From: Patescibacteria group bacterium
GTDB taxonomy: Bacteria > Patescibacteriota > Minisyncoccia > UBA6257 > 2-01-FULL-56-20
Direction of reading: 5' to 3'
NCBI GenBank assembly: GCA_038063755.1
Contig: JBBTUL010000008.1
Coordinates: 17,910 to 81,909 of the forward strand
Length of the DNA stretch: 64,000 nt
Part shown: piece after piece, positions 1-64,000 of the stretch
How the letters are laid out: the number at the start of each line of letters is the position of its first letter
Numbering within the stretch: position 1 is the first letter of the stretch
Translations under genes and position numbers: made by a program
Notes under the pieces: model-generated
What the model saw: the letters and a program-made list of their open reading frames with translations, nothing else
What the model was told of the DNA's origin: nothing
The model's database searches: none

Positions 1-2
1 CG

Positions 3-50
3 GTTCCCAAGAATATCGAGGCGCTTATCGTAGAAGGAAAGAAGAAGTAA
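3..50 (+). CDS. 3' end of an upstream gene running off the window start. Only about 15 codons are visible, ending ...ALIVEGKKK before a stop, so identity is unknown.
   Basis: Open frame from the window edge to TAA at 48-50; tuf follows. Confidence 0.2.
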   Translation, partial: VPKNIEALIVEGKKK

Positions 51-307
51 TCCTTGTTTTTCCGGGAACCGGTGTCCGCCCGTTGCTACGGTCGGCACCT
101 GCCGCTCGGTCCTCGACAGACCTCCGCGAGCTTCCCGAAAAACCAATGATTACTTTGCGGTGCATACGGGAACGTTGACACGTTCGACAGGCTCAGTGTC
201 AATCCTGAGCGGAGGTCAAAGGATTGACAAAATAAGGCTAAGCGGTACACTCTAGGGTACAAAGAAGATAATAAAAACAGGTCAAAAATAAACAAATATA
301 AAAACCA

Positions 308-1507
308 ATGGCGGAAAAAGAAAAATTTACACGTGGAAAGCCGCACGTAAACGTTGGAACCATCGGTCACGTTGACCATGGAAAGACCACGCTTACCGCA
401 GCAATTACCCACATTCAGCACATTCGAGGCTTTGCAAAAAAAGCGGAAGGAGTCGATCAAATTGACAACGCTCCGGAAGAGAAGGCGCGCGGTATCACGA
501 TCGCACTTCACCACTCCGAGTATGAATCAGAGAAGCGTCATTATGCGCACGTTGACGCTCCCGGGCACGCAGACTACATCAAAAACATGATTACTGGTGC
601 CGCGCAGATGGACGGAGCAATCCTTGTCGTCGCAGCAACAGACGGTCCGATGCCGCAGACTCGAGAACATATCTTGCTCGCTCGTCAGGTTGGCGTGCCA
701 GCGATGGTTGTTTTCTTAAACAAGGTTGACATGGTGGATGACCCAGAGCTTATCGATCTCGTTGAATCCGAAGTGCGCGAGCTTTTGAAGAAATATGAAT
801 TTCCGGGAGACACAACCCCAATCATCCGCGGTTCGGCGCTTAAAGCATTAAACGCCCCCACGGCAGAAAGCCCGGATGCGCAGTGCATCATCGAGCTCAT
901 AAAAGCACTTGACGACTTCATTCCGGAACCGGTCCGCGAACTCGACAAGCCAGCCCTTATGCCAATCGAAGATATTTTCTCGATTGAGGGACGTGGAACC
1001 GTGGTAACCGGCCGATTGGAGCGCGGAAAGCTCAAGGTGAACGAAGAAGTCGAAGTTATCGGTCTTCGCGATACCCAAAAGACGGTTGTTACCGGAATCG
1101 AAATGTTCAATAAGCTTCTTGACGAAGGTATCGCCGGAGACAACGTTGGAATCTTGCTTCGCGGACTCAAGAAAGAAGATGTGGAGCGCGGTCAGGTTAT
1201 TGCAAAGCCGGGAAGCGTAACGCCGCACACCGAGTTCGAGTGTGAAGTGTACGTTCTCTCGAAGGAAGAAGGCGGACGACACACCCCATTCTTTGCTGGT
1301 TACAAGCCTCAGTTCTATATTCGAACGACAGACGTTACCGGTGAGGTGATACTTCCGGCAGGAACCGAAATGGTTATGCCTGGAGACACCATCAAGGTAA
1401 CCGTCAAGCTCATCGCCCCCGTTGCGCTCGAAGAGAAACAGCGCTTCGCTATTCGAGAAGGAGGAAAGACTGTCGGTGCGGGAGTCGTGACAAAGATCGT
1501 AAAGTAA
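308..1507 (+). CDS. tuf: Elongation factor Tu
   Basis: N-terminus [24 protein letters not shown] with the G1-G4 GTPase motifs; 399 aa; typical EF-Tu C-terminus. Confidence 0.97.
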
Positions 1508-1536
1508 GTATCGCTTAAATTAGCTCATCGAACTTC

Positions 1537-1866
1537 ATGGCAAAAAAAGAAACCGATTCACCTCAAAAGCTTAGGCTTCGTATCAGGGCGTATGATCACA
1601 AGCTTATCGACAATTCTTCGCGGCAGATTATCGAAACCGCAGAGAAAAATGACGCAAAGATCATCGGACCGATTCCGCTCCCAACCGAGATGAAGAAGTA
1701 CACCGTGAACCGTTCGACCAACATCGACAAAAACTCACGAGAACAGTTTGAGCTCCGCGTACATAAGCGCTTGATAGATATCTCGAATCCCAGCCAGAAA
1801 ATTATCGAATCTCTTTCGAATCTAAATCTTCCGGCTGGTGTGGATATTGAGATAAAGATTATGTAG
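1537..1866 (+). CDS. rpsJ: 30S ribosomal protein S10
   Basis: [18 protein letters not shown]...[27 protein letters not shown] matches uS10; directly follows tuf. Confidence 0.95.
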
Positions 1867-1893
1867 CGAAGGAAAAAGTGAGACACCAAAAAA

Positions 1894-1919
1894 CCTCCAG
1901 TAAAAGCTGGAGGTTTTTT
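1894..1919 (+). terminator. Rho-independent terminator after rpsJ
   Basis: CCTCCAG-taaaag-CTGGAGG hairpin followed by TTTTTT. Confidence 0.6.
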
Positions 1920-1993
1920 GGTGTCACGGAAATCATTGACACGTCGATGTATCTCATTTATAAGAAGGGTAGCATTTCGAGAGGAGAGGGCGT

Positions 1994-2398
1994 GTGAAGA
2001 AAAAGATAGACTATCTGATTTCATATCTCATAATGCGCCCTAGCGGTTTTTTCGCCGAAATGACCGTTGACCCAAAAAGACCCGATGTAACCGCCTTTCT
2101 TATTGAGGAAATCCCTTTTTCATTCGAGAGCGAGCAACCGAAGCTCCAAGAGCCGGAGCGATGGACTCCTGCTGCGTATGCCGCTTGGCGGTCGGCGATA
2201 ATTGAGGTGAATCGTATTATCGAAGAAGCAAATAGATTACTTGCCGAGAAGGACGACGAGATTGCTCCTTCCCGTGTGAGTAACCCCATCCTGCGTCTTG
2301 TAGTAGGCGGAAACGCAACTCTCACGATCAGCAAAGGTATCGGGGGGATATTACCGACTTTGCCGCTTCCTACGGGACCATTACCTCAGCCGGCCTAA
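1994..2398 (+). CDS. Hypothetical protein inserted between rpsJ and rplC
   Basis: GTG start 8 nt after a GAGGAGAGGG Shine-Dalgarno; 134 aa with no recognisable family; flanked by its own terminators. Confidence 0.45.
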   Translation: MKKKIDYLISYLIMRPSGFFAEMTVDPKRPDVTAFLIEEIPFSFESEQPKLQEPERWTPAAYAAWRSAIIEVNRIIEEANRLLAEKDDEIAPSRVSNPILRLVVGGNATLTISKGIGGILPTLPLPTGPLPQPA

Positions 2399-2412
2399 AA
2401 AGCCGGTTTTTT
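2390..2412 (+). terminator. Rho-independent terminator
   Basis: CCGGC-ctaaaaa-GCCGG hairpin followed by TTTTTTG. Confidence 0.5.
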
Positions 2413-2446
2413 GTTTGACAAGGTGCGGATGTTTTGTATATCCGAG

Positions 2447-2481
2447 GACGCTGTTGACACAAAGAGAGCCAGGTACTAATA
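2447..2481 (+). promoter_or_regulatory. Sigma70-like promoter driving rplC and downstream genes
   Basis: TTGACA, 17-nt spacer, TAATAT. Confidence 0.45.
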
Positions 2482-2693
2482 TATGCAGGTTCCCTTTAAT
2501 GGACATTTTAAGTTAAGTCTTAGGATGTTTTCACAAGGATAGCCGCTGCCCTGGCTACGCCTTGGCAGTTTTTGTTAGGTTTTGTTTTGTGAGCGCGACC
2601 TCTAGGGTGCGCGAATGATTACAAAACCTTACATCCCGCCTGCGGCGGGATAACGATTTTCTTAACTCGTTACGCTCGTAAACAAAATCAGTT
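2482..2693 (+). promoter_or_regulatory. Structured ~210-nt 5' leader of the rplC transcription unit; a possible r-protein autoregulatory leader.
   Basis: Several stable hairpins before the rplC start, e.g. CTGCC..GGCAG and ATCCCGCC-tgc-GGCGGGAT. Function is inferred only. Confidence 0.25.
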
Positions 2694-3236
2694 ATGTTTA
2701 TTCTCGGTAAAAAATCGAAAATGACTCAGATCTGGAAGGATGGAAAAATCGTACCCGTTACGACTATTTCGGCTCCCGCAAATACTGTCTCGCAAGTTCG
2801 GACGAAAGAAAAAGACACTTACGAAGCAGTCCAGCTTTCGCTCGGAAAAACAAAAAGAGAATTTAAAAAGACAAAAAGCGATTTAAAGAAGGGCGACACG
2901 GTAACCGTCGAAGCGTTCAAAGAGGGCGATGTGGTTCGCGTAAGCGGTCTTACAAAAGGAAGAGGATTTCAAGGAGTTGTGAAGCGACATGGATTTCATG
3001 GTGGACCAAAAACGCACGGTCAAAAAAACAGGCTTCGTGCGCCAGGATCAATCGGGAGCACCGCTCCGCAGCGAGTCTGGCCAGGAAGGCGCATGGCAGG
3101 ACACATGGGCGTCGAACGTATTAGCGTAAAAAATCTTGTTATCGCCGCGATCGATGCTGAGAAAAATTTGCTTTTGATAAAAGGCGCTGTTCCGGGACAC
3201 ATCGGATCAATTCTTGAAATAGAAACCTTGAAATAA
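2694..3236 (+). CDS. rplC: 50S ribosomal protein L3
   Basis: MFILGKKSKMTQIW N-terminus and uL3 core motifs; operon context. Confidence 0.93.
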   Translation: MFILGKKSKMTQIWKDGKIVPVTTISAPANTVSQVRTKEKDTYEAVQLSLGKTKREFKKTKSDLKKGDTVTVEAFKEGDVVRVSGLTKGRGFQGVVKRHGFHGGPKTHGQKNRLRAPGSIGSTAPQRVWPGRRMAGHMGVERISVKNLVIAAIDAEKNLLLIKGAVPGHIGSILEIETLK

Positions 3237-3238
3237 TC

Positions 3239-3874
3239 ATGAAGCTTGAGACATATAATTTAAAAAACGAGAAGGTGGGCACCGTAGATGCCTCGGATGC
3301 TCTCTTTGCCGCTCCCTGGAAGCCGAAACTTGTTGAGCAGGTTCTTTTAGCACAGCTCGCGAATCTTCGCCGGCCGTGGGCGCACGCGAAGGGGAGAGGA
3401 GAGGTCTCCGGTGGAGGCAGAAAACCGTGGCGACAGAAGGGAACCGGCCGTGCGCGACACGGATCAATTCGTTCTCCGCTTTGGCGAGGAGGCGGAAAGG
3501 CTCACGGCCCGACAAATACGAGAGATTATAGCGAAAAAGTGAATAAAAAGATGCGCCAAGGAGCACTCGCCTGCATGCTGTCGAGAAAGCTCAAGATGGG
3601 TGAAGTGAAGGTGTTCGAATCGCTTGTGTTTGAAAAAGCAAAGACAAAGCTAGTTGCGACAACACTCGCTTCTATCCTTGGAATGAAAAAGAACGCAAAA
3701 CGGTATGATGTTTTGCTTGTCCCTGATTTACAGAACAAAAACCTGGTTCGCGCGGCGCGCAACCTTGTAAAAACGAAGGTTTCGCAAGCGCCGTCTTTGA
3801 ACGTGTATGATCTTACGAACTATAAAAATATTTTTATCGACGAAAAGGCGATAAAAGAACTTTCAAAAGTATAA
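3239..3874 (+). CDS. rplD: 50S ribosomal protein L4
   Basis: GGGRKPWRQKGTGRARHGS motif typical of uL4. Confidence 0.93.
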   Translation: MKLETYNLKNEKVGTVDASDALFAAPWKPKLVEQVLLAQLANLRRPWAHAKGRGEVSGGGRKPWRQKGTGRARHGSIRSPLWRGGGKAHGPTNTRDYSEKVNKKMRQGALACMLSRKLKMGEVKVFESLVFEKAKTKLVATTLASILGMKKNAKRYDVLLVPDLQNKNLVRAARNLVKTKVSQAPSLNVYDLTNYKNIFIDEKAIKELSKV

Positions 3875-3877
3875 ATC

Positions 3878-4156
3878 ATGAGCGTCTCACACATTAAAAA
3901 ATTAGTTGTGACAGAAAAAAGTACCGGCATGCAAGGCCAGGGCAAGTATGTTTTTGTTGTTGACTCCGACACGACGAAAAACGAGATCCGAAAAGCGATC
4001 GAGACTATTTACCATGTGAAAGTGGTTTCGGTAGATACGAACACCCGCAAGCCAAAAACGAAAAGGTTTCGTGGAGTGAAGAGTTTGCGTGGCGGATCAA
4101 AGCGGGCTATCGTCACCCTGAAAAAAGGACAAACGATCGACATTCATAAGACCTAA
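3878..4156 (+). CDS. rplW: 50S ribosomal protein L23
   Basis: 92 aa; uL23 pattern KYVFVVDSDTTKNEIRKAIE; position between L4 and L2. Confidence 0.9.
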   Translation: MSVSHIKKLVVTEKSTGMQGQGKYVFVVDSDTTKNEIRKAIETIYHVKVVSVDTNTRKPKTKRFRGVKSLRGGSKRAIVTLKKGQTIDIHKT

Positions 4157-4165
4157 AATACATTT

Positions 4166-4993
4166 ATGAAATCTTACTCTCCAACGTCACCATCGAGACG
4201 GCATATCACCAATGTCGACTACGATATTATTACGACAAATAAGCCCCACAAACAACTCACGAAGCGATTGAAGTCGAGAGCGGGAAGAAACTCTGCTGGG
4301 AGAATAACCGTTCGTCACCAGGGCGGGGGCAATAAGAGAATGTATCGAATGCTCGATTTCAAGCAAAACAGGTTGAACATTGCGGCAGCTGTTGAGACCA
4401 TCGAATACGACCCGTATCGAACCGCGTTCATCGCCCTTGTAAGGTACACCGATGGAAAGAGAGCATACATTTTGGCACCGCACGGAGTAAGTGTTGGCAT
4501 GGAAATTCTTACTGCACCGAATGCTCTGCCGAAGCTTGGGAACAGGCTTGAACTCAGGAATATCATCGTGGGAACGCAGATTCATAATATAGAGCTTATT
4601 CCCGGCCAGGGCGCGAAACTTGCTCGTTCTGCCGGTTCTTATGCCGAGGTGCTCGCGAATGCCGATGGCTATACCGACCTAAAGCTCTCTTCGGGAGAAA
4701 TTCGACGCGTACTCTGGAGTGCATACGCCTCTATTGGACAGGTTTCAAATATAGAGCACAATCTGGTGAACATTGGAAAGGCTGGACGATCGCGATGGTT
4801 GGGAATTCGTCCGACCGTTCGTGGATCGGTTATGAATCCTGTTGATCACCCATACGGAGGAGGAGAGGGAAGAACACAGCGCGGAACGAGAAAGCCAAAA
4901 ACGCTCTGGGGTAAGGTAACCGGAGGAAGGAAGACTCGAAACAGGAGAAAGCGGTCGAATCGCCTTATCGTGAAACGAAGAAATAAAAAATAA
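4166..4993 (+). CDS. rplB: 50S ribosomal protein L2
   Basis: 275 aa; uL2 motifs including [16 protein letters not shown] and the conserved C-terminal HPYGGGEGR. Confidence 0.96.
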
Positions 4994-4995
4994 CC

Positions 4996-5307
4996 ATGTC
5001 TCGATCATCTAAAAAAGGACCGTTCGTAGATCCAAGCGTACTCAAAAAGATTGCGCGACAAAAGCCGGATGGAGGCCCCATTAAAACGTGGTCTCGTGCA
5101 TCAGAAATTTCACCGGAAATGGTCGGATATCTTTTCGCAGTACACAACGGGAAGATTTTTATTGAGGTGAGAATTACCGAGGACATGGTCGGACACCGTC
5201 TCGGAGAGTTTTCTCCTACAAGAAAGTTTGTAAAGCACGGAGGAAAGATGCAAAAAGAAATCGAACAAAAAGCAACGCAAACTGCCCAGCCTGAGGCGAA
5301 GAAATAA
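4996..5307 (+). CDS. rpsS: 30S ribosomal protein S19
   Basis: [13 protein letters not shown]...[19 protein letters not shown] uS19 signature. Confidence 0.94.
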
Positions 5308-5318
5308 TCATTATTATC

Positions 5319-5828
5319 ATGAAACAACACAGCGCAACAGTTCGATATTTGCGAATCGCCCCGAGAAAGGTTCGGTCTATTGCAGATTTAATCCGCGGTT
5401 TATCGATTAATGAAGCGGAGGCACAGCTTATTTTCCATTCCAGGCGTCCTGCACAGCCGCTTTTGAAGCTTTTACGATCGGCCGTTTCCGGAGCAAAAGA
5501 AAAAAAGCTTGAAATCGAAAAGCTTTTTATTAAAGAGATCCGTGTTAATCAAGGGCCGATGCTTAAGCGATACCTTCCGCGCGCGCGCGGTTCGGCTTCT
5601 CCGATTGAGAAGAAGATGAGCCACGTTACTATTGTGCTCGAAGAGCATGCAGCGCCAAAGAAAAATAGATTTACCATCGTTGTTTCAAAGAAGGTAAAGA
5701 CAAGCCAGCCAAAAACCGGTCCGCGCGAAAAGAAGGGTGAAGAGGAAGAAGGAGGACCAGTGAGGCCATCTAAGACGCCCGGATTCTTCAAACGGACATT
5801 TAGTCGAAAAGCAGGCTTTGCTAAATAA
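5319..5828 (+). CDS. rplV: 50S ribosomal protein L22 with a ~50-aa K/E-rich C-terminal extension
   Basis: uL22 core ARKVRSIADLIRGLSINEAEAQL; unusually long at 169 aa. Confidence 0.9.
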   Translation: MKQHSATVRYLRIAPRKVRSIADLIRGLSINEAEAQLIFHSRRPAQPLLKLLRSAVSGAKEKKLEIEKLFIKEIRVNQGPMLKRYLPRARGSASPIEKKMSHVTIVLEEHAAPKKNRFTIVVSKKVKTSQPKTGPREKKGEEEEGGPVRPSKTPGFFKRTFSRKAGFAK

Positions 5829-5837
5829 AAGAATAAG

Positions 5838-5866
5838 TTGCATTACCCAGGAATACTGGTTATAAT
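5838..5866 (+). promoter_or_regulatory. Putative internal promoter upstream of rpsC
   Basis: TTGCAT, 17-nt spacer, TATAAT in the rplV-rpsC intergenic region. Confidence 0.35.
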
Positions 5867-5884
5867 CGGCGCACAGACAAGGAC

Positions 5885-6631
5885 ATGGGACAAAAGATAA
5901 ATCCACAATCACTAAGAATCGGAATAACCAAAGGCTGGTCATCGCGCTGGTTCTTTTCCTCCATGCCGACGAACAAGGGAACGGCGACTTTAACTCGGAA
6001 GCAGCTATATGCAAAATTTCTTGAGGAGGACGTTGCCATCCGAAAGATTATATATGAAAGAATCGGAACTGCTGGGATCGCAGGAATTGTGATTGAGCGA
6101 ACGCCGAACGACGTAAAAATTTTTATAAAAGCTGCACGCCCAGGACTCGTGATCGGGAGGGGCGGGAAGGGCATTGAAGAGCTTACTGCCGCTATCGAGA
6201 AGATTCTGAAAAAAATTCGCGGCGACATGGGCAAGACGAGGCTGAGTGTGAATGTAGAGGAGCTGAAGCGAACCGAGGCTTCTTCGGCATATGTCGCCCA
6301 GCAAATTGCGTGGGATTTGGAAAAGCGCATGCCGTATCGCAGAACCATTAAAAAATATCTCGACCAACTCGCACAAAGCCGCGACGTAAAAGGAGCGAAA
6401 GTTCATCTTTCCGGCCGTTTGGGTGGAGCAGAAATTGCTCGCCGAGAAATGCTTCGATTCGGACCATTGCCGCTCCAGACGCTTCGTGCAGATATCGATT
6501 ACGGCACCGCAACTGCATTTACGACATACGGCACTATTGGAGTGAAGGTTTGGATTTATAAAGGAGAAATAGTTGAGAAGAAGAAGGGAGGCATGGATAA
6601 CAACTCTGGAGGACAAGATAGAAATCAGTAA
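5885..6631 (+). CDS. rpsC: 30S ribosomal protein S3
   Basis: MGQKINPQSLRIGITKGWSSRWF N-terminus and KH domain; 248 aa. Confidence 0.95.
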   Translation: MGQKINPQSLRIGITKGWSSRWFFSSMPTNKGTATLTRKQLYAKFLEEDVAIRKIIYERIGTAGIAGIVIERTPNDVKIFIKAARPGLVIGRGGKGIEELTAAIEKILKKIRGDMGKTRLSVNVEELKRTEASSAYVAQQIAWDLEKRMPYRRTIKKYLDQLAQSRDVKGAKVHLSGRLGGAEIARREMLRFGPLPLQTLRADIDYGTATAFTTYGTIGVKVWIYKGEIVEKKKGGMDNNSGGQDRNQ

Positions 6632-6636
6632 CCCCA

Positions 6637-7050
6637 ATGTTAATTCCAAAGAAAGTAAAACATAGGAAGTGGCACAAAGGACGCTCAAGAAGGCGCCTCG
6701 TTGAAACTCGAGGAACAACTTTGAGCTATGGACAGTTTGGCCTCAAGGCGCTGCAGCCAGCATGGCTTAACTCGCGACAGATTGAGGCTGCCCGCAGGAC
6801 CATCACGAACTTTTTGAAGCGTGAAGGACGTTTGTGGATCAGAGTCTTTCCGGATAAGCCCGTCACTATGCGCCCCCCGGAAGTTACCATGGGTGGCGGA
6901 AAGGGAAGCGTCGATCACTACGTTTTTCCGGTTCGTCCAGGACGGATTATTTTTGAAATTGATGGGGCAAGCCCGGACAAGATGAATGAAGCTCTTGTTC
7001 GAGCTGCGCACAAGCTTCCATTTAAAGCCAAGGTAGTGAAACGTGCATAA
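6637..7050 (+). CDS. rplP: 50S ribosomal protein L16
   Basis: MLIPKKVKHRKWHKGR...RQIEAARR uL16 signature. Confidence 0.95.
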   Translation: MLIPKKVKHRKWHKGRSRRRLVETRGTTLSYGQFGLKALQPAWLNSRQIEAARRTITNFLKREGRLWIRVFPDKPVTMRPPEVTMGGGKGSVDHYVFPVRPGRIIFEIDGASPDKMNEALVRAAHKLPFKAKVVKRA

Positions 7051-7060
7051 CGACATAATT

Positions 7061-7270
7061 ATGAAAAGAAAAGAAATCCAAACGTTGAAAATAGCAGGTG
7101 AGGCAGAGCTCGCCAAAAACCTTAAAGAATCACAAGATCGTCTTCGTGTTGTTACGTTCGAATACCATGCTGGAAAGGCACAAAGCTCAAAAGAGATTCA
7201 TGACATCAAGAAGACTATAGCGCGTATAAAAACATTCCTCCGCGAGAGGGAATTAGGAGCAAAAAAATAA
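7061..7270 (+). CDS. rpmC: 50S ribosomal protein L29
   Basis: [28 protein letters not shown] helical uL29 pattern. The start was moved to the internal Met to avoid overlap with rplP. Confidence 0.85.
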
Positions 7271-7274
7271 TTCC

Positions 7275-7529
7275 ATGGAGAACACGAAAGCACAAGATAA
7301 AAAAAGAAGGCTTGAGGGGGTTGTTGTTTCTGCCAAGATGAAAAAAACCAGAGTCGTCGAGGTTGTAAGACTCAAGAAGCATTCAAAGTATTTGAAGTAC
7401 TACAAACTTTCCCATCGGTTTAAGGCTCACGACGAAGAGGAGAAATATGGACTCGGAGATAAGGTTGTAATTGAAGAGACAAGGCCAATTTCAAAGGAAA
7501 AGAGATGGATTATTATTGCTAAAATCTAA
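7275..7529 (+). CDS. rpsQ: 30S ribosomal protein S17
   Basis: [22 protein letters not shown]...[27 protein letters not shown] uS17 signature. Confidence 0.93.
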
Positions 7530-7531
7530 CC

Positions 7532-7900
7532 ATGATTCAAGAAAGATCAATTTTGAAAGTAGCGGATAATAGCGGCGCGAAAATCGTCCGTTGTTTTCGA
7601 ATACTGGGAGGAACCCGCCATCGCTATGCAAAAATAGGGGACATCATCGTCGCTTCGGTGCAAATCGCGGAGCCGCGGAAGGCGGTAAAAAAGAAAGACA
7701 TCATTCGAACGGTGGTTGTTCGTTCGCGCAAGGCGCTTCGAAGAAAAGACGGCTCGTATGTTCGATTCGACGAAAACGCGGTGGTGGTAGTTAACGCCAA
7801 GAATGAACCCGTTGCAACCCGTGTTTTCGGACCCCTTCCTAAGGAACTCAAGGAAAGAGGGTTTGAAAAAATAATGACCATGGCAGAAGAAATCGTATAA
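7532..7900 (+). CDS. rplN: 50S ribosomal protein L14
   Basis: MIQERSILKVADNSGAKIVRCFRILGG uL14 N-terminus; 122 aa. Confidence 0.96.
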   Translation: MIQERSILKVADNSGAKIVRCFRILGGTRHRYAKIGDIIVASVQIAEPRKAVKKKDIIRTVVVRSRKALRRKDGSYVRFDENAVVVVNAKNEPVATRVFGPLPKELKERGFEKIMTMAEEIV

Positions 7901-7918
7901 ATCAGAAAACAAACGATC

Positions 7919-8227
7919 ATGCACATCAAAAAGGGAGATCACGTACATATTGTTTTAGGAAAGGACCGCGGAAAGGAGGGGAAGGTTTTGCATGTTTTTC
8001 CGGAGAAAAACCGTGTTTCCATAGAGGGGGTCAATTTGTTCAAGAAGCGTTCCCGACCAAAAAAACAAGGAGAAAAAGGAGAGACCGTGCTGCTTCCCCG
8101 ATCAATTCATGTATCGAATATGCTTTTGGTTTGTAAAAATTGTAAAAAACCGGCACGAATGAGCCTTAAGAAAGAAGGCGGAAAAAAATCTCGATACTGC
8201 AAAAAGTGCGAAGCATTAAACGACTAA
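7919..8227 (+). CDS. rplX: 50S ribosomal protein L24 with an added C-terminal C4 zinc-ribbon
   Basis: KOW-type N-terminus IKKGDHVHIVLGKDRGKEGKV, followed by CKNCKK...CKKCEAL (CxxC-N16-CxxC). Confidence 0.88.
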   Translation: MHIKKGDHVHIVLGKDRGKEGKVLHVFPEKNRVSIEGVNLFKKRSRPKKQGEKGETVLLPRSIHVSNMLLVCKNCKKPARMSLKKEGGKKSRYCKKCEALND

Positions 8228-8231
8228 TCAT

Positions 8232-8810
8232 ATGACCACAACACACGGAAAAGAAAGAAGCGCGCACGCGCGAGAGGTTCGGAACATGCTTGAAAAAATT
8301 GTGATTACGGCTGGTGTAGGGAGGGCGAGCCAACAGGGAGGTTTCGAGGACAAGATACTTCCGCAGATCGTCCACGACCTTGAAATGATTGCCGGACAAA
8401 AGCCACAAGTCAGGCGCGCGAAGAAGTCTATCGCGGGCTTTAAGCTTCGTGAGGGACAGATCGTCGGGCTTCGAATAACGCTACGGCAGCAAAAAATGGT
8501 TGATTTTTTTGACCGCTTCATTAGAATAGTATTGCCTCGAGTGCATGACTTTCGTGGGATTGATCCCACATCGGTTGATGCTGGAGGAACTCTAAATACC
8601 GGAATACGTGAACACTATGTATTTCCAGAAATTAACCCAGAGGAGTCTTTAGTTAGTTTTTCTCTTGGAGTAAATATCGTCCCTCGGAAAAAAGGAAAAA
8701 GAGAAGCCGCCCTCGAATGGTACCGTGCAGGCGGAGTTCCTCTGCGTTCCCTGCCCGAGCCGAAAAAGAAGAAGGGATCAAAAAAGAAAAAAAAGGATCA
8801 AAAGAAATAA
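8232..8810 (+). CDS. rplE: 50S ribosomal protein L5 with a lysine-rich C-terminal tail
   Basis: uL5 core KIVITAGVG...FRGIDP...; tail PEPKKKKGSKKKKKDQKK. Confidence 0.92.
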   Translation: MTTTHGKERSAHAREVRNMLEKIVITAGVGRASQQGGFEDKILPQIVHDLEMIAGQKPQVRRAKKSIAGFKLREGQIVGLRITLRQQKMVDFFDRFIRIVLPRVHDFRGIDPTSVDAGGTLNTGIREHYVFPEINPEESLVSFSLGVNIVPRKKGKREAALEWYRAGGVPLRSLPEPKKKKGSKKKKKDQKK

Positions 8811-8816
8811 AGAAAT

Positions 8817-9002
8817 ATGGCTAAACAGTCGACCATCGCCCGAAGCAAAAAGAAACCAAAATTTTCAACACGTATCGTGCGGAGATGTTTTCGCTGTGGA
8901 AGAAGGCATGGATACATGAGGTCATTCGGTATTTGCAGAATCTGCTTCAGAGAGATGGCGACTCGCGGTGAAATTCCTGGTGTACGAAAATCATCATGGT
9001 AG
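8817..9002 (+). CDS. rpsN: 30S ribosomal protein S14, type Z (zinc-binding)
   Basis: 61 aa with [20 protein letters not shown] (CxxC...CxxC). Confidence 0.94.
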
Positions 9003-9008
9003 AAAAAT

Positions 9009-9389
9009 ATGTACTATAATCTCCTTCCCAAAATTAAAAACGGATTTCGCGCTCGGAAAGAATCGATAACGGTTCCGTTTTCTCGCATGGACTTTGCGGT
9101 TTCGAAGGTTCTCGAAAATGGAGGCTACATTAGGGAAGTCGAGAAGCGGATGGTCGGAAAGAAGGCTTTTCTTGATATCGTTCTTGTGTATAAGAAAAAA
9201 GAGCCAACAATGAGCGATTTTAAAATCATAAGCAAACCGAGCCGTCACATGTACAAAGGATATCGCGAGATACGTCCCGTAAAACAGGGATATGGAACCA
9301 CGATTCTTTCGACGCCGAAAGGGATAATGACGGAGAAAGACGCCAGAAAGCAAAAAGTCGGAGGCGAGCATTTATTTGATATTTGGTAA
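9009..9389 (+). CDS. rpsH: 30S ribosomal protein S8
   Basis: uS8 pattern ...GYIREVE...GTTILSTPKGIMT; operon position. Confidence 0.92.
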   Translation: MYYNLLPKIKNGFRARKESITVPFSRMDFAVSKVLENGGYIREVEKRMVGKKAFLDIVLVYKKKEPTMSDFKIISKPSRHMYKGYREIRPVKQGYGTTILSTPKGIMTEKDARKQKVGGEHLFDIW

Positions 9390-9405
9390 TCATTTTTTAC
9401 ACAGA

Positions 9406-9951
9406 ATGAGCAGACTTTCAAAAAAACCAATCCAAGTTCCCCAGGGAGTAACCATCGAGTCGCGCGACGGTGCTATTTGCGTAGAAGGACCGAAGGGAAC
9501 CATCTCAATTCCGAATCCCGCAAAGATACGTATCGCGCTTGATGGTCAAGGGGTGATGATATCGAAAGGAGAGGGTTTCGAAACGCTTACGGAAAGTGTT
9601 GGAACGATGTGGTCGCTTGTAAAAAACGCTACGATTGGTGTTTCCGATGGATTTTCGAAAGTTCTCGAGATCGAAGGAGTCGGCTATCGCGCATCTCTTG
9701 AGGGAAAGACGCTTGTTCTTGCGCTTGGGTTCAGTCATCCAATACGTTTCGACTCTCCCGATGGAATCGCGATAACTGCAGAGAAAAACGTTATTACAAT
9801 ATCGGGCGTAAACAAAGAGACGGTTGGACAAGTTGCCGCGAAAATACGAGGATACAAAAAGCCCGAACCCTACAAAGGAAAAGGAATTCGTTACGCAGGA
9901 GAGATTATCAGGCGAAAGGTTGGTAAGAAGGCCGCGACGGCAGGGGCATAA
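9406..9951 (+). CDS. rplF: 50S ribosomal protein L6
   Basis: MSRLSKKPIQVPQGVTIE..., with the uL6 two-domain pattern. The internal Met was chosen as start because the ORF otherwise overlaps the rpsH end. Confidence 0.92.
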   Translation: MSRLSKKPIQVPQGVTIESRDGAICVEGPKGTISIPNPAKIRIALDGQGVMISKGEGFETLTESVGTMWSLVKNATIGVSDGFSKVLEIEGVGYRASLEGKTLVLALGFSHPIRFDSPDGIAITAEKNVITISGVNKETVGQVAAKIRGYKKPEPYKGKGIRYAGEIIRRKVGKKAATAGA

Positions 9952-9956
9952 AAATC

Positions 9957-10316
9957 ATGAATTTCACAAAGTCAGCACAAGAGAGAAAAATAAGAAGAGC
10001 GGCTCGAACACGAGCGAAGATTTTCGGTAGTGCGTTGCGACCGCGGCTTTCCGTGTTTAGAAGCAACAAGTTTATATTTGCTCAGCTCATCGACGACGAG
10101 GCTGGCAAGACACTTCTTTCTGGATCAACGAGAGGTCTTTCGGGGAAGGAAAAAATGAAAAAAGCGGAAGAGGCGTTTGCTCTTGGAGAGCTTGTTGCGA
10201 AGAAAGCAGCCGAAAACGGGATTAAGGAAGCCGTTTTTGACAGGAGATCATATCAGTATCACGGGAGGGTTTCAGCAGTCGCGGATGGAGCCAGAAAGGG
10301 AGGTCTTAAGATATAA
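9957..10316 (+). CDS. rplR: 50S ribosomal protein L18
   Basis: RKIRRAARTRAKI...RPRLSVFRSNKFIFAQLIDD uL18 signature. Confidence 0.93.
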   Translation: MNFTKSAQERKIRRAARTRAKIFGSALRPRLSVFRSNKFIFAQLIDDEAGKTLLSGSTRGLSGKEKMKKAEEAFALGELVAKKAAENGIKEAVFDRRSYQYHGRVSAVADGARKGGLKI

Positions 10317-10327
10317 TCAATAAAACC

Positions 10328-10837
10328 ATGATGAGACCACCAAGCCACGGAAGACGCGATCGAAATATGGACAGAGGACAAGAACGCGACGAATTCAAGG
10401 AGCGTGTTCTTGACCTACGTCGAGTGACGCGCGTGGTGAAAGGGGGAAAGCGTTTTCGTTTCCGTGCCACTGTTGCGATAGGTGATTTTCAGGGGCGAGT
10501 TGGCATTGGGATTGGAAAGGGGCTTGATGTTGCCCAGTCGGTTGGAAAGGCAAGGGCCGATGCGAAAAAGAATATCATAACCATAAAGCTTAAGGACAAA
10601 AGAACCATTTTCCACGAGGTTTCGGCAAAGTATAGCGCGGCTAAGGTTTTGGTAAAACCGGCTTCCGAGGGACACGGACTCAAAGCCGGAGGTGCTCCGC
10701 GTGTTATTTTGAACTTGGCTGGAGTGAAGGATGCAACCGCAAAGTGTCTTTCGCGGACTCCGAATAAACTTACCAACGCGCTCGCGACTATCGAGGCGCT
10801 TAAGAAAATCAAGGCGAAAGAAGAGCCAAAGAATTAA
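10328..10837 (+). CDS. rpsE: 30S ribosomal protein S5
   Basis: ERVLDLRRVTRVVKGGKRFRFRATVAIGD...GLKAGGAPRVILNLAGVKD uS5 signature. Confidence 0.94.
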   Translation: MMRPPSHGRRDRNMDRGQERDEFKERVLDLRRVTRVVKGGKRFRFRATVAIGDFQGRVGIGIGKGLDVAQSVGKARADAKKNIITIKLKDKRTIFHEVSAKYSAAKVLVKPASEGHGLKAGGAPRVILNLAGVKDATAKCLSRTPNKLTNALATIEALKKIKAKEEPKN

Positions 10838-10846
10838 TATATTGTT

Positions 10847-11287
10847 ATGAAACTACACACACTCGGCGCAATCGGGAAGAAATCAAAGATTCGTGTTGGA
10901 CGCGGAGGAAAGCGTGGAACAACGTCTGGAAGAGGAACGAAAGGACAAAAATCTCGATCCGGTCACGTTATTCGTCCGGCAGAGAGAGACCTCATTTTGA
11001 AAATTCCGAAGAAGAGGGGATTCAGAAACAAGCCGAAGAGCGAAAAGGCATTTCCGGTAAACCTCGAGATGATACAGAGAGCCTTCTTAGGGAGGAGCGC
11101 AAGCGGTTCGGTTCAGGTCACCAAGGAGGCGCTTTATGCCGCAAAGGTTCTTTCCCGTCGTCATCGAGGGTCGATCAAGATTCTCGCAAAAGGAGAGATT
11201 AAATTCCCAATCGAGGTAAAGGGGATCCGCGTTTCTCCTGGAGCGGTTCAAAAGATAGAAAAATCGGGCGGAAAAGTTCTTGCTTAG
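10847..11287 (+). CDS. rplO: 50S ribosomal protein L15. It follows S5 directly, with no L30 gene between.
   Basis: MKLHTLGAIGKKSKIRVGRGGKRGTTSGRGTKGQKSRSG uL15 N-terminus; the gap to rpsE is 9 nt. Confidence 0.93.
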   Translation: MKLHTLGAIGKKSKIRVGRGGKRGTTSGRGTKGQKSRSGHVIRPAERDLILKIPKKRGFRNKPKSEKAFPVNLEMIQRAFLGRSASGSVQVTKEALYAAKVLSRRHRGSIKILAKGEIKFPIEVKGIRVSPGAVQKIEKSGGKVLA

Positions 11288-11298
11288 AAATCCAAAGA

Positions 11299-12570
11299 AT
11301 GGACCGATTGCTTCAAATTTTTAAGGTAAAGGATGTCCGGAATAAAGTGCTGGTCGTTTTTGGTCTTCTAGTTTTATACCGGGTACTTGCCGCAGTACCG
11401 ATTCCGGAAGTAGACCCGGCTCGTCTTGCGGCATTTTTCGGATCAAACCAATTCTTTGGCTTCCTTGATCTTTTTTCTGGTGGCGGCCTCTCGAACCTCT
11501 CGCTTGCGATGTTGGGTGTTGGTCCGTATATCACGAGCACCATAATCATGCAGCTTCTCACTATTATATTTCCGAAGCTAAAGGAGATGTATTACGAGAA
11601 CGGAGCTCAAGGAAGAGCTAAATTTAATCAGTACTCGCGAGTACTTACGGTTCCGTTGGCAGTGTTAAACGCATATGGATTTTTGAACCTGCTCGCATCG
11701 CAGGGAGTGATCGATAAGCCGAGCGGGTTAGCGCTTCTCACCAACGTTTCGGTTATCACTGCTGGTTCGATGCTCGCACTGTGGTTTGGAGAGCTCATTA
11801 CTGAGAAAAAGATCGGAAACGGTATTTCGCTAATTATTCTTGCCGGTATCGTAACTGGAATCCCGAACAGCATTCGTTCTGCCGTACTTGCCTACACTCC
11901 GGCGGCCCTACCGACGTATATCGGGTTCACTATTGTCGGACTGCTCCTCATAGCCGGAATTGTTTACTTGAACGAAGGCGAAAGAAGAATTCCGATCGCT
12001 TACGCGCGGCGAATGAGGGGAATGAAGCTTTTCGGCGGTGTTTCGAGCTACTTGCCACTCAAGGTGAATCAGGCGGGTATGATCCCCTTAATTTTTGCGA
12101 TTTCAGTGCTCTTATTCCCGCAATTTATAGCGCAGGCGGCGGCAATCATTTCTCCGGGGCTAAGCTTGCGGATCAATGGCGTTGTCTCGGCATTTTTGAA
12201 TAACCAGCTTATTTATGGGTTGGTTTATTTCATCCTGGTTTTCACGTTTACCTTTTTTTATACTGCAATCACATTCAATCCAGAGGAGATATCGAAGAAC
12301 CTTCAGAGGGGAGGAGGTTTTGTGCCCGGAATACGTCCTGGAGAAGCGACCGGAACGTTCTTCTCGAAAATCATTAACAGGATTACGCTCTCAGGCGCCC
12401 TTTTCTTGAGCTTAATCGCCGTTCTCCCTATTATCATGCAGCGATTTACCGGAGTTTCTGCTTTAAATATCAGCGGTACAGCACTTTTGATCGTTGTTTC
12501 TGTTGCGCTTGAAACAATGCGGCAAGTAAATTCCCAGCTCACCATGAGGGGCTACGAGAGCCTCGAGTAA
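11299..12570 (+). CDS. secY: Preprotein translocase subunit SecY
   Basis: 423 aa, 10-TM pattern; conserved SecY segments (VPIPEVDP, GISLIILAGIV, GTALLIVVSVALETMRQ). Confidence 0.96.
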   Translation: MDRLLQIFKVKDVRNKVLVVFGLLVLYRVLAAVPIPEVDPARLAAFFGSNQFFGFLDLFSGGGLSNLSLAMLGVGPYITSTIIMQLLTIIFPKLKEMYYENGAQGRAKFNQYSRVLTVPLAVLNAYGFLNLLASQGVIDKPSGLALLTNVSVITAGSMLALWFGELITEKKIGNGISLIILAGIVTGIPNSIRSAVLAYTPAALPTYIGFTIVGLLLIAGIVYLNEGERRIPIAYARRMRGMKLFGGVSSYLPLKVNQAGMIPLIFAISVLLFPQFIAQAAAIISPGLSLRINGVVSAFLNNQLIYGLVYFILVFTFTFFYTAITFNPEEISKNLQRGGGFVPGIRPGEATGTFFSKIINRITLSGALFLSLIAVLPIIMQRFTGVSALNISGTALLIVVSVALETMRQVNSQLTMRGYESLE

Positions 12571-12593
12571 GGAAGGTTCCAAAAAAGGCCAAA

Positions 12594-12618
12594 AAACCCA
12601 AGAGGGTTTCTTTTTTTA
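12594..12618 (+). terminator. Rho-independent terminator after secY
   Basis: AAACCC-aaga-GGGTTT hairpin plus CTTTTTTT. Confidence 0.55.
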
Positions 12619-12640
12619 TAAAAGTTGGCATACTTATCAC

Positions 12641-13315
12641 ATGAGAAAAATAGCAATCATCCTATACGGACCGCCAGGCAGTGGAAAGGGGACACAAGCG
12701 AATCTTCTAGTCGACATGCTCGATAATATTGTTCATTTCGATACCGGAAAATTCATCGAATCTACCGTACACGACCCAAAGCAACAGAAAATCGCGACGG
12801 TAAGACGGGAGCGAAAACTGTTTGATGACGGAAAGCTTTGCACTCCGAGCTGGGTGCTTCGCATTGTGCAGCGACAAATTCGAGAGCTTTCGGAGGCAGG
12901 ATTAGGCGTGGTATTCAGTGGATCCCCGAGAACAATGTATGAGGCCGAGGGACTTATTCCGGTTATCGAAAAAGAATACGGAAAAAAGAATATTTTTGTT
13001 TTGAATCTTGACGTTTTGGCAGAACACTCGCTCACGCGTAACTCGAAGAGGCTGGTCTGTAAAATTTGCCGCCGCCCACTTCTTACGGCATATTACCCTT
13101 CAAGTAATCCGAAGCATTGTCCGGTCTGTGGCGGACCGCTCTATCGACGCACGCTTGATACACTAAGCACCATAAAAGTACGACTTGGAGAATATCGAAA
13201 CCGGACCATGCCGATTTTTAAATATTGGAAATCACACGGATACAAGGTAAATAAAATCGACGGCCGTCCGGCTCCGTTCAAGGTACTTGAGCAAATTCGC
13301 AAAGTGGTGAAGTAG
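12641..13315 (+). CDS. adk: Adenylate kinase with a zinc-binding LID
   Basis: P-loop IILYGPPGSGKGTQA; LID CKICRRP...CPVCGG (four Cys). Confidence 0.93.
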   Translation: MRKIAIILYGPPGSGKGTQANLLVDMLDNIVHFDTGKFIESTVHDPKQQKIATVRRERKLFDDGKLCTPSWVLRIVQRQIRELSEAGLGVVFSGSPRTMYEAEGLIPVIEKEYGKKNIFVLNLDVLAEHSLTRNSKRLVCKICRRPLLTAYYPSSNPKHCPVCGGPLYRRTLDTLSTIKVRLGEYRNRTMPIFKYWKSHGYKVNKIDGRPAPFKVLEQIRKVVK

Positions 13316-13320
13316 TCCGC

Positions 13321-14082
13321 ATGATACTTCTAAAAACAAAAGAGGAAATTGAGATCATGCGCGAAGGAGGGCGGCGACTTGCGTTTATATTGAGCGAGCT
13401 TAAAAAAGAAGTTCGTGCAGGCGTAGCCACGATTGAGCTCGACAAAATGGCTCGGGTACTCCTCCGCGACACAGAAACAAAAGCCGCTTTTCTAAACTAC
13501 CGCCCCTCAGGAGCCATCCACGCGTTTCCGGCGGCGCTTTGCACTTCGATAAATGATGCGGTTGTTCATGGAACTCCTGGTGAAGAGGTTCTAAAAGAGG
13601 GAGACTTGGTGAAGCTTGATATGGGACTTATCTACAAAGGATTCTATGTTGATAGCGCGACCACCGTTGGCATCGGGAAAATTTCAAAAGATGCAGAACG
13701 TCTTATGCGAGCGACAAGAGAGTCTCTTGCGGAAGGGATCAAAATGGCAAAGCCGGGAAACACGCTTGGAGATATTGGATGGGCTGTTTCAAGCCGCGTT
13801 TTGCGTGATAAATTCGGCATTGTGCAGGCGCTTACCGGACATGGTATTGGAAAATCACTCCACGAAGATCCGCATGTTTTCAATGTCGGGAGGCGTGATG
13901 GGGGAGAAAAACTCGTCTCCGGCATGGTTCTTGCCATAGAGCCGATGATTGCCCTGGGAGACGGTCGAGTGCGCCAAGACAGGGATGAGAGCTTCCGGAC
14001 CGTAGACGGCTCGCTTACGGCCCATTTCGAGCACACCGTTGCCATAACCGAGCGAGGTCCGCTCATCCTTACCAAGGCGTAG
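13321..14082 (+). CDS. map: Methionine aminopeptidase, type I
   Basis: Pita-bread fold motifs: DAVVHGTP, D..KLDMGL, HGIGKSLHEDP, LAIEPMI, FEHTVAIT. Confidence 0.94.
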   Translation: MILLKTKEEIEIMREGGRRLAFILSELKKEVRAGVATIELDKMARVLLRDTETKAAFLNYRPSGAIHAFPAALCTSINDAVVHGTPGEEVLKEGDLVKLDMGLIYKGFYVDSATTVGIGKISKDAERLMRATRESLAEGIKMAKPGNTLGDIGWAVSSRVLRDKFGIVQALTGHGIGKSLHEDPHVFNVGRRDGGEKLVSGMVLAIEPMIALGDGRVRQDRDESFRTVDGSLTAHFEHTVAITERGPLILTKA

Positions 14083-14364
14083 ATAGGATTGGAAGACTAA
14101 CGCACCTCGCGACTCTTAAGAAGCTCGGTTCGCCTTTTGGCGATCCTTGCGCCGAGCGGCAGGTCTCCGGTGCCGCAGGAGCACCGGAAAACTGGTTTTC
14201 AAAAGTCGTGAGGAAGTCACGTTGACGGTTTTTTTGCTGCATGATAAAAGGAAGCTAGTTCGTTGAGTACGCACGAACGGGCGCGGTCCCGACGCACTCG
14301 GGTAGGGCGAGCTCCGAATATGATTCGGAGAGAGCCATGAGCAGAAAAAAGGAGACCCAACATC

Positions 14365-15210
14365 ATGGGGATCTTAGCGAAGCGCCTGACGGCGCAAACA
14401 AATTCGACAATCGAAGTTCTCGATTCTCTGGGCGTTACGCCAGATGATTGGGACAGGGTGAGAGTAAGCTCGGTAACGGCCCGACGTGTTGCCCGAGCGT
14501 TTACTGGAAAAGACACTCCGTGGAAGATAGACGATGCGATGAGCATCACTCCTCGCGAAAACTTCTTTGGCCCCGAAGAGGTCAGGAGGATTCTTGGGTG
14601 TACAATTGCCGGAAGAGGAATTTATAGCAATATTCCGTACAGCGAGAAGCTTTTGCTTTCTCCATGTCCATTCACGTTGGGAAAAAAAATTTGTGAGACT
14701 CATCTTTTGTGCTTCGCTGGGGAAAGAATCATCGACGGTCATTACCACGATTTATTTACCGCAGCTTCCTTGAACGAGCATTCGGGGCGACTGTCAGGAA
14801 CGTATACGCTAGATTTTAGTTCGGTGTTGCAGGGAATAAGGCAAGATGTCCTGTCAGCTCCGATCTATAGGAATTGGTTTCTCATTTTCGTGGGAGGTAA
14901 CCCTATCGGCGGAAATTTTTCGATGCCTCCGACCTACCGAGGGGCTGCACTCCCAGAGCTGCTAGAATTTTTGATCGTACGCGATGTCCTTTCGGGAGGG
15001 GCGCAACGCGGCGGGAGGTATGTTGCCATGACGGCGACCGTCCTCAACGAAAAATACAAGTTTGGCTCGAATCCGGTTTACATTCCTGTTCGGTGGGAAA
15101 ACGCCTGTCCACCGAGAAGTTGCCAGGCGACCATTACGGTTGGCTCGATGGGTGGCGGACCAAATACCGAAGTTTCTGCATTCGTGCGCACGCCAGATAT
15201 CGAAGCTTAA
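14365..15210 (+). CDS. Hypothetical protein, 281 aa, no recognisable family
   Basis: Long ORF with a moderate upstream AGGAGA Shine-Dalgarno; a terminator follows immediately. Confidence 0.45.
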   Translation: MGILAKRLTAQTNSTIEVLDSLGVTPDDWDRVRVSSVTARRVARAFTGKDTPWKIDDAMSITPRENFFGPEEVRRILGCTIAGRGIYSNIPYSEKLLLSPCPFTLGKKICETHLLCFAGERIIDGHYHDLFTAASLNEHSGRLSGTYTLDFSSVLQGIRQDVLSAPIYRNWFLIFVGGNPIGGNFSMPPTYRGAALPELLEFLIVRDVLSGGAQRGGRYVAMTATVLNEKYKFGSNPVYIPVRWENACPPRSCQATITVGSMGGGPNTEVSAFVRTPDIEA

Positions 15211-15232
15211 CCCGCTAAAGCGGGTTTTTTTA
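15211..15232 (+). terminator. Rho-independent terminator
   Basis: CCCGC-taaa-GCGGG plus TTTTTTT directly after the stop codon. Confidence 0.65.
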
Positions 15233-15246
15233 TGCTATAATAAAGC

Positions 15247-16014
15247 ATGCAAAAAAATACCACCCAAGAGGAACGGCCGTATCTTTCGGTTGTTATTCCT
15301 GCGTACAATGAGGCAAAGCGTCTTCCCAAAACGCTCCTCGATGTGGATAAGCATCTTTCAGCTGCGCCATTTTCGTACGAGATTGTTGTCGTAAACGACG
15401 GATCAAAGGACAACACGGCTGAAGTCACCGAAAAATTCAAATCCACTGTCAAGAATTTAAGACTTATCGATTTTGCGAAAAACAGAGGGAAAGGGGCAGT
15501 TGTGCGTGACGGTATGCTCATGGCGCGAGGGGAATATCGTCTTTTTATGGATGCGGATAACTCAACCTCAGTCGATCATTTTGAAAAGATGATCCCATAT
15601 TTCAAGGATGGGTTCGGGGTGGTAATCTGTTCTCGCGCGCACAGAGAGAGCGTACTTGATCCTGCCGAGCCGTGGTATCGGCAGATTCCAGGGAAGATCG
15701 GAAATCTTATTATCCAAATTCTTGTTCTTCCTGGTTACTGGGATACGCAATGTGGCTTTAAGGCTTTCACCGCCGAAGCCGCAGATCGGGTTTTTAACAT
15801 CATGAAAATCGACCGCTGGGGGTTTGATATTGAAGCGCTCGCGCTTTCAAGAAAGATGCGTTTCAAAATCAAAGAAGTTCCCGTGCACTGGATAAACGAT
15901 ACTGCTTCCCACGTAAGCGCTTCGGCGTACTTAAAAACACTAATTGAAACCCTTAAAATTCGCTTATGGCTTTGGACGGGGAAATACGACCTTTCTCAAA
16001 AAAACGAAAAGTAA
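15247..16014 (+). CDS. Family-2 glycosyltransferase, polyprenyl-phosphate (dolichyl-P) sugar transferase-like
   Basis: LSVVIPAYNE...VVNDGSKDNT...MDADNS GT-A fold motifs (DxD), DPM1-like. Confidence 0.8.
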   Translation: MQKNTTQEERPYLSVVIPAYNEAKRLPKTLLDVDKHLSAAPFSYEIVVVNDGSKDNTAEVTEKFKSTVKNLRLIDFAKNRGKGAVVRDGMLMARGEYRLFMDADNSTSVDHFEKMIPYFKDGFGVVICSRAHRESVLDPAEPWYRQIPGKIGNLIIQILVLPGYWDTQCGFKAFTAEAADRVFNIMKIDRWGFDIEALALSRKMRFKIKEVPVHWINDTASHVSASAYLKTLIETLKIRLWLWTGKYDLSQKNEK

Positions 16015-16024
16015 AATAAAAAGC

Positions 16025-16483
16025 ATGAAACAATATTATCTTTCGCTGGAACGGCATAAAGAGCTAAAAGCAGAACTTGATACGTTAAAGAAGGAGAAGC
16101 GCATTGAGGTTGCCGAGCACCTGAAACGCGCAAAAGAATACGGAGATCTTTCTGAAAACTCCGAATATGCGGAAGCTCGTGAAGAGCAGAGCCGTATTGA
16201 AGGCAGAATTTTCGAGCTAGAAGATCTCATGAAGCACGCAACGATTATCAAGAAGGGAGGCGGAGGAGGCGTTGTTCAGGTTGGTTCAACGGTGACCGTG
16301 AAGAAAAACGGATCGATTTTTACATATGCAATTGTCGGATCAAGTGAGTCTAACCCGGAAGAGAAGAAGGTTTCAAACGAATCTCCAATCGGGAGGGCGC
16401 TTTTAGGGAAAAAAGTCGGGGACAAAGCCAATGTGCAGGCCCCATCGGGAGTTATCGTGTATACCATCACCAAGATTGAGTAA
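16025..16483 (+). CDS. greA: Transcription elongation factor GreA
   Basis: LT.....L..EL..L...R.E....I..A...GDLSENSEY.AA.EEQ coiled-coil signature plus the C-terminal FKBP-like domain. Start set at the internal Met at 16025. Confidence 0.85.
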   Translation: MKQYYLSLERHKELKAELDTLKKEKRIEVAEHLKRAKEYGDLSENSEYAEAREEQSRIEGRIFELEDLMKHATIIKKGGGGGVVQVGSTVTVKKNGSIFTYAIVGSSESNPEEKKVSNESPIGRALLGKKVGDKANVQAPSGVIVYTITKIE

Positions 16484-16486
16484 CCG

Positions 16487-17947
16487 ATGCTCGAGGAAAT
16501 TCGGAACGAACGGTTAAAAAAGAAGAAGCGCCTTGAAGAGGCCGGTGTAAACCCATATTCACCGGTCGCGAAGAGAACACATACCGCGAAAGATGCTCGT
16601 GAAGGATTTACCGTCCTCATCCGCTCTCAGAAGAAAATCAGCCTTGCTGGAAGAGTGGTGGCGGTGAGAGATCAAGGAGGGGTTATCTTTCTTGATCTTG
16701 AAGACGAATCAGGAAGATTTCAAGGAGTTCTCAAGAAGAAGGTTTTGAAAGATTTTTCGCTTATAAAACAGACACTCGATCAGGGTGACTTTGTTGAAGC
16801 GAGTGGAAAAGTTTTCAAAACAAAAAAAGGAGAAAAAAGTCTCGACGTGACTGCCTTTCGTTTCCTTTCGAAAAGCGTGCGTCCACTTCCAAGCGAGTGG
16901 TATGGACTGCAAGATGTCGAGGCTAAGCTTCGTAAGCGTTACATTGATCTCGCATTGAATCCTGAAGTGAGGGAGATGTTTCGAAAGAAAGCGGTATTTT
17001 GGGGAGCGTTTCGCGATATTCTGAAAGAAGAAGGATTTTTGGAAGTTGAACTTCCGGTCCTTGAGGCTGTTCCTGGCGGCGCAGAGGCGGAACCCTTCAC
17101 GACGCATCACAACGCGCTTGATTCCGATTTCTACCTTCGCATTTCCCTCGAGCTTCCGCTTAAAAAGTTAATAGTCGGTGGTTTTGAGAAAGTTTTTGAG
17201 ATCGGGCGCATTTTCAGAAACGAGGGAATCGGCCGTGAACATTTACAAGACTATACGCAGCTAGAATTCTACTGGGCATATCGCGACTACAACGACCTTA
17301 TGAAGTTTGTTGAAAAAACGTACAAGAGAGTGATCAAAAAGACGACCGGCGGGTTCGTAACTTCGTGGAGCGGGAAGAAGATTAATTGGGGAAAGAAATG
17401 GGCTGTGGTGGATTATGTCCCGACATTTAAAAAAGCCACCGGCCTCGACCCCCTAACCGCTTCGCTCGATGATCTTCACAAGAAGGCGAAGGAGTTAAAG
17501 CTTGAGACAGATTCTTCCATGCGCGAGGGTCGCCTTATTGATCTCATTTTCAAGAAAACTGTTCGACAAACACTGGTCCAGCCTTCGTTCTTGATAGACC
17601 CTCCGGCTGCCATAGAGCCGCTCGCCAAGCGTTCACGAAAAGACCCTCGCCGGGTAGAGCGTTTTCAGATCGTTGCCTGTGGTAGCGAGCTTGGGAAGGG
17701 ATTTACGGAACTAAATGACCCCATTGATCAGCGCGAACGCTTTGAAGCTCAGATGAGCCTGAGAGAAGTTGGGGACAAAGAGGCACAACAACTCGACGAG
17801 GACTTCCTAGAGGCGCTTGAGTACGGAATGCCTCCGACAGCCGGCTTTGGCATCTCCGAGCGTCTCTTCGCGATTTTGATGGATAAGCCAATTCGAGAGA
17901 CCGTTGTATTCCCGCTCATGAGGCCGAAAGAAGAGCAGGATTCATGA
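16487..17947 (+). CDS. lysS: Lysine--tRNA ligase, class II
   Basis: N-terminal OB anticodon-binding domain; class-II motifs (FRNEGI..HLQDYT.LEFY, GGFEKVFEIGRIFRNE, C-terminal GFGISERL). Confidence 0.92.
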   Translation: MLEEIRNERLKKKKRLEEAGVNPYSPVAKRTHTAKDAREGFTVLIRSQKKISLAGRVVAVRDQGGVIFLDLEDESGRFQGVLKKKVLKDFSLIKQTLDQGDFVEASGKVFKTKKGEKSLDVTAFRFLSKSVRPLPSEWYGLQDVEAKLRKRYIDLALNPEVREMFRKKAVFWGAFRDILKEEGFLEVELPVLEAVPGGAEAEPFTTHHNALDSDFYLRISLELPLKKLIVGGFEKVFEIGRIFRNEGIGREHLQDYTQLEFYWAYRDYNDLMKFVEKTYKRVIKKTTGGFVTSWSGKKINWGKKWAVVDYVPTFKKATGLDPLTASLDDLHKKAKELKLETDSSMREGRLIDLIFKKTVRQTLVQPSFLIDPPAAIEPLAKRSRKDPRRVERFQIVACGSELGKGFTELNDPIDQRERFEAQMSLREVGDKEAQQLDEDFLEALEYGMPPTAGFGISERLFAILMDKPIRETVVFPLMRPKEEQDS

Positions 17948-18073
17948 GCGAGGCTCGCGCTCTCTACTAAAGCAGCAGGAGGGCCGGCCCCTCATGCGAC
18001 TTCCGTCGCACGGGTCCGAGCGCAGCGCGCTTTAGGACGCTCATGAAGCAGAAGGGATAGTAACGGTTTCATC

Positions 18074-18101
18074 GAAAAGAAAAACCCGCCAGACTGGCGG
18101 G
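18074..18101 (-). terminator. Rho-independent terminator for minus-strand transcription
   Basis: On the minus strand, CCCGCC-agtct-GGCGGG followed by TTTTTCTTTT. Confidence 0.5.
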
Positions 18102-18111
18102 AGTAGTGATG

Positions 18112-18282
18112 TTAGGAATCGTGGCGGTCGTGCCACTCAAGATCAGGACGCGGGAGAACCCGGCGCCCGTCTTCGGGCAAGGGCGTCTCGAAATCATCGG
18201 AATTATCAACGAGATCATCATCAGGCAGACCGAAAAAGACCATTCTCACGAAGTCCTTTACTGGCTCGCGAGCCTCTTCCAT
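18112..18282 (-). CDS. Small acidic hypothetical protein (56 aa) downstream of dnaE
   Basis: Near-perfect Shine-Dalgarno (AAGGAGAAAGGC then ATG); ORF MEEAREPVKDFVRMVFFGLPDDDLVDNSDDFETPLPEDGRRVLPRPDLEWHDRHDS ends just before the minus-strand terminator. Confidence 0.4.
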   Translation of the reverse strand: MEEAREPVKDFVRMVFFGLPDDDLVDNSDDFETPLPEDGRRVLPRPDLEWHDRHDS

Positions 18283-18392
18283 GCCTTTCTCCTTCGTGTG
18301 GGACTACATACACCCTAGATCTGATGTGGCTACTACGTCAAGTTAAGTCCATGCCGCGAGAGCAGGCAATCTTGCTGCTATGTAGATTCCTA

Positions 18393-21300
18393 TTATGCCT
18401 CAAGAACCTTCGCTCGCTCACAGATAAACTTCGGCTCCCCGTCGCGCCAAGACATCTTTCCTTCGACGAGAACTACTTTATTTTCTTCCCACACTGATTT
18501 CGTCCCCTCGAGAATTCGCGGGAACACCACAAGCTCCATTGGTTTCGGTGAGAAATCCTCAAGCTGGACAAATGCCATCGGCTGCCCGTTTTTCGTGACA
18601 ATCTTTTTGATTTGCGAGATGAGACCTGCTGTTCTAAAAACGAGGTTTTCATTTTTCGTGGCGCGGAGTTCGTCGAGTGAACGTGCCTTCGTAAGCTTGA
18701 TTCTATCGGAAAGGGCGTTCAACGGATGATCGGACAGATAGAATCCAAGAAGCTCTTTTTCCCACTGGAGCCTCTGCTGAGTTTTTACTGGTTCTGCCGG
18801 AGCAAGTTGTAGTGGAGGTGTTGTCGCAGAAGTTCCTTTTCCAAAAAGCGATCCGGTTGATTGTGGTGTCGATCCTCGTTTTATTACGCTGTGGAATTTA
18901 AGTATCGTATCGATGTTTTGAAGGATCTGATTCCGTTCGATTCCCAGCGAATCAAAAACACCACTTTTCGCGAGACTTTCAAACGACTTCTTGTTCAAGT
19001 CCTTATCCTGCACGCGAGAAAGGAGATCGCTCAAGTTCGCGTATGGTCCGCGAAGCGAACGCTCTTCAATGATTGTTTTGGCAATATGGTCGCCAACGTT
19101 TTTTATCGCAAGAAGACCGAAACGAATTTTTCCGTCTCCATCCGGAGTAAAGTCGGCGAAGCTCGCATTCAAGTCTGGCGGGAGAACGTCGATATGCGCC
19201 TGCTTCGCCTCGTTTATCAGGAACGAAATGCGTTCAATATCTCCGGATTCTGCATTTAACAGCGACGCCATGAACTCATCCGGATATCGAGCCTTGAGAT
19301 ATGCCGTGCGGTAGGCGATCATGGCGTAGCATGCGGCGTGGCTCTTGTTGAAGCCGTATCGTGCAAACGGCGGGAAGAGTTCCCAAATCTTTTTCGCGGT
19401 TTTCTCATCGATTCCGCTTTTTATCATTCCTTTCACGAGTTTTTCTTCTTGCTCGTCGAGGAGAGACTTTATTTTTTTCCCGATTGCTTTCCGGAGCGTG
19501 TCTGCTTCCGGGAGCGTGTAGCCAGCGAGATCGCGGGCGATCTGCATCATTTGTTCTTGGTAAACACCAATGCCGTATGTGTTTTTGAGAATTGGCTCAA
19601 GGCGAGGATGGAGATATGTAATTTTTTCTTCCCCATGCTTTCTTTTAATAAAAGACGGAATAAGCTCCAGAGGTCCCGGACGGTAAAGTGCCACGAGAGC
19701 AATCAAGTCTTCGATTTGGGTTGGCTCAAGATCTTTCATGTATCGCCGCATGCCGGAGGATTCGAACTGGAACACTCCAGTGGTATTTCCAGCTTTTAGA
19801 ATTTCAAATGTAGCCGCGTCGTCAAGCGGTAGATTCGAGATCGATATTTCTTCTCCTTTCATGTCTCGGACAAGACGAACGGTGTCTTGGATAATTGTGA
19901 GGTTTTTGAGTCCCAGGAAGTCCATCTTCAGAAGACCTAAATCTTCGATCGCGTGCATCTCAAATTGCGTAATGATGTTTTCCTTATCCTGTGGAGCAAA
20001 CTGCAATGGAACGTACTCAATGAGCGGATTCTTCGAAATCACGGTTCCGCACGCATGAACGGAAGCGTGCCTCGCGACGCCTTCAAGATGAAGTGCTACC
20101 GTAATAAGTTTTTTTGCATCCGTATTGTTGTCGAACAGCTCTTTAAGGTCAGGGGTCTTTTTAAGTGCTTCATCAAGTTTCATCATGGGGGGAATAAGCT
20201 TCGCGATTTGATCGCAAAAGCCATAGCTTAAGCCCATGGCGCGTCCGGCATCGCGCACGGCAGCGCGCGCAGCCATCGTTCCAAAGGTAATGATCTGAGC
20301 AACCCTATCAGAGCCATAACGCTCTCGCGCATACGCTAAAACTTCGTCGCGGCGGGTATCTGCAAAATCAATATCGATATCAGGCATTTGAACGCGTTCG
20401 GGGTTTAAGAAGCGTTCAAAAAGGAGACCGTACTCAAGTGGATCAATGTCCGTAATGCGCAGTACGTACGAAACAAGACTTCCTGCTGCCGATCCACGTC
20501 CTGGCCCGACTGCTATGCCGTGGTCTTTCGCCCAGTTTACAAGGTCCTGGACAATCAAGAAGTAATCCGCGAAACCGGTTTTTACAATGACTTCAAGCTC
20601 ATATTCAAGTCGCTCTTTCGCTTCGGGAGAGGGGCCTGTGGGATATCGATATGCAACGCGTTCTTCTACGAGATTGCGGAGGTAAACATCTCGACTTATT
20701 CCTTCTGGCTTCGGAAACTCCGGAAGCAAAATCTTTCCGAGCTCCAAGGTTGTATTGCATCGTTCTCCGATTTTTACGGTGTTTTCTATCGCTTCGGGAA
20801 GATTCTTGAAACGTTCAATCATGTTTTCGGGAGAACTTATCGAGAAGTCATCTTCTTTGAGGCTCAATCTGTCGTCGTCAGAAAGACGGCTTCCGGTTTG
20901 TACCGCAAGTAGAATATCGTGGTATTCCGCGTCTTCTTTCTTCGCGTAATGGCTGTCCTGAGTCGCAACGAGCGGGATGCCGGTTTCTTTTGAAAGACGA
21001 ATGATGTCATCCCAAATTTTTACCGAATCCTTAATGTGCGGATGATCTTGTATTTCGATGAAAAAATTTCCTTTCCCGAAAATTTCCTCATATTCAAGCG
21101 CGACGCGTTTTGCATCATCATATTTTTTGTCGAGAAGCGCTTGATCAATTTCTCCGCCAAGGCATGCGGATGTTGCGATGATGCCTTCGTGATGTTTTCG
21201 TAAAAGTTCTTTATCAACCCGGGGACGATAGTAAAATCCTTCAAGATGAGCGAGGGTAACAAGCTTCATGATGTTCTTCCATCCCGTCTCATTTTCCGCA

Positions 21301-21569
21301 AGAAGAATTAAATGATGGTACCACTCGCCCGACTCCTTGCTTGTGCGGTTTTTCGGGGCAACGTATGTTTCAACGCCGAGAATCGGTTTTATTCCTTCTT
21401 TTTTCGCCTTTTTGTAGAATTCAACGCTTCCATAGAGCACCCCATGATCGGTGAGGGCTATCGTGTCCATTCCTAGTTTTTTGGCTTGGCCGACCAGCTC
21501 GTCGATTTTCGTAAGACCGTCAAGAAGTGAGTAGTGACTGTGAACGTGAAGATGGACGAACTTAGACAT
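18393..21569 (-). CDS. dnaE: DNA polymerase III alpha subunit
   Basis: N-terminal PHP domain (FVHLHVHSHYSLLDG) and polymerase core; 1058 aa. Confidence 0.95.
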   Translation of the reverse strand: MSKFVHLHVHSHYSLLDGLTKIDELVGQAKKLGMDTIALTDHGVLYGSVEFYKKAKKEGIKPILGVETYVAPKNRTSKESGEWYHHLILLAENETGWKNIMKLVTLAHLEGFYYRPRVDKELLRKHHEGIIATSACLGGEIDQALLDKKYDDAKRVALEYEEIFGKGNFFIEIQDHPHIKDSVKIWDDIIRLSKETGIPLVATQDSHYAKKEDAEYHDILLAVQTGSRLSDDDRLSLKEDDFSISSPENMIERFKNLPEAIENTVKIGERCNTTLELGKILLPEFPKPEGISRDVYLRNLVEERVAYRYPTGPSPEAKERLEYELEVIVKTGFADYFLIVQDLVNWAKDHGIAVGPGRGSAAGSLVSYVLRITDIDPLEYGLLFERFLNPERVQMPDIDIDFADTRRDEVLAYARERYGSDRVAQIITFGTMAARAAVRDAGRAMGLSYGFCDQIAKLIPPMMKLDEALKKTPDLKELFDNNTDAKKLITVALHLEGVARHASVHACGTVISKNPLIEYVPLQFAPQDKENIITQFEMHAIEDLGLLKMDFLGLKNLTIIQDTVRLVRDMKGEEISISNLPLDDAATFEILKAGNTTGVFQFESSGMRRYMKDLEPTQIEDLIALVALYRPGPLELIPSFIKRKHGEEKITYLHPRLEPILKNTYGIGVYQEQMMQIARDLAGYTLPEADTLRKAIGKKIKSLLDEQEEKLVKGMIKSGIDEKTAKKIWELFPPFARYGFNKSHAACYAMIAYRTAYLKARYPDEFMASLLNAESGDIERISFLINEAKQAHIDVLPPDLNASFADFTPDGDGKIRFGLLAIKNVGDHIAKTIIEERSLRGPYANLSDLLSRVQDKDLNKKSFESLAKSGVFDSLGIERNQILQNIDTILKFHSVIKRGSTPQSTGSLFGKGTSATTPPLQLAPAEPVKTQQRLQWEKELLGFYLSDHPLNALSDRIKLTKARSLDELRATKNENLVFRTAGLISQIKKIVTKNGQPMAFVQLEDFSPKPMELVVFPRILEGTKSVWEENKVVLVEGKMSWRDGEPKFICERAKVLEA

Positions 21570-21828
21570 GGTTCTTGGTGTACGCGGAAGACCCCGAATC
21601 AGCTTATTTTATGGTAGTATCATAGCCCAATTTCAGAGCTGTGGAAAGATTTACCCCCACACCAAAAACTTACATCCCTGGTTTTCTGACTTATACCGCC
21701 CTCCTTTCGGCCATTCATCTCGACATGCGCATACATGGCTTTTGGTGTGTGGGGTTTATTCGTCAGAAAAAGCCCCCTTCCGAATGAGGTGTACAAGGAT
21801 GGGCTTTTTCCGTAAAATGACGCTTGCG

Positions 21829-21866
21829 GCCACCTTAGCTCAGCGGTAGAGTCCCGCTTCGTGCGG
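21829..21866 (+). pseudogene. tRNA 5'-half-like fragment: acceptor strand GCCACCT plus a D-arm identical to that of the downstream tRNA-Thr, then a non-canonical CCCGC-TTCGT-GCGGG hairpin.
   Basis: The TAGCTCAGCGGTAGAG D-arm is shared with the tRNA-Thr(TGT) 70 nt downstream; no T-arm follows. Confidence 0.35.
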
Positions 21867-21942
21867 GATTGCGCTTTGTGGCTAAGGGCTTACCCTTAGG
21901 CAAAGCGGGAACAACTCTGGCGCAAGGTCCCGTTTAAAATCT

Positions 21943-22017
21943 GCCGGGATAGCTCAGCGGTAGAGCAACTCTTTTGTAAAGAGTAGGTCGCGAGTTCAAA
22001 TCTCGCTCCCGGCTCCA
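21943..22017 (+). tRNA. tRNA-Thr(TGT)
   Basis: Cloverleaf folded by hand: acceptor GCCGGGA/TCCCGGC, D-arm GCTC-AGCGGTA-GAGC, anticodon arm ACTCT-TTTGTAA-AGAGT, T-arm GCGAG-TTCAAAT-CTCGC, encoded CCA. Confidence 0.85.
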
Positions 22018-22081
22018 GGATAGGCAGATTCTATACGGGATAAAGAGAAGGTCCCCGGTTCAAATCCGGGAGGTGGCTCCA
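22018..22081 (+). pseudogene. tRNA 3'-half-like fragment: variable loop AGGTC, T-arm CCCGG-TTCAAAT-CCGGG, 3' acceptor AGGTGGC, discriminator T and CCA, but no matching local 5' half.
   Basis: AGGTGGC is the perfect complement of the GCCACCT acceptor strand at 21829-21835, ~250 nt upstream. Confidence 0.35.
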
Positions 22082-22154
22082 GTTGGGCAGGCGACGCAAG
22101 CTCCGGGCTTGTGTCGGTCTCTCGTTTTTTGCTACTATTGTGTTCGTACTAAGA

Positions 22155-22226
22155 GCCGGAGTAGTTCAGTGGTAGAACGCTTTCATGGTAAGAAAGAGGT
22201 CGGGAGTCCGATTCTCCCCTCCGGCT
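22155..22226 (+). tRNA. tRNA-Thr(GGT)
   Basis: Acceptor GCCGGAG/CTCCGGC, D-arm GTTC-AGTGGTA-GAAC, anticodon arm CTTTC-ATGGTAA-GAAAG, T-arm GGGAG-TCCGATT-CTCCC; no encoded CCA. Confidence 0.8.
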
Positions 22227-22326
22227 CACGTTAGACAATCTTGACCGCTATGGGCGGGATTAGATTTTCTTACGCCCCGCCGTCGGCGGGGCACTTTATC
22301 GTTTCTTCATCACGAGCCGGGAGAAT

Positions 22327-22599
22327 ATGGTCGTGTATTTTGTTTATATCCTGAAATCCTTAAAAACCGGTCATTATTATGTTGGATATACCAACAACAT
22401 GGCCCGGCGAATGGCCGAACACAACGGGGGAAAGACCCCATCGCTCCGGCGTCATATACCTCTTGAAATTGTAAAAATTGAGGTGTATTCTTTCTACGGT
22501 GAAGCGAGGGAGAGGGAGCGGCAAATAAAGAAATATAAGTCCGGAACCGCTTTCAGGAGAGTGTTGGGGTCTCTACCACCGCCCTCTGGCGGGGTGTAA
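22327..22599 (+). CDS. GIY-YIG (URI) domain nuclease-family protein, YhbQ-like
   Basis: VYILKS..G.YYVGYTNNMARRMAEHN is the GIY-YIG signature; 90 aa. Confidence 0.7.
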   Translation: MVVYFVYILKSLKTGHYYVGYTNNMARRMAEHNGGKTPSLRRHIPLEIVKIEVYSFYGEARERERQIKKYKSGTAFRRVLGSLPPPSGGV

Positions 22600-22636
22600 G
22601 ATTCTGTAATCCACTTCGCTTAAACAGAAATCTAAC

Positions 22637-22816
22637 ATGGCAAAAGCTAAATATGCGGACAATCTTATAGGGCTTAAATGCGGCGTTTGCAGCCGTCGGA
22701 ATTACTATACCCGCAAGAACAAAAAGAAGGTTGAACGAAAGATTCAGCTTAAGAAGTTTTGCGCTTGGTGTCGGAAGCAAACCGCGCATAAAGAAGGCAA
22801 GATCTCCGGAAAATAG
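22637..22816 (+). CDS. rpmG: 50S ribosomal protein L33. It is under the 60-aa cutoff, so absent from the supplied ORF track.
   Basis: MAKAKYADNLIGLKCGVCSRRNYYTRKNKKKVERKIQLKKFCAWCRKQTAHKEGKISGK: CxxC-N22-CxxC zinc ribbon and the bL33 pattern, in the classic position upstream of tRNA-Trp. Confidence 0.8.
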   Translation: MAKAKYADNLIGLKCGVCSRRNYYTRKNKKKVERKIQLKKFCAWCRKQTAHKEGKISGK

Positions 22817-23015
22817 TCCTTGGAGAACCGGGCTCGATTATCTCCTGCGAGGAATCGGCCCTGCATCTCGGACGTGGCGCTCCGCTTTGCGGAGTCCAAG
22901 CCGCTGCGTCCTCCGATAGCTTCTCCAAGAACTATTTTCCTCCGTACAGAGCAGACGGACAGGAAGGAGGGGAGGATTGGCGACCTTCTTTTTTTGTATT
23001 ACGCTAGAAGCGAAC

Positions 23016-23048
23016 GGGAGCTTGGTTTAGTGGTAAAACAGCGGTCTC
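23016..23048 (+). pseudogene. Exact 33-nt duplicate of the tRNA-Trp 5' half (acceptor, D-arm and start of the anticodon stem)
   Basis: GGGAGCTTGGTTTAGTGGTAAAACAGCGGTCTC is identical to 23169-23201; it then diverges into hairpins. Confidence 0.6.
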
Positions 23049-23084
23049 TCCCGATGCCCGACCATAGGTCGGGACCGGGATCCT

Positions 23085-23123
23085 CGATTTTCTAGAAATC
23101 ATCGCATATGATTTAGAAAATCG
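23085..23123. repeat. Strong near-perfect hairpin (16-18-bp stem) between the tRNA-Trp stub and the intact tRNA-Trp
   Basis: CGATTTTCTAGAAATCAT-cgcat-ATGATTTAGAAAATCG. Confidence 0.6.
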
Positions 23124-23168
23124 GGACAAAACCGCCAAAAGGTTTAGAGGTTCTACGAAGTTAGATAT

Positions 23169-23239
23169 GGGAGCTTGGTTTAGTGGTAAAACAGCGGTCT
23201 CCAAAACCGCGGTCGGAGGTCCGATTCCTCCAGCTCCCG
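23169..23239 (+). tRNA. tRNA-Trp(CCA)
   Basis: Acceptor GGGAGCT/AGCTCCC, D-arm GTTT-AGTGGTA-AAAC, anticodon arm GCGGT-CTCCAAA-ACCGC, T-arm GGAGG-TCCGATT-CCTCC. Confidence 0.85.
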
Positions 23240-23387
23240 CATTAGATTTTGTCACGCGTAGCGTGCTACAGAATCTTATGCCCCGCTATCGCCGGGGCAA
23301 ACCCACGAGAGAGCTGTGATTCATTTCATCTCTTTCCAAGAAATATATTTTGGTTATACTTCGTATATTCTCGAATCTCAGCAAAAA

Positions 23388-23472
23388 ACCTGTCAAAACT
23401 GTCCCGATTTTGTACGAGCAAAGCGAACAAACAAAATCGAGGATCCCGCCAGCGGGGCGGGACAAGGGAAGT
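23388..23472 (+). promoter_or_regulatory. Conserved ~85-nt leader upstream of Cys-rich paralog 1; a second copy lies at 25268-25354.
   Basis: Two hairpins: CGATTTTGT-N17-ACAAAATCG and CCCGCC-agcgg-GGCGGG. Both leader copies and the first ~20 codons downstream are nearly identical. Confidence 0.5.
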
Positions 23473-25254
23473 ATGAATAAAGAAATTAAAACCTGCCAAA
23501 GCTGCAAAAACCAATTCACGATCGAACCGGAGGATTTTGATTTCTACAAAAAAATAGCCGTACCGCCACCGACATTTTGTCCGGAATGCCGCCTGGCTCG
23601 CCGGATGAACTTTCGAAACGAGCGATCAATGTATCGCCGGACGTGCGATAAATGCCAGAAGAACATCATCGCCATCTATCCCGAAGGCAGTCCTTTGAAG
23701 ATATACTGCCAGCCGTGCTGGTGGTCCGATGCATGGGACCCGATGGCCTACGGATTCGATTACGATTTTTCCAAAAACTTTTTTGAGCAATTCAAAGACC
23801 TGGCCGAAAAGGTCCCGGCCATGAGCGATTTCAATACCAGCTCCTTGAACTCTGACTACTGCAACTACAGCGCCGATTGTAAGAACTGCTATCTCTTCAT
23901 TGGGGGTCGCCAAAGCGAGAACGTGTCTTTCGCAAACAGAGTGGTCACATCCAAGGATTCCCTGGATTTATATACCGGCGAGAAGTTGGAGCTGTGCTAT
24001 GAAGATGTGCAGTGCACCAATTCCTACCGTCTGTTCTTCAGCCGCTACTCGGAAGATTGCAGTGATTCCTGGTTTTTGTATGACTGCAAGAACTGCCAGA
24101 ACTGCTTCGGCTGTACCAATTTGAGGGGGCGGCAATATTACATCTTTAACCAGCCATATTCCAAGGAGGAATATACGAAAAAGCTTTCCCAGATGAACCT
24201 GGGTAGCTTCGCGGCGTTGGCAAAGGCAATGGAACGAGCCAAAAAGCAGACCTCCGGTGCCATCCATCGGTACGCCCATATCATTAACTCGCCAGGCAGC
24301 ACCGGCGACAACCTCTACAACGCCAAAAATTGTAAAGCGTGCTTCGACCTTATGGGTACGAATTCCGAGAACTCGAAGCACTGCCATTACTGCGTGGTCG
24401 GCAACAAGGACTCATATGACCAGTACGGGTCGCCGTACGCCGAGGATATGTACGAGACAATCGCCGTCGGTTTCGAATCCAACGAGAATTCGAAGTATCG
24501 TTTCAGTTATTTTATAAAAGGCAGCAGCGATATCTGGTATTCGTACAACTGCGTCTCCTCTCACAACCTGTTCGGCTGCGTCGGATTGCGCAACAAGGAA
24601 TACTGCATCTTTAACAGGCAATATTCCAAAGAGAAGTATGCCGCGCTCGTGCCGCGTATCGTGGCGCACATGGACCAGATGCCGTACACAGACAGGGGCG
24701 GGCGGCAATACAAATATGGAGAGTTCTTTCCGGCGGAACTATCTCCGTTCGCGTATAACGAAACCATCGCCCAGGAATATTTTCCGCTGACCAAAGTGGT
24801 AGCGACCGGCAGGGGACTCGCCTGGAAAGATGCAGAGGCGAGGAATTACCAGGTGACCAAGGCGGCCGACGACCTTCCGGACCACATTAAAGATGTTGAT
24901 GATTCCATCCTACAAGAGATCGTTGGTTGTGAGCATGCCGGCGCGTGCAATCACCAATGTACGACCGCTTTCCGTGTCACCCCGCGCGAACTCCAGTTCT
25001 ACAAGCAGATGGAGCTACCCCTGCCGCGCGCCTGTCCCAACTGCCGCCACTCCCTTCGACTAGAACAGAGGAACCCTCTTAAGCTTTGGAAAGGAAAATG
25101 CAAATGCGGTGGCGGAGTGTCAGGTGTGTACACCAATACCACCACTCATTTTCACGGAACAGATTCCTGCCCCAACACGTTCGAGACATCCTACGCCCCC
25201 GATCGACCCGAAATCGTCTACTGCGAACAATGCTATCAGGCGGAAGTTGCATGA
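23473..25254 (+). CDS. Large cysteine-rich protein (~590 aa, more than 35 Cys, many CxxC pairs and an internal repeat), family unknown; paralog 1
   Basis: Start chosen at MNKEIKTCQSCKN directly after the conserved leader. Internal repeat: ...NC.NCFGC.NLR...Y.I.N..YSKEEY... occurs twice. C-terminal CPNCRH...YCEQCYQAEVA. Confidence 0.7.
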   Translation: MNKEIKTCQSCKNQFTIEPEDFDFYKKIAVPPPTFCPECRLARRMNFRNERSMYRRTCDKCQKNIIAIYPEGSPLKIYCQPCWWSDAWDPMAYGFDYDFSKNFFEQFKDLAEKVPAMSDFNTSSLNSDYCNYSADCKNCYLFIGGRQSENVSFANRVVTSKDSLDLYTGEKLELCYEDVQCTNSYRLFFSRYSEDCSDSWFLYDCKNCQNCFGCTNLRGRQYYIFNQPYSKEEYTKKLSQMNLGSFAALAKAMERAKKQTSGAIHRYAHIINSPGSTGDNLYNAKNCKACFDLMGTNSENSKHCHYCVVGNKDSYDQYGSPYAEDMYETIAVGFESNENSKYRFSYFIKGSSDIWYSYNCVSSHNLFGCVGLRNKEYCIFNRQYSKEKYAALVPRIVAHMDQMPYTDRGGRQYKYGEFFPAELSPFAYNETIAQEYFPLTKVVATGRGLAWKDAEARNYQVTKAADDLPDHIKDVDDSILQEIVGCEHAGACNHQCTTAFRVTPRELQFYKQMELPLPRACPNCRHSLRLEQRNPLKLWKGKCKCGGGVSGVYTNTTTHFHGTDSCPNTFETSYAPDRPEIVYCEQCYQAEVA

Positions 25255-25354
25255 ATACCGAGATCCAAACCTGCCGAAACTGTCCCGATTTTGTACGAGC
25301 AAAGCGAATAAACAAAATCGCGGATCCCGCCAGCGGGGCGGGACAAGGGGGAGC

Positions 25355-25453
25355 ATGAATAAAGAAATTAAAAATTGCCAAAATTGTCATAAAGATTTCA
25401 CGATCGAACCGGAGCCCTTCGGCGGACTCAGGATTTCACTTCGTTTTACCTGA
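25355..25453 (+). pseudogene. Truncated N-terminal stub (32 codons) of a further Cys-rich paralog, fused to a second copy of the leader
   Basis: MNKEIKNCQNCHKDFTIEPEPF matches the paralog N-termini, then diverges and stops. Confidence 0.55.
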
Positions 25454-25458
25454 TATCT

Positions 25459-27195
25459 ATGCCAACATCTGAAAATAAAGTTTGTCAGAATTGCAAAGGA
25501 TCGTTCTTGATAGACGCTCAAGATTTTGATTTTTACAAAAAAATTGATGTGCCGCCGCCGACATTTTGCCCGGAGTGCCGCAGGCAGAGGCGGTTTGCAT
25601 GGAGAAACGAAAGGACCTTGCACAAGAGGGAATGCGATCTTTGCCATAAAGGTCTTATAGCCCTGTACCCGGCCGGAACCACTTTTCCGGTCTATTGCAG
25701 TACCTGTTGGTTTTCGGATAAGTGGGACCCGCTGTCTTACGGCACTGCCTTCGATGTGTCGAAATCCTTCTTCCAACAGTTCAAGGAACTCAGCGCTCGG
25801 GCTCCGCGCTTGGCGCTATGGGTCCAGCAATGCACCAATTCCGATTACACCAACCAGTCCTATGCAAATAAAAATGTCTATCTTTCTTTCGCGCTGAGGG
25901 ACTCCGAGGATACGGCCTATTGCGCCAGAATGACTCAGGGCAAACAATGTCTTGACTGTACGTACACTTATCACTCAGAACTTCTTTACGAATGCTTGTA
26001 TGCCGACAAATGTTATCGCGGGCGTTGCTTGGAAGAAACAGAATCCTGCGTCGAAAGTGGATTCCTTTCCAACTCTCGTAATTGTCAGCAGTGTTTTGGG
26101 GGCATCAACCTGCGCTCGGCGTCCCATGTGTTTTTTGGCGAACAACTTACTAAAGAGGAATACGCCAATCGAATCAAAGACCTGAACCTTGGCAGCCGGA
26201 AGACCCAAGAAGAACTTAGTCGCCGCTTCGCGGAACTGAAATCGAAAGGCATATTCCGTTACGCGAACCTTATCAATACCGTAAATACCCAGGGAGACCA
26301 TCTTTCGAACGCGAAGAACTGCTACTATGCGTTTGATGGTTTCGATCTAGAGAATGCCAGGCATTCCTCATGGACTTTCACCAGTAAGGACATTTCGGAC
26401 TGTTACGGCGCGGGAAGTTGTGAATTGACATATGAAGGTATCGGCGTGGAAGAGGTCAACAATGTGAAGTTCTGCAACGTGACCGATGGCTCCAATAACG
26501 TGCAATATGGCGACATGTGTTCGGCGTCCAGCAATCTGTTCGGTTGCGTGGGGCTTCGCAGTAAGGAATACTGCATTCTGAATAAGCAATATTCCAAAGA
26601 AGAATATCAAAAGTTGGTCCACGAGATCGTAAAACAGATGAACGATATGCCGTATCGTGACAAGAAGGGCAGAGAATACCGTTACGGGGAATTCTTTCCG
26701 GCAGAACTGTCTCCTTTTGCCTATAATGAGACAATCGCCCAAGAGAACTTTCCTCTCTCTAAGAACGAGATAGAGGCGCAGGGATATTTTTGGAGAGAGC
26801 CGGAGAAAAGGGAATACGCCGTGACTATTGCCGCCTCGGAAGTTCCGGACACGATTGCTGACGTAACCGGTTCTATCTTGGAAGAGACTATTGCCTGCGC
26901 GCACGGTGGGACTTGCAACGACCAATGTTCTTCCGCCTTCCGTATTATTCCCCAAGAACTCCAACTGTATCGCCAGATGAATATACCGTTGCCTGTTCTT
27001 TGTCCCAACTGCCGTCATTATCAGCGCTTGGCCAAGCGAAACCCTCTGAAGCTTTGGTCGCGCCAGTGTATGTGTAGCATCAAACACCCGCAGCATTCGG
27101 AAGGACGATGTCCAAATGAATTTATGACCTCTTACGCCCCCGACCGCCCCGAGATTGTGTATTGTGAAGCATGTTACCAGTCGGAAGTCGCATAA
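25459..27195 (+). CDS. Large cysteine-rich protein, paralog 2 (578 aa)
   Basis: Aligns with paralog 1 along its full length (N-terminal CQNCKGSF..DFDFYKKI.VPPPTFCPECR; twin FGCVGLR.KEYCI.N.QYSKEEY repeats; C-terminal CPNCRH...YCEACYQSEVA). Confidence 0.75.
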   Translation: MPTSENKVCQNCKGSFLIDAQDFDFYKKIDVPPPTFCPECRRQRRFAWRNERTLHKRECDLCHKGLIALYPAGTTFPVYCSTCWFSDKWDPLSYGTAFDVSKSFFQQFKELSARAPRLALWVQQCTNSDYTNQSYANKNVYLSFALRDSEDTAYCARMTQGKQCLDCTYTYHSELLYECLYADKCYRGRCLEETESCVESGFLSNSRNCQQCFGGINLRSASHVFFGEQLTKEEYANRIKDLNLGSRKTQEELSRRFAELKSKGIFRYANLINTVNTQGDHLSNAKNCYYAFDGFDLENARHSSWTFTSKDISDCYGAGSCELTYEGIGVEEVNNVKFCNVTDGSNNVQYGDMCSASSNLFGCVGLRSKEYCILNKQYSKEEYQKLVHEIVKQMNDMPYRDKKGREYRYGEFFPAELSPFAYNETIAQENFPLSKNEIEAQGYFWREPEKREYAVTIAASEVPDTIADVTGSILEETIACAHGGTCNDQCSSAFRIIPQELQLYRQMNIPLPVLCPNCRHYQRLAKRNPLKLWSRQCMCSIKHPQHSEGRCPNEFMTSYAPDRPEIVYCEACYQSEVA

Positions 27196-27260
27196 CATGC
27201 GGAATCCCGATGCGGGTCGGGGCGAACAATGCTATCAGGCGGAAGTCAGTTAAAAGCATT

Positions 27261-27788
27261 ATGGAAACTTACGGAATAAATCCAAATGTCGAGTCGCAAC
27301 CTCCGGACATTCTAGAGAGAATAAACACGGCGTTGGCAGGTTTGGGCAGTACCGCTAAATGGAAACGCGCGCCGAAATTCGAACAAGAATACAATCCCTT
27401 GCGCGGAAAGACTGTGATCATGGTAGATGATGCGCAGGGAGTTCTGGAGGCGTTTGCACCCACCCTCATGGTTGCCACGGAAGGCAAGGCCGTGCTCATT
27501 CTATTTAATGGGCAAAGTGCCGAAGAGTTGGCTGCCGAGATCCAGGCAAAGAAGGCCGATATCGTACTCCTTGATTACCATCTAAGCGAAAGCATTAAGG
27601 GTGCCGCAGTGGGCAGGAAACTACTTGGCGGAGGATTCGAAGGCAAGCTTTTCGGCTTTTCTTCCGATCCGGACACTGTTCGGGCCTTTAGGGATGCCGG
27701 CGTAAATGATTGCATTTCGAAGGAGGCAGGGTCTCCGGAAAAGTCGGTGAAGGATTTGGCTCAAAGATTAGGAACAGAGATTACTTAA
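27261..27788 (+). CDS. Stand-alone response-regulator receiver domain protein (CheY-like), with no output domain
   Basis: KTVIMVDDAQG...DIVLLDYHLSE...GFSSD...CISK: acidic pocket, phospho-acceptor Asp, S/T and K in register. The internal Met was chosen because upstream codons overlap a decayed repeat. Confidence 0.6.
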   Translation: METYGINPNVESQPPDILERINTALAGLGSTAKWKRAPKFEQEYNPLRGKTVIMVDDAQGVLEAFAPTLMVATEGKAVLILFNGQSAEELAAEIQAKKADIVLLDYHLSESIKGAAVGRKLLGGGFEGKLFGFSSDPDTVRAFRDAGVNDCISKEAGSPEKSVKDLAQRLGTEIT

Positions 27789-27798
27789 AAACCAAATA

Positions 27799-28593
27799 AT
27801 GACCATCCACTACATCGGCCTTTCTTGTTTCCTGATCGAGAACCAGGCAGGATATCGAATTCTTATTGATCCATTCAACGATGCACCAGAGTGGATTTTG
27901 GGCCCGAACTTTCCCAAAGAATTTAAAGGCGCCCCCTTTGGTGCGAATATCGTTCTTATGTCGGAACCAGATGCGGACCACGCATATGCCCCAGGCGATT
28001 GGTTGCTTAATGCCCCCAAGACGAAACCAAACAGCGATCCCTTCCCGGACCTGAATCTGCGAGGAACAGTTGTTTACGAATGGAACGGCGACACAAACAT
28101 CGCTTGGAGTTATACGGTAGACGGCGTGCATCTGGTGCATCTTGCGGACAACGCTCATGTCTTAGAACCGAAACAACTGGAGGAGATTGGGAAACCCGAC
28201 ATCCTTTTCATGTCTCCTTCGAAACCGGACCTTGCGGGCAAGGAAGATGTGACAACCATGAAGAATATCGATCTTCTCAAGCCAAGTGCGGTTATATGGG
28301 CTCATCACCTTGCCCCCAAGAATCTGCCGGACACGGGAAACGGCGATGTCCTTAGGGGGTACTTCCGAAATTACTTCCGCGAAAATGCGTCGACCAACGC
28401 AGGTTATAAGGGCGAGAGCAGTTTCATGGAACTATGCTACATTCTGGAAAATGCGACGAGGTTGAACAGGACGTATAACGGGGTAGTCCTTAAGGTTCCA
28501 ACCCTGGAGATTACCCCGGAGTTTTTGGCCCAGTCGGCGAAGCCAACTTCGTATCTTTTTGCCAGCATGCTGGCTTCATCGAGGATAGAATAA
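27799..28593 (+). CDS. MBL-fold metallo-hydrolase-like protein
   Basis: ILIDPFND...MSEPDADHAY...VHLADNAH resembles the metallo-beta-lactamase-fold metal-binding pattern; specific function unknown. Confidence 0.5.
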   Translation: MTIHYIGLSCFLIENQAGYRILIDPFNDAPEWILGPNFPKEFKGAPFGANIVLMSEPDADHAYAPGDWLLNAPKTKPNSDPFPDLNLRGTVVYEWNGDTNIAWSYTVDGVHLVHLADNAHVLEPKQLEEIGKPDILFMSPSKPDLAGKEDVTTMKNIDLLKPSAVIWAHHLAPKNLPDTGNGDVLRGYFRNYFRENASTNAGYKGESSFMELCYILENATRLNRTYNGVVLKVPTLEITPEFLAQSAKPTSYLFASMLASSRIE

Positions 28594-28812
28594 GTTCGAG
28601 GCCCTAAACCTAGATATCTTAAACAGTCCCAGCCAACCAACCTCAAGGGATACCAACGGGGTTCGAGCAGCTCTAGCTCCAGACCGACATGCGCCGCTCT
28701 TTACGATTATTATCGTGGACGAGGGGTCTTCTTGGGGCGGCTCTGATTCTATAGTGGACAATCACGCGGTTTTTGATAAACTGCAAAAAGCATTAGTAAA
28801 AAGGGGATCGAG

Positions 28813-29163
28813 ATGTTCCTACGGCTTCTACCGGATTCGTGGATTGTTCGGTTCTACCTGCGCGCAGGCGCTATCGCGGGGGATATAGCAAGTTACGCGG
28901 CTTGCGGAGACGATGCTGGAGCTTTTGACCGATGGATCAAGAAGCTTGCCAAGTGGGAGAGAGAATACGTTCGCAGGGGATACCGGACCATTTCCATGAG
29001 CGATTTTCAAAGTTATGGAGGGTACGGAGTTTCGCTTGACGGGAAAGTCCGAGCGAAGCGCGATGTCGATGAGGAGCCGATTTTTCATGCGGGAGAACTC
29101 CTTCGTATCGTGGGAAAGCTTTTCCGGGAAAAGAAAACTTCGAAAAAAGCGGTTGAGAAATAA
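28813..29163 (+). CDS. Hypothetical protein, 116 aa
   Basis: ORF followed by a terminator hairpin; no recognisable family. Confidence 0.35.
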   Translation: MFLRLLPDSWIVRFYLRAGAIAGDIASYAACGDDAGAFDRWIKKLAKWEREYVRRGYRTISMSDFQSYGGYGVSLDGKVRAKRDVDEEPIFHAGELLRIVGKLFREKKTSKKAVEK

Positions 29164-29186
29164 AGGCGAGAAAATCGCCTTTTTAT
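29163..29186 (+). terminator. Rho-independent terminator
   Basis: GGCGA-gaaaa-TCGCC plus TTTTTAT. Confidence 0.5.
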
Positions 29187-29206
29187 ATTAAAAAATCGGC
29201 GAGTAT

Positions 29207-29638
29207 TCACCGATTTTTTTTATTCTTTTTAACAAGCTCCATTTCCGGAGTGAGACAAAGCGCATCTTTCTCCTTCTTGCAGAAAGGACACTTGTACTTA
29301 ATTTCGAAGCTGAGGACGTGAGATTGCTTTCTCTCCCGCTTTCCACCTAGATATCTGTTCTCGTAATCCTCGTCGGCTGGTTCCGGCTTGCGGACCCGAA
29401 CGATTCTCCCAACCGCGCGAAACTTTTGGCTTGGGTGTTGTAAATTATGGCAATAAACAAAACGATTGAGCTGAACCGTATCTCCGAGAGAAAAAATCTT
29501 TTCTTCGACAGGTTTCTTTTCACATCTCAGGGCTTCTTTTTTGCTTGGATGACGAGTTTTACAAACTTCGCATTGGTACCAAACAATCCTCTGCACGATT
29601 TTTTTCAACTTTCCTCCGAATGTTCCAATGACCTTCAC
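29207..29638 (-). CDS. Hypothetical small zinc-ribbon-like protein, 143 aa
   Basis: Two Cys clusters (CEVCK..C, CPFCKKEKDALC); K-rich; convergent with the upstream gene. Confidence 0.4.
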   Translation of the reverse strand: MKVIGTFGGKLKKIVQRIVWYQCEVCKTRHPSKKEALRCEKKPVEEKIFSLGDTVQLNRFVYCHNLQHPSQKFRAVGRIVRVRKPEPADEDYENRYLGGKRERKQSHVLSFEIKYKCPFCKKEKDALCLTPEMELVKKNKKNR

Positions 29639-29708
29639 ATATTATATCAAAGGGCGAGAAGAAGCCAAATAACGAAAGCCGCTTTGACAAATGTGTTTTC
29701 CGAGTAGC

Positions 29709-30206
29709 ATGATGAAAGAAGTTCGCGTCGTGTTTGAAAGAGGGGATATGGCGACGGAAAAGAGGCTTGCCGATCTAAGGGCTGGTTTTTCGAGGCACCC
29801 GTCTGTCGTGGCGGGCGATGCCTCGCTTCAAGCGCTTTCGGAGGGGTACGCCGAAATTGAGATGGTCGTTTCGGAGAACATGCTTGTAGTGGGCGACCTT
29901 CCTCCCGGACTTTTTGCGCAGGGAGGTTTTGTAATCGGGGTGCTCCCGAACTTCGCAGGAGTTTATGCGGCGATGACTCTTATACAGGGGCACGCGCTTC
30001 TTGTGGCAGTAGACGGAGTTCGAGTGATGAGGCCATCCCTTGCGGGGGAGAAGCTTCGAGCGAGTGCGCACGCCGAACGTGATCCGAAAAACAACGACAA
30101 CATCAGCGTCTCGTGGACTGTCGAGTCGGTCGAGGGCGGTGAGGTGAAAGCGGTAGGATACTTCACCTATCGAACGAAGCGATCAGACAGAATCGGTAGG
30201 CACTAA
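29709..30206 (+). CDS. Hypothetical protein, possibly hotdog-fold-like
   Basis: ORF with a plausible internal Met start; weak resemblance only. Confidence 0.35.
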   Translation: MMKEVRVVFERGDMATEKRLADLRAGFSRHPSVVAGDASLQALSEGYAEIEMVVSENMLVVGDLPPGLFAQGGFVIGVLPNFAGVYAAMTLIQGHALLVAVDGVRVMRPSLAGEKLRASAHAERDPKNNDNISVSWTVESVEGGEVKAVGYFTYRTKRSDRIGRH

Positions 30207-30215
30207 GAGACAGAA

Positions 30216-30240
30216 CCCGGCACAAGCCCGGGTTTTTATT
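30216..30240 (+). terminator. Rho-independent terminator
   Basis: ACCCGG-cacaag-CCCGGGT plus TTTTTATTT. Confidence 0.65.
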
Positions 30241-30296
30241 TGTATAAACCAGTTTTTACCACAGTGGGCCGTAGAAGAAAAGCTTCATAAGGGCGG

Positions 30297-30324
30297 TTGA
30301 CGAAATCCACCCCTTCTATATACT
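30297..30324 (+). promoter_or_regulatory. Promoter for the rplJ-rplL unit
   Basis: TTGACG, 16-nt spacer, TATACT. Confidence 0.45.
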
Positions 30325-30470
30325 AGACAGGTATTCTTAAGACCGTAGGCGGCCTAGAGAAATGGGCATAAGCACCTACCGAGGACTTTGCCGGAAGCAT
30401 TCTGGCGCGGTCTTGTGGAGCACAAGCCGTTTTTATTTCGGCAAAAGGTCGATACGCGAAAAATGAAAGA
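30325..30470 (+). promoter_or_regulatory. Structured 5' leader of rplJ, a likely L10(L12)4 autoregulatory leader
   Basis: ~145-nt untranslated leader with hairpins and an attenuator-like CTTGTG-gag-CACAAG plus CCGTTTTTATTT just before the start codon. It has the position and architecture of the L10 leader; the sequence-level match is not verifiable here. Confidence 0.4.
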
Positions 30471-30995
30471 ATGAAAACAAAAGCACAAAAGCAAAGTGAG
30501 CTGAAAGACGCAGAAGCACTCTTGAAGAACAGTAAGAGTCTGCTTTTTGCAGATTTTGGTTCAGTGTCGGCAGAGAGCCTGCGTATGCTTCGAAGAGAGG
30601 TTTCCGCAAACGGCGGATCATTTTTGGTTTTAAAGAAGCGCCTTTTAAACGTGCTCTTGAAATCAAAAGGAATCGAATATGACGTGCGCGAATTCTTCGG
30701 TCCGGTTGGAACAGTTTTCGTCTCGACGGATACGCAAAGTTCGAGCGCGGCACTTTTCCGATTTTTCAGAGATCTCGCCGGGACGGACGTAAAGGCCCGC
30801 GAGGTGAATGTAAAGAAGATTCTTGGCGGGTACGATCTCGAAGGAAAGGCAGTTATGGCTCGTGACGAAGTAATGATGCTTGGCACGTTGCCTCCGCGAG
30901 AAGTGCTCCTGGGTCAACTTTTGGGTACGCTTGCCGGTCCCATTCGCTCATTTTTGTATGTCTTGAGCGAACAGTCGAAAAAGGTCGCGAACTAA
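30471..30995 (+). CDS. rplJ: 50S ribosomal protein L10
   Basis: uL10 fold pattern, directly upstream of rplL. Confidence 0.9.
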   Translation: MKTKAQKQSELKDAEALLKNSKSLLFADFGSVSAESLRMLRREVSANGGSFLVLKKRLLNVLLKSKGIEYDVREFFGPVGTVFVSTDTQSSSAALFRFFRDLAGTDVKAREVNVKKILGGYDLEGKAVMARDEVMMLGTLPPREVLLGQLLGTLAGPIRSFLYVLSEQSKKVAN

Positions 30996-31013
30996 AAACA
31001 CACAATTACTACT

Positions 31014-31373
31014 ATGTCAGACAAATTCAACGATATTATCTCGAAAATAGAAACCCTCTCGGCGCTCGAGCTCTCCGAGCTCGTCCATGTCCTTGAGGAG
31101 AAGTTCGGCATTTCTGCGGCGGCTCCAGTTGCAGCAGCAGCGAGCGCGCCGGTAGAAGAGAAGACAAGTTTTAACGTTTTCTTGAAGGCAGCAGGGGAGC
31201 AGAAGTTGAATGTCATCAAGGCGGTCCGCGAAGCAACCGGTCTCGGCCTCAAGGAGGCAAAGGATTTGGTTGATGGCGCTCCGAAGATGGTGAAGGAGGG
31301 AATGAAGAAAGAAGAAGCAGATGAGCTCAAGAATAAGCTTGAAGGAGCAGGGGCGACCGTTGAGATTCAGTAA
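31014..31373 (+). CDS. rplL: 50S ribosomal protein L7/L12
   Basis: N-terminal dimerisation helix, Ala/Pro hinge [13 protein letters not shown]-terminal [28 protein letters not shown]. Confidence 0.96.
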
Positions 31374-31398
31374 CCCCCAAGAGGGTTTGACCGTAAAA

Positions 31399-31427
31399 AG
31401 CGTCTCGACTTTTGGCGAGGCGCTTTT
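31399..31427 (+). terminator. Rho-independent terminator after rplL
   Basis: GCGTCTCG-acttttgg-CGAGGCGC (one G-U pair) plus TTTTTG. Confidence 0.55.
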
Positions 31428-31525
31428 TGTTTGACAAGCACCATGTTTGATGATAAAAACATCACAGCATCGGAAAAGCAATCTCCGCGGAAAAAGTTCC
31501 CCGGAGAACAAAAAGGAGCGAGAGA

Positions 31526-31936
31526 GTGAAGTCCAAAAAAAACATTCTCGTCGGGTTATGTTTTCTGCTTGGGTGTTTCGCAATTTCGATTGGGGACGCC
31601 GCGCGCCAGTCTTTGGTTCGTGCGTCTGGGGATGAGCAAGTGGTGAGCGTTCTTGGACTCGTGATTTTGGCTGTCGTTGGTATTCTTTTGTGGCTTTATT
31701 CTGCAGGCGATTATCTCTTTGCGGGTTGCGAGTTAACCGATATTCTCACCATCACCGCGTCAGGAGGGTGTCTCATCATTTTTTCATTCCTTTTCGGCAT
31801 CGGAGCTGCTCCGTTTACAAGGTTTGGTTTTATGCCTTGGACGTGGGCAACTCCGTGGGATTTTCTACTTATCCTCGGACTTGTCCCGATGATTTTCGTG
31901 GTGCACGACCTTATCGTGGATTCGAAAAAGAGGTAG
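31526..31936 (+). CDS. Hypothetical membrane protein with an N-terminal signal/TM segment, 136 aa
   Basis: GTG start 7 nt after a GGAGCGAGAG Shine-Dalgarno; several hydrophobic helices. Confidence 0.5.
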   Translation: MKSKKNILVGLCFLLGCFAISIGDAARQSLVRASGDEQVVSVLGLVILAVVGILLWLYSAGDYLFAGCELTDILTITASGGCLIIFSFLFGIGAAPFTRFGFMPWTWATPWDFLLILGLVPMIFVVHDLIVDSKKR

Positions 31937-31941
31937 CGACG

Positions 31942-32088
31942 ATGAATGGCGTGCAGGCGTTAACGGCAGGGATTATCCTAGGTGTTTTATATATTGGGGC
32001 GCACCTCATCTCTTCTTGGCTGTTTTCTCGAAGGAGGAAGAGTGACGGCCCGATACCCGGTCTGCCTATCGAAAGAAATATGAAGTAG
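31942..32088 (+). CDS. Possible small single-TM protein, 48 aa
   Basis: AAGAGG Shine-Dalgarno 6 nt before the ATG; hydrophobic helix then a basic tail. Confidence 0.25.
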   Translation: MNGVQALTAGIILGVLYIGAHLISSWLFSRRRKSDGPIPGLPIERNMK

Positions 32089-32225
32089 TCTTGAGAGTAC
32101 TACGCCGCCAGGCAAAAATCGCTTGGCGCTTTTTATTTTTTGCTTTACATCGTGAAAACAAGGTGTTAGAAATAAATCAGCATAAAACAGTTTTCACCGC
32201 CTCAAGGGCAAAAGGGAAGCGCGAA

Positions 32226-32759
32226 ATGAATATCGGCGACCAGCTTTTGAGTGAAGGCCCGCTTGAATTATGCGGGAGGTCCATGAGGGAATATGGCGAA
32301 ATAATTCGGGCTGGGATGCTTTGGAAAGACCGCCGTGCGATGGAGAAGATTGACTACGCGGTAAAGCATCTTGTGATCCGGCTTCTTCGATCGGAGGATC
32401 GGGAAGAGCTCCTTAAGGCCTACGATGATCTGCGGCGTTTGATTCCGTGGAGGTACGAGGCTTTGGCAGGGGATTACTGGGTTCGCTGGCGCACATGTGC
32501 TGATCTCATTGATTTTCATCTGCAAGCTCTCGTAACCAGGGATCAGGAAGCCGCCGCGCGGATGAAATATGCGCCCGAAGTCCTGCAGCTGGTTGGAAGC
32601 GAACCCCGCCTTAGCAGGGCGGCGATTGCGAGGAGGCTAAGCGTAAGCCCCATCGTTCTTAGCCGCGTCCTTAGCATTCTTGAGGCAAACGGACTTATCG
32701 AGCGAGGAAGCCACATGGGGAGACGCGTTTATCTTCTTGCCAATCGTTCGAGGCAATAG
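32226..32759 (+). CDS. Winged-helix (MarR-like) transcriptional regulator
   Basis: C-terminal LSRAAIARRLSVSPIVLSRVLSILEANGLIER...RRVYLL is a wHTH. The internal Met was chosen as start. Confidence 0.55.
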   Translation: MNIGDQLLSEGPLELCGRSMREYGEIIRAGMLWKDRRAMEKIDYAVKHLVIRLLRSEDREELLKAYDDLRRLIPWRYEALAGDYWVRWRTCADLIDFHLQALVTRDQEAAARMKYAPEVLQLVGSEPRLSRAAIARRLSVSPIVLSRVLSILEANGLIERGSHMGRRVYLLANRSRQ

Positions 32760-32873
32760 TCTCCAGGGCAGTACACCGCCAGGCGAAAGCCACTCGGCGG
32801 TTTTTATTTTTTTGGTGCATCTGGCGGAAAGGGAATGGTGTAAGGCGCCGCTTTTCAAGGCAAAAAGCATATG

Positions 32874-32901
32874 TTGACAAAAACATACAGTATGCTATAA
32901 T
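32874..32901 (+). promoter_or_regulatory. Near-consensus sigma70 promoter
   Basis: TTGACA, 16-nt spacer, TATAAT, followed by a GCGGGG-aaacaa-CCCCGC 5' UTR hairpin and a GGAGG Shine-Dalgarno. Confidence 0.6.
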
Positions 32902-32962
32902 GTGCACTAGCAACCATTAACGCGGGGAAACAACCCCGCACCTACTTGAGGAGGAAGAGGCG

Positions 32963-33289
32963 ATGACGATCGAGTTGATCCTGTTCGTGGCGGTGATTTT
33001 GGTGGGTGCGGTGCTCTTTCACTTTGCGAACCGGATCCTCGATTGGATCGTTCGCATGCTGACGCCGACCCAGATCCCACCGGCCCCTCGGCCCGGCAAG
33101 CCGTGCCAGGTCTGGCACCGCAAGGCCTGGCGATCGGCGGCTGTCGTCGCCGAGCGCGGTGGGAAATTCGTCATCCGCCTCGCGGGGTGGGGCGGCGACT
33201 ACTTCGTGCGGCGAGCGGCGCACAACGTGCGCACCGTCGTGATCACCAGATCGTCCGATGGGGCGATCACCGGGTGGCCGGAGAACTAG
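32963..33289 (+). CDS. Hypothetical small membrane-anchored protein (108 aa) in a conspicuously GC-rich segment
   Basis: Strong promoter and Shine-Dalgarno; N-terminal TM helix then a Pro/Arg/Gly/Trp-rich soluble part. Codon usage visibly differs from neighbours (GC-rich third positions). Confidence 0.5.
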   Translation: MTIELILFVAVILVGAVLFHFANRILDWIVRMLTPTQIPPAPRPGKPCQVWHRKAWRSAAVVAERGGKFVIRLAGWGGDYFVRRAAHNVRTVVITRSSDGAITGWPEN

Positions 33290-33415
33290 GCAACATCATC
33301 GAGGCCCTGCAAACGCGGGGCCTCAAACACATTTATGTGTTGATTAGAAAACCGAACTCTTATATATTGGGTATTGGAACAAAGAAGGAATATCTAAATT
33401 TGGTTGCACCCTTAG

Positions 33416-33448
33416 CCCTGCCTACCGGCAGGCAGGCGGTAGGCAGGG
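33416..33448. repeat. Perfect 12-bp inverted repeat (hairpin) just upstream of tRNA-Val
   Basis: CCCTGCCTACCG-gcaggcagg-CGGTAGGCAGGG. Confidence 0.6.
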
Positions 33449-33488
33449 CGGTCAGTGGGCATTGTTTTTCACCCTCCCACCAATTTAC

Positions 33489-33563
33489 GGACCCGTAGCT
33501 CAGTGGTAGAGCGTCCCGTTCACATCGGAAAGGTCACAGGTTCGATCCCTGTCGGGTCCACCA
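33489..33563 (+). tRNA. tRNA-Val(CAC)
   Basis: Acceptor GGACCCG/CGGGTCC, D-arm GCTC-AGTGGTA-GAGC, anticodon loop TTCACAT, T-arm ACAGG-TTCGATC-CCTGT, CCA encoded. One C-A mismatch in the anticodon stem. Confidence 0.75.
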
Positions 33564-33655
33564 GTTCTAGGAAAAGTCATTGAATATCTGAAGCGAGCCA
33601 AGCCAAATCATTATCAAGCACCCGTTCAAGCGAAAGTAGTTAAAGATTTTTAATT

Positions 33656-34162
33656 ATGACAAAATACGACGCAACAACAAAAGACAACAAGTGTATTTTC
33701 TGCGAGATTTCCGCTGGGAATATCAAAACAGCAGGCTTATTTTGGGAGGATAAAGAATTTATGGCCTGGCTCGCTGTCGACCCAAATACAAAGGGTTTTT
33801 CGTGCGTCATTCCAAAGCAACATTTTGGGAGCGATGTTTTGAAAATGCCAGACAATGTTTTGCAAAGATTTATAATCGCTTCCAAAAAAGTAGCGAATAT
33901 TTTGGAAAATTATTTTGACGATGTTGGACGAGTTGGATTGATGATGGAAGGGACAGGAATTGACCACGCGCACATTAAACTTGTTCCGCTTCACGGAACA
34001 GAAAACTTAAAGAAAGGTATTTGGAAGCAAGTTTTGAGTGGAAAAGAATTTTGGTTCGATAAATACGAGGGCTGGGTTTCTTCGGGAAGCGGGCCAATGG
34101 CTGACCCCGAAGAATTAAAAAAACTTGCTTCCGAGATTATGAGGAGCCAAAAGCAAAAATAA
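33656..34162 (+). CDS. HIT-family (histidine triad) hydrolase
   Basis: GIDHAHIKLVP is the HxHxHxx triad; N-terminal CIFCEI. Confidence 0.75.
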   Translation: MTKYDATTKDNKCIFCEISAGNIKTAGLFWEDKEFMAWLAVDPNTKGFSCVIPKQHFGSDVLKMPDNVLQRFIIASKKVANILENYFDDVGRVGLMMEGTGIDHAHIKLVPLHGTENLKKGIWKQVLSGKEFWFDKYEGWVSSGSGPMADPEELKKLASEIMRSQKQK

Positions 34163-34163
34163 A

Positions 34164-34556
34164 TTGATGAATTATCAAGGTGTAATAATTGAAGAAAGTT
34201 TGGGAAATAAGGACATCCTCAAAGATGCTAAAATTTCTGAGACAAAAATTGAAGAAGTTGTAGAGAAGCATAAAACCCCCTGGGTAAAACAATGGACCTT
34301 ACACACCGTTGAGATTCCAGAAAATCAAGCAAAGGATGTCGCGGAAAAAGTAAGTAAAGCATTGGATCCAAAACATGACTGGTATGCCGACTTTAAAAAT
34401 GATACTCATCATTATATTATTTTCCGCGACAAAGTTTTTTATATAGACCGAAAAAGTAAGGAACAGTATGATGAAGCGAAACGTTATGGCATTTCGCTCG
34501 GTATACCAGAGTATCAGGTCAACTTTGTTTCCGATGATAAAATTTTGGAAAAATAA
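34164..34556 (+). CDS. Hypothetical protein, 130 aa
   Basis: ORF tightly coupled to the HIT gene; no family recognised. Confidence 0.4.
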   Translation: MMNYQGVIIEESLGNKDILKDAKISETKIEEVVEKHKTPWVKQWTLHTVEIPENQAKDVAEKVSKALDPKHDWYADFKNDTHHYIIFRDKVFYIDRKSKEQYDEAKRYGISLGIPEYQVNFVSDDKILEK

Positions 34557-34622
34557 TTTAATGAACCGTCGAATTTCCAAAAATCCCCAGTCCGATCTCT
34601 GTTGAGTCCACCAAAAAAAACG

Positions 34623-35168
34623 ATGTCAGTTTATATCACGTACTTTGTTCATGGGACGACGATCGACAATGAGAACGGCGTGTCTTCCGGCTGGTCCGAC
34701 GCGGAGCTTTCCGAGCTCGGAGTACAACAATCAATCGAACTTACAAAACAGATCGGCGAAAAGAAGTTTGACGCGGTTTTCTGTTCGGACTTGAGGCGTG
34801 CGGTCCACTCCGCGAAGCTCACCTTTAGCGACATAACACCTATTATTTCCGACGCGCGTTTGCGGGAATGTAATTACGGCACATATAACGGACACCCATC
34901 TTTTGTGGTGGAGCCGATGCAGGAAAAATGTATCACCGAGAGATTTCCGGAAGGGGAAAGCTACGAAGACGTAAAAGCGCGACTCAATGACTTTCTTGCG
35001 TTCTTGAAAAAGGATTATGACGGGAAGCGAGTCGCGATCGTGGCACACAAAGCTCCGCAACTTGCACTCGATGTATTGCTCAATGGTAGAACATGGGAAG
35101 AGGCGTTTGCCGAAGATTGGCGGAAGCGTAAGGCGTGGCAACCCGGCTGGGAATATGTCGTCCTGTAG
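34623..35168 (+). CDS. Histidine phosphatase superfamily protein (phosphoglycerate-mutase-like)
   Basis: YFVHGTT catalytic His motif near the N-terminus; conserved core pattern. Confidence 0.6.
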   Translation: MSVYITYFVHGTTIDNENGVSSGWSDAELSELGVQQSIELTKQIGEKKFDAVFCSDLRRAVHSAKLTFSDITPIISDARLRECNYGTYNGHPSFVVEPMQEKCITERFPEGESYEDVKARLNDFLAFLKKDYDGKRVAIVAHKAPQLALDVLLNGRTWEEAFAEDWRKRKAWQPGWEYVVL

Positions 35169-35234
35169 CGGATATCCACAGTCGCAAGAACGAGGCCCTT
35201 GACGATATATACCCCCCTGGGGTATCATGGAACT

Positions 35235-35504
35235 ATGAATGCTATCGCGAAGAAGAAGCTTCTCCGACGGATGCTGATCGTCAAGGGTCAGGCTGAGGGG
35301 CTCGAAAAGATGATCTCGAAGGAAAGATACTGCGTTGACATCATCACGCAGTCTTCCGCGATGCGCTCGGCGCTTTCGAGTATCGAGGACATTCTTTTGG
35401 AAAATCATCTGCTGACGCATACAACGATGCAAATGCGATCGGGGTTAAAGAAGAAAGCCGCAACGGAAATTTTGAGAGTACACCGCCTTTCGAAAAAAAG
35501 ATAG
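35235..35504 (+). CDS. CsoR/RcnR/FrmR-family metal-sensing transcriptional repressor
   Basis: KKKLLRRMLIVKGQAEGLEKMISKERYCVDIITQSSAMRSALSSIEDILLENHLLTH, with Cys and His at the metal-ligand positions. Confidence 0.75.
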   Translation: MNAIAKKKLLRRMLIVKGQAEGLEKMISKERYCVDIITQSSAMRSALSSIEDILLENHLLTHTTMQMRSGLKKKAATEILRVHRLSKKR

Positions 35505-35506
35505 AC

Positions 35507-35935
35507 ATGGATACCAAGTTTACCATCACGGTCGTCCTGCTTGCGGGCATTGTCGGAACAATGGTGTTCGGCACTTTTCTGATGATGCACCAAGAAAATA
35601 ACGAAATTCATGGTGTGTGCATCCCGATGTTGATCGATCGCACGGACTGCGAATCGGGAGTCAATCCGCTCGAATACGTCAGAATTCACACGAGTATTTT
35701 GAGTGATTTTGATATACCGTCCGGCGTTGCGCTCGCAGCTTTTTTCTTGCTTGCGTTGTTCGGTTTTGGTATGCGGATCGCTGTCTTGCCCACATCAGGT
35801 GTTCTTCGCTCGGATCGCGAACGCCGCTTTTCCGAAACCGAAAATACAACGACCTACTTTCAAAAAATTCTTGCGTGGGTTGCACTCCACGAGAAACGAG
35901 ACCCGTCTTTTCCCCTCGGGGTCATGAACGCCTAG
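35507..35935 (+). CDS. Hypothetical membrane protein downstream of the CsoR-like repressor
   Basis: Two or three TM helices; a CIPMLIDRTDC segment. Confidence 0.45.
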   Translation: MDTKFTITVVLLAGIVGTMVFGTFLMMHQENNEIHGVCIPMLIDRTDCESGVNPLEYVRIHTSILSDFDIPSGVALAAFFLLALFGFGMRIAVLPTSGVLRSDRERRFSETENTTTYFQKILAWVALHEKRDPSFPLGVMNA

Positions 35936-36025
35936 AAGCGCAAGCTTTCTTTGTGCGTCATGTACCCACCGAAACCGCCACAAGGCGGTATTTTGTTGGA
36001 AATATAAACTCAGTCTCACAACACA

Positions 36026-37063
36026 ATGGAACACGAACAGCATGAGGGAATGGAAGAAGAAAGAGGAGCGAAAGAAATGGTGGCAGACGAGGAAGGTCCC
36101 GTCGAGGATCTCGCATCGGCGAAAAGAATGGAGTCGGGGAAAACGGTTCTTATTGGAAGCGCGATGATCTCCTTCGCCATTTTGGTTTTCGCGGGAACAC
36201 TTGTATATACCGGAAAAGGAAAACCGATCGCGTCGCAAAACGCTTCCGCTCCCGGGAGTGTGGCGGGAGGGTATTCCGATCCGCTTGAGGAAGCCGTCAT
36301 TCCGTCGGGCGGAGTGTATATTCCGGTCCGATGGGGAGATGCGGGAAAGAAGCTCGTGGAAAGCGGCGTCCTTGATCGGGGGAAATTTGATTCTCTCTAC
36401 GCCGATCGGGGCGGCCTTACCGACGAGACAAAGAAACTTCTTGAGCGTAGCGACAACGAACGGATCGTGATAACCCCGGAGAATTCCGGGCAAGTCCTGA
36501 ATCTTCTCTGGGCGTTCGGTCTCGCGAATAATAATCCCATACTTGATTACGGACCGATGCGCGACCCGAGTTACGGAGGAGCAGACCGCTTTGCATCAAC
36601 CGGCGGCTGGACGCTTGCGAAGGGAAACGTCATGGATCACTACTCTCGCCACGCGATCATCGAGCTTACTTCCGATCAGCAAAAGCTTGTCGAGAAAGTC
36701 GCGAAAGGTATCTACCGGCCTTGTTGCGGCAATGCGACATACTTTCCGGACTGCAATCACGGAATGGCGATGCTGGGGCTACTCGAGCTTATGGCATCCC
36801 AAGGCGTGAGCGAAGAGAACATGTATCGGGCGGCACTCAAGGTGAACTCCTATTGGTTCCCGGAAACCTATATGACGCTCGCGCGATATTTTGCGAATAA
36901 AGGCGTTTCTTGGGATGCGGTAGACCCCAAAGAAGTGCTTGGAGAGGAATACTCAAGCGCTTCCGGGTACCGTCAGATTCTTTCCGAAGTGACCGAGGCA
37001 GCCGCGAAGACCCCGGCAGTAAACACTCCAACCCGCCGTTCGTCGGGCGGCTGTGGCGTATAA
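36026..37063 (+). CDS. Hypothetical membrane-anchored extracytoplasmic protein with a Cys-rich motif
   Basis: Acidic N-terminus, one TM helix, conserved-looking CCGNATYFPDCNHG; family not recognised. Confidence 0.45.
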   Translation: MEHEQHEGMEEERGAKEMVADEEGPVEDLASAKRMESGKTVLIGSAMISFAILVFAGTLVYTGKGKPIASQNASAPGSVAGGYSDPLEEAVIPSGGVYIPVRWGDAGKKLVESGVLDRGKFDSLYADRGGLTDETKKLLERSDNERIVITPENSGQVLNLLWAFGLANNNPILDYGPMRDPSYGGADRFASTGGWTLAKGNVMDHYSRHAIIELTSDQQKLVEKVAKGIYRPCCGNATYFPDCNHGMAMLGLLELMASQGVSEENMYRAALKVNSYWFPETYMTLARYFANKGVSWDAVDPKEVLGEEYSSASGYRQILSEVTEAAAKTPAVNTPTRRSSGGCGV

Positions 37064-37071
37064 CCACCTAC

Positions 37072-37959
37072 ATGGACCTTCTTATCGGAACCTCATTGCT
37101 TGCGGCCTTCATCGCCGGTATCGCGGCGCTCTTGGCGCCGTGCTGTATCACGGTGCTTCTGCCATCGTATTTCGGATCGGTTTTCCGGACTCGCCGAAAA
37201 GTGTTCCTGATGACCTTCATCTTTTTTCTCGGAATCCTCACGGTATTCATACCGTTGGGACTCGGGTTTTCCGCGCTTGGGCAGTTCTTCAGTCGTTACC
37301 ATCAGACAATCTTCGGCCTTGCGGGGCTATTCTTTCTCGGCCTGGGAGCGACGCTTCTCCTAGGGAAGAAATTTGCCATGCCATTCTCGATCCACCCGAC
37401 GCTTGCGGCGAATAATGCCGGGTCGGTGTACGTTCTAGGCATCTTGTCGGGTGTCGCGACCACCTGTTGCGCCCCGGTGCTCGCAGGAGCACTTGCCCTT
37501 TCGGTACTCCCCGGGTCGATTCTCTGGGGCGTTGTTTACACGCTCGCGTACGTCTTGGGAATGGTCGCGCCGCTCTTTCTTCTTGCGGGAATGATGGACA
37601 AATCCCGTCTTACCGAACGCCTCATGGGGGCGACAAAGCCGGTTGTTTTCCGTCTTGGTACAAAAACGTTCGAAGTAGCGCTTTCGGATCTCATCTCGGG
37701 GATTACATTCCTTGTCGTAGGGCTGCTCACGCTTGGATGGGCGTTCATGAACAAAACTGCAACACATTCCAGTCTCCAGGTCGACATCAACATCACCCTC
37801 ACACAGCTTCAGCGGTTTTTGAGCAGGATCATCGGCGGAGTGCCGGAATTCGTTTGGGCTCTGGTGTTTGTCGGGGTGTTTGGCGTGATTGCGTGGATAG
37901 CTAGAATTCAGTTCCGACAAGACAAAGAAACAAATCAAAAAAATTGCCATGAAAAATAA
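37072..37959 (+). CDS. CcdA/DsbD-family thiol-disulfide transporter-like membrane protein
   Basis: Polytopic; paired Cys in TM helices (APCCITVLLP and TTCCAPVLAG) as in cytochrome c biogenesis CcdA / DsbD beta domain. Start set at the internal Met (MDLLIGT). Confidence 0.55.
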   Translation: MDLLIGTSLLAAFIAGIAALLAPCCITVLLPSYFGSVFRTRRKVFLMTFIFFLGILTVFIPLGLGFSALGQFFSRYHQTIFGLAGLFFLGLGATLLLGKKFAMPFSIHPTLAANNAGSVYVLGILSGVATTCCAPVLAGALALSVLPGSILWGVVYTLAYVLGMVAPLFLLAGMMDKSRLTERLMGATKPVVFRLGTKTFEVALSDLISGITFLVVGLLTLGWAFMNKTATHSSLQVDINITLTQLQRFLSRIIGGVPEFVWALVFVGVFGVIAWIARIQFRQDKETNQKNCHEK

Positions 37960-38560
37960 ACAAAACCCGCTCACCACAGTACTTACCTTGGTTGCGATAG
38001 CCGTCTTCGTATTGGGCGGGATGTATTTCCTGAACAACAAAAGCGGTACACAATCTGCGGTAGGGGACGGGAATGCTACATCAAACGACGCGCTGGAAGG
38101 TCTTGTGGGGAAACCCGTCCCCGAGTTTTCACTGCGGGACAAAAATGGCGTGGTGTATTCCCCAGAGGCACTTCGCGGGAAGAACACAATCCTTTTTTTC
38201 AACGAGGGGATTATGTGCTATCCATCGTGTTGGAATCAGATCGTAGCGCTTCAAGAGGATAAGAGACTACAATCCGATGACACGATCGGGCTTTCCATCG
38301 TGATTGACACCCCCGAGGACTGGAGGCGTGCGGCCGAACGAATGCCGGAACTGGGATTCGCGAAAATCCTTTTCGACATCGATAAAAGTGTTTCAAGGAA
38401 ATTCGGAATGCTTACCAGCAAGTCCTCAATGCACTACGGGTCTTTCCCGGGACATAGCTACGTGCTCATCGACAAGGCTGGGATTGTGCGCTACGTCTAC
38501 GACGATCCGAACATGGCCATCAACAACAATCTTCTGGTCTCTCAAGTTGCAAGGTTATAA
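37949..38560 (+). CDS. Membrane-anchored thioredoxin-fold (redoxin / TlpA-like) protein
   Basis: Signal anchor then a redoxin domain with a CYPSC active-site-like motif; overlaps the CcdA-like gene by 11 nt, suggesting translational coupling. Confidence 0.55.
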   Translation: MKNKQNPLTTVLTLVAIAVFVLGGMYFLNNKSGTQSAVGDGNATSNDALEGLVGKPVPEFSLRDKNGVVYSPEALRGKNTILFFNEGIMCYPSCWNQIVALQEDKRLQSDDTIGLSIVIDTPEDWRRAAERMPELGFAKILFDIDKSVSRKFGMLTSKSSMHYGSFPGHSYVLIDKAGIVRYVYDDPNMAINNNLLVSQVARL

Positions 38561-38615
38561 TAGATACAAGTCTGAAAATTCAAAGGTCGACAAAACTTAA
38601 ATCAATTATACGAAT

Positions 38616-38882
38616 ATGCTTTCACTCAAGAGATACGGTTGGTTATGCGTGCTCGGGTCGGAGGTTGCCTACATTCTCTGTCTTATTGGAGGATTCCTCC
38701 CGTTGCGTTCGGAGCGCGGAATGGAACTTCACCACGCACTCTTCGAGACGTTGCCGGGGTTCACGTGGATTAGCGCCGGGAGTGCGTTCTTGGGGGCGAT
38801 CTATATGTTTGCCTTCGCGTGGATTTTCGCTGCGTACATGGTCTGGATGCACAATACGAGCCTGATTGAAAAAAACCGATAA
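38616..38882 (+). CDS. Small hypothetical membrane protein, 88 aa
   Basis: Two or three TM helices; within the metal/redox cluster. Confidence 0.35.
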   Translation: MLSLKRYGWLCVLGSEVAYILCLIGGFLPLRSERGMELHHALFETLPGFTWISAGSAFLGAIYMFAFAWIFAAYMVWMHNTSLIEKNR

Positions 38883-38934
38883 AGAGGCCCGATAATATAA
38901 AAAGTCGCTTTGAATAGAAAAACTAACGACATAA

Positions 38935-39198
38935 ATGCATAACCGTGATGGGAAGGGCGGTTTTCCTCCGCTGTGGATGACGGTCCTTTGTGTTGTACCG
39001 GTACTTATCCTGTTCTTCGTGGGGCGAAGATTTTATTCCGGAGGATATATTCTACCGGTTTTGGTCGGAGTTTGCATCGTCACACATCTCTGGATGATGT
39101 TTCGTGGCCACGGATCGGGCAAAGATAATAGTGAAGAAAAAGAAGTGCCGACTGAGCATAGCGATAAAAAAAAGCATAAACACTCCTGCTGTCATTAA
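38935..39198 (+). CDS. Small membrane protein with a C-terminal His/Cys metal-binding tail
   Basis: Two TM helices then ...HSDKKKHKHSCCH. Confidence 0.4.
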   Translation: MHNRDGKGGFPPLWMTVLCVVPVLILFFVGRRFYSGGYILPVLVGVCIVTHLWMMFRGHGSGKDNSEEKEVPTEHSDKKKHKHSCCH

Positions 39199-39206
39199 CG
39201 CCCGCA

Positions 39207-39848
39207 ATGGAAAACGCTTACGGCTTTTGGCCGCTTGTTGTAATCAATTCATTCTTCTTCGTCATCTTCGCATTCAGCTTCACGAAACCGAAAACATCAC
39301 GCGAGTGGAAGTCGCTCGGTGCATTTTCGGCGTTCGTTGTTGCTCTATTCGTTGAGATGTACGGATTTCCACTGACCCTATATCTCTTGTCCGGCTTGCT
39401 TCAGTCAAAATATCCGCAGTTGGATGTTTTCGCCCATAACTCCGGACATCTTTGGGAGACATTGCTTGGCTTTCGGGGGGATCCGCACTTAAATGTATTG
39501 CATATCGTAAGCGCGATTTTTATTGGAGGCGGAATGTTACTTGTCGCTCGAGCGTGGAGCGTACTATTCGAAGCACAAAAGAAGGGGAAGCTTGCCGTTA
39601 CTGGTCCATACGAACATGTGCGACATCCCCAATATGCGGGCTTTGTTTTGGTAATGCTAGGATTTCTCATTCAGTGGCCGACACTCTTAACGCTCGTGAT
39701 GTTCCCGATTCTCGTTTTCGTATATACCCGCCTCGCGAGATTTGAGGAGGAAGAGGCGCTCCGACTCTTTGGTGAGGAGTACCAATCGTACATGATACGC
39801 ACACCAAGATTCATTCCAAGAATAAGAGGTCGTATCGGTGGGGAATAG
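39207..39848 (+). CDS. Isoprenylcysteine carboxyl methyltransferase (ICMT/Ste14)-family membrane methyltransferase
   Basis: TGPYEHVRHPQYAGF...ARFEEEEALRLFGEEY..Y...TPRFIP is the ICMT C-terminal signature. Confidence 0.75.
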   Translation: MENAYGFWPLVVINSFFFVIFAFSFTKPKTSREWKSLGAFSAFVVALFVEMYGFPLTLYLLSGLLQSKYPQLDVFAHNSGHLWETLLGFRGDPHLNVLHIVSAIFIGGGMLLVARAWSVLFEAQKKGKLAVTGPYEHVRHPQYAGFVLVMLGFLIQWPTLLTLVMFPILVFVYTRLARFEEEEALRLFGEEYQSYMIRTPRFIPRIRGRIGGE

Positions 39849-39898
39849 TTCCAATCCCTGAATTTGCGGGGATTGTGCATAACTATGAGGTAGCTTCA

Positions 39899-39925
39899 AA
39901 GAAGCCCTTGATTATCAAGGGCTTT
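39899..39925 (+). terminator. Terminator-like palindrome
   Basis: AGCCCTTGAT-t-ATCAAGGGCT followed by TTTAGG. Confidence 0.4.
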
Positions 39926-39960
39926 TAGGTTCTTGCTCTGATCTTTCATTATGGCGCTAG

Positions 39961-40030
39961 GTGGTGTAACATTACATATAAGTGGTGAGCTGTGGATAAT
40001 TGTGGGGATAAAGTGCCACTTCTGGGGATA
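39961..40030 (+). promoter_or_regulatory. MraZ operator: direct GTGG(G) repeats at 10-bp phasing
   Basis: GTGGtgtaac..., GTGGtgagct, GTGGataatt, GTGGggataa, aGTGCcactt, cTGGGgataa match the known MraZ box (GTGGG repeats spaced 10 bp) upstream of mraZ. Confidence 0.5.
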
Positions 40031-40262
40031 ACCAGGAACAAGCAAAGCTCTTTGACTTCCAAGCAACCGGAGGTCGATGCATTCCAGCGATGCATCGCCT
40101 CCTGCGCTCTCGCTTCAATGGCGGAAACCGACCCTGCCCATTGAAGCTCCGAGAGCTTGTTCGGAAGTCAAAAGTTTTGCCGAGGTTTTAATCCTGCAGT
40201 CGCTTCGCGATAGCTTCTCAAGAACCAGGGAACTCCCGACAAGAAAAACGCAAAACTTTTAA

Positions 40263-40694
40263 ATGTTACTTGGAGAATACACACACAATCTAGATACGAA
40301 GGGAAGGGTGGCGGTTCCCGCGAAATTTCGTGACGCGGTTTTGGGAGGCGCTATCATCACGCGCGGACTCGACAACTGTTTATTCGTGTTCACGCAGAAA
40401 GAATGGCAGACACTCGCCGAAAAATTGATGGCACTACCGCTCGCGCAGGCAAACTCGCGGGCATTTGTGCGTTTAATGTTGGCCGGCGCGATGGACGTAA
40501 ACCTCGACAACCAGGGAAGAATTTTGATTCCAGATTATTTACGTCAATATGCGGGATTGAAAAAAGAAGTCATTGTCGCGGGACTCTATAATCGCATGGA
40601 AATCTGGGATGCAGAAGATTGGAAGAAGTACAAACAGAAGACCGAGAGCGCTTCGGAAGAGATAGCCGAGAAATTGGGCGAACTTGGAATTTAA
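40263..40694 (+). CDS. mraZ: Transcriptional regulator MraZ
   Basis: Tandem MraZ/UPF0040 repeats; 143 aa; heads the dcw cluster. Confidence 0.9.
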   Translation: MLLGEYTHNLDTKGRVAVPAKFRDAVLGGAIITRGLDNCLFVFTQKEWQTLAEKLMALPLAQANSRAFVRLMLAGAMDVNLDNQGRILIPDYLRQYAGLKKEVIVAGLYNRMEIWDAEDWKKYKQKTESASEEIAEKLGELGI

Positions 40695-40771
40695 CGGGAT
40701 GAAATTCGCATGCGTCGCATCCCCAACAACGAACATCACAAAAACCGGAAACACACATTGATCGACTAAGC

Positions 40772-41656
40772 ATGAGCCATATTCCAGTTCTTTTACATGA
40801 AGTCATTGATGGTTTAAGAGTTCACGAAGGAATGTTCGTGATAGACGGGACGGTAAACGGAGGAGGGCACGCGGAAGCGATGTTGCAAAAAATCGGAGCG
40901 ACCGGACAACTCCTCGGTATCGATTGGGACGGCGACTTGATCGAGGCAACACGAAAGCGACTCGGTGTTTCGAGAAACACCCGCTTTGTTCAGGGGAATT
41001 ACGCCGAGACGCCGGACATCCTCCACGCGCTCAAATTATCGAAGGCGGACGCGATGCTGTTGGACATCGGGCTTTCATCGACTCAACTTGAAGCGTCCGG
41101 CAGAGGTTTCTCGTTTATGACGAAGAAGGCCGAGCCGCTTGCGATGACCTACGATACGACGCAGACACCCGTCTATGAACTGATCTCGAAAATGCGCGAG
41201 GATGAGATCGCAAAAGTGCTGTACGAATTTGGCGAGGAGAGGTTTGGGAAGCGCATCGCAAGCGCGATCTACGCGCGGGAGCGGCGTGACCCCATCGCCA
41301 CAAACTATGAGCTTCGGGATACCGTGCTTGCCGCCGTGCCGAAGTCCTACGAGCGCGGCAGAATTCATCCGGCGACCAGAACATTCCAAGCATTTCGTAT
41401 CTACGCGAATGGAGAACTCGAAAATCTGACCTCGATTCTCGGAAAAGTTTCACAGGTACTTGTCTCCGGCGGACGGATGGCGATCATAAGTTTCCATTCG
41501 CTCGAGGACAGGATCGTAAAGAATGGCTTCAGAGATATGGAGAAGCAGGGGATTGCGAAGGTAATAACAAAAAAACCGGTTATTGCCACCGAAGAGGAGC
41601 AAAGAGCGAACCCCCGCAGTCGGTCTGCAAAGTTAAGGATTATTGAACTTATATGA
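40772..41656 (+). CDS. rsmH: 16S rRNA (cytosine1402-N4)-methyltransferase
   Basis: MSHIPVLLHEVIDGL...DGTVNGGGHAEAML matches RsmH/MraW. Confidence 0.92.
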   Translation: MSHIPVLLHEVIDGLRVHEGMFVIDGTVNGGGHAEAMLQKIGATGQLLGIDWDGDLIEATRKRLGVSRNTRFVQGNYAETPDILHALKLSKADAMLLDIGLSSTQLEASGRGFSFMTKKAEPLAMTYDTTQTPVYELISKMREDEIAKVLYEFGEERFGKRIASAIYARERRDPIATNYELRDTVLAAVPKSYERGRIHPATRTFQAFRIYANGELENLTSILGKVSQVLVSGGRMAIISFHSLEDRIVKNGFRDMEKQGIAKVITKKPVIATEEEQRANPRSRSAKLRIIELI

Positions 41657-41970
41657 CATACATTCAGCCAAAAAAAAGCTATTCACTTATTAATATACTT
41701 CTTGCCGCCGCCGTTTTGGGCGTGCTTGGAGGTGCCGCGGGACTCATAATGATTTATAATCAAACGGTTGCTCTTTCGCACGGAATACAGATTTCAAAAA
41801 ACGAACTTCGCGCGATAGAGACCGCAAATGCGGAGATGAAAGGGAAGATTTTCTCTCTGTTTGATCCTGAGAGCGTTACGGCATTTGCGTCTGGGCGTGG
41901 GTTGATCATCGATAAAAATCCTCAATATATTGAAGTTTCGAAGCAATGGGTGGTCGCTTCATATCGCTAA
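41653..41970 (+). CDS. ftsL: Cell-division protein FtsL-like small membrane protein
   Basis: Single TM helix then a coiled-coil; position between rsmH and ftsI; stop/start overlap ATGA. Confidence 0.55.
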   Translation: MTYIQPKKSYSLINILLAAAVLGVLGGAAGLIMIYNQTVALSHGIQISKNELRAIETANAEMKGKIFSLFDPESVTAFASGRGLIIDKNPQYIEVSKQWVVASYR

Positions 41971-43583
41971 TAAGCTCTCTCGGCCTTTTATACGGCCTTC
42001 TTTTGTTTCATCTTTATGGTGTTCAGGTTGGACAGGGAACACAGTACCTCGCGAAGGCAAAATCTCAATATTCCGCGCTAAGCGTAACCGCAGCTAGGCG
42101 CGGGACGATTTACTTCACCGACAGGAATGGAAAAACAGTTCCCGCCGCGACCGGAAAAGAGTATCCGATTGTCTACGCCGTTCCGAAGGTTATCGAAGAC
42201 ATTGAAGAGGCGGCAAATCAAGCAGCTCTTGTTTTGGGAGTTATGCCGGAAGATCTCGTGAAAGTCTTTTCGAAGAAAAGCGCAACTTACGTTATGCTTC
42301 AGAAAAAAGCATCGGCCGATCTTGCAGGAAAGGTCCAGGATTTAAACCTGAAGGGTTTTTATGTTGAAGATGTCCCGATGAGATTTTATCCGTTCGGTTC
42401 GCTTGCCGCACATGTTATTGGTTTCGTCGGGCCGAATGCGAGCGATAACGGTGAAAGCGGAAAATACGGTCTCGAAAAACTTTATGACGAATCCCTGAAG
42501 GGTGTTGTCGGAAAAATCGACGGAAATAAAATCGTTCCTTCTCAGGCCGGAGAAGATATAACACTGACCATTGATCCAACGGTTCAGAAAGAGGCCGAGC
42601 ACATATTGCGCGGTGTGGTTAACGACTATCACGCGAAAGGCGGCGGCGTAATCATAATGGATCCAAAGACGGGGAGAATTCTTGCGATGGCGGCGACTCC
42701 TGTCTTTGATCCGAATAAATATTCAGAATCAAGCATAGGAACGTTTTTAAACCCGCTTGTTGAAGAAATATACGAACCAGGGTCTGTTTTTAAAGTTCTT
42801 ACCATGGCCGCGGGAATCGATTCGGGTGCTGTTACCCCCGAGACCGTTTTCTACGATAGCGGAAAACTTGTTTTGAATGGAAAGACGATCAGGAATTGGG
42901 ACTTAAAAGCGCACGGCAACGTCACGATGACAAACGTAATCGAAAAGTCTTTAAATACCGGAGCGGCTTTCGTGGCGAGAAAGATGGGAGGGGCGACGTT
43001 TGCTGGTTATCTGAAAAAGTTCGGGCTTGGAGAAAGAACTGGTATTGATCTTCCGGGGGAGCTTGCCGGAAACCTTTCGAGGCTTGGGGTGAAGGCTGCT
43101 GATATTAATTTTGCGACCGCTGCCTTCGGGCAAGGCGTTGCCGTAACCCCGCTTCATGTGATAAACGCGATCGGCGCGATTGCGAATGGCGGGAAACTGA
43201 TGAGGCCTTATATAAACGCAAAGCTTGGGCCGAAAGTTGTCCGCGAAGTCATAACACCAGAGGCGGCTGAGGCTGTCGCGAAAATGATGGTTTCCGCGGT
43301 GGATAAAGCAGAAATCGCGCACGTGGATGGGTTTACGATTGCGGGAAAGACCGGAACTGCACAGGTGCCAAATCTTGTGAAAGGAGGGTACTATGACGAT
43401 AGGGTGAACAATACTTATGTTGGATTCGGTCCGACGAAGGATCCGAAGTTCATCATTCTTATTAAGCTGAATGAGCCTCAAGGGTCTCCGGTCGCAGGTC
43501 TTACTGTCGTCCCTGCGTTTCGAAACCTTGCGCAGTTTGTATTAAATTACTACAACATTGCTCCTGACCGGGTTGAGAAATAA
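41946..43583 (+). CDS. ftsI: Peptidoglycan D,D-transpeptidase FtsI (class B PBP)
   Basis: N-terminal TM and dimerisation domain; transpeptidase motifs SVFK, SLN, KTGT. Confidence 0.9.
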   Translation: MGGRFISLISSLGLLYGLLLFHLYGVQVGQGTQYLAKAKSQYSALSVTAARRGTIYFTDRNGKTVPAATGKEYPIVYAVPKVIEDIEEAANQAALVLGVMPEDLVKVFSKKSATYVMLQKKASADLAGKVQDLNLKGFYVEDVPMRFYPFGSLAAHVIGFVGPNASDNGESGKYGLEKLYDESLKGVVGKIDGNKIVPSQAGEDITLTIDPTVQKEAEHILRGVVNDYHAKGGGVIIMDPKTGRILAMAATPVFDPNKYSESSIGTFLNPLVEEIYEPGSVFKVLTMAAGIDSGAVTPETVFYDSGKLVLNGKTIRNWDLKAHGNVTMTNVIEKSLNTGAAFVARKMGGATFAGYLKKFGLGERTGIDLPGELAGNLSRLGVKAADINFATAAFGQGVAVTPLHVINAIGAIANGGKLMRPYINAKLGPKVVREVITPEAAEAVAKMMVSAVDKAEIAHVDGFTIAGKTGTAQVPNLVKGGYYDDRVNNTYVGFGPTKDPKFIILIKLNEPQGSPVAGLTVVPAFRNLAQFVLNYYNIAPDRVEK

Positions 43584-44829
43584 ATTAAAACGCATGAAAG
43601 ATTTTTTTATTCGGGCGTTAAAGTGGAAGCTAAAGAAGCTCGCGCAGTGGACGATTGTGCGTTATCGGCCCGGAATCGTCGGGATTACCGGAAGCGTTGG
43701 AAAAACTTCCACGAAGCGCGCAGTCGCAGCAGTTCTCGGTTCGGAGAGAGAAGTCCGCGCATCAGGTGGAAACTTTAGCAACGAGCTTGGACTTCCACTC
43801 ACGATACTTGGCTCGTGGGATAGGGTTGGAGGAATATTTTTCTGGGTGCGCGTTTTTCTCGCGACTATTTTCCGTCTGATTGTGAAATCCCATTACCCGG
43901 AAATTCTTGTTTTAGAGTATGGAGTCGACCGACCTGGCGATATGAAATATTTGCTTGAAATTGCGCGGCCCAACGTGAGCGTCATTACGGCGGTGGGAGA
44001 GGTACCCGTTCATGTAGAATTTTTCAACGGCCCCGAAGAGGTTGCGCGCGAAAAAGGAAGGATTATTGAATGTCTTCCGACTGCAGGGTACGCGATTTTG
44101 AATGCCGATGATAAAGTTGCAGCCGGTCTGCGTCCTCGAACGCGGGCGCAGATTATGACGTATGGCACAGGGAAAGACGCAGCGGTTCGCGTTTCAAACA
44201 TCGAAAACAAATCTGAAAATGGTTTACCGATAGGAGTTTCTTTTAAAATTGAATATGGAGGGAGTTTCGTCCCAGTGCGTCTTGACGGAGTCTTCGGAAA
44301 AGCACAGGGGTACGCAGCCGGAGCGGCAACATGCGTGGGTTTGATTTTTGGTCTCAATCTCGTTAAAATCTCGGAGGCTCTGAACGCGCATTATCTTCCA
44401 GCGCCGCATAGGATGGAGCTTGTGCCGGGGGTAAAATATACGCACATTATTGATGATTCGTATAACGCAAGTCCGCTCTCAATGAGGGCAGCCCTCGAAA
44501 CGGTGAAGGAGATTCCCGCAAAAAGAAAGATCGGGGTTTTGGGAGACATGCTTGAGATCGGAAGATACGCAATGGAAGAGCACGAAAAGATCGGAGCGCT
44601 TGCTGCGAGTGTCTTGGATCAGCTTGTCTGTGTCGGTCCGAGGGCGAAGTTTATCGCGGAAGGCGCGCGGAAAGCCGGGTTCCCAAGGAAAAACATCCAG
44701 ATGTTCGATGTTGTTGAAGATGCGAGATCGCCGGTTCAGTCGCTCATCAAGAAAGGTGACTTGATTCTCGTGAAAGCATCGCGCGAGATTCATCTCGATG
44801 AGGTGATAGAGGAGATTAGAGCATTCTAA
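43558..44829 (+). CDS. murF: UDP-N-acetylmuramoyl-tripeptide--D-alanyl-D-alanine ligase (Mur ligase family)
   Basis: GITGSVGKTSTK P-loop, DDSYNASP motif and MurF-like C-terminal domain. MurE cannot be fully excluded. Confidence 0.75.
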   Translation: MLLTGLRNKLKRMKDFFIRALKWKLKKLAQWTIVRYRPGIVGITGSVGKTSTKRAVAAVLGSEREVRASGGNFSNELGLPLTILGSWDRVGGIFFWVRVFLATIFRLIVKSHYPEILVLEYGVDRPGDMKYLLEIARPNVSVITAVGEVPVHVEFFNGPEEVAREKGRIIECLPTAGYAILNADDKVAAGLRPRTRAQIMTYGTGKDAAVRVSNIENKSENGLPIGVSFKIEYGGSFVPVRLDGVFGKAQGYAAGAATCVGLIFGLNLVKISEALNAHYLPAPHRMELVPGVKYTHIIDDSYNASPLSMRAALETVKEIPAKRKIGVLGDMLEIGRYAMEEHEKIGALAASVLDQLVCVGPRAKFIAEGARKAGFPRKNIQMFDVVEDARSPVQSLIKKGDLILVKASREIHLDEVIEEIRAF

Positions 44830-44998
44830 CTTGTTTTAAATCATTTTTAGCGAAACCGCGGTTCAACTTTTCCAGCGAAAGTTGCCCGCTGCCTCTCCTT
44901 TGCCGCGTCCGAGATCGGACACCAAGCGCGGCAAAGTCCGAGAGCTTTCGCCGCCAAATGATTTAAAATGAGATGGTGGTTGGGAAAGGAATCGCTAA

Positions 44999-45076
44999 CG
45001 GTTGAAAAGTTGTATATGCCGCTATCGTTCCCGATTTTGCCGCTCCGTGGTTGAAAAGTTGTATATGCCGCTATCG
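44999..45076 (+). repeat. Tandem direct repeat of ~29 nt covering the tRNA-Glu promoter region and its first 12 nt
   Basis: GGTTGAAAAGTTGTATATGCCGCTATCGT occurs at 44999-45027 and 45048-45076; the second copy runs into the tRNA. Confidence 0.6.
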
Positions 45077-45141
45077 TCTAGTCCGGTCTAGGACGCTGCC
45101 CTCTCACGGCAGAAACTCGGGTTCGAATCCCGATAGCGGTA
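45067..45141 (+). tRNA. tRNA-Glu(CTC)
   Basis: Acceptor GCCGCTA/TAGCGGT, characteristic long D-loop GTCT-AGTCCGGTCTA-GGAC, anticodon arm CTGCC-CTCTCAC-GGCAG, T-arm TCGGG-TTCGAAT-CCCGA. Confidence 0.8.
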
Positions 45142-45209
45142 CAAAAATAAAAGCCTTCCTAAATTCATCAATTTGAGTGATGAACTTGGGAAGGCTGCGG
45201 TGCAACGGG

Positions 45210-45635
45210 TTAGGTTTGCACCGCAAGCGGATGATGTTTGCGCATGGATAGCACGGTTATGGCTGCGTGGTGAATGACGCATACTACGGGACTCACGTAG
45301 TCCATGGGATTGACTTGCGACTGGAGGGCAAGCGCCACGATGTTGATGACGAACGCTATCGTCCACAGAACCCACGGCAACGTCGGCTCGTCCTTCGGGT
45401 TCCGGAGAACGTTCCGGTACGTTGGAATAAGTGCCAGGGTATAGGCGACTTGATTCAGCAAATTACCACCGACTGCTGTTTTGAAAATGGTCCACAGCAG
45501 CACGGCAATCAAACTTATCAAAACAATCACCTTGTCTTTTTGGTCTACGCGTACCCTTCCCTTCAAGCTTACTATCACCGTAACGCTTACTCCGATGCAG
45601 ATGATGAAATCGGTAAGCAAGACTACAACATTCAC
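45210..45635 (-). CDS. Hypothetical polytopic membrane protein, 141 aa
   Basis: Four hydrophobic helices. The upstream overlapping ORF (45463-45807) may be part of the same gene via a frameshift, or a separate leader peptide. Confidence 0.4.
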   Translation of the reverse strand: MNVVVLLTDFIICIGVSVTVIVSLKGRVRVDQKDKVIVLISLIAVLLWTIFKTAVGGNLLNQVAYTLALIPTYRNVLRNPKDEPTLPWVLWTIAFVINIVALALQSQVNPMDYVSPVVCVIHHAAITVLSMRKHHPLAVQT

Positions 45636-45984
45636 CCGGTTGTATGTGAATTGAAAAAAAAGTAACGCAATTCACAAGGGTGATAAGGCTAAACACAGCC
45701 CAGGCAGCGAATGCGGGCGTGTTCTTACCCATCAAAAAACCTCGATTATAGAGCGCGAATCCAGACAGGAGGATCGCGCATGCTACCAGCAGTAATGTCG
45801 AACTCATTGCGACCTCCTTTCCGCTGCGTAGCAGCTTTCAAAAGAGATAGGTACAAGCGCCCAGATCAAGCTTCCATTATAGAAGCACATAGAAGACTCT
45901 TTGTCAATCATTCGTAGAAGGTTGACCAACGCAGCGTTTTTATATATAAGATAGGTAGAATCTTTTTTCCAACTTGGAGACCCC

Positions 45985-46308
45985 ATGAACGACTGGTTTA
46001 TTTGGTTTTGTGCGGGAGTCATTGTTTTCGCCATTCTCTGTGAGATCGCTGTCGGTATTATCACCGTGCGACATGCAAAAGCGTTTATAGAAAAGGGCGT
46101 TATGCCCTTGAAGCGGTGGAACCGGAGGGTGAAGAAGTATTTGGTTCATCAGATCGATTTGTGCGATATTTTTGCCGACATGTCCAAGATGAAGCTTGAG
46201 AGCGATAGATGGTTTGTTTCGAGAGAGAAGACCTGGAAGGAGCTTCTTCTTTTGAACGAGAAGAAAATTTCATTTGAAAATGCGTTAGCGCTTCTTCAGA
46301 ATCCATAG
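45985..46308 (+). CDS. Hypothetical small membrane protein, 107 aa
   Basis: One N-terminal TM helix; no family. Confidence 0.35.
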   Translation: MNDWFIWFCAGVIVFAILCEIAVGIITVRHAKAFIEKGVMPLKRWNRRVKKYLVHQIDLCDIFADMSKMKLESDRWFVSREKTWKELLLLNEKKISFENALALLQNP

Positions 46309-46368
46309 AGCGGCAATAGTCGCTCTTTTTGTTTGTGAGAGGAGAGAAAGTAACGTAGAATAAGCGAT

Positions 46369-47130
46369 ATGATAAAACTTTCTCGCTCGAAGCTTGAACT
46401 CTTTACGAAGTGCCCGCGCTGTTTCTGGCTCGATGTGAAAATGGGAGTAAAGCGGCCGCAATCGCCGCCGTATACGATAAACAGCGCTATCGATTATCTC
46501 TTAAAGCAGGAGTTCGATGTGTATCGGAAACTTAAAAAACCGCATCCGATTATGGCGGCGCGAAACTTGAACGCGATCCCGTTCGACCATCCAGACATCA
46601 ATACCTGGCGGCATAATTTCACCGGAGTGCAGTTCGATCACAAAGAAAGCGGATTCCATTTTTACGGAGCGGTTGATGATGTGTGGGTCACGTCCGAGGA
46701 TGAGCTCATGGTCGTGGATTACAAATCGACCGGTGCGAACGAGCACCATGTCCGCGACGAATATAAGCGGCAGATGGAGATCTACCAGTGGCTTCTATCG
46801 CAGAACGGGTTTGCGGTTTTGCCTCGTGGATATTTTGTTTACGCCCGCGTGAATAAAGGTGACGGGTTTTCTCCAAAGGAACTTGAAGAGCAGGACGGCG
46901 AGCGGGGTATGCTCCCGTTCCATATTTTCCTAGAATCTTACGACGGCGACCGCTCTTGGGTGGAGGGTTCACTCATGAAGGCGAGAAAAGTTTACGACGG
47001 TGATACCGCTCCCACGCCTAGCGCCGAATGCGAGTACTGCGCGTATATTCGCGGAGTGGGTGAGGCGGATGACGGAAAGCCCACCGTAAAGACGAGGACC
47101 CCGAAGAAGAATTATGGACTTTTTGCGTAA
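46369..47130 (+). CDS. PD-(D/E)xK nuclease with an Fe-S Cys cluster (Cas4/RecB-nuclease-like), not CRISPR-associated here
   Basis: N-terminal ...LFTKCPRCFWL, catalytic core ...VVDYKST..., C-terminal CEYCAY: the four-Cys arrangement and D/ExK motif of Cas4-type nucleases. Confidence 0.6.
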   Translation: MIKLSRSKLELFTKCPRCFWLDVKMGVKRPQSPPYTINSAIDYLLKQEFDVYRKLKKPHPIMAARNLNAIPFDHPDINTWRHNFTGVQFDHKESGFHFYGAVDDVWVTSEDELMVVDYKSTGANEHHVRDEYKRQMEIYQWLLSQNGFAVLPRGYFVYARVNKGDGFSPKELEEQDGERGMLPFHIFLESYDGDRSWVEGSLMKARKVYDGDTAPTPSAECEYCAYIRGVGEADDGKPTVKTRTPKKNYGLFA

Positions 47131-47458
47131 GTCGAAAAAGCTTGAATGGACGGTGCACAGCAAGGCGAAGATGCGGCAGTACGGACTAACCGAATCCCGC
47201 GTGCGTCGCGTGATTCACACTCCGCTTCGTGTCGAAGAGGGTATTGCGGAAGATACGATTGCCGTAATGCAGCCTGCGTCGGTCAAGAAGTCTGTTGGTG
47301 GGAAACCCTCGCTCTGGGGACATGAAATTTGGGTGATGATTGTTGAGAAAAAAACCACGCGGCGCGTGATAAGCGCGTGGCGCTATCCGGGCGTTACGAA
47401 ACCTGGCGCACCGCTCCCAGTTGCGATCGTGGATGAGATCAACGAGGCGCTTTCCTAG
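47114..47458 (+). CDS. Hypothetical protein coupled to the nuclease gene (possible toxin-like small protein)
   Basis: Overlaps the upstream gene by 17 nt. Weak resemblance to DUF4258-like small proteins; unverified. Confidence 0.35.
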   Translation: MDFLRKSKKLEWTVHSKAKMRQYGLTESRVRRVIHTPLRVEEGIAEDTIAVMQPASVKKSVGGKPSLWGHEIWVMIVEKKTTRRVISAWRYPGVTKPGAPLPVAIVDEINEALS

Positions 47459-47722
47459 GGACTAGGTTGTTCCATCATCAGCCTTTCGAGCTTGACAGGT
47501 AAGTGCGCCGAACCATATGCTCAAAGGGTAGAGATAAGAACATGAAAGAAAATTCACATCTACAAAACTCTTTTTGGTATTATTTTACTTATCAACCTCT
47601 CTCGAGGAAGGGACTTTCCGCGTAGTTTAAGGATTACCGACATCTGAAACTGGCAAAACCTCTTCCCCGGAAGAGGTTTTTTGTACTTCCGGATCAGCAC
47701 CTTGGAAAAAAAGGAGAGGACA

Positions 47723-48502
47723 GTGAAAACGAAGACGGAGTTTCTTGCGCAGTTTGCTTTTCGTGAAGACGGATCGGGACTTATCGGCGTTGAGCGGGAA
47801 CGATTTCTTGTGGATGGGCTCGGTTGTCCGATAGCTCTGTCGAAAGGGTTTCTTCGCGAGGTGAACAACCCACGCTGGACGTACGAGCTTTCCGCCTGCC
47901 AGGTGGAAGATCGAACGGATCCAAAACGGCTTCGAGAAGAGATTCTCGCCGAGCTCGCCCTAAACGACCTGGCGGGTGAAGAGGCCGCCAAGCGGATCGG
48001 ATGCGAGCTTCGCATTATGGAGGTTGCTCCGGTCGCGATGCCGCTTACGGTCTATCCCGACCCGAGATACTTTGAAATCGCAAAACGTATTTCGGAAGAG
48101 GAACTTCGGGCGGCATGCCGCGTGGCAGGAGTACATATCCATTACGGCGTAGCGAATATGGCCGAGGCGCTTCGCGTATACAACCGCCTTCGTGCCCATC
48201 TCGGATACCTCTCGCACATCGGAGACTGCTCCCACGGGGAACGGCTCGCACTCTACAGAACAATGGCTCCGAAGTCTATTCCGCCTCGCTACAAAAACGA
48301 GGACGATTTCTACAAAACAGCCTGCGAAAGAGGATTTGCGGAAAATCCGCGGGACTGCTGGCACCTCATCCGTATCAGTCGCCATGGAACCGTCGAGTGT
48401 CGTATGTTCGGCGCTTGCGAAACCCAGCGGGTCATGCATCTCGTAGACGTAGTCCGTCGCATCGTCGAAGGGGGGAGGTGCTGCTATGAAACCACATGGT
48501 GA
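47723..48502 (+). CDS. Carboxylate-amine ligase, glutamate-cysteine ligase family 2 (YbdK-like)
   Basis: GVHIHYGV motif and overall GCS2 pattern; GTG start after a GGAGAGG Shine-Dalgarno. Confidence 0.5.
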   Translation: MKTKTEFLAQFAFREDGSGLIGVERERFLVDGLGCPIALSKGFLREVNNPRWTYELSACQVEDRTDPKRLREEILAELALNDLAGEEAAKRIGCELRIMEVAPVAMPLTVYPDPRYFEIAKRISEEELRAACRVAGVHIHYGVANMAEALRVYNRLRAHLGYLSHIGDCSHGERLALYRTMAPKSIPPRYKNEDDFYKTACERGFAENPRDCWHLIRISRHGTVECRMFGACETQRVMHLVDVVRRIVEGGRCCYETTW

Positions 48503-49823
48503 CATGAAAGCCGCTTTCGAGGATCGTGTAGAGCAGATTCTCGGCGACCCGGAAAGGTTTGTGGCGAAAGACGGAGGCATTGTTGTCGGACTTGAATCCG
48601 AGGTCGGTTTCTTCGGGAGCGGAATGACCGAAGAGGAAATCCATGAGCGGCGCAAGGGCATGATTGAGTCCCTCGACACAGGGCTCGACATCGAGCTTGG
48701 CGGATGCCAGGGAGAGTTTCGGACCGAACCACATGATCTTTCTCTTGGAGTCAATCCGCTTCTCGAAGATCTGAAGAACGGCGACTCAAAGGTTCGGACT
48801 GCCGCGCAGAGGGCGGGCCTTTCGGTGGTGCGCGCCGGAGTAAATCCGATTGTGCCGCTCGTGAAAGCATTCAGATCGCCGGAGAAAGAGAAGTACCGGC
48901 TCGTTCCCGACTTTAATGACGCGCATCGAAATACCGCACATCCGTTTGTGGGAATTCGCGGAGTACGGGTCCCAGTGGATGCCTCTTGCGTTTCCGCATT
49001 TCAGGCTTTCCACGTAAACCTGCGGGCAAGGTCGCTTACGGATGCCGTCGAGCGCATGAACCGATCCCTCATGATAAGCCCCGCGCTTGTCGCGCTTGGC
49101 GGGAACGCCCGCTTCGTGAAGCACGGGTCGGTTGTGGCGGATACCGGAATGAACGACATCCGGATGCTTGCCTGGCAACGCTCTCACGATACGCGCACGA
49201 AAGGTGAGTTCGCTCGTGGATGGAGTTGGAGGGGCGGCCTTCCGGAAAGTTACATCAAGGACATGAGAGATTATTTCGAGAGGATCTCGCGCCACGCGTT
49301 TATTCTGGATGACCCCGACCATGCCCTCGAGATCGCGACTGGTCTCGCGTGGCTTGATGCCAGGATCAAATTCATCAAATCGAACGTCATTGTGGAGCTC
49401 CGATCGCTTCCGACACAGCCGACCGTCGAGGAAGAAATAGCTCTTTTTCTCTTTTACCTCGGTCGTTTGTTCTCTGGAGAAATGCGCCAAGAGCGCCTTC
49501 TTCCCATCGGGCTTGTACGGGCGAACAGAAACGTTGCCATGCACGAAGGCCTTTCCGGATCGTACTGGATGTGGGAAGGCGATGGTGTGCGGCTGGTTTC
49601 CGGGACGGAGATGATCGAACGCGAACTTGTTCTCGCGGAATGGGGGGTACAGTCCTCCGCGATTCCGTGGAACGAAGCCGAGCCATATTTCATCTCGCTT
49701 CGCGAGAGAGTTCTCGATGGGTCGCCCTCGGACAGACTTTCGCGAGCTCTTTCAGGAAAGTCGATCGTAGAGCCGGATGAGATGATGCACGCTCTCCAAA
49801 ATATCGGAATGCTTATTTCGTAA
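48486..49823 (+). CDS. Second carboxylate-amine ligase-like protein (GCS2/GshA superfamily, divergent)
   Basis: Translationally coupled (17-nt overlap) to the first ligase gene; similar domain architecture, weaker motifs. Confidence 0.4.
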   Translation: MKPHGDMKAAFEDRVEQILGDPERFVAKDGGIVVGLESEVGFFGSGMTEEEIHERRKGMIESLDTGLDIELGGCQGEFRTEPHDLSLGVNPLLEDLKNGDSKVRTAAQRAGLSVVRAGVNPIVPLVKAFRSPEKEKYRLVPDFNDAHRNTAHPFVGIRGVRVPVDASCVSAFQAFHVNLRARSLTDAVERMNRSLMISPALVALGGNARFVKHGSVVADTGMNDIRMLAWQRSHDTRTKGEFARGWSWRGGLPESYIKDMRDYFERISRHAFILDDPDHALEIATGLAWLDARIKFIKSNVIVELRSLPTQPTVEEEIALFLFYLGRLFSGEMRQERLLPIGLVRANRNVAMHEGLSGSYWMWEGDGVRLVSGTEMIERELVLAEWGVQSSAIPWNEAEPYFISLRERVLDGSPSDRLSRALSGKSIVEPDEMMHALQNIGMLIS

Positions 49824-49935
49824 TCTCCCCCCGACCAAAATCGGGGGCTTTTCTTTGTTTTGAACCTGCCGAAAGATTTATCCTGAGCGGAGCCGAAGGA
49901 TTCACATTCAGCGAGTAATAAGAGATAATGGATTT

Positions 49936-50724
49936 ATGTGCAGAATGATGATTATGGTGGGTGAGCGTTCTCCGAAAGAAACAAATACGGCGCTTTTGGA
50001 GTTCAGAAAATTCGCGAAATTCGGATGTGTCGGACCCGGATGGGTAAAGGGACACAAGGATGGGTGGGGAATGGTTTTCTATGCAAACGGGAGGATTGGC
50101 AAGGTTACGAAGAGGGAAAAAGACGCCTATACCGATCCGGAATTCCCGAGGGCGACCACGAGGGTCTCGGGTTCCGTTCCCGACGTGATTATGGTTCACC
50201 TGAGGAAGGCGTCCGTCGGAAAGAAATCTCTTCCTAACACGCATCCTTTCGTATACGGGCCCTATGCGCTTTGCCACAACGGGTCTATCCGGAAAAGCGA
50301 GAGTATCGCGGTCCCAAAGCCGACGGCGAAATTTGTGAAGGGAACTACTGACACCGAAAGGTTCTTTTTCCGCCTCATGGCCAAGATCGGCATACGACCT
50401 TTAAGCGCGAGCGCACTCCGGAAAAAATTCGTCGGTGAAATCAAAGCGATCCGAAAAGCGCACGATTATACCTCAATGAACATGTTTCTCACGGACGGAA
50501 AGACGATTTTTGCGCTCCGCGACCTCAACACGCAAAACGACCTTGTCCGCAAGGAACATCTTGCGAGTTACTACACGCTGTATCTCGGTCGCGACAGCAA
50601 GGACAACTTCGCCGTCTCTTCTGAGAAGATCAAAATAAAAGGAATGAAGTGGCGTCTTATGGCAAACCGGGAGCTTTTAGAAATCGACGTCTTTTCAAAG
50701 AAGATAAAAACGTACCGGATGTAA
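49936..50724 (+). CDS. Class-II (Ntn) glutamine amidotransferase-like amidohydrolase, YafJ/EgtC type
   Basis: Cys-2 (MCRMM...), NTHPF, CHNGSI motifs of Ntn class-II GATase domains; no synthetase partner domain. Confidence 0.55.
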   Translation: MCRMMIMVGERSPKETNTALLEFRKFAKFGCVGPGWVKGHKDGWGMVFYANGRIGKVTKREKDAYTDPEFPRATTRVSGSVPDVIMVHLRKASVGKKSLPNTHPFVYGPYALCHNGSIRKSESIAVPKPTAKFVKGTTDTERFFFRLMAKIGIRPLSASALRKKFVGEIKAIRKAHDYTSMNMFLTDGKTIFALRDLNTQNDLVRKEHLASYYTLYLGRDSKDNFAVSSEKIKIKGMKWRLMANRELLEIDVFSKKIKTYRM

Positions 50725-50765
50725 CATCAACCCAAGTAAACCAAGTCGGTTTGATTAGCAAGGGC

Positions 50766-51890
50766 ATGAAAAAGTTTAGACATATTTCAATCAGTTTAGT
50801 CATTTTAAGCTTTTTCATCGGCATTATTCTTATAGGTCTGCCCAAGGAAAGGGTTGTATATGTTGGAAATGATAATAGTAAAGATGATGTTATCGAAAAG
50901 AAAAATGCTGAGATAGAAATACTGAAGCAAGGGGCAGAAATGCTTAGGCCCACAAAGGGCGTTACTCCAAAAACCAAGGATTCGTTGTCAGTTTTGCCCG
51001 AGAGTGCCCTCACAACATCTTCAGCCGAAGAGGATCCATCTGATATCAGGACGAACACGATTGCTCAAAAAACAGAATCCACTCCTAAGCCGGACCCCCC
51101 CGAGATTAATCTTAGGTCAATCGTTGGCATTGTTTGCGAAACAATTGATAGGTTCGGGAACGAGGGACTTGTTCGTGGTTCGGGCGTGATAGTGAGTTCA
51201 AACGGCTATATCTTCACTAACCGTCATGTGGTTGACCCTTCCTACTCCAATGCCGTTTCCGGCGAAGATCAATCCGGGGCAGTGCTTAAGAACGGAACAT
51301 GTAAGATTTATTTTCTTGCCGACGAACGGTTTATAAATTCAACCCCAGTTCCACAATATTATTTTATTGATATAGACGGTGGACCGGGAAACTATGACTT
51401 TCTGGCCGAGCCGGTTTTAACCGCGAAATTATCTGACGGTCTGTCTATTGATGAACTACTCTACTTTGATTTTGCCCTCCTCAAATTCAAAGAGTGGAAT
51501 GTGCCAAAATATTCCTTTGGTAGAAGCGTTCTCTCTCTAAGTTGGTCCGATGTGTTTTGGGATGATGTCCCCCTGCAAGAAAGTGTTATTATGCCTGGAT
51601 TTGCATATCAGGAAGAGGGGGTTGGATCGTTCGACAAGCTTCGCCTTACAATCATAACGGGTACGATTGAAGAGAAGGTGTTGGGAGATCAGAATTTCAA
51701 AGATTTATCTTTATATCTTAAGATCAAGAACACGGCTGATATTGCCGGAGGGCGTTCTGGAGCGCCTATCTTTTGGAGGGGAAGGGTCGTAGGGTTGGTC
51801 ACAACGCGCGCGCCAAGTCCTTCTTACCAAATTGCGATGCAATCAGTTTACAAGTTTTTGGTGGAAGCTGGTTATAATCCAGCGCGGTAG
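50766..51890 (+). CDS. Membrane-anchored trypsin-like (S1 family) serine protease
   Basis: TM anchor, then TNRHV (His), Asp, and GGRSGAPIF (GxSGxP Ser) in the S1 order. Confidence 0.6.
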   Translation: MKKFRHISISLVILSFFIGIILIGLPKERVVYVGNDNSKDDVIEKKNAEIEILKQGAEMLRPTKGVTPKTKDSLSVLPESALTTSSAEEDPSDIRTNTIAQKTESTPKPDPPEINLRSIVGIVCETIDRFGNEGLVRGSGVIVSSNGYIFTNRHVVDPSYSNAVSGEDQSGAVLKNGTCKIYFLADERFINSTPVPQYYFIDIDGGPGNYDFLAEPVLTAKLSDGLSIDELLYFDFALLKFKEWNVPKYSFGRSVLSLSWSDVFWDDVPLQESVIMPGFAYQEEGVGSFDKLRLTIITGTIEEKVLGDQNFKDLSLYLKIKNTADIAGGRSGAPIFWRGRVVGLVTTRAPSPSYQIAMQSVYKFLVEAGYNPAR

Positions 51891-52033
51891 TAGTAGCTTG
51901 TTCACTGTCCAAGCTCCTGAAGGGCGCCTTCAAAATTTACAAGCAGACATCTAGTGTGTCTTGAATTTTGAGCTTAAAAAAGGGATAGTTAGGAGCGTTC
52001 CCTAGAAAACAACGAGACATCACAGTAAATCAC

Positions 52034-53059
52034 ATGAAACTCTCAATCGGCATCGTGGGGCTTCCGAATGTGGGGAAGTCGACGCTCTTTAAGGCGATCA
52101 CGAATCAAGAAGTAAATATTGCGAATTATCCGTTTGCGACCATCGACCCGAACGTCGGGGTCGTTACCGTTCCGGACGAGCGTCTCGGGAAGTTGACCGC
52201 CATCAGCAAATCAAAAAAGACGGTTCCCGCAGTGGTCGAGTTCTACGACATCGCCGGATTGGTGAAAGGGGCAAATCAAGGAGAAGGTCTTGGGAACCAG
52301 TTTCTATCCCACATCCGCGATACGCAGGCGGTAGTCGTGGTGCTCCGCGTGTTTCAGGACCCCGGAATCATCCATGTTGAAGGCGCTCCAGATCCGCTCC
52401 GCGATCTCGAGATCATCAATACGGAGTTGGTGCTCAAAGACCTTGATACGGCGGAAAAGCGCTTGACCAAACTTGAAAGCGAAGCGAAGAGCGGAGATAA
52501 GGGTGCGATCAAAAACCTTGAAGTAATGAAGAAGATCAGGGATTCGCTTGCCGCAGGGAATCTCGCGCTCGAGTTTCGTGATGAGGAAATCGTCTGCGAA
52601 ATGCAGTTGCTCACCGCGAAAAAACAGCTCTATCTATTGAATGGCGAAGAGAAAGACGTTCCTACGGCGCTTTTCGAACGTATTAAAGCTTTGGGAGGGG
52701 ACTATATCGTACTTGACCTCAAGAGCGCCCACGAGGAAGCAATCGCACCGCTTGTGCGAAAGGCGTATGCGATTCTCGACCTTATTAGCTTCTTTACGAC
52801 CGGAGAGGATGAAACCCGAGCGTGGACGATCGTACGCGGAGAAAAAGCGCCGGAGGCGGCGGGAGCAATTCACTCGGATTTCGAGAAAAACTTCATCCGC
52901 GCGGAAGTTGTTGGATCGGAGAAGTTACTCGAAGTCGCGGCCCATTCGACAGGCTCAGGGCAAGCATGGAACCAAGCGAAACAGAAAGGACTTCTTCGCA
53001 TTGAGGGAAAAGAGTATGTTGTACAAGATGGTGATGTAATGGTTATTCGACATGGTTAG
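52034..53059 (+). CDS. ychF: Ribosome-binding ATPase YchF (Obg-like)
   Basis: IGIVGLPNVGKSTLF, DIAGLVKGA and C-terminal TGS domain; 341 aa. Confidence 0.92.
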   Translation: MKLSIGIVGLPNVGKSTLFKAITNQEVNIANYPFATIDPNVGVVTVPDERLGKLTAISKSKKTVPAVVEFYDIAGLVKGANQGEGLGNQFLSHIRDTQAVVVVLRVFQDPGIIHVEGAPDPLRDLEIINTELVLKDLDTAEKRLTKLESEAKSGDKGAIKNLEVMKKIRDSLAAGNLALEFRDEEIVCEMQLLTAKKQLYLLNGEEKDVPTALFERIKALGGDYIVLDLKSAHEEAIAPLVRKAYAILDLISFFTTGEDETRAWTIVRGEKAPEAAGAIHSDFEKNFIRAEVVGSEKLLEVAAHSTGSGQAWNQAKQKGLLRIEGKEYVVQDGDVMVIRHG

Positions 53060-53084
53060 ATTCTTATTTGTTATACTTGAATAG

Positions 53085-53303
53085 ATGAATTGGAAGAATA
53101 TTTTAAAAGGGATCTTTTTTGGATTCACATTGTTCCTGGTCCTCTTTGGTGTTTGGTATTTTTCGTTCGGAATTTTTCCGACTATGACCTCAAGACTTGT
53201 TTATCGGAATGTGAGGCAGGCGGAAGCAAATTTTTTAAAAATGTATTGTGCTCAGGATAACGAAAAAAACAAGCTGGAGCGAAGTATCTGCCAAGGAGAA
53301 TAA
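53085..53303 (+). CDS. Small hypothetical membrane protein, 72 aa
   Basis: Single TM helix; directly precedes the pilin gene. Confidence 0.3.
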   Translation: MNWKNILKGIFFGFTLFLVLFGVWYFSFGIFPTMTSRLVYRNVRQAEANFLKMYCAQDNEKNKLERSICQGE

Positions 53304-54541
53304 TGACAAGAGAAAGATCGGGGTTTACGCTTATCGAGATATTCATTGTTGTGTCTGTTGTTTCGATTCTTTCTACCATCGTGGTGTTCGTTTTAAATCC
53401 AGCAGAACTTCTTCGGCAGGCAAGGGATTCTTCGCGAATTTCAGATCTTGCAGGCGTGAGTTCTGCGCTTAATATATTCAATGTTGATCGAGCTGGATCT
53501 TGGATTGGAACGTCGAGCGTAGTATACGTTTCAATTCCTGATTCATCGGCAACGTGCGCGAATTTGGGGCTTGTGGCGTTGCCATCGGGATGGTCATATA
53601 GCTGTTCTTCCGTGGCTGATCTTAGAAACGTTAACGGAACCGGTTGGATACCCGTTGACTTCACGGCGATAAGCACCGGAGCCCCCATCTCGGAACTGCC
53701 GATTGATCAGACGAACACGACATCTGGAGATGCATTCTACACTTATGTTGCGGGAGGCAACAATGTATTCGTACTCGGATCTGTTTTGGAATCTGGAAAA
53801 AATTTGCCGAGGGCACTTAACGATGGAGGGGGAGATCCTCTTTCGTATGAGGCTGGGTCAAGCCTTTCGCTGGCGCCGTTTATGCACGGACTTCGGGGTT
53901 ATTGGAGTTTTGATGACGGAAACAACTCGACGACGAGCGACTCGTCCGGTTACGGAAACACCGGAAGCTGGAATGGCACGAGCAGTCCGCATTATCTTGC
54001 CGGGAAGGTTGGAGCGAATGCCGCTAAGTTTAACGGAATGAACGACTACGTGGCGATGTCGGGATTTTCCTGGGCATCTACTACGGAACCGGTCACGATT
54101 CTTTATTGGAATTATATAAGCTCAACTGCCCCTGCTTTCACTACGGCGGCTTTCAGTATCGGCAGCAACATGCCGGGAGGCAGAAACTTTAGAGGCGCTA
54201 CTCCGGGCACTGGCGCTGGCGGAACTCAGTATTATTTTGACTACGGTGTTGCTGCTGGTGCAGGGCGAGTCATAGGAACCGGCTATTCGAGTTACGACGA
54301 TGCTTGGACGCATGTTGCTCTTGTGAGCAAGGGCATCGGCGGCAACGGCATGTCGGCATATTTAAATGGCAACGAAACTTTATCAAGCGGAAATTCAGAG
54401 AGCAACCTAATAACGGCGACTCCTCTCAACATCGGGAGAGATTCTATTTTTTACCACGTGGGCTTGATTGATGAATTTCTGATATACAGCAGGGCGCTTA
54501 CAAGAAATCAGATTCAGGCGTTTTATGACGCAACGCGCTAA
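53303..54541 (+). CDS. Type IV pilin-like protein fused to a LamG/concanavalin-A-like domain
   Basis: Class III signal peptide R-S-G|FTLIEIFIVVSVVSIL; C-terminal LamG signature ...FNGMNDYVAMS...WTHVALV...DEFLIYSRALTRNQIQAFY. Confidence 0.7.
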   Translation: MTRERSGFTLIEIFIVVSVVSILSTIVVFVLNPAELLRQARDSSRISDLAGVSSALNIFNVDRAGSWIGTSSVVYVSIPDSSATCANLGLVALPSGWSYSCSSVADLRNVNGTGWIPVDFTAISTGAPISELPIDQTNTTSGDAFYTYVAGGNNVFVLGSVLESGKNLPRALNDGGGDPLSYEAGSSLSLAPFMHGLRGYWSFDDGNNSTTSDSSGYGNTGSWNGTSSPHYLAGKVGANAAKFNGMNDYVAMSGFSWASTTEPVTILYWNYISSTAPAFTTAAFSIGSNMPGGRNFRGATPGTGAGGTQYYFDYGVAAGAGRVIGTGYSSYDDAWTHVALVSKGIGGNGMSAYLNGNETLSSGNSESNLITATPLNIGRDSIFYHVGLIDEFLIYSRALTRNQIQAFYDATR

Positions 54542-55143
54542 GCGCGGCCGTCGAGTGCGCTTCCCAGGGTTTCTTCGTCGGCAAATTCTATCTCTCCGCC
54601 GACTGGAAGGCCTCGTCCAAGCCGAGAGGTCTTTTCTGCGTACGGCGCGAGCTCTTTCGCGATGAGCGAAGCGTGAAAGTCCCCGAAGCTTGTTGGGTTG
54701 AAGCCCAGGATGACCTCTTTTATACTCCCGCCAAGTCGTTCTTTGACGTTCTTTTTAAATCCAGACAAGCGCTTTTGTTGCCAGTCTTCGAGAATGCCAG
54801 TTTTCGGTATTTCTCCTAAAACCAAATAAACACCGTTGAATTTTCTCGTTGCTTCGATCGAAAGGAGATCAGTTTCCTTCTCGACAACAAGGATCCTCGA
54901 AGGATCTCTTCTTCCGTCTTCGCATACGTCGCACAGCTCGTGAGCGTTTTCGTGAATGAAAAAGCATTGCGCGCAACGCTTTACTTGCGAGAGCGCTTTA
55001 ATATGTTCGGAAAGATCGGCAAGCGCGGAGTCTTCGTGTTCAACAAGATAAAGAGCAAGGCGGGTTGCCTGTCGGGGCCCTATCGAAGGAAGTTCTTTTA
55101 AGTCGGCAATGACGTTGCGCAGTGATTTCGGAAGTTGGTGCAT
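54538..55143 (-). CDS. recR: Recombination protein RecR
   Basis: HhH, C4 zinc finger (CAQCFF...CDVC) and Toprim domain; 201 aa. Confidence 0.93.
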   Translation of the reverse strand: MHQLPKSLRNVIADLKELPSIGPRQATRLALYLVEHEDSALADLSEHIKALSQVKRCAQCFFIHENAHELCDVCEDGRRDPSRILVVEKETDLLSIEATRKFNGVYLVLGEIPKTGILEDWQQKRLSGFKKNVKERLGGSIKEVILGFNPTSFGDFHASLIAKELAPYAEKTSRLGRGLPVGGEIEFADEETLGSALDGRA

Positions 55144-55146
55144 CTA

Positions 55147-56508
55147 TTAGAATTCGTTATCCGCCACATAGCGAGTTTCCGCGTTTTTGAAAGTTACTCG
55201 TTCCTGGTCAAAGATGACGTCGATGTTTCCCGTCGGTCCATTACGATGCTTGGCGACAATAAGCTGCGCCACATTTTGTTCTTCCGGGGGTACGTCGATT
55301 CGATCGCGGTCTTTGCGATAAATGAAAACAACTACATCGGCATCCTGCTCGATGCTGCCAGACTCTCGAAGGTCAGAAAGCTTCGGTATCTTGTTATCAC
55401 GCTTGTCGACGTCGCGCGAGAGCTGTGAGAGCGCAAGAACAGGAACATTCAGCTCTCTCGCAAGGCCTTTGAGACCGCGCGATATTTCGGTTACTTGCTG
55501 GACGACATTATCCGACTTTGTTCGCGGCATAACGAGCTGTAGGTAGTCGATGATAATGAGGCCCAGACCGTGCTCGATTTGTAGCCTTCGTGCCATTGAG
55601 CGCATCTGCATGATGTTTGGTGACGGCGTATCGTCTATATAGATGTTTGCGGTTGCAAGGCGATCAAGCGCTCCCTGGATCATCTGGAATTCAATATCCT
55701 CGCTTACGCGTCCTGTGCGGAGTTTCCAGAGCGGCACCTCGGATTCAGCAGCTATGAGGCGATCAATGACTTGTTCGCGAGACATTTCAAGAGAAAAAAT
55801 ACCAACTGGAACACCGCCCTTTGTCGCGGCATGACGGGCGATATCCATCGCGAGAGTTGTTTTTCCAAGCGACGGTCTTGCTCCCAGGATGATAAGGTCT
55901 GATTTTTGAAGACCGGAAAGTTTCTCGTCTAGTTTTGTAAATCCGGTTGGAACGCCGCGAAGCGCTCCTTTGTGCTGGTTCAACATCTCGATGCGCTCGT
56001 AGGCAGATTTCAGTTCGTCTTTCACCGCGACGAAGTTCTGCGGCATAGCTTTTTGCGAGATGGCAAGTATTTTCTGTTCGATAACATCAACGAGGTCTTC
56101 GATGTCGTCGGTTGCTCCAAAGGCGTCTTCGGTTATCTCTGCAGATGCTCGGATAAGATCACGAAGTTGTTTTTTGTCCTTTACCATTTTCGCATAATGC
56201 GAAACATGGGATGCGGTTGCGATCTTATTTGTGAGATCGGCAAGGTAGCTTGAGCCACCGACATCCGCAAGAATCTTTTTTTCTTTCAGGCGATTTCCGA
56301 CACTCACGATGTCTATCGGCTGGCGTTTTTCGTAAAGCTCAAAAATTGCTTCGTAAATTGCTTTGTGAGAAGGATTATAAAAATCATCGGCCAAAAGGGT
56401 GTCCGCGACCTTCATGATCGCGTTTGTGTCGATGAGAATGCTCCCCAAGACTGATTGCTCGGCTTCGATATTTTGCGGGGGGAGTTTTAGGTCGTTGGTT
56501 TTGGCCAT
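55147..56508 (-). CDS. dnaB: Replicative DNA helicase DnaB
   Basis: N-terminal DnaG-interaction domain; Walker A GARPSLGKTTLAMD; RecA-like core; 453 aa. Confidence 0.95.
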   Translation of the reverse strand: MAKTNDLKLPPQNIEAEQSVLGSILIDTNAIMKVADTLLADDFYNPSHKAIYEAIFELYEKRQPIDIVSVGNRLKEKKILADVGGSSYLADLTNKIATASHVSHYAKMVKDKKQLRDLIRASAEITEDAFGATDDIEDLVDVIEQKILAISQKAMPQNFVAVKDELKSAYERIEMLNQHKGALRGVPTGFTKLDEKLSGLQKSDLIILGARPSLGKTTLAMDIARHAATKGGVPVGIFSLEMSREQVIDRLIAAESEVPLWKLRTGRVSEDIEFQMIQGALDRLATANIYIDDTPSPNIMQMRSMARRLQIEHGLGLIIIDYLQLVMPRTKSDNVVQQVTEISRGLKGLARELNVPVLALSQLSRDVDKRDNKIPKLSDLRESGSIEQDADVVVFIYRKDRDRIDVPPEEQNVAQLIVAKHRNGPTGNIDVIFDQERVTFKNAETRYVADNEF

Positions 56509-57869
56509 AGGAAGGGTCCGTTTGATGTGTCTTCAACTACATATCCTAAACCCTCTATTTCTTTTCTCAAGGCGTCTGACTGGATAAACTGTTTACTTTT
56601 TCTGAAGAGCTCCCGTTCCTTTGCTTTTTTCTTTACTTGCGGGGGGGTTTTTGGAGTTTTCATTAAAAATCCGATGTCCTGCAGTGTTTTTTTGACGAAC
56701 AGGAGAGCCGCTCGGGCTGATTTCGATTCAAGTTGCCAGATATTTCCCCCAATGGCAGCGAAAAGAGCGAAAAGGGCCGCCAGGGCTTCCGGTGTGTTAA
56801 GGTCATTTTCCATAGCCGCATGAAAGCGCTTCTCGTAGTCTTGAACGTCAATTTTTATTTTTCCATTCACGCCTTTCGCCATTTCGAGCCTTCCGGTAAA
56901 GCTTGTGAGGTCGTAAAGATTTTTTCCGGCCTGTGTAAGCATGCTTTCGGTGAAGTCCATCGGTGAGCGATAATGGTGGGCGAATATCATCATACGGAAT
57001 GCATCGGCTGGAACTTTATCGAGCATGTCTTCGATCGAGATGAAGTTTCCGACACTTTTTGACATTTTTCGTCCGTTTACGGTAAGTGCCCCTACGTGCA
57101 TCCATAGCTTCACAAACGGTTTTTTTCCCGATGCCGATTCTTGCTGTGCGATTTCCGCCTCATGGTGAGGAAACTTGAGATCGATCCCCGCGCCGTGAAT
57201 GTCATATTGCGGTCCGAAAAAATGCTCGGAGATTGCGGTGTCTTCAATGTGCCATCCGGGGCGGCCCGCGCCAAGCGCTGTTTTCCATGTCGGTTCGTTT
57301 GGCTTCGAAAATTTCCACACACAAAAATCGCCCATATTTCTTTTCCTGTCGCTCATGTCAATTCGACTCACTCCGTCTTCGGCTTGGGCGATTGTTCGCC
57401 CTGCGAGTTTTCCGTAGCTGGGGAATGTGGAAAGATCGAAGTAGTATCCATCGTCCTCGATTTGATAAACGTGCCCTTTTTTTTCGAGCGTCTGTACCTG
57501 CTTCACGATTTCGGGGATATATTTTGTTGCATTCGCGTACTTGGTGACGGAGGAGATATTAAGCGCCTTCAAATTCGCCTTGTATATTTTCTCGTATGTT
57601 TTTGCAATTTCACTCCACGACGCGCCTTGCTCATTGGCTCGGGCGATAATCTTGTCATCCACGTCGGTAATGTTTTGAAGGTAGAAGAGCTTTATACTTC
57701 GGCTTCGCAGATATCTCGCGAAGAGGTCAAATACCATGTAGGTTCTCCCATTTCCGATATGTAAGTAGTCGTAGACCGTCGGCCCGCAGACAAAAAGCCG
57801 CACAGGGCGGTTTTTAGGTCGGGGTATAGGCTCCTTCGTATCCGTAAGTGTGTTATAGATCTTTATCAT
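56487..57869 (-). CDS. cysS: Cysteine--tRNA ligase
   Basis: Class I HIGH-type motif (HIGNGR) and KMSKS; CysRS zinc ligands. Start set at the internal Met (MIKIYNTL). Confidence 0.9.
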   Translation of the reverse strand: MIKIYNTLTDTKEPIPRPKNRPVRLFVCGPTVYDYLHIGNGRTYMVFDLFARYLRSRSIKLFYLQNITDVDDKIIARANEQGASWSEIAKTYEKIYKANLKALNISSVTKYANATKYIPEIVKQVQTLEKKGHVYQIEDDGYYFDLSTFPSYGKLAGRTIAQAEDGVSRIDMSDRKRNMGDFCVWKFSKPNEPTWKTALGAGRPGWHIEDTAISEHFFGPQYDIHGAGIDLKFPHHEAEIAQQESASGKKPFVKLWMHVGALTVNGRKMSKSVGNFISIEDMLDKVPADAFRMMIFAHHYRSPMDFTESMLTQAGKNLYDLTSFTGRLEMAKGVNGKIKIDVQDYEKRFHAAMENDLNTPEALAALFALFAAIGGNIWQLESKSARAALLFVKKTLQDIGFLMKTPKTPPQVKKKAKERELFRKSKQFIQSDALRKEIEGLGYVVEDTSNGPFLWPKPTT

Positions 57870-57874
57870 TACTT

Positions 57875-58750
57875 CTAAAGCCAATCCTTCCGCCGAAAGT
57901 AAAGTACGAGAACCGACATTCCGGATGCCATAATTGCAAGGATAATCCAAAACGCATGCGGGTAATCGACAAGGGGGGTTGATTTCACGTTCATGCTAAA
58001 GAGTGCCGCGAAGAGCATAAAGGGGAAGGTAAGGAATGAGAGCGTGGTGAATGTTTTCATAACCTCGGTTGTCTTTGAATTCATGATCTGGTTATTCGTG
58101 TCTTCAAAATCGGAAATTGCTTCGCGGTAGTCTTCGATTTGACGGATAATTTTTGTTTGGTCTCCCAGTACGTCGTTTAAGTAGATTCTTGATTCTTCAC
58201 CCCAAAAGACAATGCCGTGCTGCATAAGTGAATGGAGGATCGCCTCGCCGTAGCGGACAATGATGCGGTATTCAGAAATATCCCGTTTCAAGTGAGAAAG
58301 TTTTTTCAATACCTCGCGCTCCTTGTTTTTGAAAAGCTCGTTTCCGATTTCCTCAACTTTTTCTCCAATGTGTCGGAGTTGCCGTTCTTCAAACTGCGCA
58401 AGCGCACCGAGAAGAGAATACACAAGAGAAAGAGAATCCTTAAACTCAACGGATTTAAAGTCATTCAAGACATCTAAGCGCTCGTATCTCACAGTAACAA
58501 CAGCCTTCTTCATTATCACGAAGTCTATTTCGGCCCTTCGTGAGGTTTGTTCCGTCCCGTCGTAAATGGGGAAGTAGCAGGTCATGTAGAGGTAGTCATC
58601 GTACCGTTCGACATGAGCGCGCGCGGAAGGCTCCTCAATTTCTCGCAGGATAACGTCGTGTAGCTTAAACCGCTCCTTTAGATAGCTAATATCTTTTTTT
58701 GTTGGCCGCTCAATGTCAACCCACTCAACCTTCTTTCCGATGTTCTTCAT
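57875..58750 (-). CDS. corA: CorA-family divalent-cation (Mg/Co) transporter
   Basis: Cytoplasmic alpha/beta domain, two C-terminal TM helices, SMN variant of the GMN motif (FSMNV). Confidence 0.75.
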   Translation of the reverse strand: MKNIGKKVEWVDIERPTKKDISYLKERFKLHDVILREIEEPSARAHVERYDDYLYMTCYFPIYDGTEQTSRRAEIDFVIMKKAVVTVRYERLDVLNDFKSVEFKDSLSLVYSLLGALAQFEERQLRHIGEKVEEIGNELFKNKEREVLKKLSHLKRDISEYRIIVRYGEAILHSLMQHGIVFWGEESRIYLNDVLGDQTKIIRQIEDYREAISDFEDTNNQIMNSKTTEVMKTFTTLSFLTFPFMLFAALFSMNVKSTPLVDYPHAFWIILAIMASGMSVLVLYFRRKDWL

Positions 58751-58863
58751 AGAGAAATTATACATTACGCACAAAAGTTTAGCTCACGCCAAAAATCCTT
58801 GAATTGAAAACAGCCACCGATGTGTTGGTGACTGTTGGGGGGATTTGGACCCCGACTACGAGG

Positions 58864-59085
58864 CTATCGCAAAAGAACGATGACGATCTCCTTCTCGGTG
58901 TTTCTCCGACGAAAAGATGGGGAAGTCACCATCAACCACAGCAGCGTGGCGATGATGACCGGGAAGGCCCAGCCCGGGCAAAACCAGAACAGGGCAACCA
59001 GCGCACACAGGAATCCAAGCAACAGCAGGTGGAACATCGGTTTTCTCCTTATCTGCGAAAGAGCGGCTTCCGGAGAGCCGCCCAA
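58864..59085 (-). CDS. Possible small membrane protein
   Basis: Two hydrophobic helices; weak. Confidence 0.25.
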   Translation of the reverse strand: MGGSPEAALSQIRRKPMFHLLLLGFLCALVALFWFCPGWAFPVIIATLLWLMVTSPSFRRRNTEKEIVIVLLR

Positions 59086-59221
59086 TCTCGGTTGGGTCTT
59101 GTCTCTGGAATTAGAGGAATTATACCATATATCTAGGAAAACGCAAGGGCAAGGAAAAATAAGAAAACCACCGACAGTGCGGTGGTGTTGATTGGTCTAC
59201 GTCGTCCTGGCCCGTGAGGCC

Positions 59222-59665
59222 TCAGAAGTCCGACCTAATGCCGAACAGTCCGAGGGGACCTGCTGGGCGGGAAAGCTCGCGAAGCTCTCTGCGACAATCT
59301 TCTGAATATCCAGCGATATTTTCTCTTGTCAGGGGGGAGCGATTGTCTTGACGAGCGTGCTCGTCTCGGATCGAACTACCACCGTTTCCATTTCCGCCCT
59401 TGGGGTTGTCGGACTCGGACGCTCCCACTGCTATTCCACCCCAGAGAACGACCGTAAACATCACCGAAAAGATAATGTCGCTAGGAGACCATGCCCGAAT
59501 CTCGAAGAATCCGTTATATATCAAATCTTCTAATACGACGAGGAGCACGTACGCGAGAATTGTTTTTAGAGAAAATCCATGTCGGCCCATCCAAACTCCA
59601 GCGCAATAGGATAGAGCAAAAAAAATAATCGTTGTTATTAAGAGAAGGCCGAGGTTCTCAAACAT
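59222..59665 (-). CDS. Hypothetical membrane protein, 147 aa
   Basis: Three TM helices then a Gly/Asn-rich region. Confidence 0.4.
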   Translation of the reverse strand: MFENLGLLLITTIIFFALSYCAGVWMGRHGFSLKTILAYVLLVVLEDLIYNGFFEIRAWSPSDIIFSVMFTVVLWGGIAVGASESDNPKGGNGNGGSSIRDEHARQDNRSPLTRENIAGYSEDCRRELRELSRPAGPLGLFGIRSDF

Positions 59666-60035
59666 ACTTCCCCCCTGTGTTGTGAAAGAGCAACCTACGA
59701 AAGGTAGCTCTTTCTTTGTTGGACGATGCGTATCGAAGCTACTTGTTTTATATCACGCATGAAAAAAAGTACAAGTCTTTGGAAAAGGCGAGGTTCGGGC
59801 ACATTAAGCGAAGCTATCGGAGGCATGATTCTTCAAGCGGGCGGAGGCTTCTTGTGTCGTCGGAGCATGCATCCCTGCGGAGAGCGAGGCTTGCGGATTG
59901 ATGGAGTGTTGGCTTTCTTGTCGCACACTCCCGCGAAACGAGGGTAAGACTGGCCTAGCGGCCTTGGAGCGCCCGAGAGAAGGGGGAGTGTGTGACAAGG
60001 TAAGGCGGGGTATCAACACACAAGCCGAGCGTAAA

Positions 60036-60062
60036 TTGGCACTCTTGACACCCGATTGCCAA
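60036..60062 (+). promoter_or_regulatory. Degenerate CIRCE-like inverted repeat overlapping the hrcA promoter
   Basis: TTGGCACTC-N9-GATTGCCAA, compared with CIRCE TTAGCACTC-N9-GAGTGCTAA; it embeds TTGACA, with TATACT 17 nt downstream. Confidence 0.35.
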
Positions 60063-60080
60063 TTTTATTATACTCTGATC

Positions 60081-60815
60081 ATGCAGATAAACGACCGCAC
60101 CGCAGATATTTTAGAAGCGGCAATTCGCGAGTTTATTGAAACGGGGGAACCAATTAGTTCCGGATTTTTGTACGATGCATATTCGTTTGGCATCAAGCCA
60201 GCAATGATTAGAGCCGAACTTGCTCGTCTTACCGCCGATGGTTTTTTGGAGCAGCCATATCACTCGGCAGGAAGGATTCCAACCGATCAGGGATACGAAT
60301 TTTTTGCTTCCCGCACGATTGATCGCGGAGTTCGAGAGCGAGCGCCAAAAAATACTCTCTCGGAGCCGTTTCGCGCCGGAGCGTGGTGTGAGTTCCTTGG
60401 GGAATTTTCGGATCTTTTGGGGGTCGCGGCTATTGCCGAAGATTTGAGCGAGAAGACGGTGCACAAAGAAGGATTGAGCGACCTCATTCAGAATCTTTCA
60501 TGGGATTCTCGCGAGTCATTGCAACAAGTGATCGAGGATTTTGAAGAGATAGACAGAAGGCTTAATCGAATCGAAGGGATCATCAAAGCGAAAGGCCCAC
60601 CCCAAGTTTTTGTAGGGAAGAAGAGTCCGATTACCGAAAGCGATGATATTGCGCTTATCGCGGGAGGATACGATATCGGAGGAAGGAAGATAATGCTTAT
60701 TCTTATGGGGCCGAAGCGAATGGATTATGAGAAGGCAGCGGAAGTGTTAAGGGGGCTCGAACGAGTATGCGATACCAGACATCGAGAAAACAAGAAAAAA
60801 ATAAAATCACCATGA
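60081..60815 (+). CDS. hrcA: Heat-inducible transcription repressor HrcA (short form)
   Basis: N-terminal wHTH RTADILEAAIREFIETGEPISS; position upstream of grpE-dnaK. Confidence 0.75.
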   Translation: MQINDRTADILEAAIREFIETGEPISSGFLYDAYSFGIKPAMIRAELARLTADGFLEQPYHSAGRIPTDQGYEFFASRTIDRGVRERAPKNTLSEPFRAGAWCEFLGEFSDLLGVAAIAEDLSEKTVHKEGLSDLIQNLSWDSRESLQQVIEDFEEIDRRLNRIEGIIKAKGPPQVFVGKKSPITESDDIALIAGGYDIGGRKIMLILMGPKRMDYEKAAEVLRGLERVCDTRHRENKKKIKSP

Positions 60816-61327
60816 GCGACGATATAGAAAAGAAGGAAGAAGAAAAACTCCTCGAAGGGGTTGATGAAACGAAGGATCTGCGCGAGAAACTTGAGCAGTG
60901 CGAAAAACAGCGCGATGAGTATCTCGCTGGGTGGCAGAGGGCAAAAGCAGATTTTATAAACTACAGAAAAGAGGAGATGGCGCGGCTGCAGGAGGTCGCG
61001 AAATATGGAGCAGAAGACTTAATTCGAGAGTGCATCACGGTTATTGATAGTTTTGATCTTGGTATTCGGGCGCTCGAGAAACAAGGAGCTGTTGAAAAAG
61101 GAGTATATATGATACGAGCGCAGGTTGAAGATATGCTTCGAAAGCGTGGAGTTGAGCGGATTCCGCTGAAGTCCGGAGAAGAGTTCGACCCAACGACGTC
61201 AGAGGCTGTTGCTGAAGTTCAGTCCGATCTTCCGACAGGTGCGATTGTTGAAGAGATTGAGGCGGGATACAGGCTTCATGAAAAAATCGTCCGACCGGCT
61301 CGAGTCACGGTGAGTAAGGGTAGGTGA
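60812..61327 (+). CDS. grpE: Nucleotide exchange factor GrpE
   Basis: Coiled-coil then beta-domain; DEYLAGWQRAKADFINYRKE... pattern; ATGA overlap with hrcA. Confidence 0.9.
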   Translation: MSDDIEKKEEEKLLEGVDETKDLREKLEQCEKQRDEYLAGWQRAKADFINYRKEEMARLQEVAKYGAEDLIRECITVIDSFDLGIRALEKQGAVEKGVYMIRAQVEDMLRKRGVERIPLKSGEEFDPTTSEAVAEVQSDLPTGAIVEEIEAGYRLHEKIVRPARVTVSKGR

Positions 61328-61501
61328 GTATAAAAATAAAACATAAAAACATGCCAAAAATTATATCTTCGCTTCGCTCGATAAAACTGGTTCGCTCGGC
61401 CGCAATAAAAAAGGAATTTTTTATTACTGCCTCGCTCCCAATTTCAGGAATAGACTCGGTATCTACAGAAAAAACGACATAAACTAATCTAAAATCAAAA
61501 T

Positions 61502-63379
61502 ATGAGCAAAATAATTGGCATTGATCTAGGTACTACCAACTCCGCAGTAGCGGTCATGGAGGGCGGTGAGCCGCGCATTTTAGAAAACAGCGAAGGCAAT
61601 CGCACAACACCTTCTGTTTCTGCCGTAAACAAGACTGGCGAGCGCCTTGTCGGGCTTCTCGCGAAGCGCCAAGCGATTACCAACCCGAAAAACACCATTT
61701 TTTCCGTAAAGAGGCTTATCGGAAGAAAATGGAGCGATGCGGAAGTGCAGCGAGACAAATCCTGGATGCCGTACGAGATGCGAGAGTCACCGCATGGAGG
61801 TGTTGAGGTGAAAATGGGCGAGGAGTGGTTTTCTCCCGAGGCCATTTCCGCATTCGTCCTCTCGAAGCTCAAAGCTGATGCGGAGGCGAAGCTTGGGGAA
61901 AAAGTAGAAGAAGCGGTTATTACTGTGCCGGCCTACTTTGATGATTCCCAGAGACAGGCGACAAAGAATGCGGGAGAAATTGCGGGACTTAAGGTAAAAA
62001 GAATTTTAAATGAGCCGACAGCGGCTGCGCTCGCATACGGCATGAGCAAGAAAAAAAATGAGAAAATCGTAGTCTATGATTTTGGTGGAGGTACGTTCGA
62101 CATCTCAGTTCTTGAGGTTGGAGACGATACGGTCGAAGTGAAATCAACCGGAGGAGACACACATCTTGGCGGCGATGACTTCGACAAAAAAATCCAGGAA
62201 TATCTCGCGCAGGAATATAAGAAACAAGAGGGGATTGATATTTCGAAAGACCCTCTCGCGCTCCAGCGACTTAAAGAGGCAGCCGAGCGGGCCAAGCATG
62301 AGCTTTCAACCGCCGGAGAGACAGAAGTGAATATCCCGTACATTTCGTCCGATGAAGCCGGGCCGAAGCATTTCTTAATGAAACTTACCCGCGCGAAACT
62401 CGAAAGCCTGGTTAAGGAGTATGTTGATCATTCAGTTGAACTTACGCGAACAGCCGTTACCGCCGCCGCGCCGAAGGGTGCGGGGTTCAAGCTTTCCGAT
62501 ATCGACGAGGTGGTGCTGGTTGGAGGACAAACCCGTATGCCGGCGATTCAGGAAGCAGTCAAGAATCTTTTTGGGAAAGAACCCCACAAGGGAATTAATC
62601 CTGACGAAGTGGTTGCCGTAGGAGCCGCAGTCCAGGCGGGAATCCTTCAGGGAGACGTAAAAGATATTTTGCTTCTTGATGTAACACCGCTCACTTTAAG
62701 CATCGAAACGTTAGGAGGAGTGGCAACGCCGATGATAGAAAAGAACACGACTGTTCCAACTGCAAAGGCGCAGATATTTTCGACGGCAGCAGATAACCAG
62801 ACCTCGGTTGAGGTGCACGTGCTTCAGGGAGAGCGCCCACTTGCGGCAGACAACAAAACGCTCGCACGGTTCATTCTTGACGGGATTCCACCCTCTCCTC
62901 GTGGCATGCCGCAGGTTGAAGTTACTTTTGATATTGATGCAAACGGTATCTTGCATGTTAAGGCGGTCGATAAGGCAAGCAATAAATCGCAGTCGGTCCG
63001 CATTGAGGCATCAACTGCCCTTTCAAAAGAAGAAATTGAGAGGCTAAAAAACGAAGCCGCGCAGCACGCGGAAGAAGACGCGAAGAAAAAGGAACTTATC
63101 GAAGCGAAGAATCAGGCAGAGACGCTTGCGTATACCGCCGAAAAGGCACTTTCGGACGCCGGGGATAAAGTGCCGGAAGATGTGAAGAAAGGAGTTACCG
63201 AAAAGATCGAAGCGGTAAAACAGGCGAAAGAAGGTTCGGATGCCGCTGCGATTCAGGCTGCCGTCGCTAATCTTTCCGCTGAAATTCAAAAGATCGGTCA
63301 AAACCTCTATAATAAGGATAATGGCGAACAACCTCATGGAGATTCTGCATCCGCGTCCGCAGAACCAAAATCTTCTTGA
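61502..63379 (+). CDS. dnaK: Chaperone DnaK (Hsp70)
   Basis: [18 protein letters not shown], peptide-binding domain and lid; 625 aa. Confidence 0.98.
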
Positions 63380-63443
63380 TCAAGTAGGCAGCAGCAGGCC
63401 ACCGGCCCCTCCCGGATACTACAAAGGAATTGCTCTCGATATC

Positions 63444-64000
63444 GTGGCTGTTCTTGTGGCGTTATTTTCGGGGTACCTTCTGAGGTTGTTTATCGGATAT
63501 AGGCAATTTTTCTTGCCGTTTCTGGGGGGGGTGCTTTTGCTTTTAGTGATCTCGTTTTTCGGAACACTTCTCATCGAAGGATGGAAGCGAAGGGCTTTTG
63601 TTCATCTGCTCCAAGCGACTGCGTTTGTTTCCTGGTTTTATGGAGAGCCGATGAAGTTTGTTTTGCCGGCACTGGGCGTATTGTTCTTTTTCCTACTCTG
63701 GGGGAGCGGAAGAGGACGTTCGGAAATTTCAAATATCATCGAATTTAAATTCATACGAATTGCAAGACCGGTTATGACGAAGCTCGTTTCCGGCATAGCT
63801 CTTGCCGGAGTTTTGCTTTCTTTGCCGTCGTTTACTTCGGAGATGTTATTTGTTTCCCAGGATAAATTTGAATCCACATACGACAGCATCGCAAAAGTCG
63901 GGAATACGCTTTACGACAGAATAAACTTTTCCTCGACGCTTGGTGATCTCGTGCGGGGCATCGCGCGAACACAACTTTCCCAAAATCCACTGTTCAGCGC
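63444..64000 (+). CDS. Hypothetical polytopic membrane protein, 3'-truncated by the window end. The start is uncertain: GTG at 63444, or an ATG at 63336 overlapping the dnaK end.
   Basis: Continuous open frame to the window edge with several hydrophobic helices. Confidence 0.35.
   Translation, partial: MAVLVALFSGYLLRLFIGYRQFFLPFLGGVLLLLVISFFGTLLIEGWKRRAFVHLLQATAFVSWFYGEPMKFVLPALGVLFFFLLWGSGRGRSEISNIIEFKFIRIARPVMTKLVSGIALAGVLLSLPSFTSEMLFVSQDKFESTYDSIAKVGNTLYDRINFSSTLGDLVRGIARTQLSQNPLFS

Follow-up and report, generated by a model that had tools for sequence, protein, structure and literature searches.

A tRNA-Thr(UGU) gene broken by a hairpin repeat and by a complete tRNA-Thr(UGU) gene in a Patescibacteria genome

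Introduction

How do two complementary halves of a tRNA gene come to lie on either side of a complete tRNA gene? The question is raised by positions 21829-22081 of the window studied here, a 64,000-nucleotide stretch of a Patescibacteria contig in which dnaE and lysS are also encoded, showing that the organism is bacterial. A first-pass annotation had described the halves, several hairpins and an intact tRNA-Thr(TGT) in this interval, and proposed three explanations: that one tRNA had inserted into the gene of another, that the tRNA has an intervening sequence of ~190 nt, or that it is split or permuted. All of the described parts are present, and the same sequence occurs in a second assembly. 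To our knowledge, bacterial tRNA genes are interrupted only by group I introns, and otherwise serve as att sites for integrases.

Results and Discussion

Three pieces of one resident gene

Based on comparison with related loci (designated L plus a number), we conclude that the two halves are probably, at a probability of roughly 0.8, the remains of a resident ancestral tRNA-Thr(UGU) gene that was split into three pieces by inserted DNA. The host of this gene is a Paceibacteria/Liptonbacteria-like (CPR) genome. The figure covers the best explanation as a whole; for the mechanism of origin by itself, we would put the odds somewhat below even. The parts of the locus are, in order:

21790..21818, + strand, promoter-like site of the resident tRNA-Thr(UGU) gene, TGTACA-17-TAAAAT, kept in L085 (TTTACA..TAGAAT)
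21829..21851, + strand, outer piece A, GCCACCT TA GCTC AGCGGTA GAG, standard positions 1-24
21852..21911, + strand, SE, a 60-nt palindromic insertion element lying exactly between positions 24 and 25 of the outer gene
21912..21918, + strand, outer piece B, CAACTCT, positions 25-31, a collinear and exact match to L085
21919..21927, + strand, 9-nt filler, GGCGCAAGG, standing where TTTG (positions 32-35) is missing
21928..21945, + strand, left inverted repeat of the cargo unit, TCCCGTTTAAAATCTGCC, overlapping the start of the inner tRNA by its last 3 nt
21943..22017, + strand, inner intact tRNA-Thr(UGU), CCA encoded (ARAGORN; Rfam tRNA, 74.2 bits)
22023..22040, + strand, right inverted repeat of the cargo unit, GGCAGATTCTATACGGGA
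22041..22078, + strand, outer piece C, starting TAAAGAGA, positions 36-73, 38/38 identical to L085 and L024
22081..22104, + strand, 24-nt indel relative to L085, AGTTGGGCAGGCGACGCAAGCTCC, with GCTCC repeats on both sides
22155..22227, + strand, tRNA-Thr(GGU), uninterrupted, the next gene of the conserved cluster

Piece A comprises the acceptor 5′ strand, positions 8-9 and the D-arm, and matches the uninterrupted genes of L085, L086 and L024 at 23/23 positions. Piece B, only 7 nt long, holds the end of the D-stem, position 26 and the anticodon-stem 5′ strand; it is target sequence and not part of SE, because the bases that follow the SE end, CGGGAA, differ by target in other SE copies. Piece C supplies T36, A37 and A38, the anticodon-stem 3′ strand, the variable loop, the T-arm, the acceptor 3′ strand and discriminator T, and the outer 3′ region reads AGGTC CCCGG TTCAAAT CCGGG AGGTGGC T CCA, ending at 22081. 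The 3′ half had been thought to begin at 22018, but piece C starts at 22041, and 22018-22040 belongs to the inserted block. The terminal CCA reported for this half is indeed there, but it coincides with the 24-nt indel relative to L085, the first base of which (22081) completes it.

In the closest relative, L085 (DnaE 88% identical), an uninterrupted tRNA-Thr(UGU) occupies the same site between the same flanks. When aligned in a gap-aware manner with the inserts taken out, the window minus both blocks is collinear with L085 from promoter through tRNA-Thr(UGU) to tRNA-Thr(GGU), and the promoter-like site is conserved in position and sequence. The same tRNA-Thr(UGU) gene is intact in L086 and L024. 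The comparison of related genomes that had been suggested as a check thus finds an uninterrupted GCCACCT-type tRNA at this site in all three; it is Thr-TGT, not the Ile-GAT or Thr-CGT that had been guessed. Overall, the outer gene keeps 68/72 positions, and 68/68 of these are identical to L085, so that the acceptor match, as had been supposed, is beyond chance. Together with the empty site in L085, this bears out the first of the three proposals, in which one tRNA has inserted into the gene of another.

The sole gap is TTTG (positions 32-35), which includes U33 plus the anticodon bases U34 and G35. Since two of its three anticodon bases are gone, the outer gene should be unable to yield a tRNA; its D-stem/position-26 junction is also split by 60 nt. 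Joining A, B and C leaves a 3-nt anticodon loop, excising only the TCCCG..CGGGA blocks leaves one of 12 nt, and tRNA-Thr(tgt) is obtained from A+B+C only once TTTG is added back. On joined pieces ARAGORN was too permissive, returning odd tRNAs from A+B+C and accepting the weakened outer gene of L128, and we therefore relied on base-by-base comparison with the intact orthologue. The outer tRNA-Thr(UGU) shows both marks of a pseudogene, namely the loss of an indispensable element and the presence of a functional paralogue (the intact inner copy). Annotators should label the GCCACCT halves a pseudogene and assign the tRNA-Thr(UGU) gene to 21943-22017.

Two inserted blocks

The DNA inserted between the outer 5′ and 3′ pieces totals 189 nt (~190), is non-coding and lacks an integrase. 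The 5-nt-loop hairpin and the nested hairpins do not represent a degenerate anticodon or T arm; together they form one inserted repeat element, SE, consisting of P1 (TCCCGC-TTCGT-GCGGGA), P2 (GCGCTTTG/CAAAGCG, with a GG bulge) and P3 (CTAAGGG/CCCTTAG, with a CTTA loop), and ending in CGGGAA at its 3′ side. SE is not present at the empty site of L085. The second insertion is a 122-nt block in place of positions 32-35, made up of the 9-nt filler and a tRNA between inverted repeats. These imperfect 18-nt repeats are complementary at 16/18 positions and have the termini TCCCG...CGGGA, which match those of the nests (a gene within pieces of the same kind of gene) in L052, L123 and L092.

The tRNA carried by this block is a different allele of tRNA-Thr(UGU), with acceptor GCCGGGA/TCCCGGC and T-stem GCGAG/CTCGC, and its type is the resident one at the same locus in the relative L083; two tRNA-Thr(UGU) allele types segregate among close relatives at this locus. 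The inner and outer alleles have a 34-nt identical core in common (TAGCTCAGCGGTAGAGCAACTCTTTTGTAAAGAG). The inner gene is presumed to be the working one, and the resident promoter-like site is the only such site upstream of it. The tRNA-Thr(GGU) gene downstream may be co-transcribed. As to the source of the inner cassette, no copy of its flanks was found in any fetched locus, and SE and the inner tRNA were both absent from the viral contigs searched for a phage origin. The neighbouring paralogous ORFs (593 and 578 aa) matched no Pfam or NCBIfam domain. A GIY-YIG gene (22327-22599) was considered as a homing agent and rejected; it lies outside the nest and is syntenic after tRNA-Thr(GGU) in L048, L007 and L003. 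It had come into question because a GIY-YIG ORF sits within a tRNA-Val nest of L014.

SE belongs to a family of hairpin repeats

About 20 real members of the SE family were found in metagenome contigs, nearly all of them 10-130 nt from a tRNA gene and in either orientation; SE-like hairpins are found in ordinary intergenic DNA as well. The hairpin covaries: pairing is kept in 90% of cells, one position shows three pair types and 0/500 shuffles reach the score, and the folding energies of 13 copies range from -11 to -38 kcal/mol. A covariance model, R1, gave 69.5 bits at 21863-21914. With default filters on 855 kb of syntenic loci, R1 returned the window and L052 copies only, and a diverged SE copy at tRNA-Trp scored 13 bits with filters off. 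The 64-kb window holds at least 4 SE copies or variants, one alone scoring strongly. Neither the halves nor SE nor the other hairpin elements were assigned to any family when the region and 11 related loci were scanned against Rfam.

SE has several of the properties by which REP/MITE-like elements are recognized: it is short and non-coding, with TCCCGC...GCGGGA terminal inverted repeats and a stable hairpin; it occurs in many copies within and across genomes; and it is polymorphic for presence and absence at orthologous sites, the Thr site being filled in the window and empty in L085 and L086. Target-site duplication is absent at Thr 24|25 and Trp 34|35, which is compatible with transposase types that make none, and no transposase or recombinase was linked to SE, the scanned neighbours being without such a domain. 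Since there is no duplication, transposase or donor copy, and the termini measure only 5-6 bp, it is solely from the empty and filled sites and the distribution of the family that we infer mobility.

The same nest at other loci

The pattern of a gene inside a gene of the same kind recurs in related groundwater bacteria, in contigs from other sites and projects. The order is outer 5′ piece, SE, full cognate gene flanked by repeats, and outer 3′ piece, and such nests were also seen at tRNA-Gly(CCC) (L092, L101, L104, L128 and L131), tRNA-Ser (L123 and L108), tRNA-Thr (L052) and 5S rRNA (L097 and L100). At the Gly locus, L129 and L130 are empty while L092 and L128 are filled. The inverted repeats around the inner genes end in TCCCG/CGGGR and pair at 16/18, 10/10, 12/15, 13/16 and 21/28 positions; both terminal motifs surround 3/136 tRNAs against 0.4 expected, and all three are nests. 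In every nest SE abuts the outer 5′ piece with zero bases between them, the break falls at the identical loop position, 34|35, in Gly, Ser and Trp, and an intact cognate copy lies within about 150 nt of every SE-interrupted piece seen. The inner copies maintain perfect cloverleaves via compensatory changes. Outer pieces, those of the Gly locus among them, have lost pairing, gained more insertions or gone altogether; in L092, the outer halves still join into a perfect tRNA-Gly(CCC).

The other nests have a simple single-block form. The window nest differs in its empty SE, separate cargo unit, 9-nt filler and 4-nt loss, and needs at least two events. Neither nested bacterial tRNA genes nor the SE element turned up in full-text searches of the literature.

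How the nest may have arisen

We tentatively propose, at something less than an even chance, that SE is a non-autonomous REP/MITE-type hairpin element that inserts precisely in structural-RNA genes. It would insert without target duplication at loop or stem-loop-junction positions, and its terminal TCCCG/CGGGA hairpin could carry an entire RNA gene as cargo. Where the tRNA or 5S gene that is hit is essential and single-copy, such an insertion would be tolerated only if a functional cognate copy arrives too or already adjoins, which would account for the finding that interrupted genes invariably surround or adjoin an intact gene of the same kind. At the window locus, the inner gene would be the cell's tRNA-Thr(UGU); the resident promoter, which lies about 10 nt before the outer 5′ piece, would drive its transcription, and RNase P and 3′ processing would free it, leaving the outer pieces and SE as leader and trailer by-products. 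The bolder reading, that SE represents a new class of tiny mobile cassettes that kill and replace the cognate gene in one step and so bring about serial tRNA allele replacement in CPR bacteria, we regard as rather doubtful; such cassettes would be non-autonomous, with a complete tRNA or 5S rRNA gene inside the terminal hairpin.

A different possibility is that the outer gene is functional. RNase P and RNase Z would cut out the inner tRNA, and the outer halves, those of a split tRNA or of a tRNA with a long intervening sequence, would then be spliced or annealed. The outer acceptor strands are complementary at 7/7 positions, neither the D-arm nor the T-arm is damaged, TCCCG and CGGGA at the two ends of the inserted block pair, and a fold of 256 nt pairs the acceptor strands around the nested inner tRNA (MFE -111.3 kcal/mol, z = -5.3), although so low an energy is expected from an embedded tRNA plus hairpins. 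In L092 the halves are perfectly joinable, and the relatives L005 and L035 have a ~220-nt intervening sequence in tRNA-Thr(GGU) which, because no spare gene copy is present, must be spliced. Motifs read by eye suggest a group I intron in that gene, although Rfam Intron_gpI was not matched even at E<=1. SE-interrupted pieces, in contrast, have intact cognates nearby. Against a functional outer gene, excision cannot restore an anticodon loop from which positions 32-35, U34 and G35 among them, are absent. Moreover, cmscan of 21000-23500 at E<=10 detected no group I core, giving three tRNAs and weak unrelated matches only. The junctions form an internal loop and not a bulge-helix-bulge, in which two 3-nt bulges on opposite strands stand 4 bp apart: at the second insertion, ACTCT/AGAGA and TCCCG/CGGGA are split by a 9 x 3 nt internal loop with the unpaired stretches opposite one another, and at the first junction the exon helix is absent. 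Outer pieces also decay or vanish at the Gly locus. A functional outer tRNA is therefore very unlikely, and with it fall the ~190-nt intervening sequence and the split or permuted tRNA of the first-pass annotation. An archaeal-type interrupted gene as sole source of the tRNA is ruled out by the complete tRNA-Thr(UGU) inside the interrupted one. In young nests such as L092, outer halves that are still processed and joined as RNA, which would amount to protein-dependent bacterial tRNA splicing, are the less likely case; to judge from the joinable L092 pair, the halves may have an RNA-level role in some nests.

The arrangement could also have come about without a dedicated mobile cassette, by recombination between divergent tRNA alleles (through foreign DNA uptake, illegitimate or homology-facilitated joining, or local duplication and deletion), with hairpin repeats invading the dead pieces later. 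The two segregating allele types would provide the material, the tRNA-Trp and tRNA-Glu cases in the window (below) resemble local partial duplications in which the orphan is identical to the full gene, L083 holds a 9-nt relic of the other Trp allele, SE-like hairpins are not confined to tRNA genes, and the window nest requires several events under any model. We nevertheless consider this improbable, as it leaves unexplained the common TCCCG/CGGGR-ended repeats around four gene kinds in unrelated contigs, the gapless contact of SE with the outer 5′ piece in every nest, and the common 34|35 break in Gly, Ser and Trp. That the halves are attL/attR-type scars of an integrase-driven element, later mostly deleted, might be thought of because tRNA genes are classical integration sites, with crossover often in the anticodon loop; relatives have a ~105-nt conserved element bordered by 3′-end duplicates of tRNA-Trp and tRNA-Thr(GGU), and a large serine recombinase lies close to the tRNA cluster of L083. 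The outer pieces, however, are complementary, non-overlapping parts of one gene with no direct repeat of an att core, the 189-nt insert carries no integrase, and crossover in a tRNA-bearing attP would yield two chimeric genes rather than a whole gene within a broken one, so that this origin is most improbable. Equally hard to credit is a mis-join, by the assembler, of two tRNA-Thr(UGU) alleles from different strains. Every sequence comes from a metagenome assembly, the alleles share their 34-nt core, and the second assembly has a coverage of only about 4. Yet that assembly (L002), an independent ENA assembly of another sample replicate, has flanking pieces 100% identical and an identical inner tRNA, the junctions hold a unique SE, filler and inverted repeats found in neither allele, and the architecture is repeated in contigs of other sites and projects.

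Comparison with known systems

A close precedent is archaeal: in Caldiarchaeum, tRNA-Thr(GGU) shows a gene fragment and intron gain, with disruption by mobile elements (Sugahara et al. 2012, PMC3293823). Split and intron-transposed archaeal tRNAs may be placed beside it. Common to the archaeal cases and the window locus are a tRNA-Thr gene interrupted by mobile DNA, an orphan 5′ fragment neighbouring a complete gene, heterogeneity of populations and the movement of small inserts among tRNA genes. The archaeal inserts, however, are spliced by EndA at a bulge-helix-bulge or are kb-sized elements with a recombinase, whereas the window locus has a bacterial host, a geneless insert of about 190 nt, a dead outer gene and a whole replacement gene on board.

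Integrative elements and prophages target tRNA genes and restore them, and K. P. Williams reportedly described, in 2002, sublocation preferences of integration within these genes. The likeness lies in the tRNA target, the preferred breakpoint in the anticodon loop, the compensation of damage by the insert and the orphan pieces left behind. Such elements have an integrase gene of their own, hold as attP no more than the displaced tRNA part and give rise to a direct repeat; our locus, in contrast, has a complete gene inside the broken one, no repeat and no integrase. Group I introns occur in bacterial tRNA anticodon loops, as in cyanobacterial tRNA-Leu and Azoarcus tRNA-Ile, and are said to have been treated by Williams in a bioRxiv preprint of 2020. 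They too place about 200 nt in a bacterial tRNA gene, at or close to the anticodon loop, but here there is no catalytic core, exon bases are missing, a second insertion lies in the D-arm and the insert holds a complete tRNA.

Bacterial palindromic repeats and MITEs include REP/BIME, Correia/NEMIS, RUP and ERIC. Like these, SE is short, non-coding and multi-copy, forms a hairpin with inverted-repeat ends, is found in intergenic DNA in either orientation and is present in some relatives but not in others; it differs in having no target-site duplication. We know of no report that a REP/MITE family inserts precisely into tRNA or 5S loops or encloses a whole RNA gene. Integron gene cassettes carry attC sites and, like the blocks described here, combine small cargo with an imperfect palindrome that contains bulged bases and is conserved at its ends but variable at its centre. 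The window locus differs in having no IntI, no attI platform and no R′/R″ core motifs, in carrying its RNA-gene cargo inside the hairpin and in having the cognate gene as target.

The locus represents a third outcome beside introns and att sites: some 190 nt of non-coding DNA interrupt an essential RNA gene present in single copy and bring its replacement with them. Several tRNAs as well as 5S rRNA show the same design across Parcubacteria-type genomes. Should the hairpin element be the agent, it would be a route for horizontal tRNA allele replacement, a source of the orphan tRNA pieces that confuse CPR genome annotation, and a natural case of loop-targeted, scar-free insertion. The locus also offers a bacterial parallel to mobile-element models proposed for the origin of archaeal split and intron-containing tRNA genes.

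Other cases in the window

The first-pass annotation had missed both that the hairpins form a repeat family and that similar events occurred at tRNA-Trp and tRNA-Glu in the window. The features concerned are:

23016-23048, + strand, tRNA-Trp case, orphan copy of positions 1-34, an exact 33-nt repeat
23049-23126, + strand, 78-nt SE variant, the second-best R1 match of the whole window
23127-23135, + strand, tRNA-Trp positions 35-43, followed by 33 nt of filler
23169-23240, + strand, full tRNA-Trp, directly downstream of the orphan/SE stretch 23016..23168
45000..45066, + strand, tRNA-Glu case, opening with 29 nt duplicated exactly, of which 18 nt are upstream flank and the rest tRNA-Glu positions 1-11

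The flanks of the tRNA-Trp case correspond to the Trp locus of L083, which retains the relic of the other allele. In the tRNA-Glu case, the duplicate runs into TCCCGATTTTGCCGCTCCGT, apparently a truncated SE; the real flank and tRNA-Glu (45067-45142) come next. TCCCG stands directly after 3/3 of the window junctions that were defined independently of the motif, namely Thr 24|25, Trp 34|35 and Glu 11|12.

The split tRNA-Thr locus

All of the features listed by the first-pass annotation at the split tRNA locus were found in the sequence. The window derives from a groundwater Patescibacteria MAG (Hainich well H41), and its genes, among them dnaE (18393-21569, minus strand), lysS and greA, are bacterial. 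A second ENA contig, from another replicate and a separate assembly, encodes the same DnaE and matches the window identically over the two tRNA pieces as well as the inner tRNA, so a single assembly did not create the arrangement. ARAGORN and Rfam recognize a single complete tRNA-Thr(UGU) (21943-22017; 74.2 bits), and neither makes a tRNA call on the halves. Rfam group I intron models gave no match at the locus at E<=10.

Eighty syntenic loci were fetched via DnaE, and closer relatives were then obtained by protein search. These loci share a conserved cluster (dnaE, tRNA-Thr(UGU or CGU), tRNA-Thr(GGU), L33 and tRNA-Trp), the first gene of which is, in many relatives, a tRNA-Thr(UGU) with the GCCACCT acceptor. 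In two close relatives, L085 and L086 (DnaE identity of 88% and 79%, respectively), the site holds an uninterrupted GCCACCTTAGCTCAGCGGTAGAGCAACTCTTTTGTAAAGAGAAGGTCCCCGGTTCAAATCCGGGAGGTGGCT. Once 21852-21911 and 21919-22040 were removed, the window was collinear with L085 from a promoter-like TGTACA-17-TAAAAT, through the gene, and on to tRNA-Thr(GGU). The locus is thus composed of:

21829-21851, piece A of the outer gene
21852-21911, first insert, a 60-nt palindromic hairpin element (SE; TCCCGC...GCGGGAA)
21912-21918, piece B of the outer gene
21919-22040, second insert, a 9-nt filler and the inner tRNA
22041-22078, piece C of the outer gene

Pieces A, B, and C cover 68 of the 72 gene positions without a single difference, the sole gap being TTTG (positions 32-35). 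Together with the collinearity, this identifies the outer gene, by sequence, as the resident tRNA-Thr(UGU), rather than the tRNA-Ile or tRNA-Thr(CGU) guessed earlier. Directly 3′ of it lies a 24-nt indel relative to L085 (22081-22104), with GCTCC repeats at its ends, whose first base creates the apparent CCA of the outer tRNA.

Three explanations had been offered for the halves. That of a tRNA gene disrupted by insertion of another tRNA is borne out by the relatives, since L085 and L086 carry the uninterrupted GCCACCT-acceptor gene at the site. A tRNA with a ~190-nt intervening sequence, or a split or permuted tRNA, would accord with the predicted fold of the 256-nt stretch, which pairs the two acceptor strands around the inner tRNA (z = -5.3); this fold is, however, expected from the sequence content and has no bearing on function. 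Both readings founder on TTTG, which is absent from all three pieces, so that no excision can repair the outer gene. The resident gene is split by insertion and encloses a replacement gene, with a repeat family at the junction; both empty and filled sites exist.

The SE family

SE holds every hairpin described in the first-pass annotation. L052, a Liptonbacteria genome with only 64% DnaE identity, has a homologue in which both stems carry compensatory changes. Scanning metagenomes with the shared SE core returned 36 stretches, which is about the chance expectation for 18 fixed bases; ~20 of them have the full design, (CCCG-loop-CGGG)ATTGCGnTTTGTGGCT-[variable hairpin]-AGACAAAnCGGGAA. Its stem covaries (UA, AU, and CG at one pair; 90% of cells paired), with a score reached by no shuffle. 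Rfam has no family for SE, and a sequence search found no copy in viral contigs.

A tRNA gene lies 10-130 nt from nearly all copies, in both orientations. When the full SE model was run on the whole window, the second-best match was a 78-nt insert in a tRNA-Trp fragment, and two variants, in the 5′ regions of paralogous ORFs, ranked next. SE is therefore a repeat family that is also found away from tRNA genes. The bases 3′ of its CGGGAA end vary with the target (TTC in tRNA-Gly(CCC), TTG in tRNA-Ser, CAA in the window, T-loop bases in L052, and 5S bases in the contig L097), which fixes the SE boundary and makes piece B true gene sequence.

The two variants (23399-23449 and 25279-25330, both minus strand; CGGGATCCnCGATTTTGT..ACAAAATCGGGACA, each then followed by a TCCCGCCAGCGGGGCGGGA hairpin) sit just upstream of these ORFs (23473-25254 and 25459-27195), whose CxxC motifs are zinc-ribbon-like and for which neither Pfam nor NCBIfam gave a match.

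The inner tRNA and further cases in the window

The inner tRNA (acceptor GCCGGGA, T-stem GCGAG) is bracketed by inverted repeats, TCCCGTTTAAAATCTGCC and GGCAGATTCTATACGGGA, that are complementary at 16 of 18 positions. Its allele type is that of the resident gene of L083, a close relative (DnaE 85%), so two tRNA-Thr(UGU) alleles circulate in the clade, and the window genome nests one in the other. No donor of the inner cassette was found among the fetched loci. On the downstream side of its Thr-Thr-L33-Trp cluster, L083 encodes a BsoBI-type endonuclease and a large serine recombinase, which suggests that this neighbourhood is also used by a separate integrated element.

Two further cases lie in the window:

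23016-23240, tRNA-Trp: exact 33-nt copy of the 5′ half (positions 1-34) ~153 nt upstream of the full gene
45000-45142, tRNA-Glu: 29-nt exact duplicate of the upstream flank and first 11 nt of the gene

The orphan tRNA-Trp copy runs from positions 1-34, through a 78-nt SE variant (at 34|35), to positions 35-43 and a 33-nt filler. The L083 locus matches its upstream flank and the downstream flank of the full tRNA-Trp; there, a 9-nt relic of the window's Trp allele, GTGAGCTTG, precedes L083's own, different tRNA-Trp. Between the tRNA-Glu duplicate and the real copy lies TCCCGATTTTGCCGCTCCGT, which resembles a truncated SE start. ARAGORN puts the anticodon of this tRNA-Glu at an unusual position, 37. 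TCCCG directly follows all three window junctions (Thr, Trp, and Glu), which were defined independently of the motif.

Recurrence and fate of nests

Nests of the same design, in which a full cognate gene lies within the outer one, were found in other contigs:

L052, tRNA-Thr: TCCCGTTAGA[tRNA]TCTAACGGGA, flanking repeats 10/10
L123, tRNA-Ser(GCU)
L092, L101, and L104, tRNA-Gly(CCC)
L097 and L100, 5S rRNA, inner 5S confirmed by Rfam

In the fuller nests, the first hairpin of SE has its loop filled by the inner gene and the flanking repeats of that gene. Among the 136 distinct tRNAs across all fetched DNA, an upstream TCCCG and a downstream CGGGA, both no more than 40 nt away, flank three, against 0.4 expected; each of these three is a nest. 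In ~20 of 145 tRNA neighbourhoods, a fragment of the tRNA in question also occurs within 500 nt. Nests belong to a recurrent and, apparently, undescribed phenomenon in CPR bacteria; our literature search found no description of them or of SE.

In L097 and L100, a full 5S with a ~27-nt inverted repeat and SE is inserted in the outer 5S, the 3′ part of which has two more CCCCG..CGGGG hairpin inserts. The locus L014 has a tRNA-Val nest (9330-9710, in window orientation) that reads Val positions 1-21, a 35-nt GC hairpin, positions 22-30, a small GIY-YIG ORF, and full tRNA-Val.

We traced the lepA-divIC-tRNA-Gly(CCC) locus of L092 through its relatives. The gene is plain and single in L129 and L130. 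The nest of L128 has two SE copies; compensatory changes alone distinguish its inner allele from the L092 one, and its outer anticodon stem is down to 3 of 5 pairs. In L126 the outer 5′ half is gone and the outer 3′ half has gained a T-loop insert; L131 lacks the outer 3′ half. Selection thus acts on the structure of the inner copies, and the outer pieces drift.

In contrast, a ~220-nt structured sequence interrupts tRNA-Thr(GGU) of two fetched loci, L005 (~2782-3041, reverse strand) and L035, just 3′ of the anticodon (36|37); the exons are perfect and a spare copy is lacking, so that this sequence has to be spliced. Some of its motifs, such as AAGATACAGTC, point to a group I intron, but Rfam Intron_gpI gave no match at E<=1. 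This difference favours the reading in which SE interruptions stay in the RNA.

Proposed mechanism

The predicted resident promoter, TGTACA-17-TAAAAT, would start transcription of the locus, and RNase P and 3′ processing would free the inner tRNA. Less confidently, SE may be a non-autonomous element; it would insert, without target duplication, at loop positions (24|25, 34|35, and 55|56) and could carry an RNA gene in its terminal hairpin, with selection perhaps keeping only insertions complemented by a cognate copy. No enzyme for SE movement was found. The locus combines a pseudogene with a replacement gene; its function is ordinary, its origin unusual. The closest published parallel is the disruption of a tRNA-Thr gene in Caldiarchaeum, likewise modelled via a mobile element (PMC3293823).

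Other elements beside tRNA genes

A second conserved element of ~105 nt (GGAATCGAACrGGGrAAGGGGTyGGGAAAmC...GTTTyCCCGwGGCGGA...AAACCGaGGGGTTTT...) occurs downstream of tRNA-Trp or tRNA-Thr(GGU) in L014, L032, L048, and L095 (also L020 and L005), where it separates the tRNA gene from a directly repeated copy of the final 14-22 nt of that gene. An inverted copy of the T-arm forms the left end of the element, which has no Rfam match and is absent from the window. A hairpin pair, CCCTGTTTGTCCAAGAGCGAAGCGATTGGCAACAAACAG then CAGTCCAGCGGAGCG..GTCGTGGCT, recurs beside tRNA genes in L126, L091, and L095, sometimes adjoining SE, and in L126 copies lie on both sides of the inner tRNA-Gly. Finally, the 86-nt tRNA-Thr(UGU) of L025 has an extra ~13-nt hairpin, GCGCCGAAAGGC, in its variable region and is still called as a tRNA by ARAGORN.

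Follow-up and report, generated by a model that had tools for sequence, protein, structure and literature searches.

The sequence families closest to the proteins described here are zf_Tbcl (PF13451) and zf_Tbcl_2 (PF23477, equal to TIGR04272, CxxC-x17-CxxC), which are annotated as "probable treble clef" fingers and are themselves without known function. For the CxxC-x17-CxxC finger, zinc binding has been shown experimentally in small proteins of Methanosarcina (PMC12704099). Paralog arrays have been described in Patescibacteria for the VirB2 pilins, whose genes form same-strand arrays of 2 to 11 diverged paralogs; in addition, 5,713 VirD4-like genes have been reported in this phylum, most of them not beside virB4, and their role is open (PMC12102498).

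Beta-solenoid proteins that invite comparison are the left-handed beta-helix acyltransferases, gamma-carbonic anhydrases, insect antifreeze proteins, and the curli protein CsgA. At the DNA level, Rickettsia palindromic elements, REP/BIME repeats, and MITEs are small, noncoding, and multicopy, as is the double-hairpin element found here, and the anticodon loop is a classic crossover site of integrative elements that target tRNA genes.

Here, we analyzed 64,000 nucleotides of a Patescibacteria group bacterium (contig JBBTUL010000008.1, positions 17,910 to 81,909; the window), in which two adjacent paralogous genes, P1 and P2, represent a family that we call F. Our best explanation, to which we assign slightly less than an even chance, is that an ancient F-family array and a separate double-hairpin element overlap at this locus, with F proteins possibly acting as adaptors.

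The P1-P2 locus

An initial annotation had described two neighboring paralogs of about 590 and 578 aa downstream of rpmG and tRNA-Trp. Both are intact open reading frames (ORFs) in tandem, 49% identical over their full length, and the rpmG and tRNA-Trp genes were identified upstream (Table 1). The mechanical ORF of P1 begins further upstream, with a TTG at 23350. Both proteins are soluble, near-neutral, and about 68 kDa in size. Their richness in cysteine stands, but the count of more than 35 was a slight overstatement, as each has exactly 35. A protein identical to P1 is on record (P0001). Searches in Pfam, NCBIfam, PHROG, PADLOC, and PDB returned nothing significant for P1 and P2, and we found neither a curated family nor a solved relative nor a description in the literature, in agreement with the earlier view that they cannot be assigned to a known family.

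Table 1. Features of the P1-P2 locus, in window positions
Feature	Position	Strand	Remarks
GIY-YIG nuclease gene, small (90 aa)	22327..22599	+	Pfam PF01541 match on record
rpmG (ribosomal protein L33)	22637..22816	+	identified by reading the translation
tRNA-Trp 5' stub, 33 nt, ending in anticodon loop	23016..23048	+	100% identical to 23169-23201
Double-hairpin element copy 1, between tRNA-Trp stub and intact tRNA-Trp	23047..23128	-	covariance model R1, 56.9 bits, E 3e-12
tRNA-Trp, intact, CCA anticodon	23169..23240	+	ARAGORN; Rfam tRNA 65.7 bits
Degenerate F-gene start stub (..QQKTCQN, without ATG), abutting element	23378..23399	+	sequence
Double-hairpin element copy 2 (P1 leader)	23400..23464	+	R1, 56.3 bits, E 5e-12
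P1 (F family; predicted zinc-ribbon-capped beta-solenoid)	23473..25254	+	593 aa, from ATG (MNKEIKTC)
F-gene start stub (ATG..MNTEIQTCRN), ATG overlapping P1 stop codon	25251..25280	+	sequence
Double-hairpin element copy 3	25281..25345	+	R1, 53.7 bits, E 2e-11
Third F-gene remnant: first 20 codons (MNKEIKNCQNCHKDFTIEPE, to 25414), then unrelated sequence and stop	25355..25453	+	
P2 (P1 paralog)	25459..27195	+	578 aa
Single CCCGA..TCGGG hairpin (half-element), just past P2 stop	27206..27221	+	pattern search
Receiver-domain protein	27210..27788	+	gene call; Pfam Response_reg 27.4 bits, below the 30.2 cut-off
F-gene 3' stub (..CEQCYQAEVS*), first 25 nt equal to P1 3' end	27222..27253	+	frame read from sequence

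The repeats reported at the gene junctions are real. The leader of P1 (23386-23468) recurs at 25267-25349 with 95% identity, the first codons (23466-23532) recur at 25348-25414 with 82% identity at the DNA level, and the 25-nt 3' end of P1, GCGAACAATGCTATCAGGCGGAAGT, is present in exact copies at 25223-25247 and, after P2, at 27222-27246. The third F-gene remnant is 73% identical to P1 residues 1 to 22 (tblastn). While an array of at least three or four copies had been proposed, only this one additional copy, truncated after 20 codons, is demonstrable, and further lost copies are not. Leader positions 144 to 169 match F-gene start codons at other loci. Among the neighbors named earlier, the GIY-YIG gene, the tRNA stub (flank-repeat z-score of 23.8), and an MBL-fold gene were recovered, but the receiver domain falls below its Pfam threshold; the ATG annotated for the receiver gene falls within the hairpin, and the F-gene 3' stub is overlapped by the first codons of this gene. 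A diversity-generating retroelement was rejected, because the repeat mismatches are not adenine-specific (by eye) and there is no reverse transcriptase nearby.

A misassembly caused by the repeated leader is an extremely unlikely source of the stub that separates P1 from P2. Two other assemblies of the same strain do break exactly within the repeat, one contig (L002) ending at 25271 and the other (L208) starting at 25279, and the P1-stub-P2 join thus rests on one contig and two nearly abutting ones. However, both short contigs are 100% identical to the window on either side, L002 runs 17 nt beyond the P1 stop codon into the unique version of the stub, and many positions distinguish the two leader copies.

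Architecture, distribution, and age of the F family

In the layout that we tentatively propose, an F protein starts with a treble-clef-like zinc ribbon and a second zinc ribbon, followed by two Cys/Asn-rich beta-solenoid modules that appear homologous to each other and each close with a cap followed by a helix. Next would come an 80-residue domain of high conservation (YGEFFPxELSPFAYNETxAQ), and then a second zinc-ribbon pair homologous to the first. hhalign finds the N-terminal module homologous to the C-terminal module (probability 98.7%, E 3e-15) and confirms that the internal module is repeated twice, as had been noted (residues 119-262 versus 264-402; probability 99.8%, E 1e-28). The AlphaFold2 model has a pLDDT of 82.2 and a pTM of 0.81. 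Mean column identity of the family is 61%; the Cys/His sets are conserved, as is the acidic extreme C-terminus, and conservation is lowest in the solenoid regions. Transmembrane segments are absent. Judging from their motifs, F proteins probably bind zinc.

The N- and C-terminal modules share the CxxC...CxxC spacing of zf_Tbcl and zf_Tbcl_2, with subthreshold matches in 19 and 10 of 56 F members, respectively, but no scanned F protein reaches the Pfam cut-off for either (PF13451 is on record for one homolog, P0112). The fingers account for less than one third of the 590-aa protein, whose core has no model. Fold matches to the beta-solenoid proteins mentioned above, including antifreeze and curli solenoids, score far below significance. 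F proteins show neither a hexapeptide-repeat Pfam match nor an acyltransferase active site, and nothing in those proteins corresponds to the zinc-ribbon caps or the duplicated solenoid-cap-helix unit of F.

The family comprises at least 7,984 homologs among the matches listed, which form 4,857 clusters at 50% identity at E <= 1e-3 and 2,177 at E <= 1e-30, with at least 584 confirmed loci in species-representative genomes. All names given by the sources are "hypothetical" or "uncharacterized," and almost all homologs with a taxon belong to Patescibacteria. F genes typically lie in same-strand arrays of 2 to 10 copies, with a maximum of 10 copies in 17 kb (L020 and L038), and 196 of 198 full-length copies share the strand of the anchor copy. 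Adjacent genes are at most 30 nt apart in 41 of 111 pairs, 12 pairs have a 4-nt ATGA overlap, and one locus (L088) has four overlapping copies; translational coupling is frequent in these arrays.

Nearly all copies (147/152) are closer to a copy in another species than to a paralog in their own locus (median identity, 58% versus 44%), and no in-locus pair exceeds 60% identity. Because the paralogs are ancient, this argues against a fast-diversifying defense or surface locus, and we tentatively regard F as a very large, ancient, uncharacterized Patescibacteria family, normally kept as stable arrays of anciently diverged paralogs. The initial annotation had instead seen a rapidly turning-over, diversifying accessory array, possibly related to defense or the cell surface, in a tRNA-flanked hotspot. 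The array does lie between rpmG/tRNA-Trp and rplJ, alongside unrelated accessory genes, with stubs, repeat elements, and the GIY-YIG gene clustered there and one F copy truncated. However, PADLOC gives no match, no signal peptide was seen in F proteins, which also have no transmembrane segments, orthologs are 55 to 62% identical across orders, and equivalent arrays of ancient paralogs exist elsewhere in housekeeping contexts and operons. Arrays being the norm in an enormous, conserved family, the hotspot proposal is largely refuted and retains very little probability.

The double-hairpin element

In the repeated leader, we recognize one copy of a widespread element of 57 to 90 nt, TGTCCCGA...TCGAGGATCC...TCGGGACA, with the layout TGTCC-CGA[hairpin]TCG-AGGATCC-(N)CGA[hairpin]TCG-GGACA and 8-nt terminal inverted repeats. 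The covariance model R1 finds only three copies in the window, all within 2.3 kb (23047-25345). Its hairpin stem shows covariation, with pairing at 96.3% against 80.8% in shuffles, 123 double-change cells, and none of 500 shuffles as high; folding shows no strand asymmetry. The element is absent from Rfam. In metagenomes, its pattern occurs in 117 stretches, versus roughly a dozen expected by a rough estimate.

Elsewhere, the element is flanked by stubs of tRNA and rpmG ends, and the rpmG 3' end is one of its targets in other contigs. It is found in frame as extra N-terminal codons of rsmH (L097, L103, and L197) and supplies the start codon of uvrA and leuS-like genes. GIY-YIG homologs lie 110 to 450 nt from element copies in four other unique contigs, and one lies 78 nt upstream of an F gene (L017). 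The GIY-YIG gene and the tRNA-Trp stub of the window belong to the same phenomenon. Contrary to their earlier interpretation as relics, most junction copies do not indicate lost genes: the element is typically accompanied by a short stub derived from the end of its neighboring gene (F, tRNA, or rpmG). In our tentative explanation, the extra junctions stem from this palindromic element, which is sporadic and mobile-like and would prefer the 5' ends of F genes, with a short F-start stub alongside.

In a simple target-site duplication, the duplicated gene end would adjoin the element, which is not the case here. Stub and gene start have often diverged, at one locus (L153) the stub and the intact gene belong to different tRNAs, and an upstream ORF initiated in the stub reaches the start codon of the F gene in just 16 of 29 cases. 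In contrast to Rickettsia palindromic elements, REP/BIME repeats, and MITEs, the element occurs almost only at gene ends, has 25- to 45-nt partial copies of the neighboring gene's end, favors the start codons of one protein family, and is associated with GIY-YIG genes, not with a known transposase. As with tRNA-targeting integrative elements, the partial copy of tRNA-Trp breaks off in the anticodon loop and an intact tRNA is regenerated; however, the segment is only about 120 nt long, has no integrase, and duplicates the 5' half of the tRNA, not the 3' half.

The F gene and the element might also form a selfish cassette, with arrays growing by element-mediated insertion and the family being multicopy because it is mobile. 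Of 102 unique element copies, 39 are linked to F genes, whose 5' boundary they mark, a share that may be inflated because the search pattern was built from F-linked copies. Leader-bearing F genes span more than one subfamily, GIY-YIG genes adjoin F-gene starts, and F genes occur in unrelated contexts, e.g., between ftsW and murG (L006). However, 1.37 Mb of F-centered genome loci contain only four element copies, each directly upstream of an F gene, so that in species-representative genomes 4 of about 200 F genes (about 2%) carry it. Near-identical copies exist in no locus, the paralogs being ancient, and the F protein has no recognizable transposase or nuclease domain, making such a cassette very unlikely.

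ATPase neighbors and possible functions

A TrwB/TraD/HerA-like ATPase is the second most common gene cluster in 84 F loci (59 genes in 32 loci). Counted in loci selected for containing F genes, it immediately precedes the array on the same strand in 15 of 111 cases and lies within two genes in 23 of 111 (14 to 21%). The order secDF, sigma-like gene, membrane protein, small membrane protein, ATPase, and F recurs across genera. Some F-adjacent ATPases carry a bona fide zf_Tbcl_2, i.e., a CxxC-x17-CxxC zinc finger like that of F proteins. This VirD4/TraD-like (HerA/FtsK-superfamily) ATPase is absent from the window itself.

F proteins could be cargo of the VirD4-like coupling ATPase or of the Patescibacteria type IV system, secreted into host cells or onto them as effectors or adhesins and maintained as a paralog arsenal. 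In addition to the position of the arrays directly downstream of the ATPase, Cys-laddered beta-solenoids are typical of extracellular binding proteins, in line with the weak antifreeze and curli matches, and the extreme C-terminus is conserved and acidic. VirB2 arrays, which likewise have secretion or translocation ATPases as neighbors, provide a precedent in the same phylum (PMC12102498), although those pilins are small, highly variable membrane proteins, whereas F proteins are large, cytoplasmic-looking zinc proteins conserved across species. Four or more zinc-ribbon modules, a conservation far above that usual for effectors, and the scarcity of virB4 beside the VirD4-like genes of the phylum (PMC12102498) speak against cargo, and no secretion signal was seen; we consider this reading unlikely.

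Alternatively, F proteins could bind nucleic acids through their treble-clef ribbons, e.g., as RNA-binding regulators or in the uptake or processing of DNA, in which case a connection with the ATPase would run through DNA translocation instead of protein docking. The ATPase bears a weak resemblance to the DNA translocases TraD and CedD, the ribbon modules are mildly basic, and a viral library yielded fold matches only to small zinc-ribbon proteins and to the fingers of HNH nucleases. However, no fold match reaches significance (all E > 1e-3), F proteins as a whole are neutral to acidic (family median pI, 6.3), and neither a nuclease motif nor any other catalytic motif was detected in them. Nucleic-acid binding thus appears improbable as well.

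Returning to the adaptor proposal, it is our low-confidence guess, drawn from gene order and sequence motifs, that F paralogs are zinc-stabilized adaptors or partners of the VirD4/TraD-like ATPase. In this picture, the zinc ribbons conserved at both ends would, together with the linker domain, serve as constant docking or assembly modules, while the more variable solenoid faces might give each paralog its own specificity. The F set of a genome may then represent a panel of adaptors or partners for the ATPase, possibly hetero-oligomeric.

Properties of the F protein family

As the initial annotation proposed, two adjacent cysteine-rich paralogs, P1 and P2, are present as intact open reading frames. 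They share 49% identity over their full length, and each contains exactly 35 cysteines rather than more than 35. Searches of Pfam, NCBIfam, PHROGs, PADLOC, and PDB with both proteins, by profile and by sequence, returned nothing significant, and the Pfam profile searches gave no confident family assignment. The same is true of 56 aligned members of their family (here, the F family) searched against Pfam and of the 56-member profile searched against PDB, where the sole match was a nanobody (E 1.1). The family is thus uncharacterized, as was claimed, but it is also huge and conserved. When 1.84 billion cluster representatives were searched exhaustively with the family profile, 4,857 clusters matched at E ≤ 1e-3, of which 2,177 reached E ≤ 1e-30. 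Among 8,000 candidates, a word-indexed search gave at least 7,984 significant homologs, typically of 575 to 600 aa and 50 to 62% identity. Among the homologs listed, all names given are “hypothetical protein” from Patescibacteria lineages (Nomura-, Lipton-, Staskawicz-, Jorgensen-, and Paceibacteria and Minisyncoccia), and the UniRef label of F members is “Uncharacterized protein.” By tblastn, no F homologs were found in 50,697 phage records or 72,556 plasmid records, and PHROG matches were at chance level only. The F family has no Pfam model and no solved relative, nor did we find it described in the literature on cysteine-rich or zinc-ribbon proteins and CxxC motifs in Patescibacteria/CPR.

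Several known families were considered. P2 matches zf_Tbcl (PF13451) at 15.9 bits (E 0.013), under the 24-bit cut-off, while P1 has no match; 19 of the 56 members match at E ≤ 0.1, all below threshold (best, 9e-4). This is a likeness and not membership. For the CxxC-x17-CxxC finger of zf_Tbcl_2 (PF23477)/TIGR04272, 10 of the 56 members match at E ≤ 0.1 (best, 3e-4), and scores stayed under the cut-offs of 27 and 36 bits. Membership of the left-handed beta-helix (hexapeptide) proteins was rejected, with neither a hexapeptide-repeat profile nor a significant fold match found. The exclusion of radical SAM proteins, ferredoxins, and metallothioneins stands: there are no such Pfam or NCBIfam matches beyond one chance-level Radical_SAM_N (one member, E 0.017), and Cys makes up 6% of residues, far under the metallothionein level.

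AlphaFold2, run on the 56-sequence alignment (pLDDT 82.2, pTM 0.81), predicts helix/strand zinc-ribbon-like modules at both ends of the protein and irregular, solenoid-typical coils at residues ~120 to 230 and 265 to 385. Both parts are internally duplicated in profile-profile comparison: residues 1 to 90 match 481 to 593 (probability 98.7%, E 3e-15), and the shared internal repeats of the initial annotation are borne out by the match of residues 119 to 262 with 264 to 402 (probability 99.8%, E 1e-28). Conserved Cys/His sets lie in the N-terminal part (C8/C11/C36/C39 and C58/C61/C79/C82), in the middle (C196/C205/C208/C211/C214, C287/C290, and C360/C369/C378), and in the C-terminal part (C486/H488/C492/C496, C521/C524/H526, and C543/C545/C566/C584/C587). 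Zinc binding by the CxxC-x17-CxxC finger type has been demonstrated in small Methanosarcina proteins (PMC12704099). Conservation over 183 members is highest in the ribbon ends, the solenoid caps (NLFGCxGLRNKxYCIxNxxYxKEEY), and the stretch YGEFFPxELSPFxYNETxAQ and lowest in the solenoid bodies. F proteins have no hydrophobic segment, and their pI is near neutral (P1, 6.8; family median, 6.3).

F gene arrays and a VirD4/TraD-like ATPase

F genes were surveyed by tblastn in 85 loci of other genomes, nearly all of them species representatives. They occur as tandem arrays of up to ten copies in 17 kb (L020 and L038; nine in L062 and six each in L058 and L077), and 196 of 198 full-length copies share the strand of the anchor copy. 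Adjacent copies are often closely packed, 41 of 111 pairs being at most 30 nt apart and 12 having a 4-nt ATGA overlap; in L088, four copies overlap start-to-stop between glycerate-kinase-like and PPDK genes. The best paralog pair within a locus never exceeds 60% identity, and 147 of 152 copies are nearer to a copy of another species than to any neighbor (median, 58% versus 44%). F paralogs are therefore long retained and separately conserved, not recent duplicates. A diversifying accessory or defense hotspot, as first suggested, is unsupported: the paralogs are old and conserved, and P1 and P2 match no PADLOC defense model at E ≤ 1. The genomic position of F genes varies (beside SmpB and ArgRS, in the ftsW/murG interval, or after LeuRS and an RF-1-like gene).

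Clustering of flanking open reading frames revealed a P-loop ATPase as the second commonest family (59 genes in 32 of 84 loci). It scores above the Pfam cut-offs of TrwB_AAD_bind (23 to 56 bits; cut-off, 20.5), T4SS-DNA_transf (23 to 29 bits; cut-off, 20.1), DUF87/HerA, and TraG-D_C. Because it stays under the NCBIfam equivalog cut-offs, we regard it as a distant member of the type IV coupling proteins (VirD4/TraD). Its long forms carry a genuine zf_Tbcl_2/TIGR04272 finger (43 to 46 bits, above cut-off). Among 111 arrays whose upstream side is visible, a same-strand ATPase gene lies immediately upstream in 15 and within two genes in 23; chance adjacency is roughly estimated at ~0.3%, assuming ~2 such genes per ~700-gene genome. 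An order recurs across genera upstream of the arrays (L010, L019, L031, L051, L064, L077, and L080): secD, secF, a sigma70_r4/HARE-HTH protein, 450-aa and 173-aa membrane proteins (the former without a Pfam match), the ATPase, and the F genes. In Nomurabacteria (L043 to L046 and L049), dnaK and dnaJ are interleaved with the ATPase and F genes. No VirD4/TraD-like ATPase is encoded within the window. Of the 5,713 VirD4-like genes that a 2025 survey counted across 2,918 genomes of Patescibacteria, just 148 lie near virB4 (PMC12102498).

How do these observations fit together? The zinc-ribbon ends and the linker domain would be the constant parts of an F protein and the solenoid faces its variable part, and several conserved paralogs would be made together, often operon-linked to a coupling-protein-like ATPase with the same finger type. 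Since these features together suit one, a tentative reading is that F proteins form a panel of zinc-stabilized adaptors or partners of the ATPase, possibly hetero-oligomeric. There are two main rival explanations: linkage to the ATPase would also place F proteins as its cargo or effectors, and F proteins may instead be nucleic-acid-binding factors.

The P1/P2 locus and a double-hairpin element

The GIY-YIG gene, the tRNA-Trp stub, and the MBL-fold gene reported around the paralogs were all recovered, whereas the receiver domain is seen only below the Pfam cut-off. From 23016 to 27253, the order is a tRNA-Trp stub, an inverted copy of a 57- to 90-nt double-hairpin element (here, the element), tRNA-Trp, a degenerate F stub, the element, P1, an F stub with its ATG overlapping the stop codon of P1, the element, a 20-codon start of a third F gene, 44 nt of unrelated sequence, P2, a single CCCGA..TCGGG hairpin, and a 32-nt F 3' stub.

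Features in and around the P1/P2 locus (window positions)
Feature	Position	Strand	Remark
tRNA-like half (GCCACCT...)	21834-21875		acceptor strand complementary to that of the second half
tRNA-Thr(TGT), complete	21943-22017		between the tRNA-like halves
tRNA-like half (...AGGTGGCTCCA)	22050-22082		
GC-rich hairpins CCCCGCCGTCGGCGGGG and CACCGCCCTCTGGCGGGGTG	22262-22300, 22570-22600		flank the GIY-YIG gene
GIY-YIG gene	22327-22599		90 aa; upstream of P1; Pfam match
rpmG	22637-22816		upstream of P1
tRNA-Trp 5' half	23016-23048		exact 33-nt copy
tRNA-Trp, intact	23169-23240		upstream of P1
P1	23473-25254	+	593 aa counted from ATG; mechanical ORF begins at TTG 23350
P2	25459-27195	+	intact ORF, 578 aa
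CCCGATGCGGGTCGGG hairpin	27206-27262 region		contains the annotated start (27210) of the receiver-domain gene
Receiver-like protein			downstream of P2
MBL-fold protein			downstream of P2
rplJ, rplL			follow the MBL-fold gene

The duplications noted initially are real: the leader plus ~20 codons is duplicated within the locus (95% and 82% identity), and a 25-nt stretch of the P1 3' end recurs exactly 3' of P2. However, an array of at least three or four copies turned over by recombination exceeds the data, because a lost gene copy need be assumed for the 20-codon fragment alone and all other stubs match the usual signature of the element. The window sequence has an identical counterpart in a 108,860-bp contig of GCA_964357965.1, a metagenome-assembled genome of Patescibacteria, and the strain is present in Hainich groundwater samples (ERZ1292625 and ERR3858121). 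For the same strain, two independent short-read assemblies (L002 and L208) end or begin inside the repeated leader (window positions 25271 to 25279) and match the window elsewhere; a closely related strain with a different arrangement was sought, and only identical contigs breaking at the repeat turned up. A promoter and terminator scan of 22600 to 27900 was no better than chance.

Some further observations concern this region. The ~7.6 kb from rpmG/tRNA-Trp to rplJ (22816 to 30471) holds the two F genes, the receiver-like and MBL-fold genes, and three unannotated open reading frames, with no secE, nusG, rplK, or rplA called in it. The first ~14 codons of the receiver-domain gene are the F 3' stub read in another frame, and its true start may be the second ATG at 27262. 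The hairpins around the GIY-YIG gene resemble hairpin 2 of the window element copies (CCCGCCAGCGGGGCGGG). The tRNA-like halves are not called as tRNA by ARAGORN or Rfam; they may be the remains of a tRNA that was split or disrupted, or a further pair of gene-end stubs.

In its 5' part, the P1 leader matches F-gene start codons of other genomes, and the same layout precedes F genes in L037, L085, L058, and L019: a short F-like start (ATG, ~nine codons, ..TGYCARAAY), the element, ~8 nt, and a complete F gene from its ATG onward. The element reads TGTCC-CGA[hairpin 1]TCG-AGGATCC-(N)CGA[hairpin 2]TCG-GGACA, with inverted-repeat ends and a center that is often a perfect palindrome (TCGAGGATCCTCGA). 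Its terminal repeats, TGTCCCGA and TCGGGACA, do not vary among 70 aligned copies, partly by construction, as the search pattern fixed the ends. In the same alignment, pairing reaches 96.3% in the variable part of hairpin 1 (80.8% in shuffles), with 123 double-change cells, a number reached by none of 500 shuffles. An exact-pattern scan of metagenome contigs yielded 117 stretches, versus roughly a dozen estimated by chance. The 102 unique copies include 39 that are F linked, 29 of these with both an ATG stub and an F start. With a covariance model, the 64-kb window yielded only three copies, each of them within 23047 to 25345, and 1.37 Mb of F-centered genome loci only four, each directly upstream of an F gene. 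Thus, the element resembles a MITE or palindromic repeat element in having terminal inverted repeats and in being multicopy, sporadic, and without coding capacity of its own. We found nothing on it in the literature on palindromic elements in Patescibacteria/CPR.

Rfam gave no match at E ≤ 1 for the two F-linked window copies, only a sub-threshold atpB-motif (22 versus 37 bits) for the tRNA-linked copy, and nothing for the element at 12 further loci. With no Rfam match and with sense and antisense strands folding equally well, a riboswitch or other known RNA is not supported; because both strands fold alike, the structure may act as DNA. Obligatory translational coupling to a conserved upstream open reading frame is not supported either, as such a frame reads into the F start codon in only 16 of 29 cases. 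F genes that carry the leader differ from one another as much as family members do in general (37 to 53% identity to P1), which argues against an ancestral trait of one F subfamily and for a sporadic stub-element arrangement. Indeed, the element precedes unrelated F subfamilies and other genes.

At those other genes, duplicated gene ends recur. In L161 and L124, the element lies between a complete rpmG and a downstream duplicate of the final ~14 codons of that gene. In L153, a 27-nt tRNA 5' stub precedes the element and a complete tRNA-Val, the arrangement also seen at the window tRNA-Trp; the acceptor stem of the L153 stub differs from that of the intact gene. AAAAC, a possible short target-site duplication, is seen at both ends only in L085, and elsewhere the 25- to 45-nt gene-end duplicates are set apart from the element. 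For this reason, and because the duplicate in L153 comes from a different tRNA, a simple long target-site duplication does not fit; gene-end replacement tied to the element, or recombination at it, fits better. A diversity-generating retroelement was rejected, since repeat mismatches involve all four bases (by eye) and are not adenine specific and no reverse transcriptase is among the neighbors, and so was an integron, as no integrase is among the neighboring genes. Four other unique contigs have a homolog of the window GIY-YIG protein at 110 to 450 nt from the element (~0.2 expected), and in L017 such a homolog lies 78 nt upstream of an F gene.

The element also lies at the starts of unrelated housekeeping genes, where it adds ~24 to 26 N-terminal codons in frame or supplies the start codon. 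At rsmH (L097, L103, and L197), the start codon consists of a flanking A and the TG of the element, and in L097 and L197 the 70- or 76-nt element was checked to be read in frame. At uvrA-like (L118 and L128) and leuS-like (L134, L136, and L167) genes, the start codon is in hairpin 2 (ATGTCGGGACA, giving M-S-G-Q). A -10-like box is often present 7 to 20 nt upstream at these genes.

Two side observations concern related sequences. A genuine tRNA (Rfam, 62.8 bits) in L106 (8826 to 8899) and L163 (821 to 894) fits the element pattern in full: GTCCCGA/TCGGGAC forms the acceptor stem, and GAGGATCC covers the end of the anticodon stem, the variable loop, and the start of the T-stem. By this sequence resemblance, the element may be tRNA derived. 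In L043 (13310 to 13346), a VirD4-like ATPase gene has at its 3' end a smaller variant with two hairpins, CCCGACAAAAAATCGGGATCCCGACAAAAGGTCGGGAC, and the pattern searched may capture only part of the hairpin repeat family.

Implications for Patescibacteria

The interest of the locus lies in a major uncharacterized Patescibacteria family with a candidate ATPase partner and in an undescribed gene-end-associated hairpin element. A bolder proposal, which we consider rather unlikely, is that F arrays, orphan VirD4/TraD-like ATPases, and the two small membrane partners constitute an unrecognized Patescibacteria-specific translocation or processing system and that the element represents a new class of mobile element. 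In such a system, zinc-ribbon-capped beta-solenoid F proteins would serve as specificity adaptors or cargo; the element, with its stubs and GIY-YIG neighbors, would target conserved gene ends while the genes stay functional.

In practice, the element interrupts assemblies, gives rise to false “pseudogene” stubs, and displaces predicted start codons, and it likely fragments Patescibacteria assemblies at these genes. Biologically, it is a small element of gene ends that leaves behind stubs of conserved genes and is accompanied by GIY-YIG nucleases. Patescibacteria genomes are smaller than 1 Mb, and many spend up to 17 kb (~2 to 3%) on F genes. The 2025 survey left the role of the VirD4-like ATPase open (PMC12102498), and the position of F genes behind it provides a concrete handle; their adjacency suggests roles for both components in these host-dependent organisms.

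Follow-up and report, generated by a model that had tools for sequence, protein, structure and literature searches.

Two near-identical double-hairpin sequences beside genes for Cys-rich proteins in a 64,000-nt stretch of Patescibacteria DNA (hereafter the window) probably represent the ORF-less, MITE-like form of a selfish, homing-type GIY-YIG element found across Patescibacteria. We put the probability of this reading, which is drawn from sequence comparisons, at roughly 80%. The double-hairpin DNA element, called E for short, forms a family with a conserved structure. It is found united with a GIY-YIG gene, it occupies specific sites, and a partial copy of the target co-occurs with it there.

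The window holds three strong copies of E, designated A, B and C (Table 1). Copies A and B had been noticed as a repeat of about 85 nt before Cys-rich genes, and this repeat is real: positions 23386-23468 and 25267-25349 form an 83-nt direct repeat with 95% identity. The 49-nt core pattern, with up to 3 mismatches allowed, matched at copies A and B alone and gave no match in 100 shuffles. The two hairpins were as described in the original prediction, namely a 9-bp stem (CGATTTTGT/ACAAAATCG) with a 17-nt loop, and CCCGCC/GGCGGG. Copy A reads GTCCCGA-TTTTGT-(17-nt interior)-ACAAAA-TCGAGGATCC-CGCC-loop-GGCG-GGAC. When folded as DNA, its 63-nt core reached -17.3 kcal/mol (z = -5.1 compared to shuffles), and RNA folds including the flanks gave z = -2.8 for copy A and -1.8 for copy B. 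R1, a covariance model of E built during the analysis (its E-values are rough), scored copy A at 37.8 bits on the + strand and 35.1 bits on the - strand. Copies A, B and C score nearly equally on the opposite strand because E is dyad-symmetric.

Table 1. Features of the window that bear on E (strand "." where none is assigned)
Feature	Position	Strand	Remarks
Degenerate E-like double hairpin	2633..2695	.	Immediately upstream of rplC
GIY-YIG nuclease gene	22327..22599	+	90 aa; Pfam PF01541, 1.3e-13
Partial tRNA-Trp	23016..23048	+	nt 1-33 of gene, 100% identical to intact copy (repeat D9)
Element copy C	23048..23127	.	80 nt, long perfect arms; R1
Intact tRNA-Trp (CCA)	23169..23240	+	41 nt downstream of copy C
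Weak relative of E	23239..23298	.	Directly after tRNA-Trp; hairpin AGATTTTGT..ACAGAATCT and GC hairpin
Decayed 5' fragment of Cys-rich gene	23371..23400	+	Reads ..E-S-Q-Q-K-T-C-Q-N-C, ATG lost
Element copy A (conserved core of E)	23401..23463	.	63 nt, two adjacent hairpins, ORF-less
Linker, copy A to ATG of paralog 1	23464..23472	+	9 nt, purine-rich AAGGGAAGT, Shine-Dalgarno-like
Cys-rich paralog 1	23473..25254	+	593 aa
5' gene fragment B	25251..25281	+	MNTEIQTCRNC; ends at copy B
Element copy B	25282..25344	.	R1 38.3 bits; sequence comparison with copy A
Remnant ORF	25355..25453	+	32 codons; repeat D7, 82%
Cys-rich paralog 2	25459..27195	+	578 aa; 50% identical to paralog 1
3' fragment	27222..27246	+	25 nt, 100% identical to 3' end of paralog 1 (..EQCYQAEV); repeat D6

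The duplication of the element was thus correctly seen for two copies, but a third was missed. Copy C has the top R1 score of the window (52.8 and 45.2 bits on the two strands) and a DNA fold with z = -7.3; it was first located by a gapped foot pattern at 23085-23125, on the other strand. It is placed between a 33-nt fragment of tRNA-Trp and the intact tRNA-Trp gene, and the fragment is cut in the anticodon loop, where copy C begins. The weak relative that follows the intact tRNA gene (R1 17.2 bits, E = 0.058; DNA fold z = -4.7) is an inverted copy of 22579-22637 (inverted repeat I1). Upstream of rplC, the degenerate double hairpin was detected by nhmmer with E = 0.003 and scored 14.9 bits with R1.

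At copy A, the decayed gene fragment stops at the second Cys codon of a CxxC motif, which is exactly where the element starts. The gene that follows, paralog 1, has no Pfam or NCBIfam family match; it has at least 7,984 homologues, and those named are all from Patescibacteria. The ATG of fragment B overlaps the stop codon of paralog 1 (ATGA), an arrangement that is identical in a Liptonbacteria locus (L020). The repeat had been placed in front of each paralog. Copy A does lie before paralog 1, but copy B precedes the remnant ORF, the first 20 codons of which resemble paralog 1 (MNKEIKNCQNCHKDFTIEPE) before unrelated sequence and a stop codon follow. Paralog 2 has its own complete N-terminus and no E directly in front of it; the divergence of the two coding sequences, also part of the original prediction, was confirmed at the protein level. 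Since the 3' end of paralog 1 reappears after paralog 2, the latter is bracketed by what is left of the two ends of a paralog-1-like gene. A weak foot-like hairpin (TCCCGA..TCGGG, 27206-27221) precedes this 3' fragment; it was rejected as an element, as its folding is not significant.

To describe E as a family, a species-representative genome collection was searched with the exact pattern CCGATTTT-N15-40-AAAATCGNGGATCC. The foot pattern was found in more than 119 loci compared to about 7 estimated by chance, the chance expectations for collection scans being our own estimates; both the locus set and R1 derive from this strict pattern and are therefore biased to canonical copies. Among the matches listed, nearly all come from Patescibacteria, which represent many classes, and a few from Bacteroidota and WOR-3. 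As a consensus, we obtained gTCCCGATTTTgt-hairpin-acAAAATCGAGGATCCtCGAttt-hairpin-aaaTCGGGAc with the head GTCCCGA, and the feet GTCCCGA...TCGAGGATCC...TCGGGAC are invariant. In an alignment of 46 copies from 46 loci, in which the orientation of each copy is arbitrary due to the dyad symmetry, the consensus fold consists of two adjacent long hairpins with 35 predicted pairs. Compensatory changes were observed at 19 of these pairs, many of which occur as four pair types; the feet show no variation. A check for covariation and for conservation beyond the locus had been suggested, and both were found, which argues against a merely recent duplication.

The hairpin tips are triloops such as GCGAAGC and GCAAAGC in 78 of 117 arms. 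Such triloops form unusually stable mini-hairpins in DNA and are more typical of DNA than of RNA hairpins; they are weakly suggestive of a structure-specific nuclease that would act on single-stranded or extruded DNA. At Rfam gathering thresholds, the E regions gave only tRNAs, and one LOOT RNA elsewhere, but no family for E. A sub-threshold match to the atpB family (22 bits compared to a gathering score of 37.4 bits) was rejected as a generic hairpin alignment. No match to the foot pattern was obtained in 2.9 million viral contigs. An open frame runs through E in copies A and B and in L020, but the frame differs between them, and it is closed in L049, L083 and L110, indicating that E is not a conserved peptide.

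The clue to a possible mover came from the neighbourhood of E. When ORFs from 119 E loci were clustered, the outstanding neighbours were GIY-YIG proteins of about 85-90 aa, while the other neighbours were housekeeping genes and no transposase family was enriched. An HMM built from them detected 21 GIY-YIG genes in the E-selected loci (858 kb), compared to 2 in loci selected for Cys-rich genes (867 kb), and for 12 of the 21 an E is no more than 70 nt away. The nearest solved relatives of these proteins are UPF0213 (1zg2, E = 3e-8) and the structure-specific endonuclease SLX1. As a control for selection bias, nine loci representing eight independent places were fetched by GIY-YIG protein identity alone. 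Reading of the DNA revealed E feet around or beside the GIY-YIG ORF in 7 of the 8, and R1, run on the protein-selected loci with its filters off, gave matches next to GIY-YIG ORFs only. Many of the GIY-YIG homologues were found on contigs shorter than 2 kb; the element seems to break assemblies.

Two arrangements of gene and element were observed. The ORF lies inside the first hairpin in L207, L209, L210, L203/L205 and L027, in the order TCCCGA-stem-ORF-stem-TCGAGGATCC-second arm, and a complete short E precedes the ORF in L202, L206, L204 and L008. A tRNA begins 0-26 nt after the GIY-YIG ORF in five loci. In every case, the left side is occupied by a displaced 5' fragment of the target and the right side by the target in intact form. 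This includes L203/L205, where the fragment MSSETKSCQNC is followed by the GIY-YIG element, a linker and a Cys-rich gene whose product is 40% identical to paralog 1 (E = 1e-119). A full-length element therefore sits at the CQNC site, and copies A and B are its ORF-less counterpart at the same site. Insertions at identical positions are recurrent. Besides the two window copies, the CQNC site is occupied, with the same fragment architecture as at copy A, in L020, L049, L129, L149, L173 and L203; nt 11 of tRNA-Glu is hit in L008, L025, L117, L202 and L206, and the anticodon loop of tRNA-Ala in L027, L031, L038, L204, L207 and L209.

The preference for tRNA genes is general. Within 150 nt of an intact tRNA we found 27 of 124 E copies (22%), compared to 4.3% of positions drawn at random from these loci, and 28 of the 124 directly adjoin tRNA-like sequence; the junction falls mostly at tRNA positions 10-25 and in some cases near 35 or 50-70. 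The typical layout is the tRNA from nt 1 to the loop, E, intervening sequence and then the intact tRNA; a T-loop case shows the mirror image. Removal of TCCCGA..TCGGGA restores the D-loop exactly in L031 and L038, so that there is no short target duplication, and a simple target-site duplication was rejected for the D-loop and in-frame insertions. Duplication of a flank across E was detected for 20 of 98 copies compared to 4 of 98 in a same-side control and none of 98 with shuffled flanks. About 80% of the copies thus have no detectable target duplication, which counts against a mobile element. In Bacteroidota tRNA cases (L087, L023), the duplicates are identical and E lies inside the duplicated segment and not at its edge; more than one route is therefore possible, and one simple mechanism does not cover all cases. 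A tRNA intron (group I or bulge-helix-bulge) was rejected, as the interrupted tRNAs are truncated and an intact copy is adjacent, and there were no intron families among the Rfam matches.

Of the 124 copies, 18 lie deep inside long ORFs. In-frame copies that preserve the ORF were found in the genes for UvrA, RecG, RpoC, FolD, MurD, TruB and a pseudouridine synthase, with Pfam domains on both sides of the insert or spanning it. None of the window copies A-C is of this kind.

Taken together, the full-length form consists of TCCCGA-stem, the GIY-YIG ORF of about 85 aa, stem-TCGAGGATCC, the second hairpin and TCGGGAC; on its left it adjoins the 5' target fragment, and on its right a linker of 7-15 nt leads to the intact target gene. 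Its nuclease belongs to the UPF0213/SLX1-like clade. Loops of tRNAs are preferred as targets, as is the first CxxC of the Cys-rich family at its second Cys codon, and some housekeeping genes tolerate the short form when it is inserted in frame. From these observations, we propose spread by homing. The nuclease would cut element-free targets, repair would bring in both the element and a replacement gene end, copied from the donor allele, and the resident 5' end would stay behind as a decaying fragment. In support of an imported end, there is often clear divergence between the functional gene end and the displaced fragment, also at loci with an intact ORF. In L203, the fragment MSSETKSCQNC corresponds to MEHVSENRICQNC, and the halves of tRNA-Ala in L207 and L209 are about 70-75% identical. 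This divergence favours an imported replacement gene end over an in-situ duplication by staggered cuts. Copies A and B would then have arrived in this way in two adjacent paralogues, and their presumed transcription as a structured 5' UTR would be a by-product.

The window itself contains a GIY-YIG gene that falls into the same BLAST cluster as the E-linked genes and matches the family HMM with 1.4e-32. Three strong copies of E follow 450-2,700 nt downstream, and its product is a candidate trans-acting nuclease. This gene is flanked by non-canonical double hairpins (22233-22292 and 22579-22637), but it is without canonical E feet, which counts against a mobile element. The same is true of the copy number of E per genome, which looks low, and of the copies in one genome, whose interiors usually vary, in contrast to those of a MITE burst.

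In the strongest alternative, E is an independent palindromic repeat (RPE- or REP-like) moved by some other factor, and separate GIY-YIG homing genes merely use E or its hairpin loop as a safe place to land. Some IS elements do target REP sequences. Such landing would account for the ORF in the loop of an E arm (L207, L209, L210, L203 and L027), as expected for a pre-existing hairpin, for the majority of E copies without a nearby ORF, and for the GIY-YIG genes of the window, L208 and L155, which have no canonical E. However, forms with and without the ORF share both their targets (the CQNC site, tRNA-Glu nt 11, the tRNA-Ala anticodon loop) and the fragment architecture, and the only gene family to stand out near E is the nuclease and not a transposase. 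We therefore consider an independent repeat unlikely.

It had also been suggested that the repeat is a cis-regulatory RNA or a regulator-binding site dedicated to the Cys-rich paralogs. To assess this, we scanned 80 metagenome loci with Cys-rich homologues (867 kb) with R1 and found 4 copies of E. Of about 70 primary homologues with upstream sequence, 2 carry it, as does one further paralogue in the same loci, indicating that about 97% of the family members are without E. In three of the 4 cases (L149, L129 and L173), E follows the second Cys codon of the first CxxC without a gap (..TGYCARAAYTG, then TCCCGA), a placement for which about 0.04 chance coincidences are expected by our own estimate. 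Their architecture, which is shared by L020 and L049, consists of a 5' fragment with its own ATG, E, a purine-rich linker and the ATG of the complete gene; L129 shows two stacked rounds of it, and the linker measures 7-10 nt at every Cys-rich insertion. This recurrent placement indicates that the site is a strong landing hot spot, yet E is dispensable for the gene.

E is thus not a dedicated leader of the Cys-rich genes. The location of E 9-10 nt upstream of an ATG, presumably within the transcript, its strong hairpins, the better conservation of its core compared to the flanks, and the closely similar E (same interior and second arm) before the paralogue in L020 would all suit such a leader. 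Nevertheless, we regard a dedicated regulatory role as very improbable. Apart from the scarcity of E in the gene family, the element is strand-symmetric, it is also found inside ORFs, in fragments of tRNA genes and surrounding a nuclease gene, the gene start that follows copy B belongs to a remnant and not to paralog 2, and no Rfam family matches. A recombination site, which the original prediction offered as a third option, comes nearest to our results.

Copies A and B, which are 1.9 kb apart, are nearly identical. The repeat was said to end before the ATG, but the similarity continues through the first 20 codons and spans 148 nt at 88.5%. Between the cores, 2 of 63 positions differ, and both are unpaired (interior loop and bulge), compared to 22 of 102 positions in the flanks (Fisher p = 0.001). 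The cores are 97% identical, the flanks 68-83% and the left fragments about 68%. This contrast indicates that the cores are younger than the flanks, owing to re-invasion or gene conversion, or that they are constrained by their stems, or both; neither requires a regulatory role. According to our proposal, a shared recent element lineage or gene conversion, together with stem constraint, would account for it. The greater conservation of the core compared to both flanks would also fit a host function and in this respect counts against a selfish element. Cys-rich genes are commonly arrayed, with 2-4 paralogues and end fragments, some of them without E, and since the N-terminal zinc ribbon is homologous to a C-terminal one, unequal recombination may contribute to the local history. 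A plain recent segmental duplication within such a dynamic array, with no wider meaning, would explain the shared 148 nt including coding sequence and the end fragments lacking E, but it fails as a complete explanation and is the least probable of the readings considered here, given the contrast between core and flanks, copy C in an unrelated context of the window, and hundreds of E copies in other genomes.

E is apparently undescribed, but its ingredients have precedents: in-frame palindromes, free-standing GIY-YIG homing genes and partial gene-end duplication. In fungal mitochondria, free-standing GIY-YIG and LAGLIDADG homing endonuclease genes lie beside partial duplications of atp6 and cob ends (PMC6279837). 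As in E, a small endonuclease gene is inserted near a conserved gene end, and a displaced partial gene end, often diverged from the functional one, adjoins the intact gene. In contrast, E resides in bacterial chromosomes, its nuclease is a bare UPF0213/SLX1-like domain of about 85 aa with no DNA-binding extension, it has conserved double-hairpin termini and abundant ORF-less derivatives, and its targets are mostly 5' ends and tRNA loops. The atp6 gene of Allomyces is reportedly a case of a homing endonuclease gene beside a partial gene-end duplication.

Rickettsia palindromic elements (RPEs) insert in frame into genes (PMC10969869). Like them, E is short, palindromic, without its own transposase and dispersed within and between genomes, and it occurs in frame in unrelated housekeeping genes as well as in RNA-gene and intergenic contexts. 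Unlike RPEs, for which no linked nuclease gene is known, E is physically linked to one; it is also shorter (about 60-95 nt compared to about 150 nt), and it shows site-specific landings with target-end duplication. To our knowledge, the hosts and the consensus of E are unrelated to those of the RPE families.

With REP/BIME/REPIN sequences and MITEs, E shares hairpin formation, mostly intergenic positions and conserved inverted termini. Terminal inverted repeats, a feature of MITEs, are present as the invariant GTCCCGA ... TCGGGAC, and the short E resembles an internally deleted derivative of the gene-bearing form, as MITEs do. On the other hand, the head GTCCCGA differs from the GTAG/CGTC of REP/REPIN-RAYT systems, and no linked Y1 (RAYT) gene is enriched nearby. 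Classical MITEs differ in that E has no DDE transposase nearby, its gene-bearing form encoding a GIY-YIG nuclease, and in that E lacks a short fixed target-site duplication (L031). Both REP sequences and MITEs differ from E in copy number, which looks low for E, and in that the interiors of E vary within a genome. Mitochondrial double-hairpin elements and GC clusters offer a structural parallel, as two adjacent hairpins form the mobile unit, found in intergenic regions and genes. The unit of E is built alike, but these elements are organellar, unrelated in sequence and have no established linked nuclease gene.

The GIY-YIG homing endonuclease SegB of phage T4 is located in a tRNA gene cluster (PMC2330249). 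It resembles the nuclease of E in being encoded by a free-standing GIY-YIG gene among tRNA genes, and this gene is thought to spread through cleavage of the tRNA region that lacks it. Unlike the E nuclease, however, SegB has extra domains and is placed between tRNA genes; hairpin termini, interrupted tRNA copies and ORF-less derivatives are absent, and whereas SegB is phage-borne, E is absent from the viral contigs scanned. No description of E was found in Rfam or in the literature on CPR palindromes and hairpins, GIY-YIG and UPF0213/COG2827/YhbQ that we covered, which is incomplete, so that a prior description is possible; a 2024 review of prokaryotic MITEs mentions neither CPR nor GIY-YIG.

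Recognition of E removes the false lead of a riboswitch-like leader from the annotation and explains several local oddities together, namely the gene fragments, the half tRNA and the remnant ORFs. It also points to selfish elements in the streamlined CPR genomes that interrupt tRNA genes and are tied to a tiny nuclease, and from which core enzymes, RNA polymerase, UvrA and FolD among them, gain inserted peptides. The linked nuclease provides a concrete, testable hypothesis for the movement of palindromic elements without a transposase, such as RPEs. More tentatively, UPF0213/SLX1-like mini GIY-YIG genes and double-hairpin termini may together constitute an undescribed, phylum-wide class of mobile elements in Patescibacteria. 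In this class, a structure-specific nuclease would home into tRNA loops and defined codons, a replacement gene end, brought along or newly created, would spare the essential target, and ORF-less forms would spread as in-frame inserts in the manner of RPEs. We consider this somewhat less likely than not; if true, it would provide a function for the UPF0213 family and a testable mechanism of mobilisation.

In locus L042 (3101-3772), which lies outside the window, a 24-nt tRNA fragment and a copy of the double-hairpin, probably mobile DNA element form two nearly identical units at separate places, one of which is followed by a GIY-YIG gene. Because similarity between the two adjoining tRNA-Ile genes reaches only about 80%, it appears that the tRNA fragment was copied jointly with the element, as a single unit. 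At L112 (4936-5296), a 138-nt unit composed of a 17-nt tRNA 5' fragment, the element and about 36 nt is present in at least three tandem copies, which extend up to the contig end. In the window itself, a tRNA-Trp 5' half is followed by element copy C, a 41-nt spacer and the intact tRNA-Trp. A 3'-half fragment next to tRNA-Thr(TGT) is 74% identical to the 3' half of this tRNA; the approximately 23 nt upstream of the fragment, with terminal ..ACGGGA, are possibly a decayed element foot.

Element copies were also found translated in frame in uvrA, recG, rpoC, folD, a murD-like gene and truB (L052, L094, L095, L054, L105, L109). These copies lengthen the proteins by 16-31 residues, and each of the three reading frames of the element occurs among them. 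The rpsJ-rplC gap of the window is unusually long (about 830 nt) and is listed with its ORF and hairpins in the table below.

Double hairpins of a second type, each consisting of an AGATTYTGT..ACAGAAWTCT hairpin and an adjoining GC hairpin, border the GIY-YIG gene and the L33-tRNA-Trp block, and parts of two modules are inverted copies of each other. For the small GIY-YIG protein, a homologue search returned many relatives that are known from contigs shorter than 2 kb only, as expected if small GIY-YIG loci break assemblies.

Features in the window
Feature	Position	Details
rpsJ-rplC gap	1867-2693	
Weak element-like hairpins	1820-1924, 2572-2695	in the gap
ORF	1994-2398	134 aa, unassigned, in the gap
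tRNA 3'-half fragment	22018-22082 (with the approximately 23 nt before it)	42 nt, immediately 3' of tRNA-Thr(TGT)
Second-type modules	22233-22292, 22579-22637, 23244-23299	n = 3
Mutually inverted copies	22589-22619, 23256-23286	within second-type modules
tRNA-Trp 5' half	23016-23240 (whole block)	33-nt perfect copy ending in anticodon loop
5' remnant, paralog-1-like gene	25355-25453	20 codons
3' remnant, paralog-1-like gene	27222-27246	25 nt, 100% identical to paralog 1

The Cys-rich proteins (window 23473-27195; loci L122-L201) comprise about 590 aa with many CxxC motifs and NCxNCFGCxNLR-like repeats, and their N-terminal zinc-ribbon motif recurs close to the C-terminus. No family match was obtained in Pfam or NCBIfam. 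At least 7,984 homologues exist, all named ones from Patescibacteria, and tandem arrays of 2-4 genes are frequent. Upstream of two complete paralogues, L123 carries mini-genes (38-183 and 715-872) in which N- and C-terminal pieces of a Cys-rich gene are fused, without involvement of the element. In the window, paralog 2 is enclosed by the two remnants of a paralog-1-like gene. This layout goes back either to replacement of the gene body or to recombination of the array.
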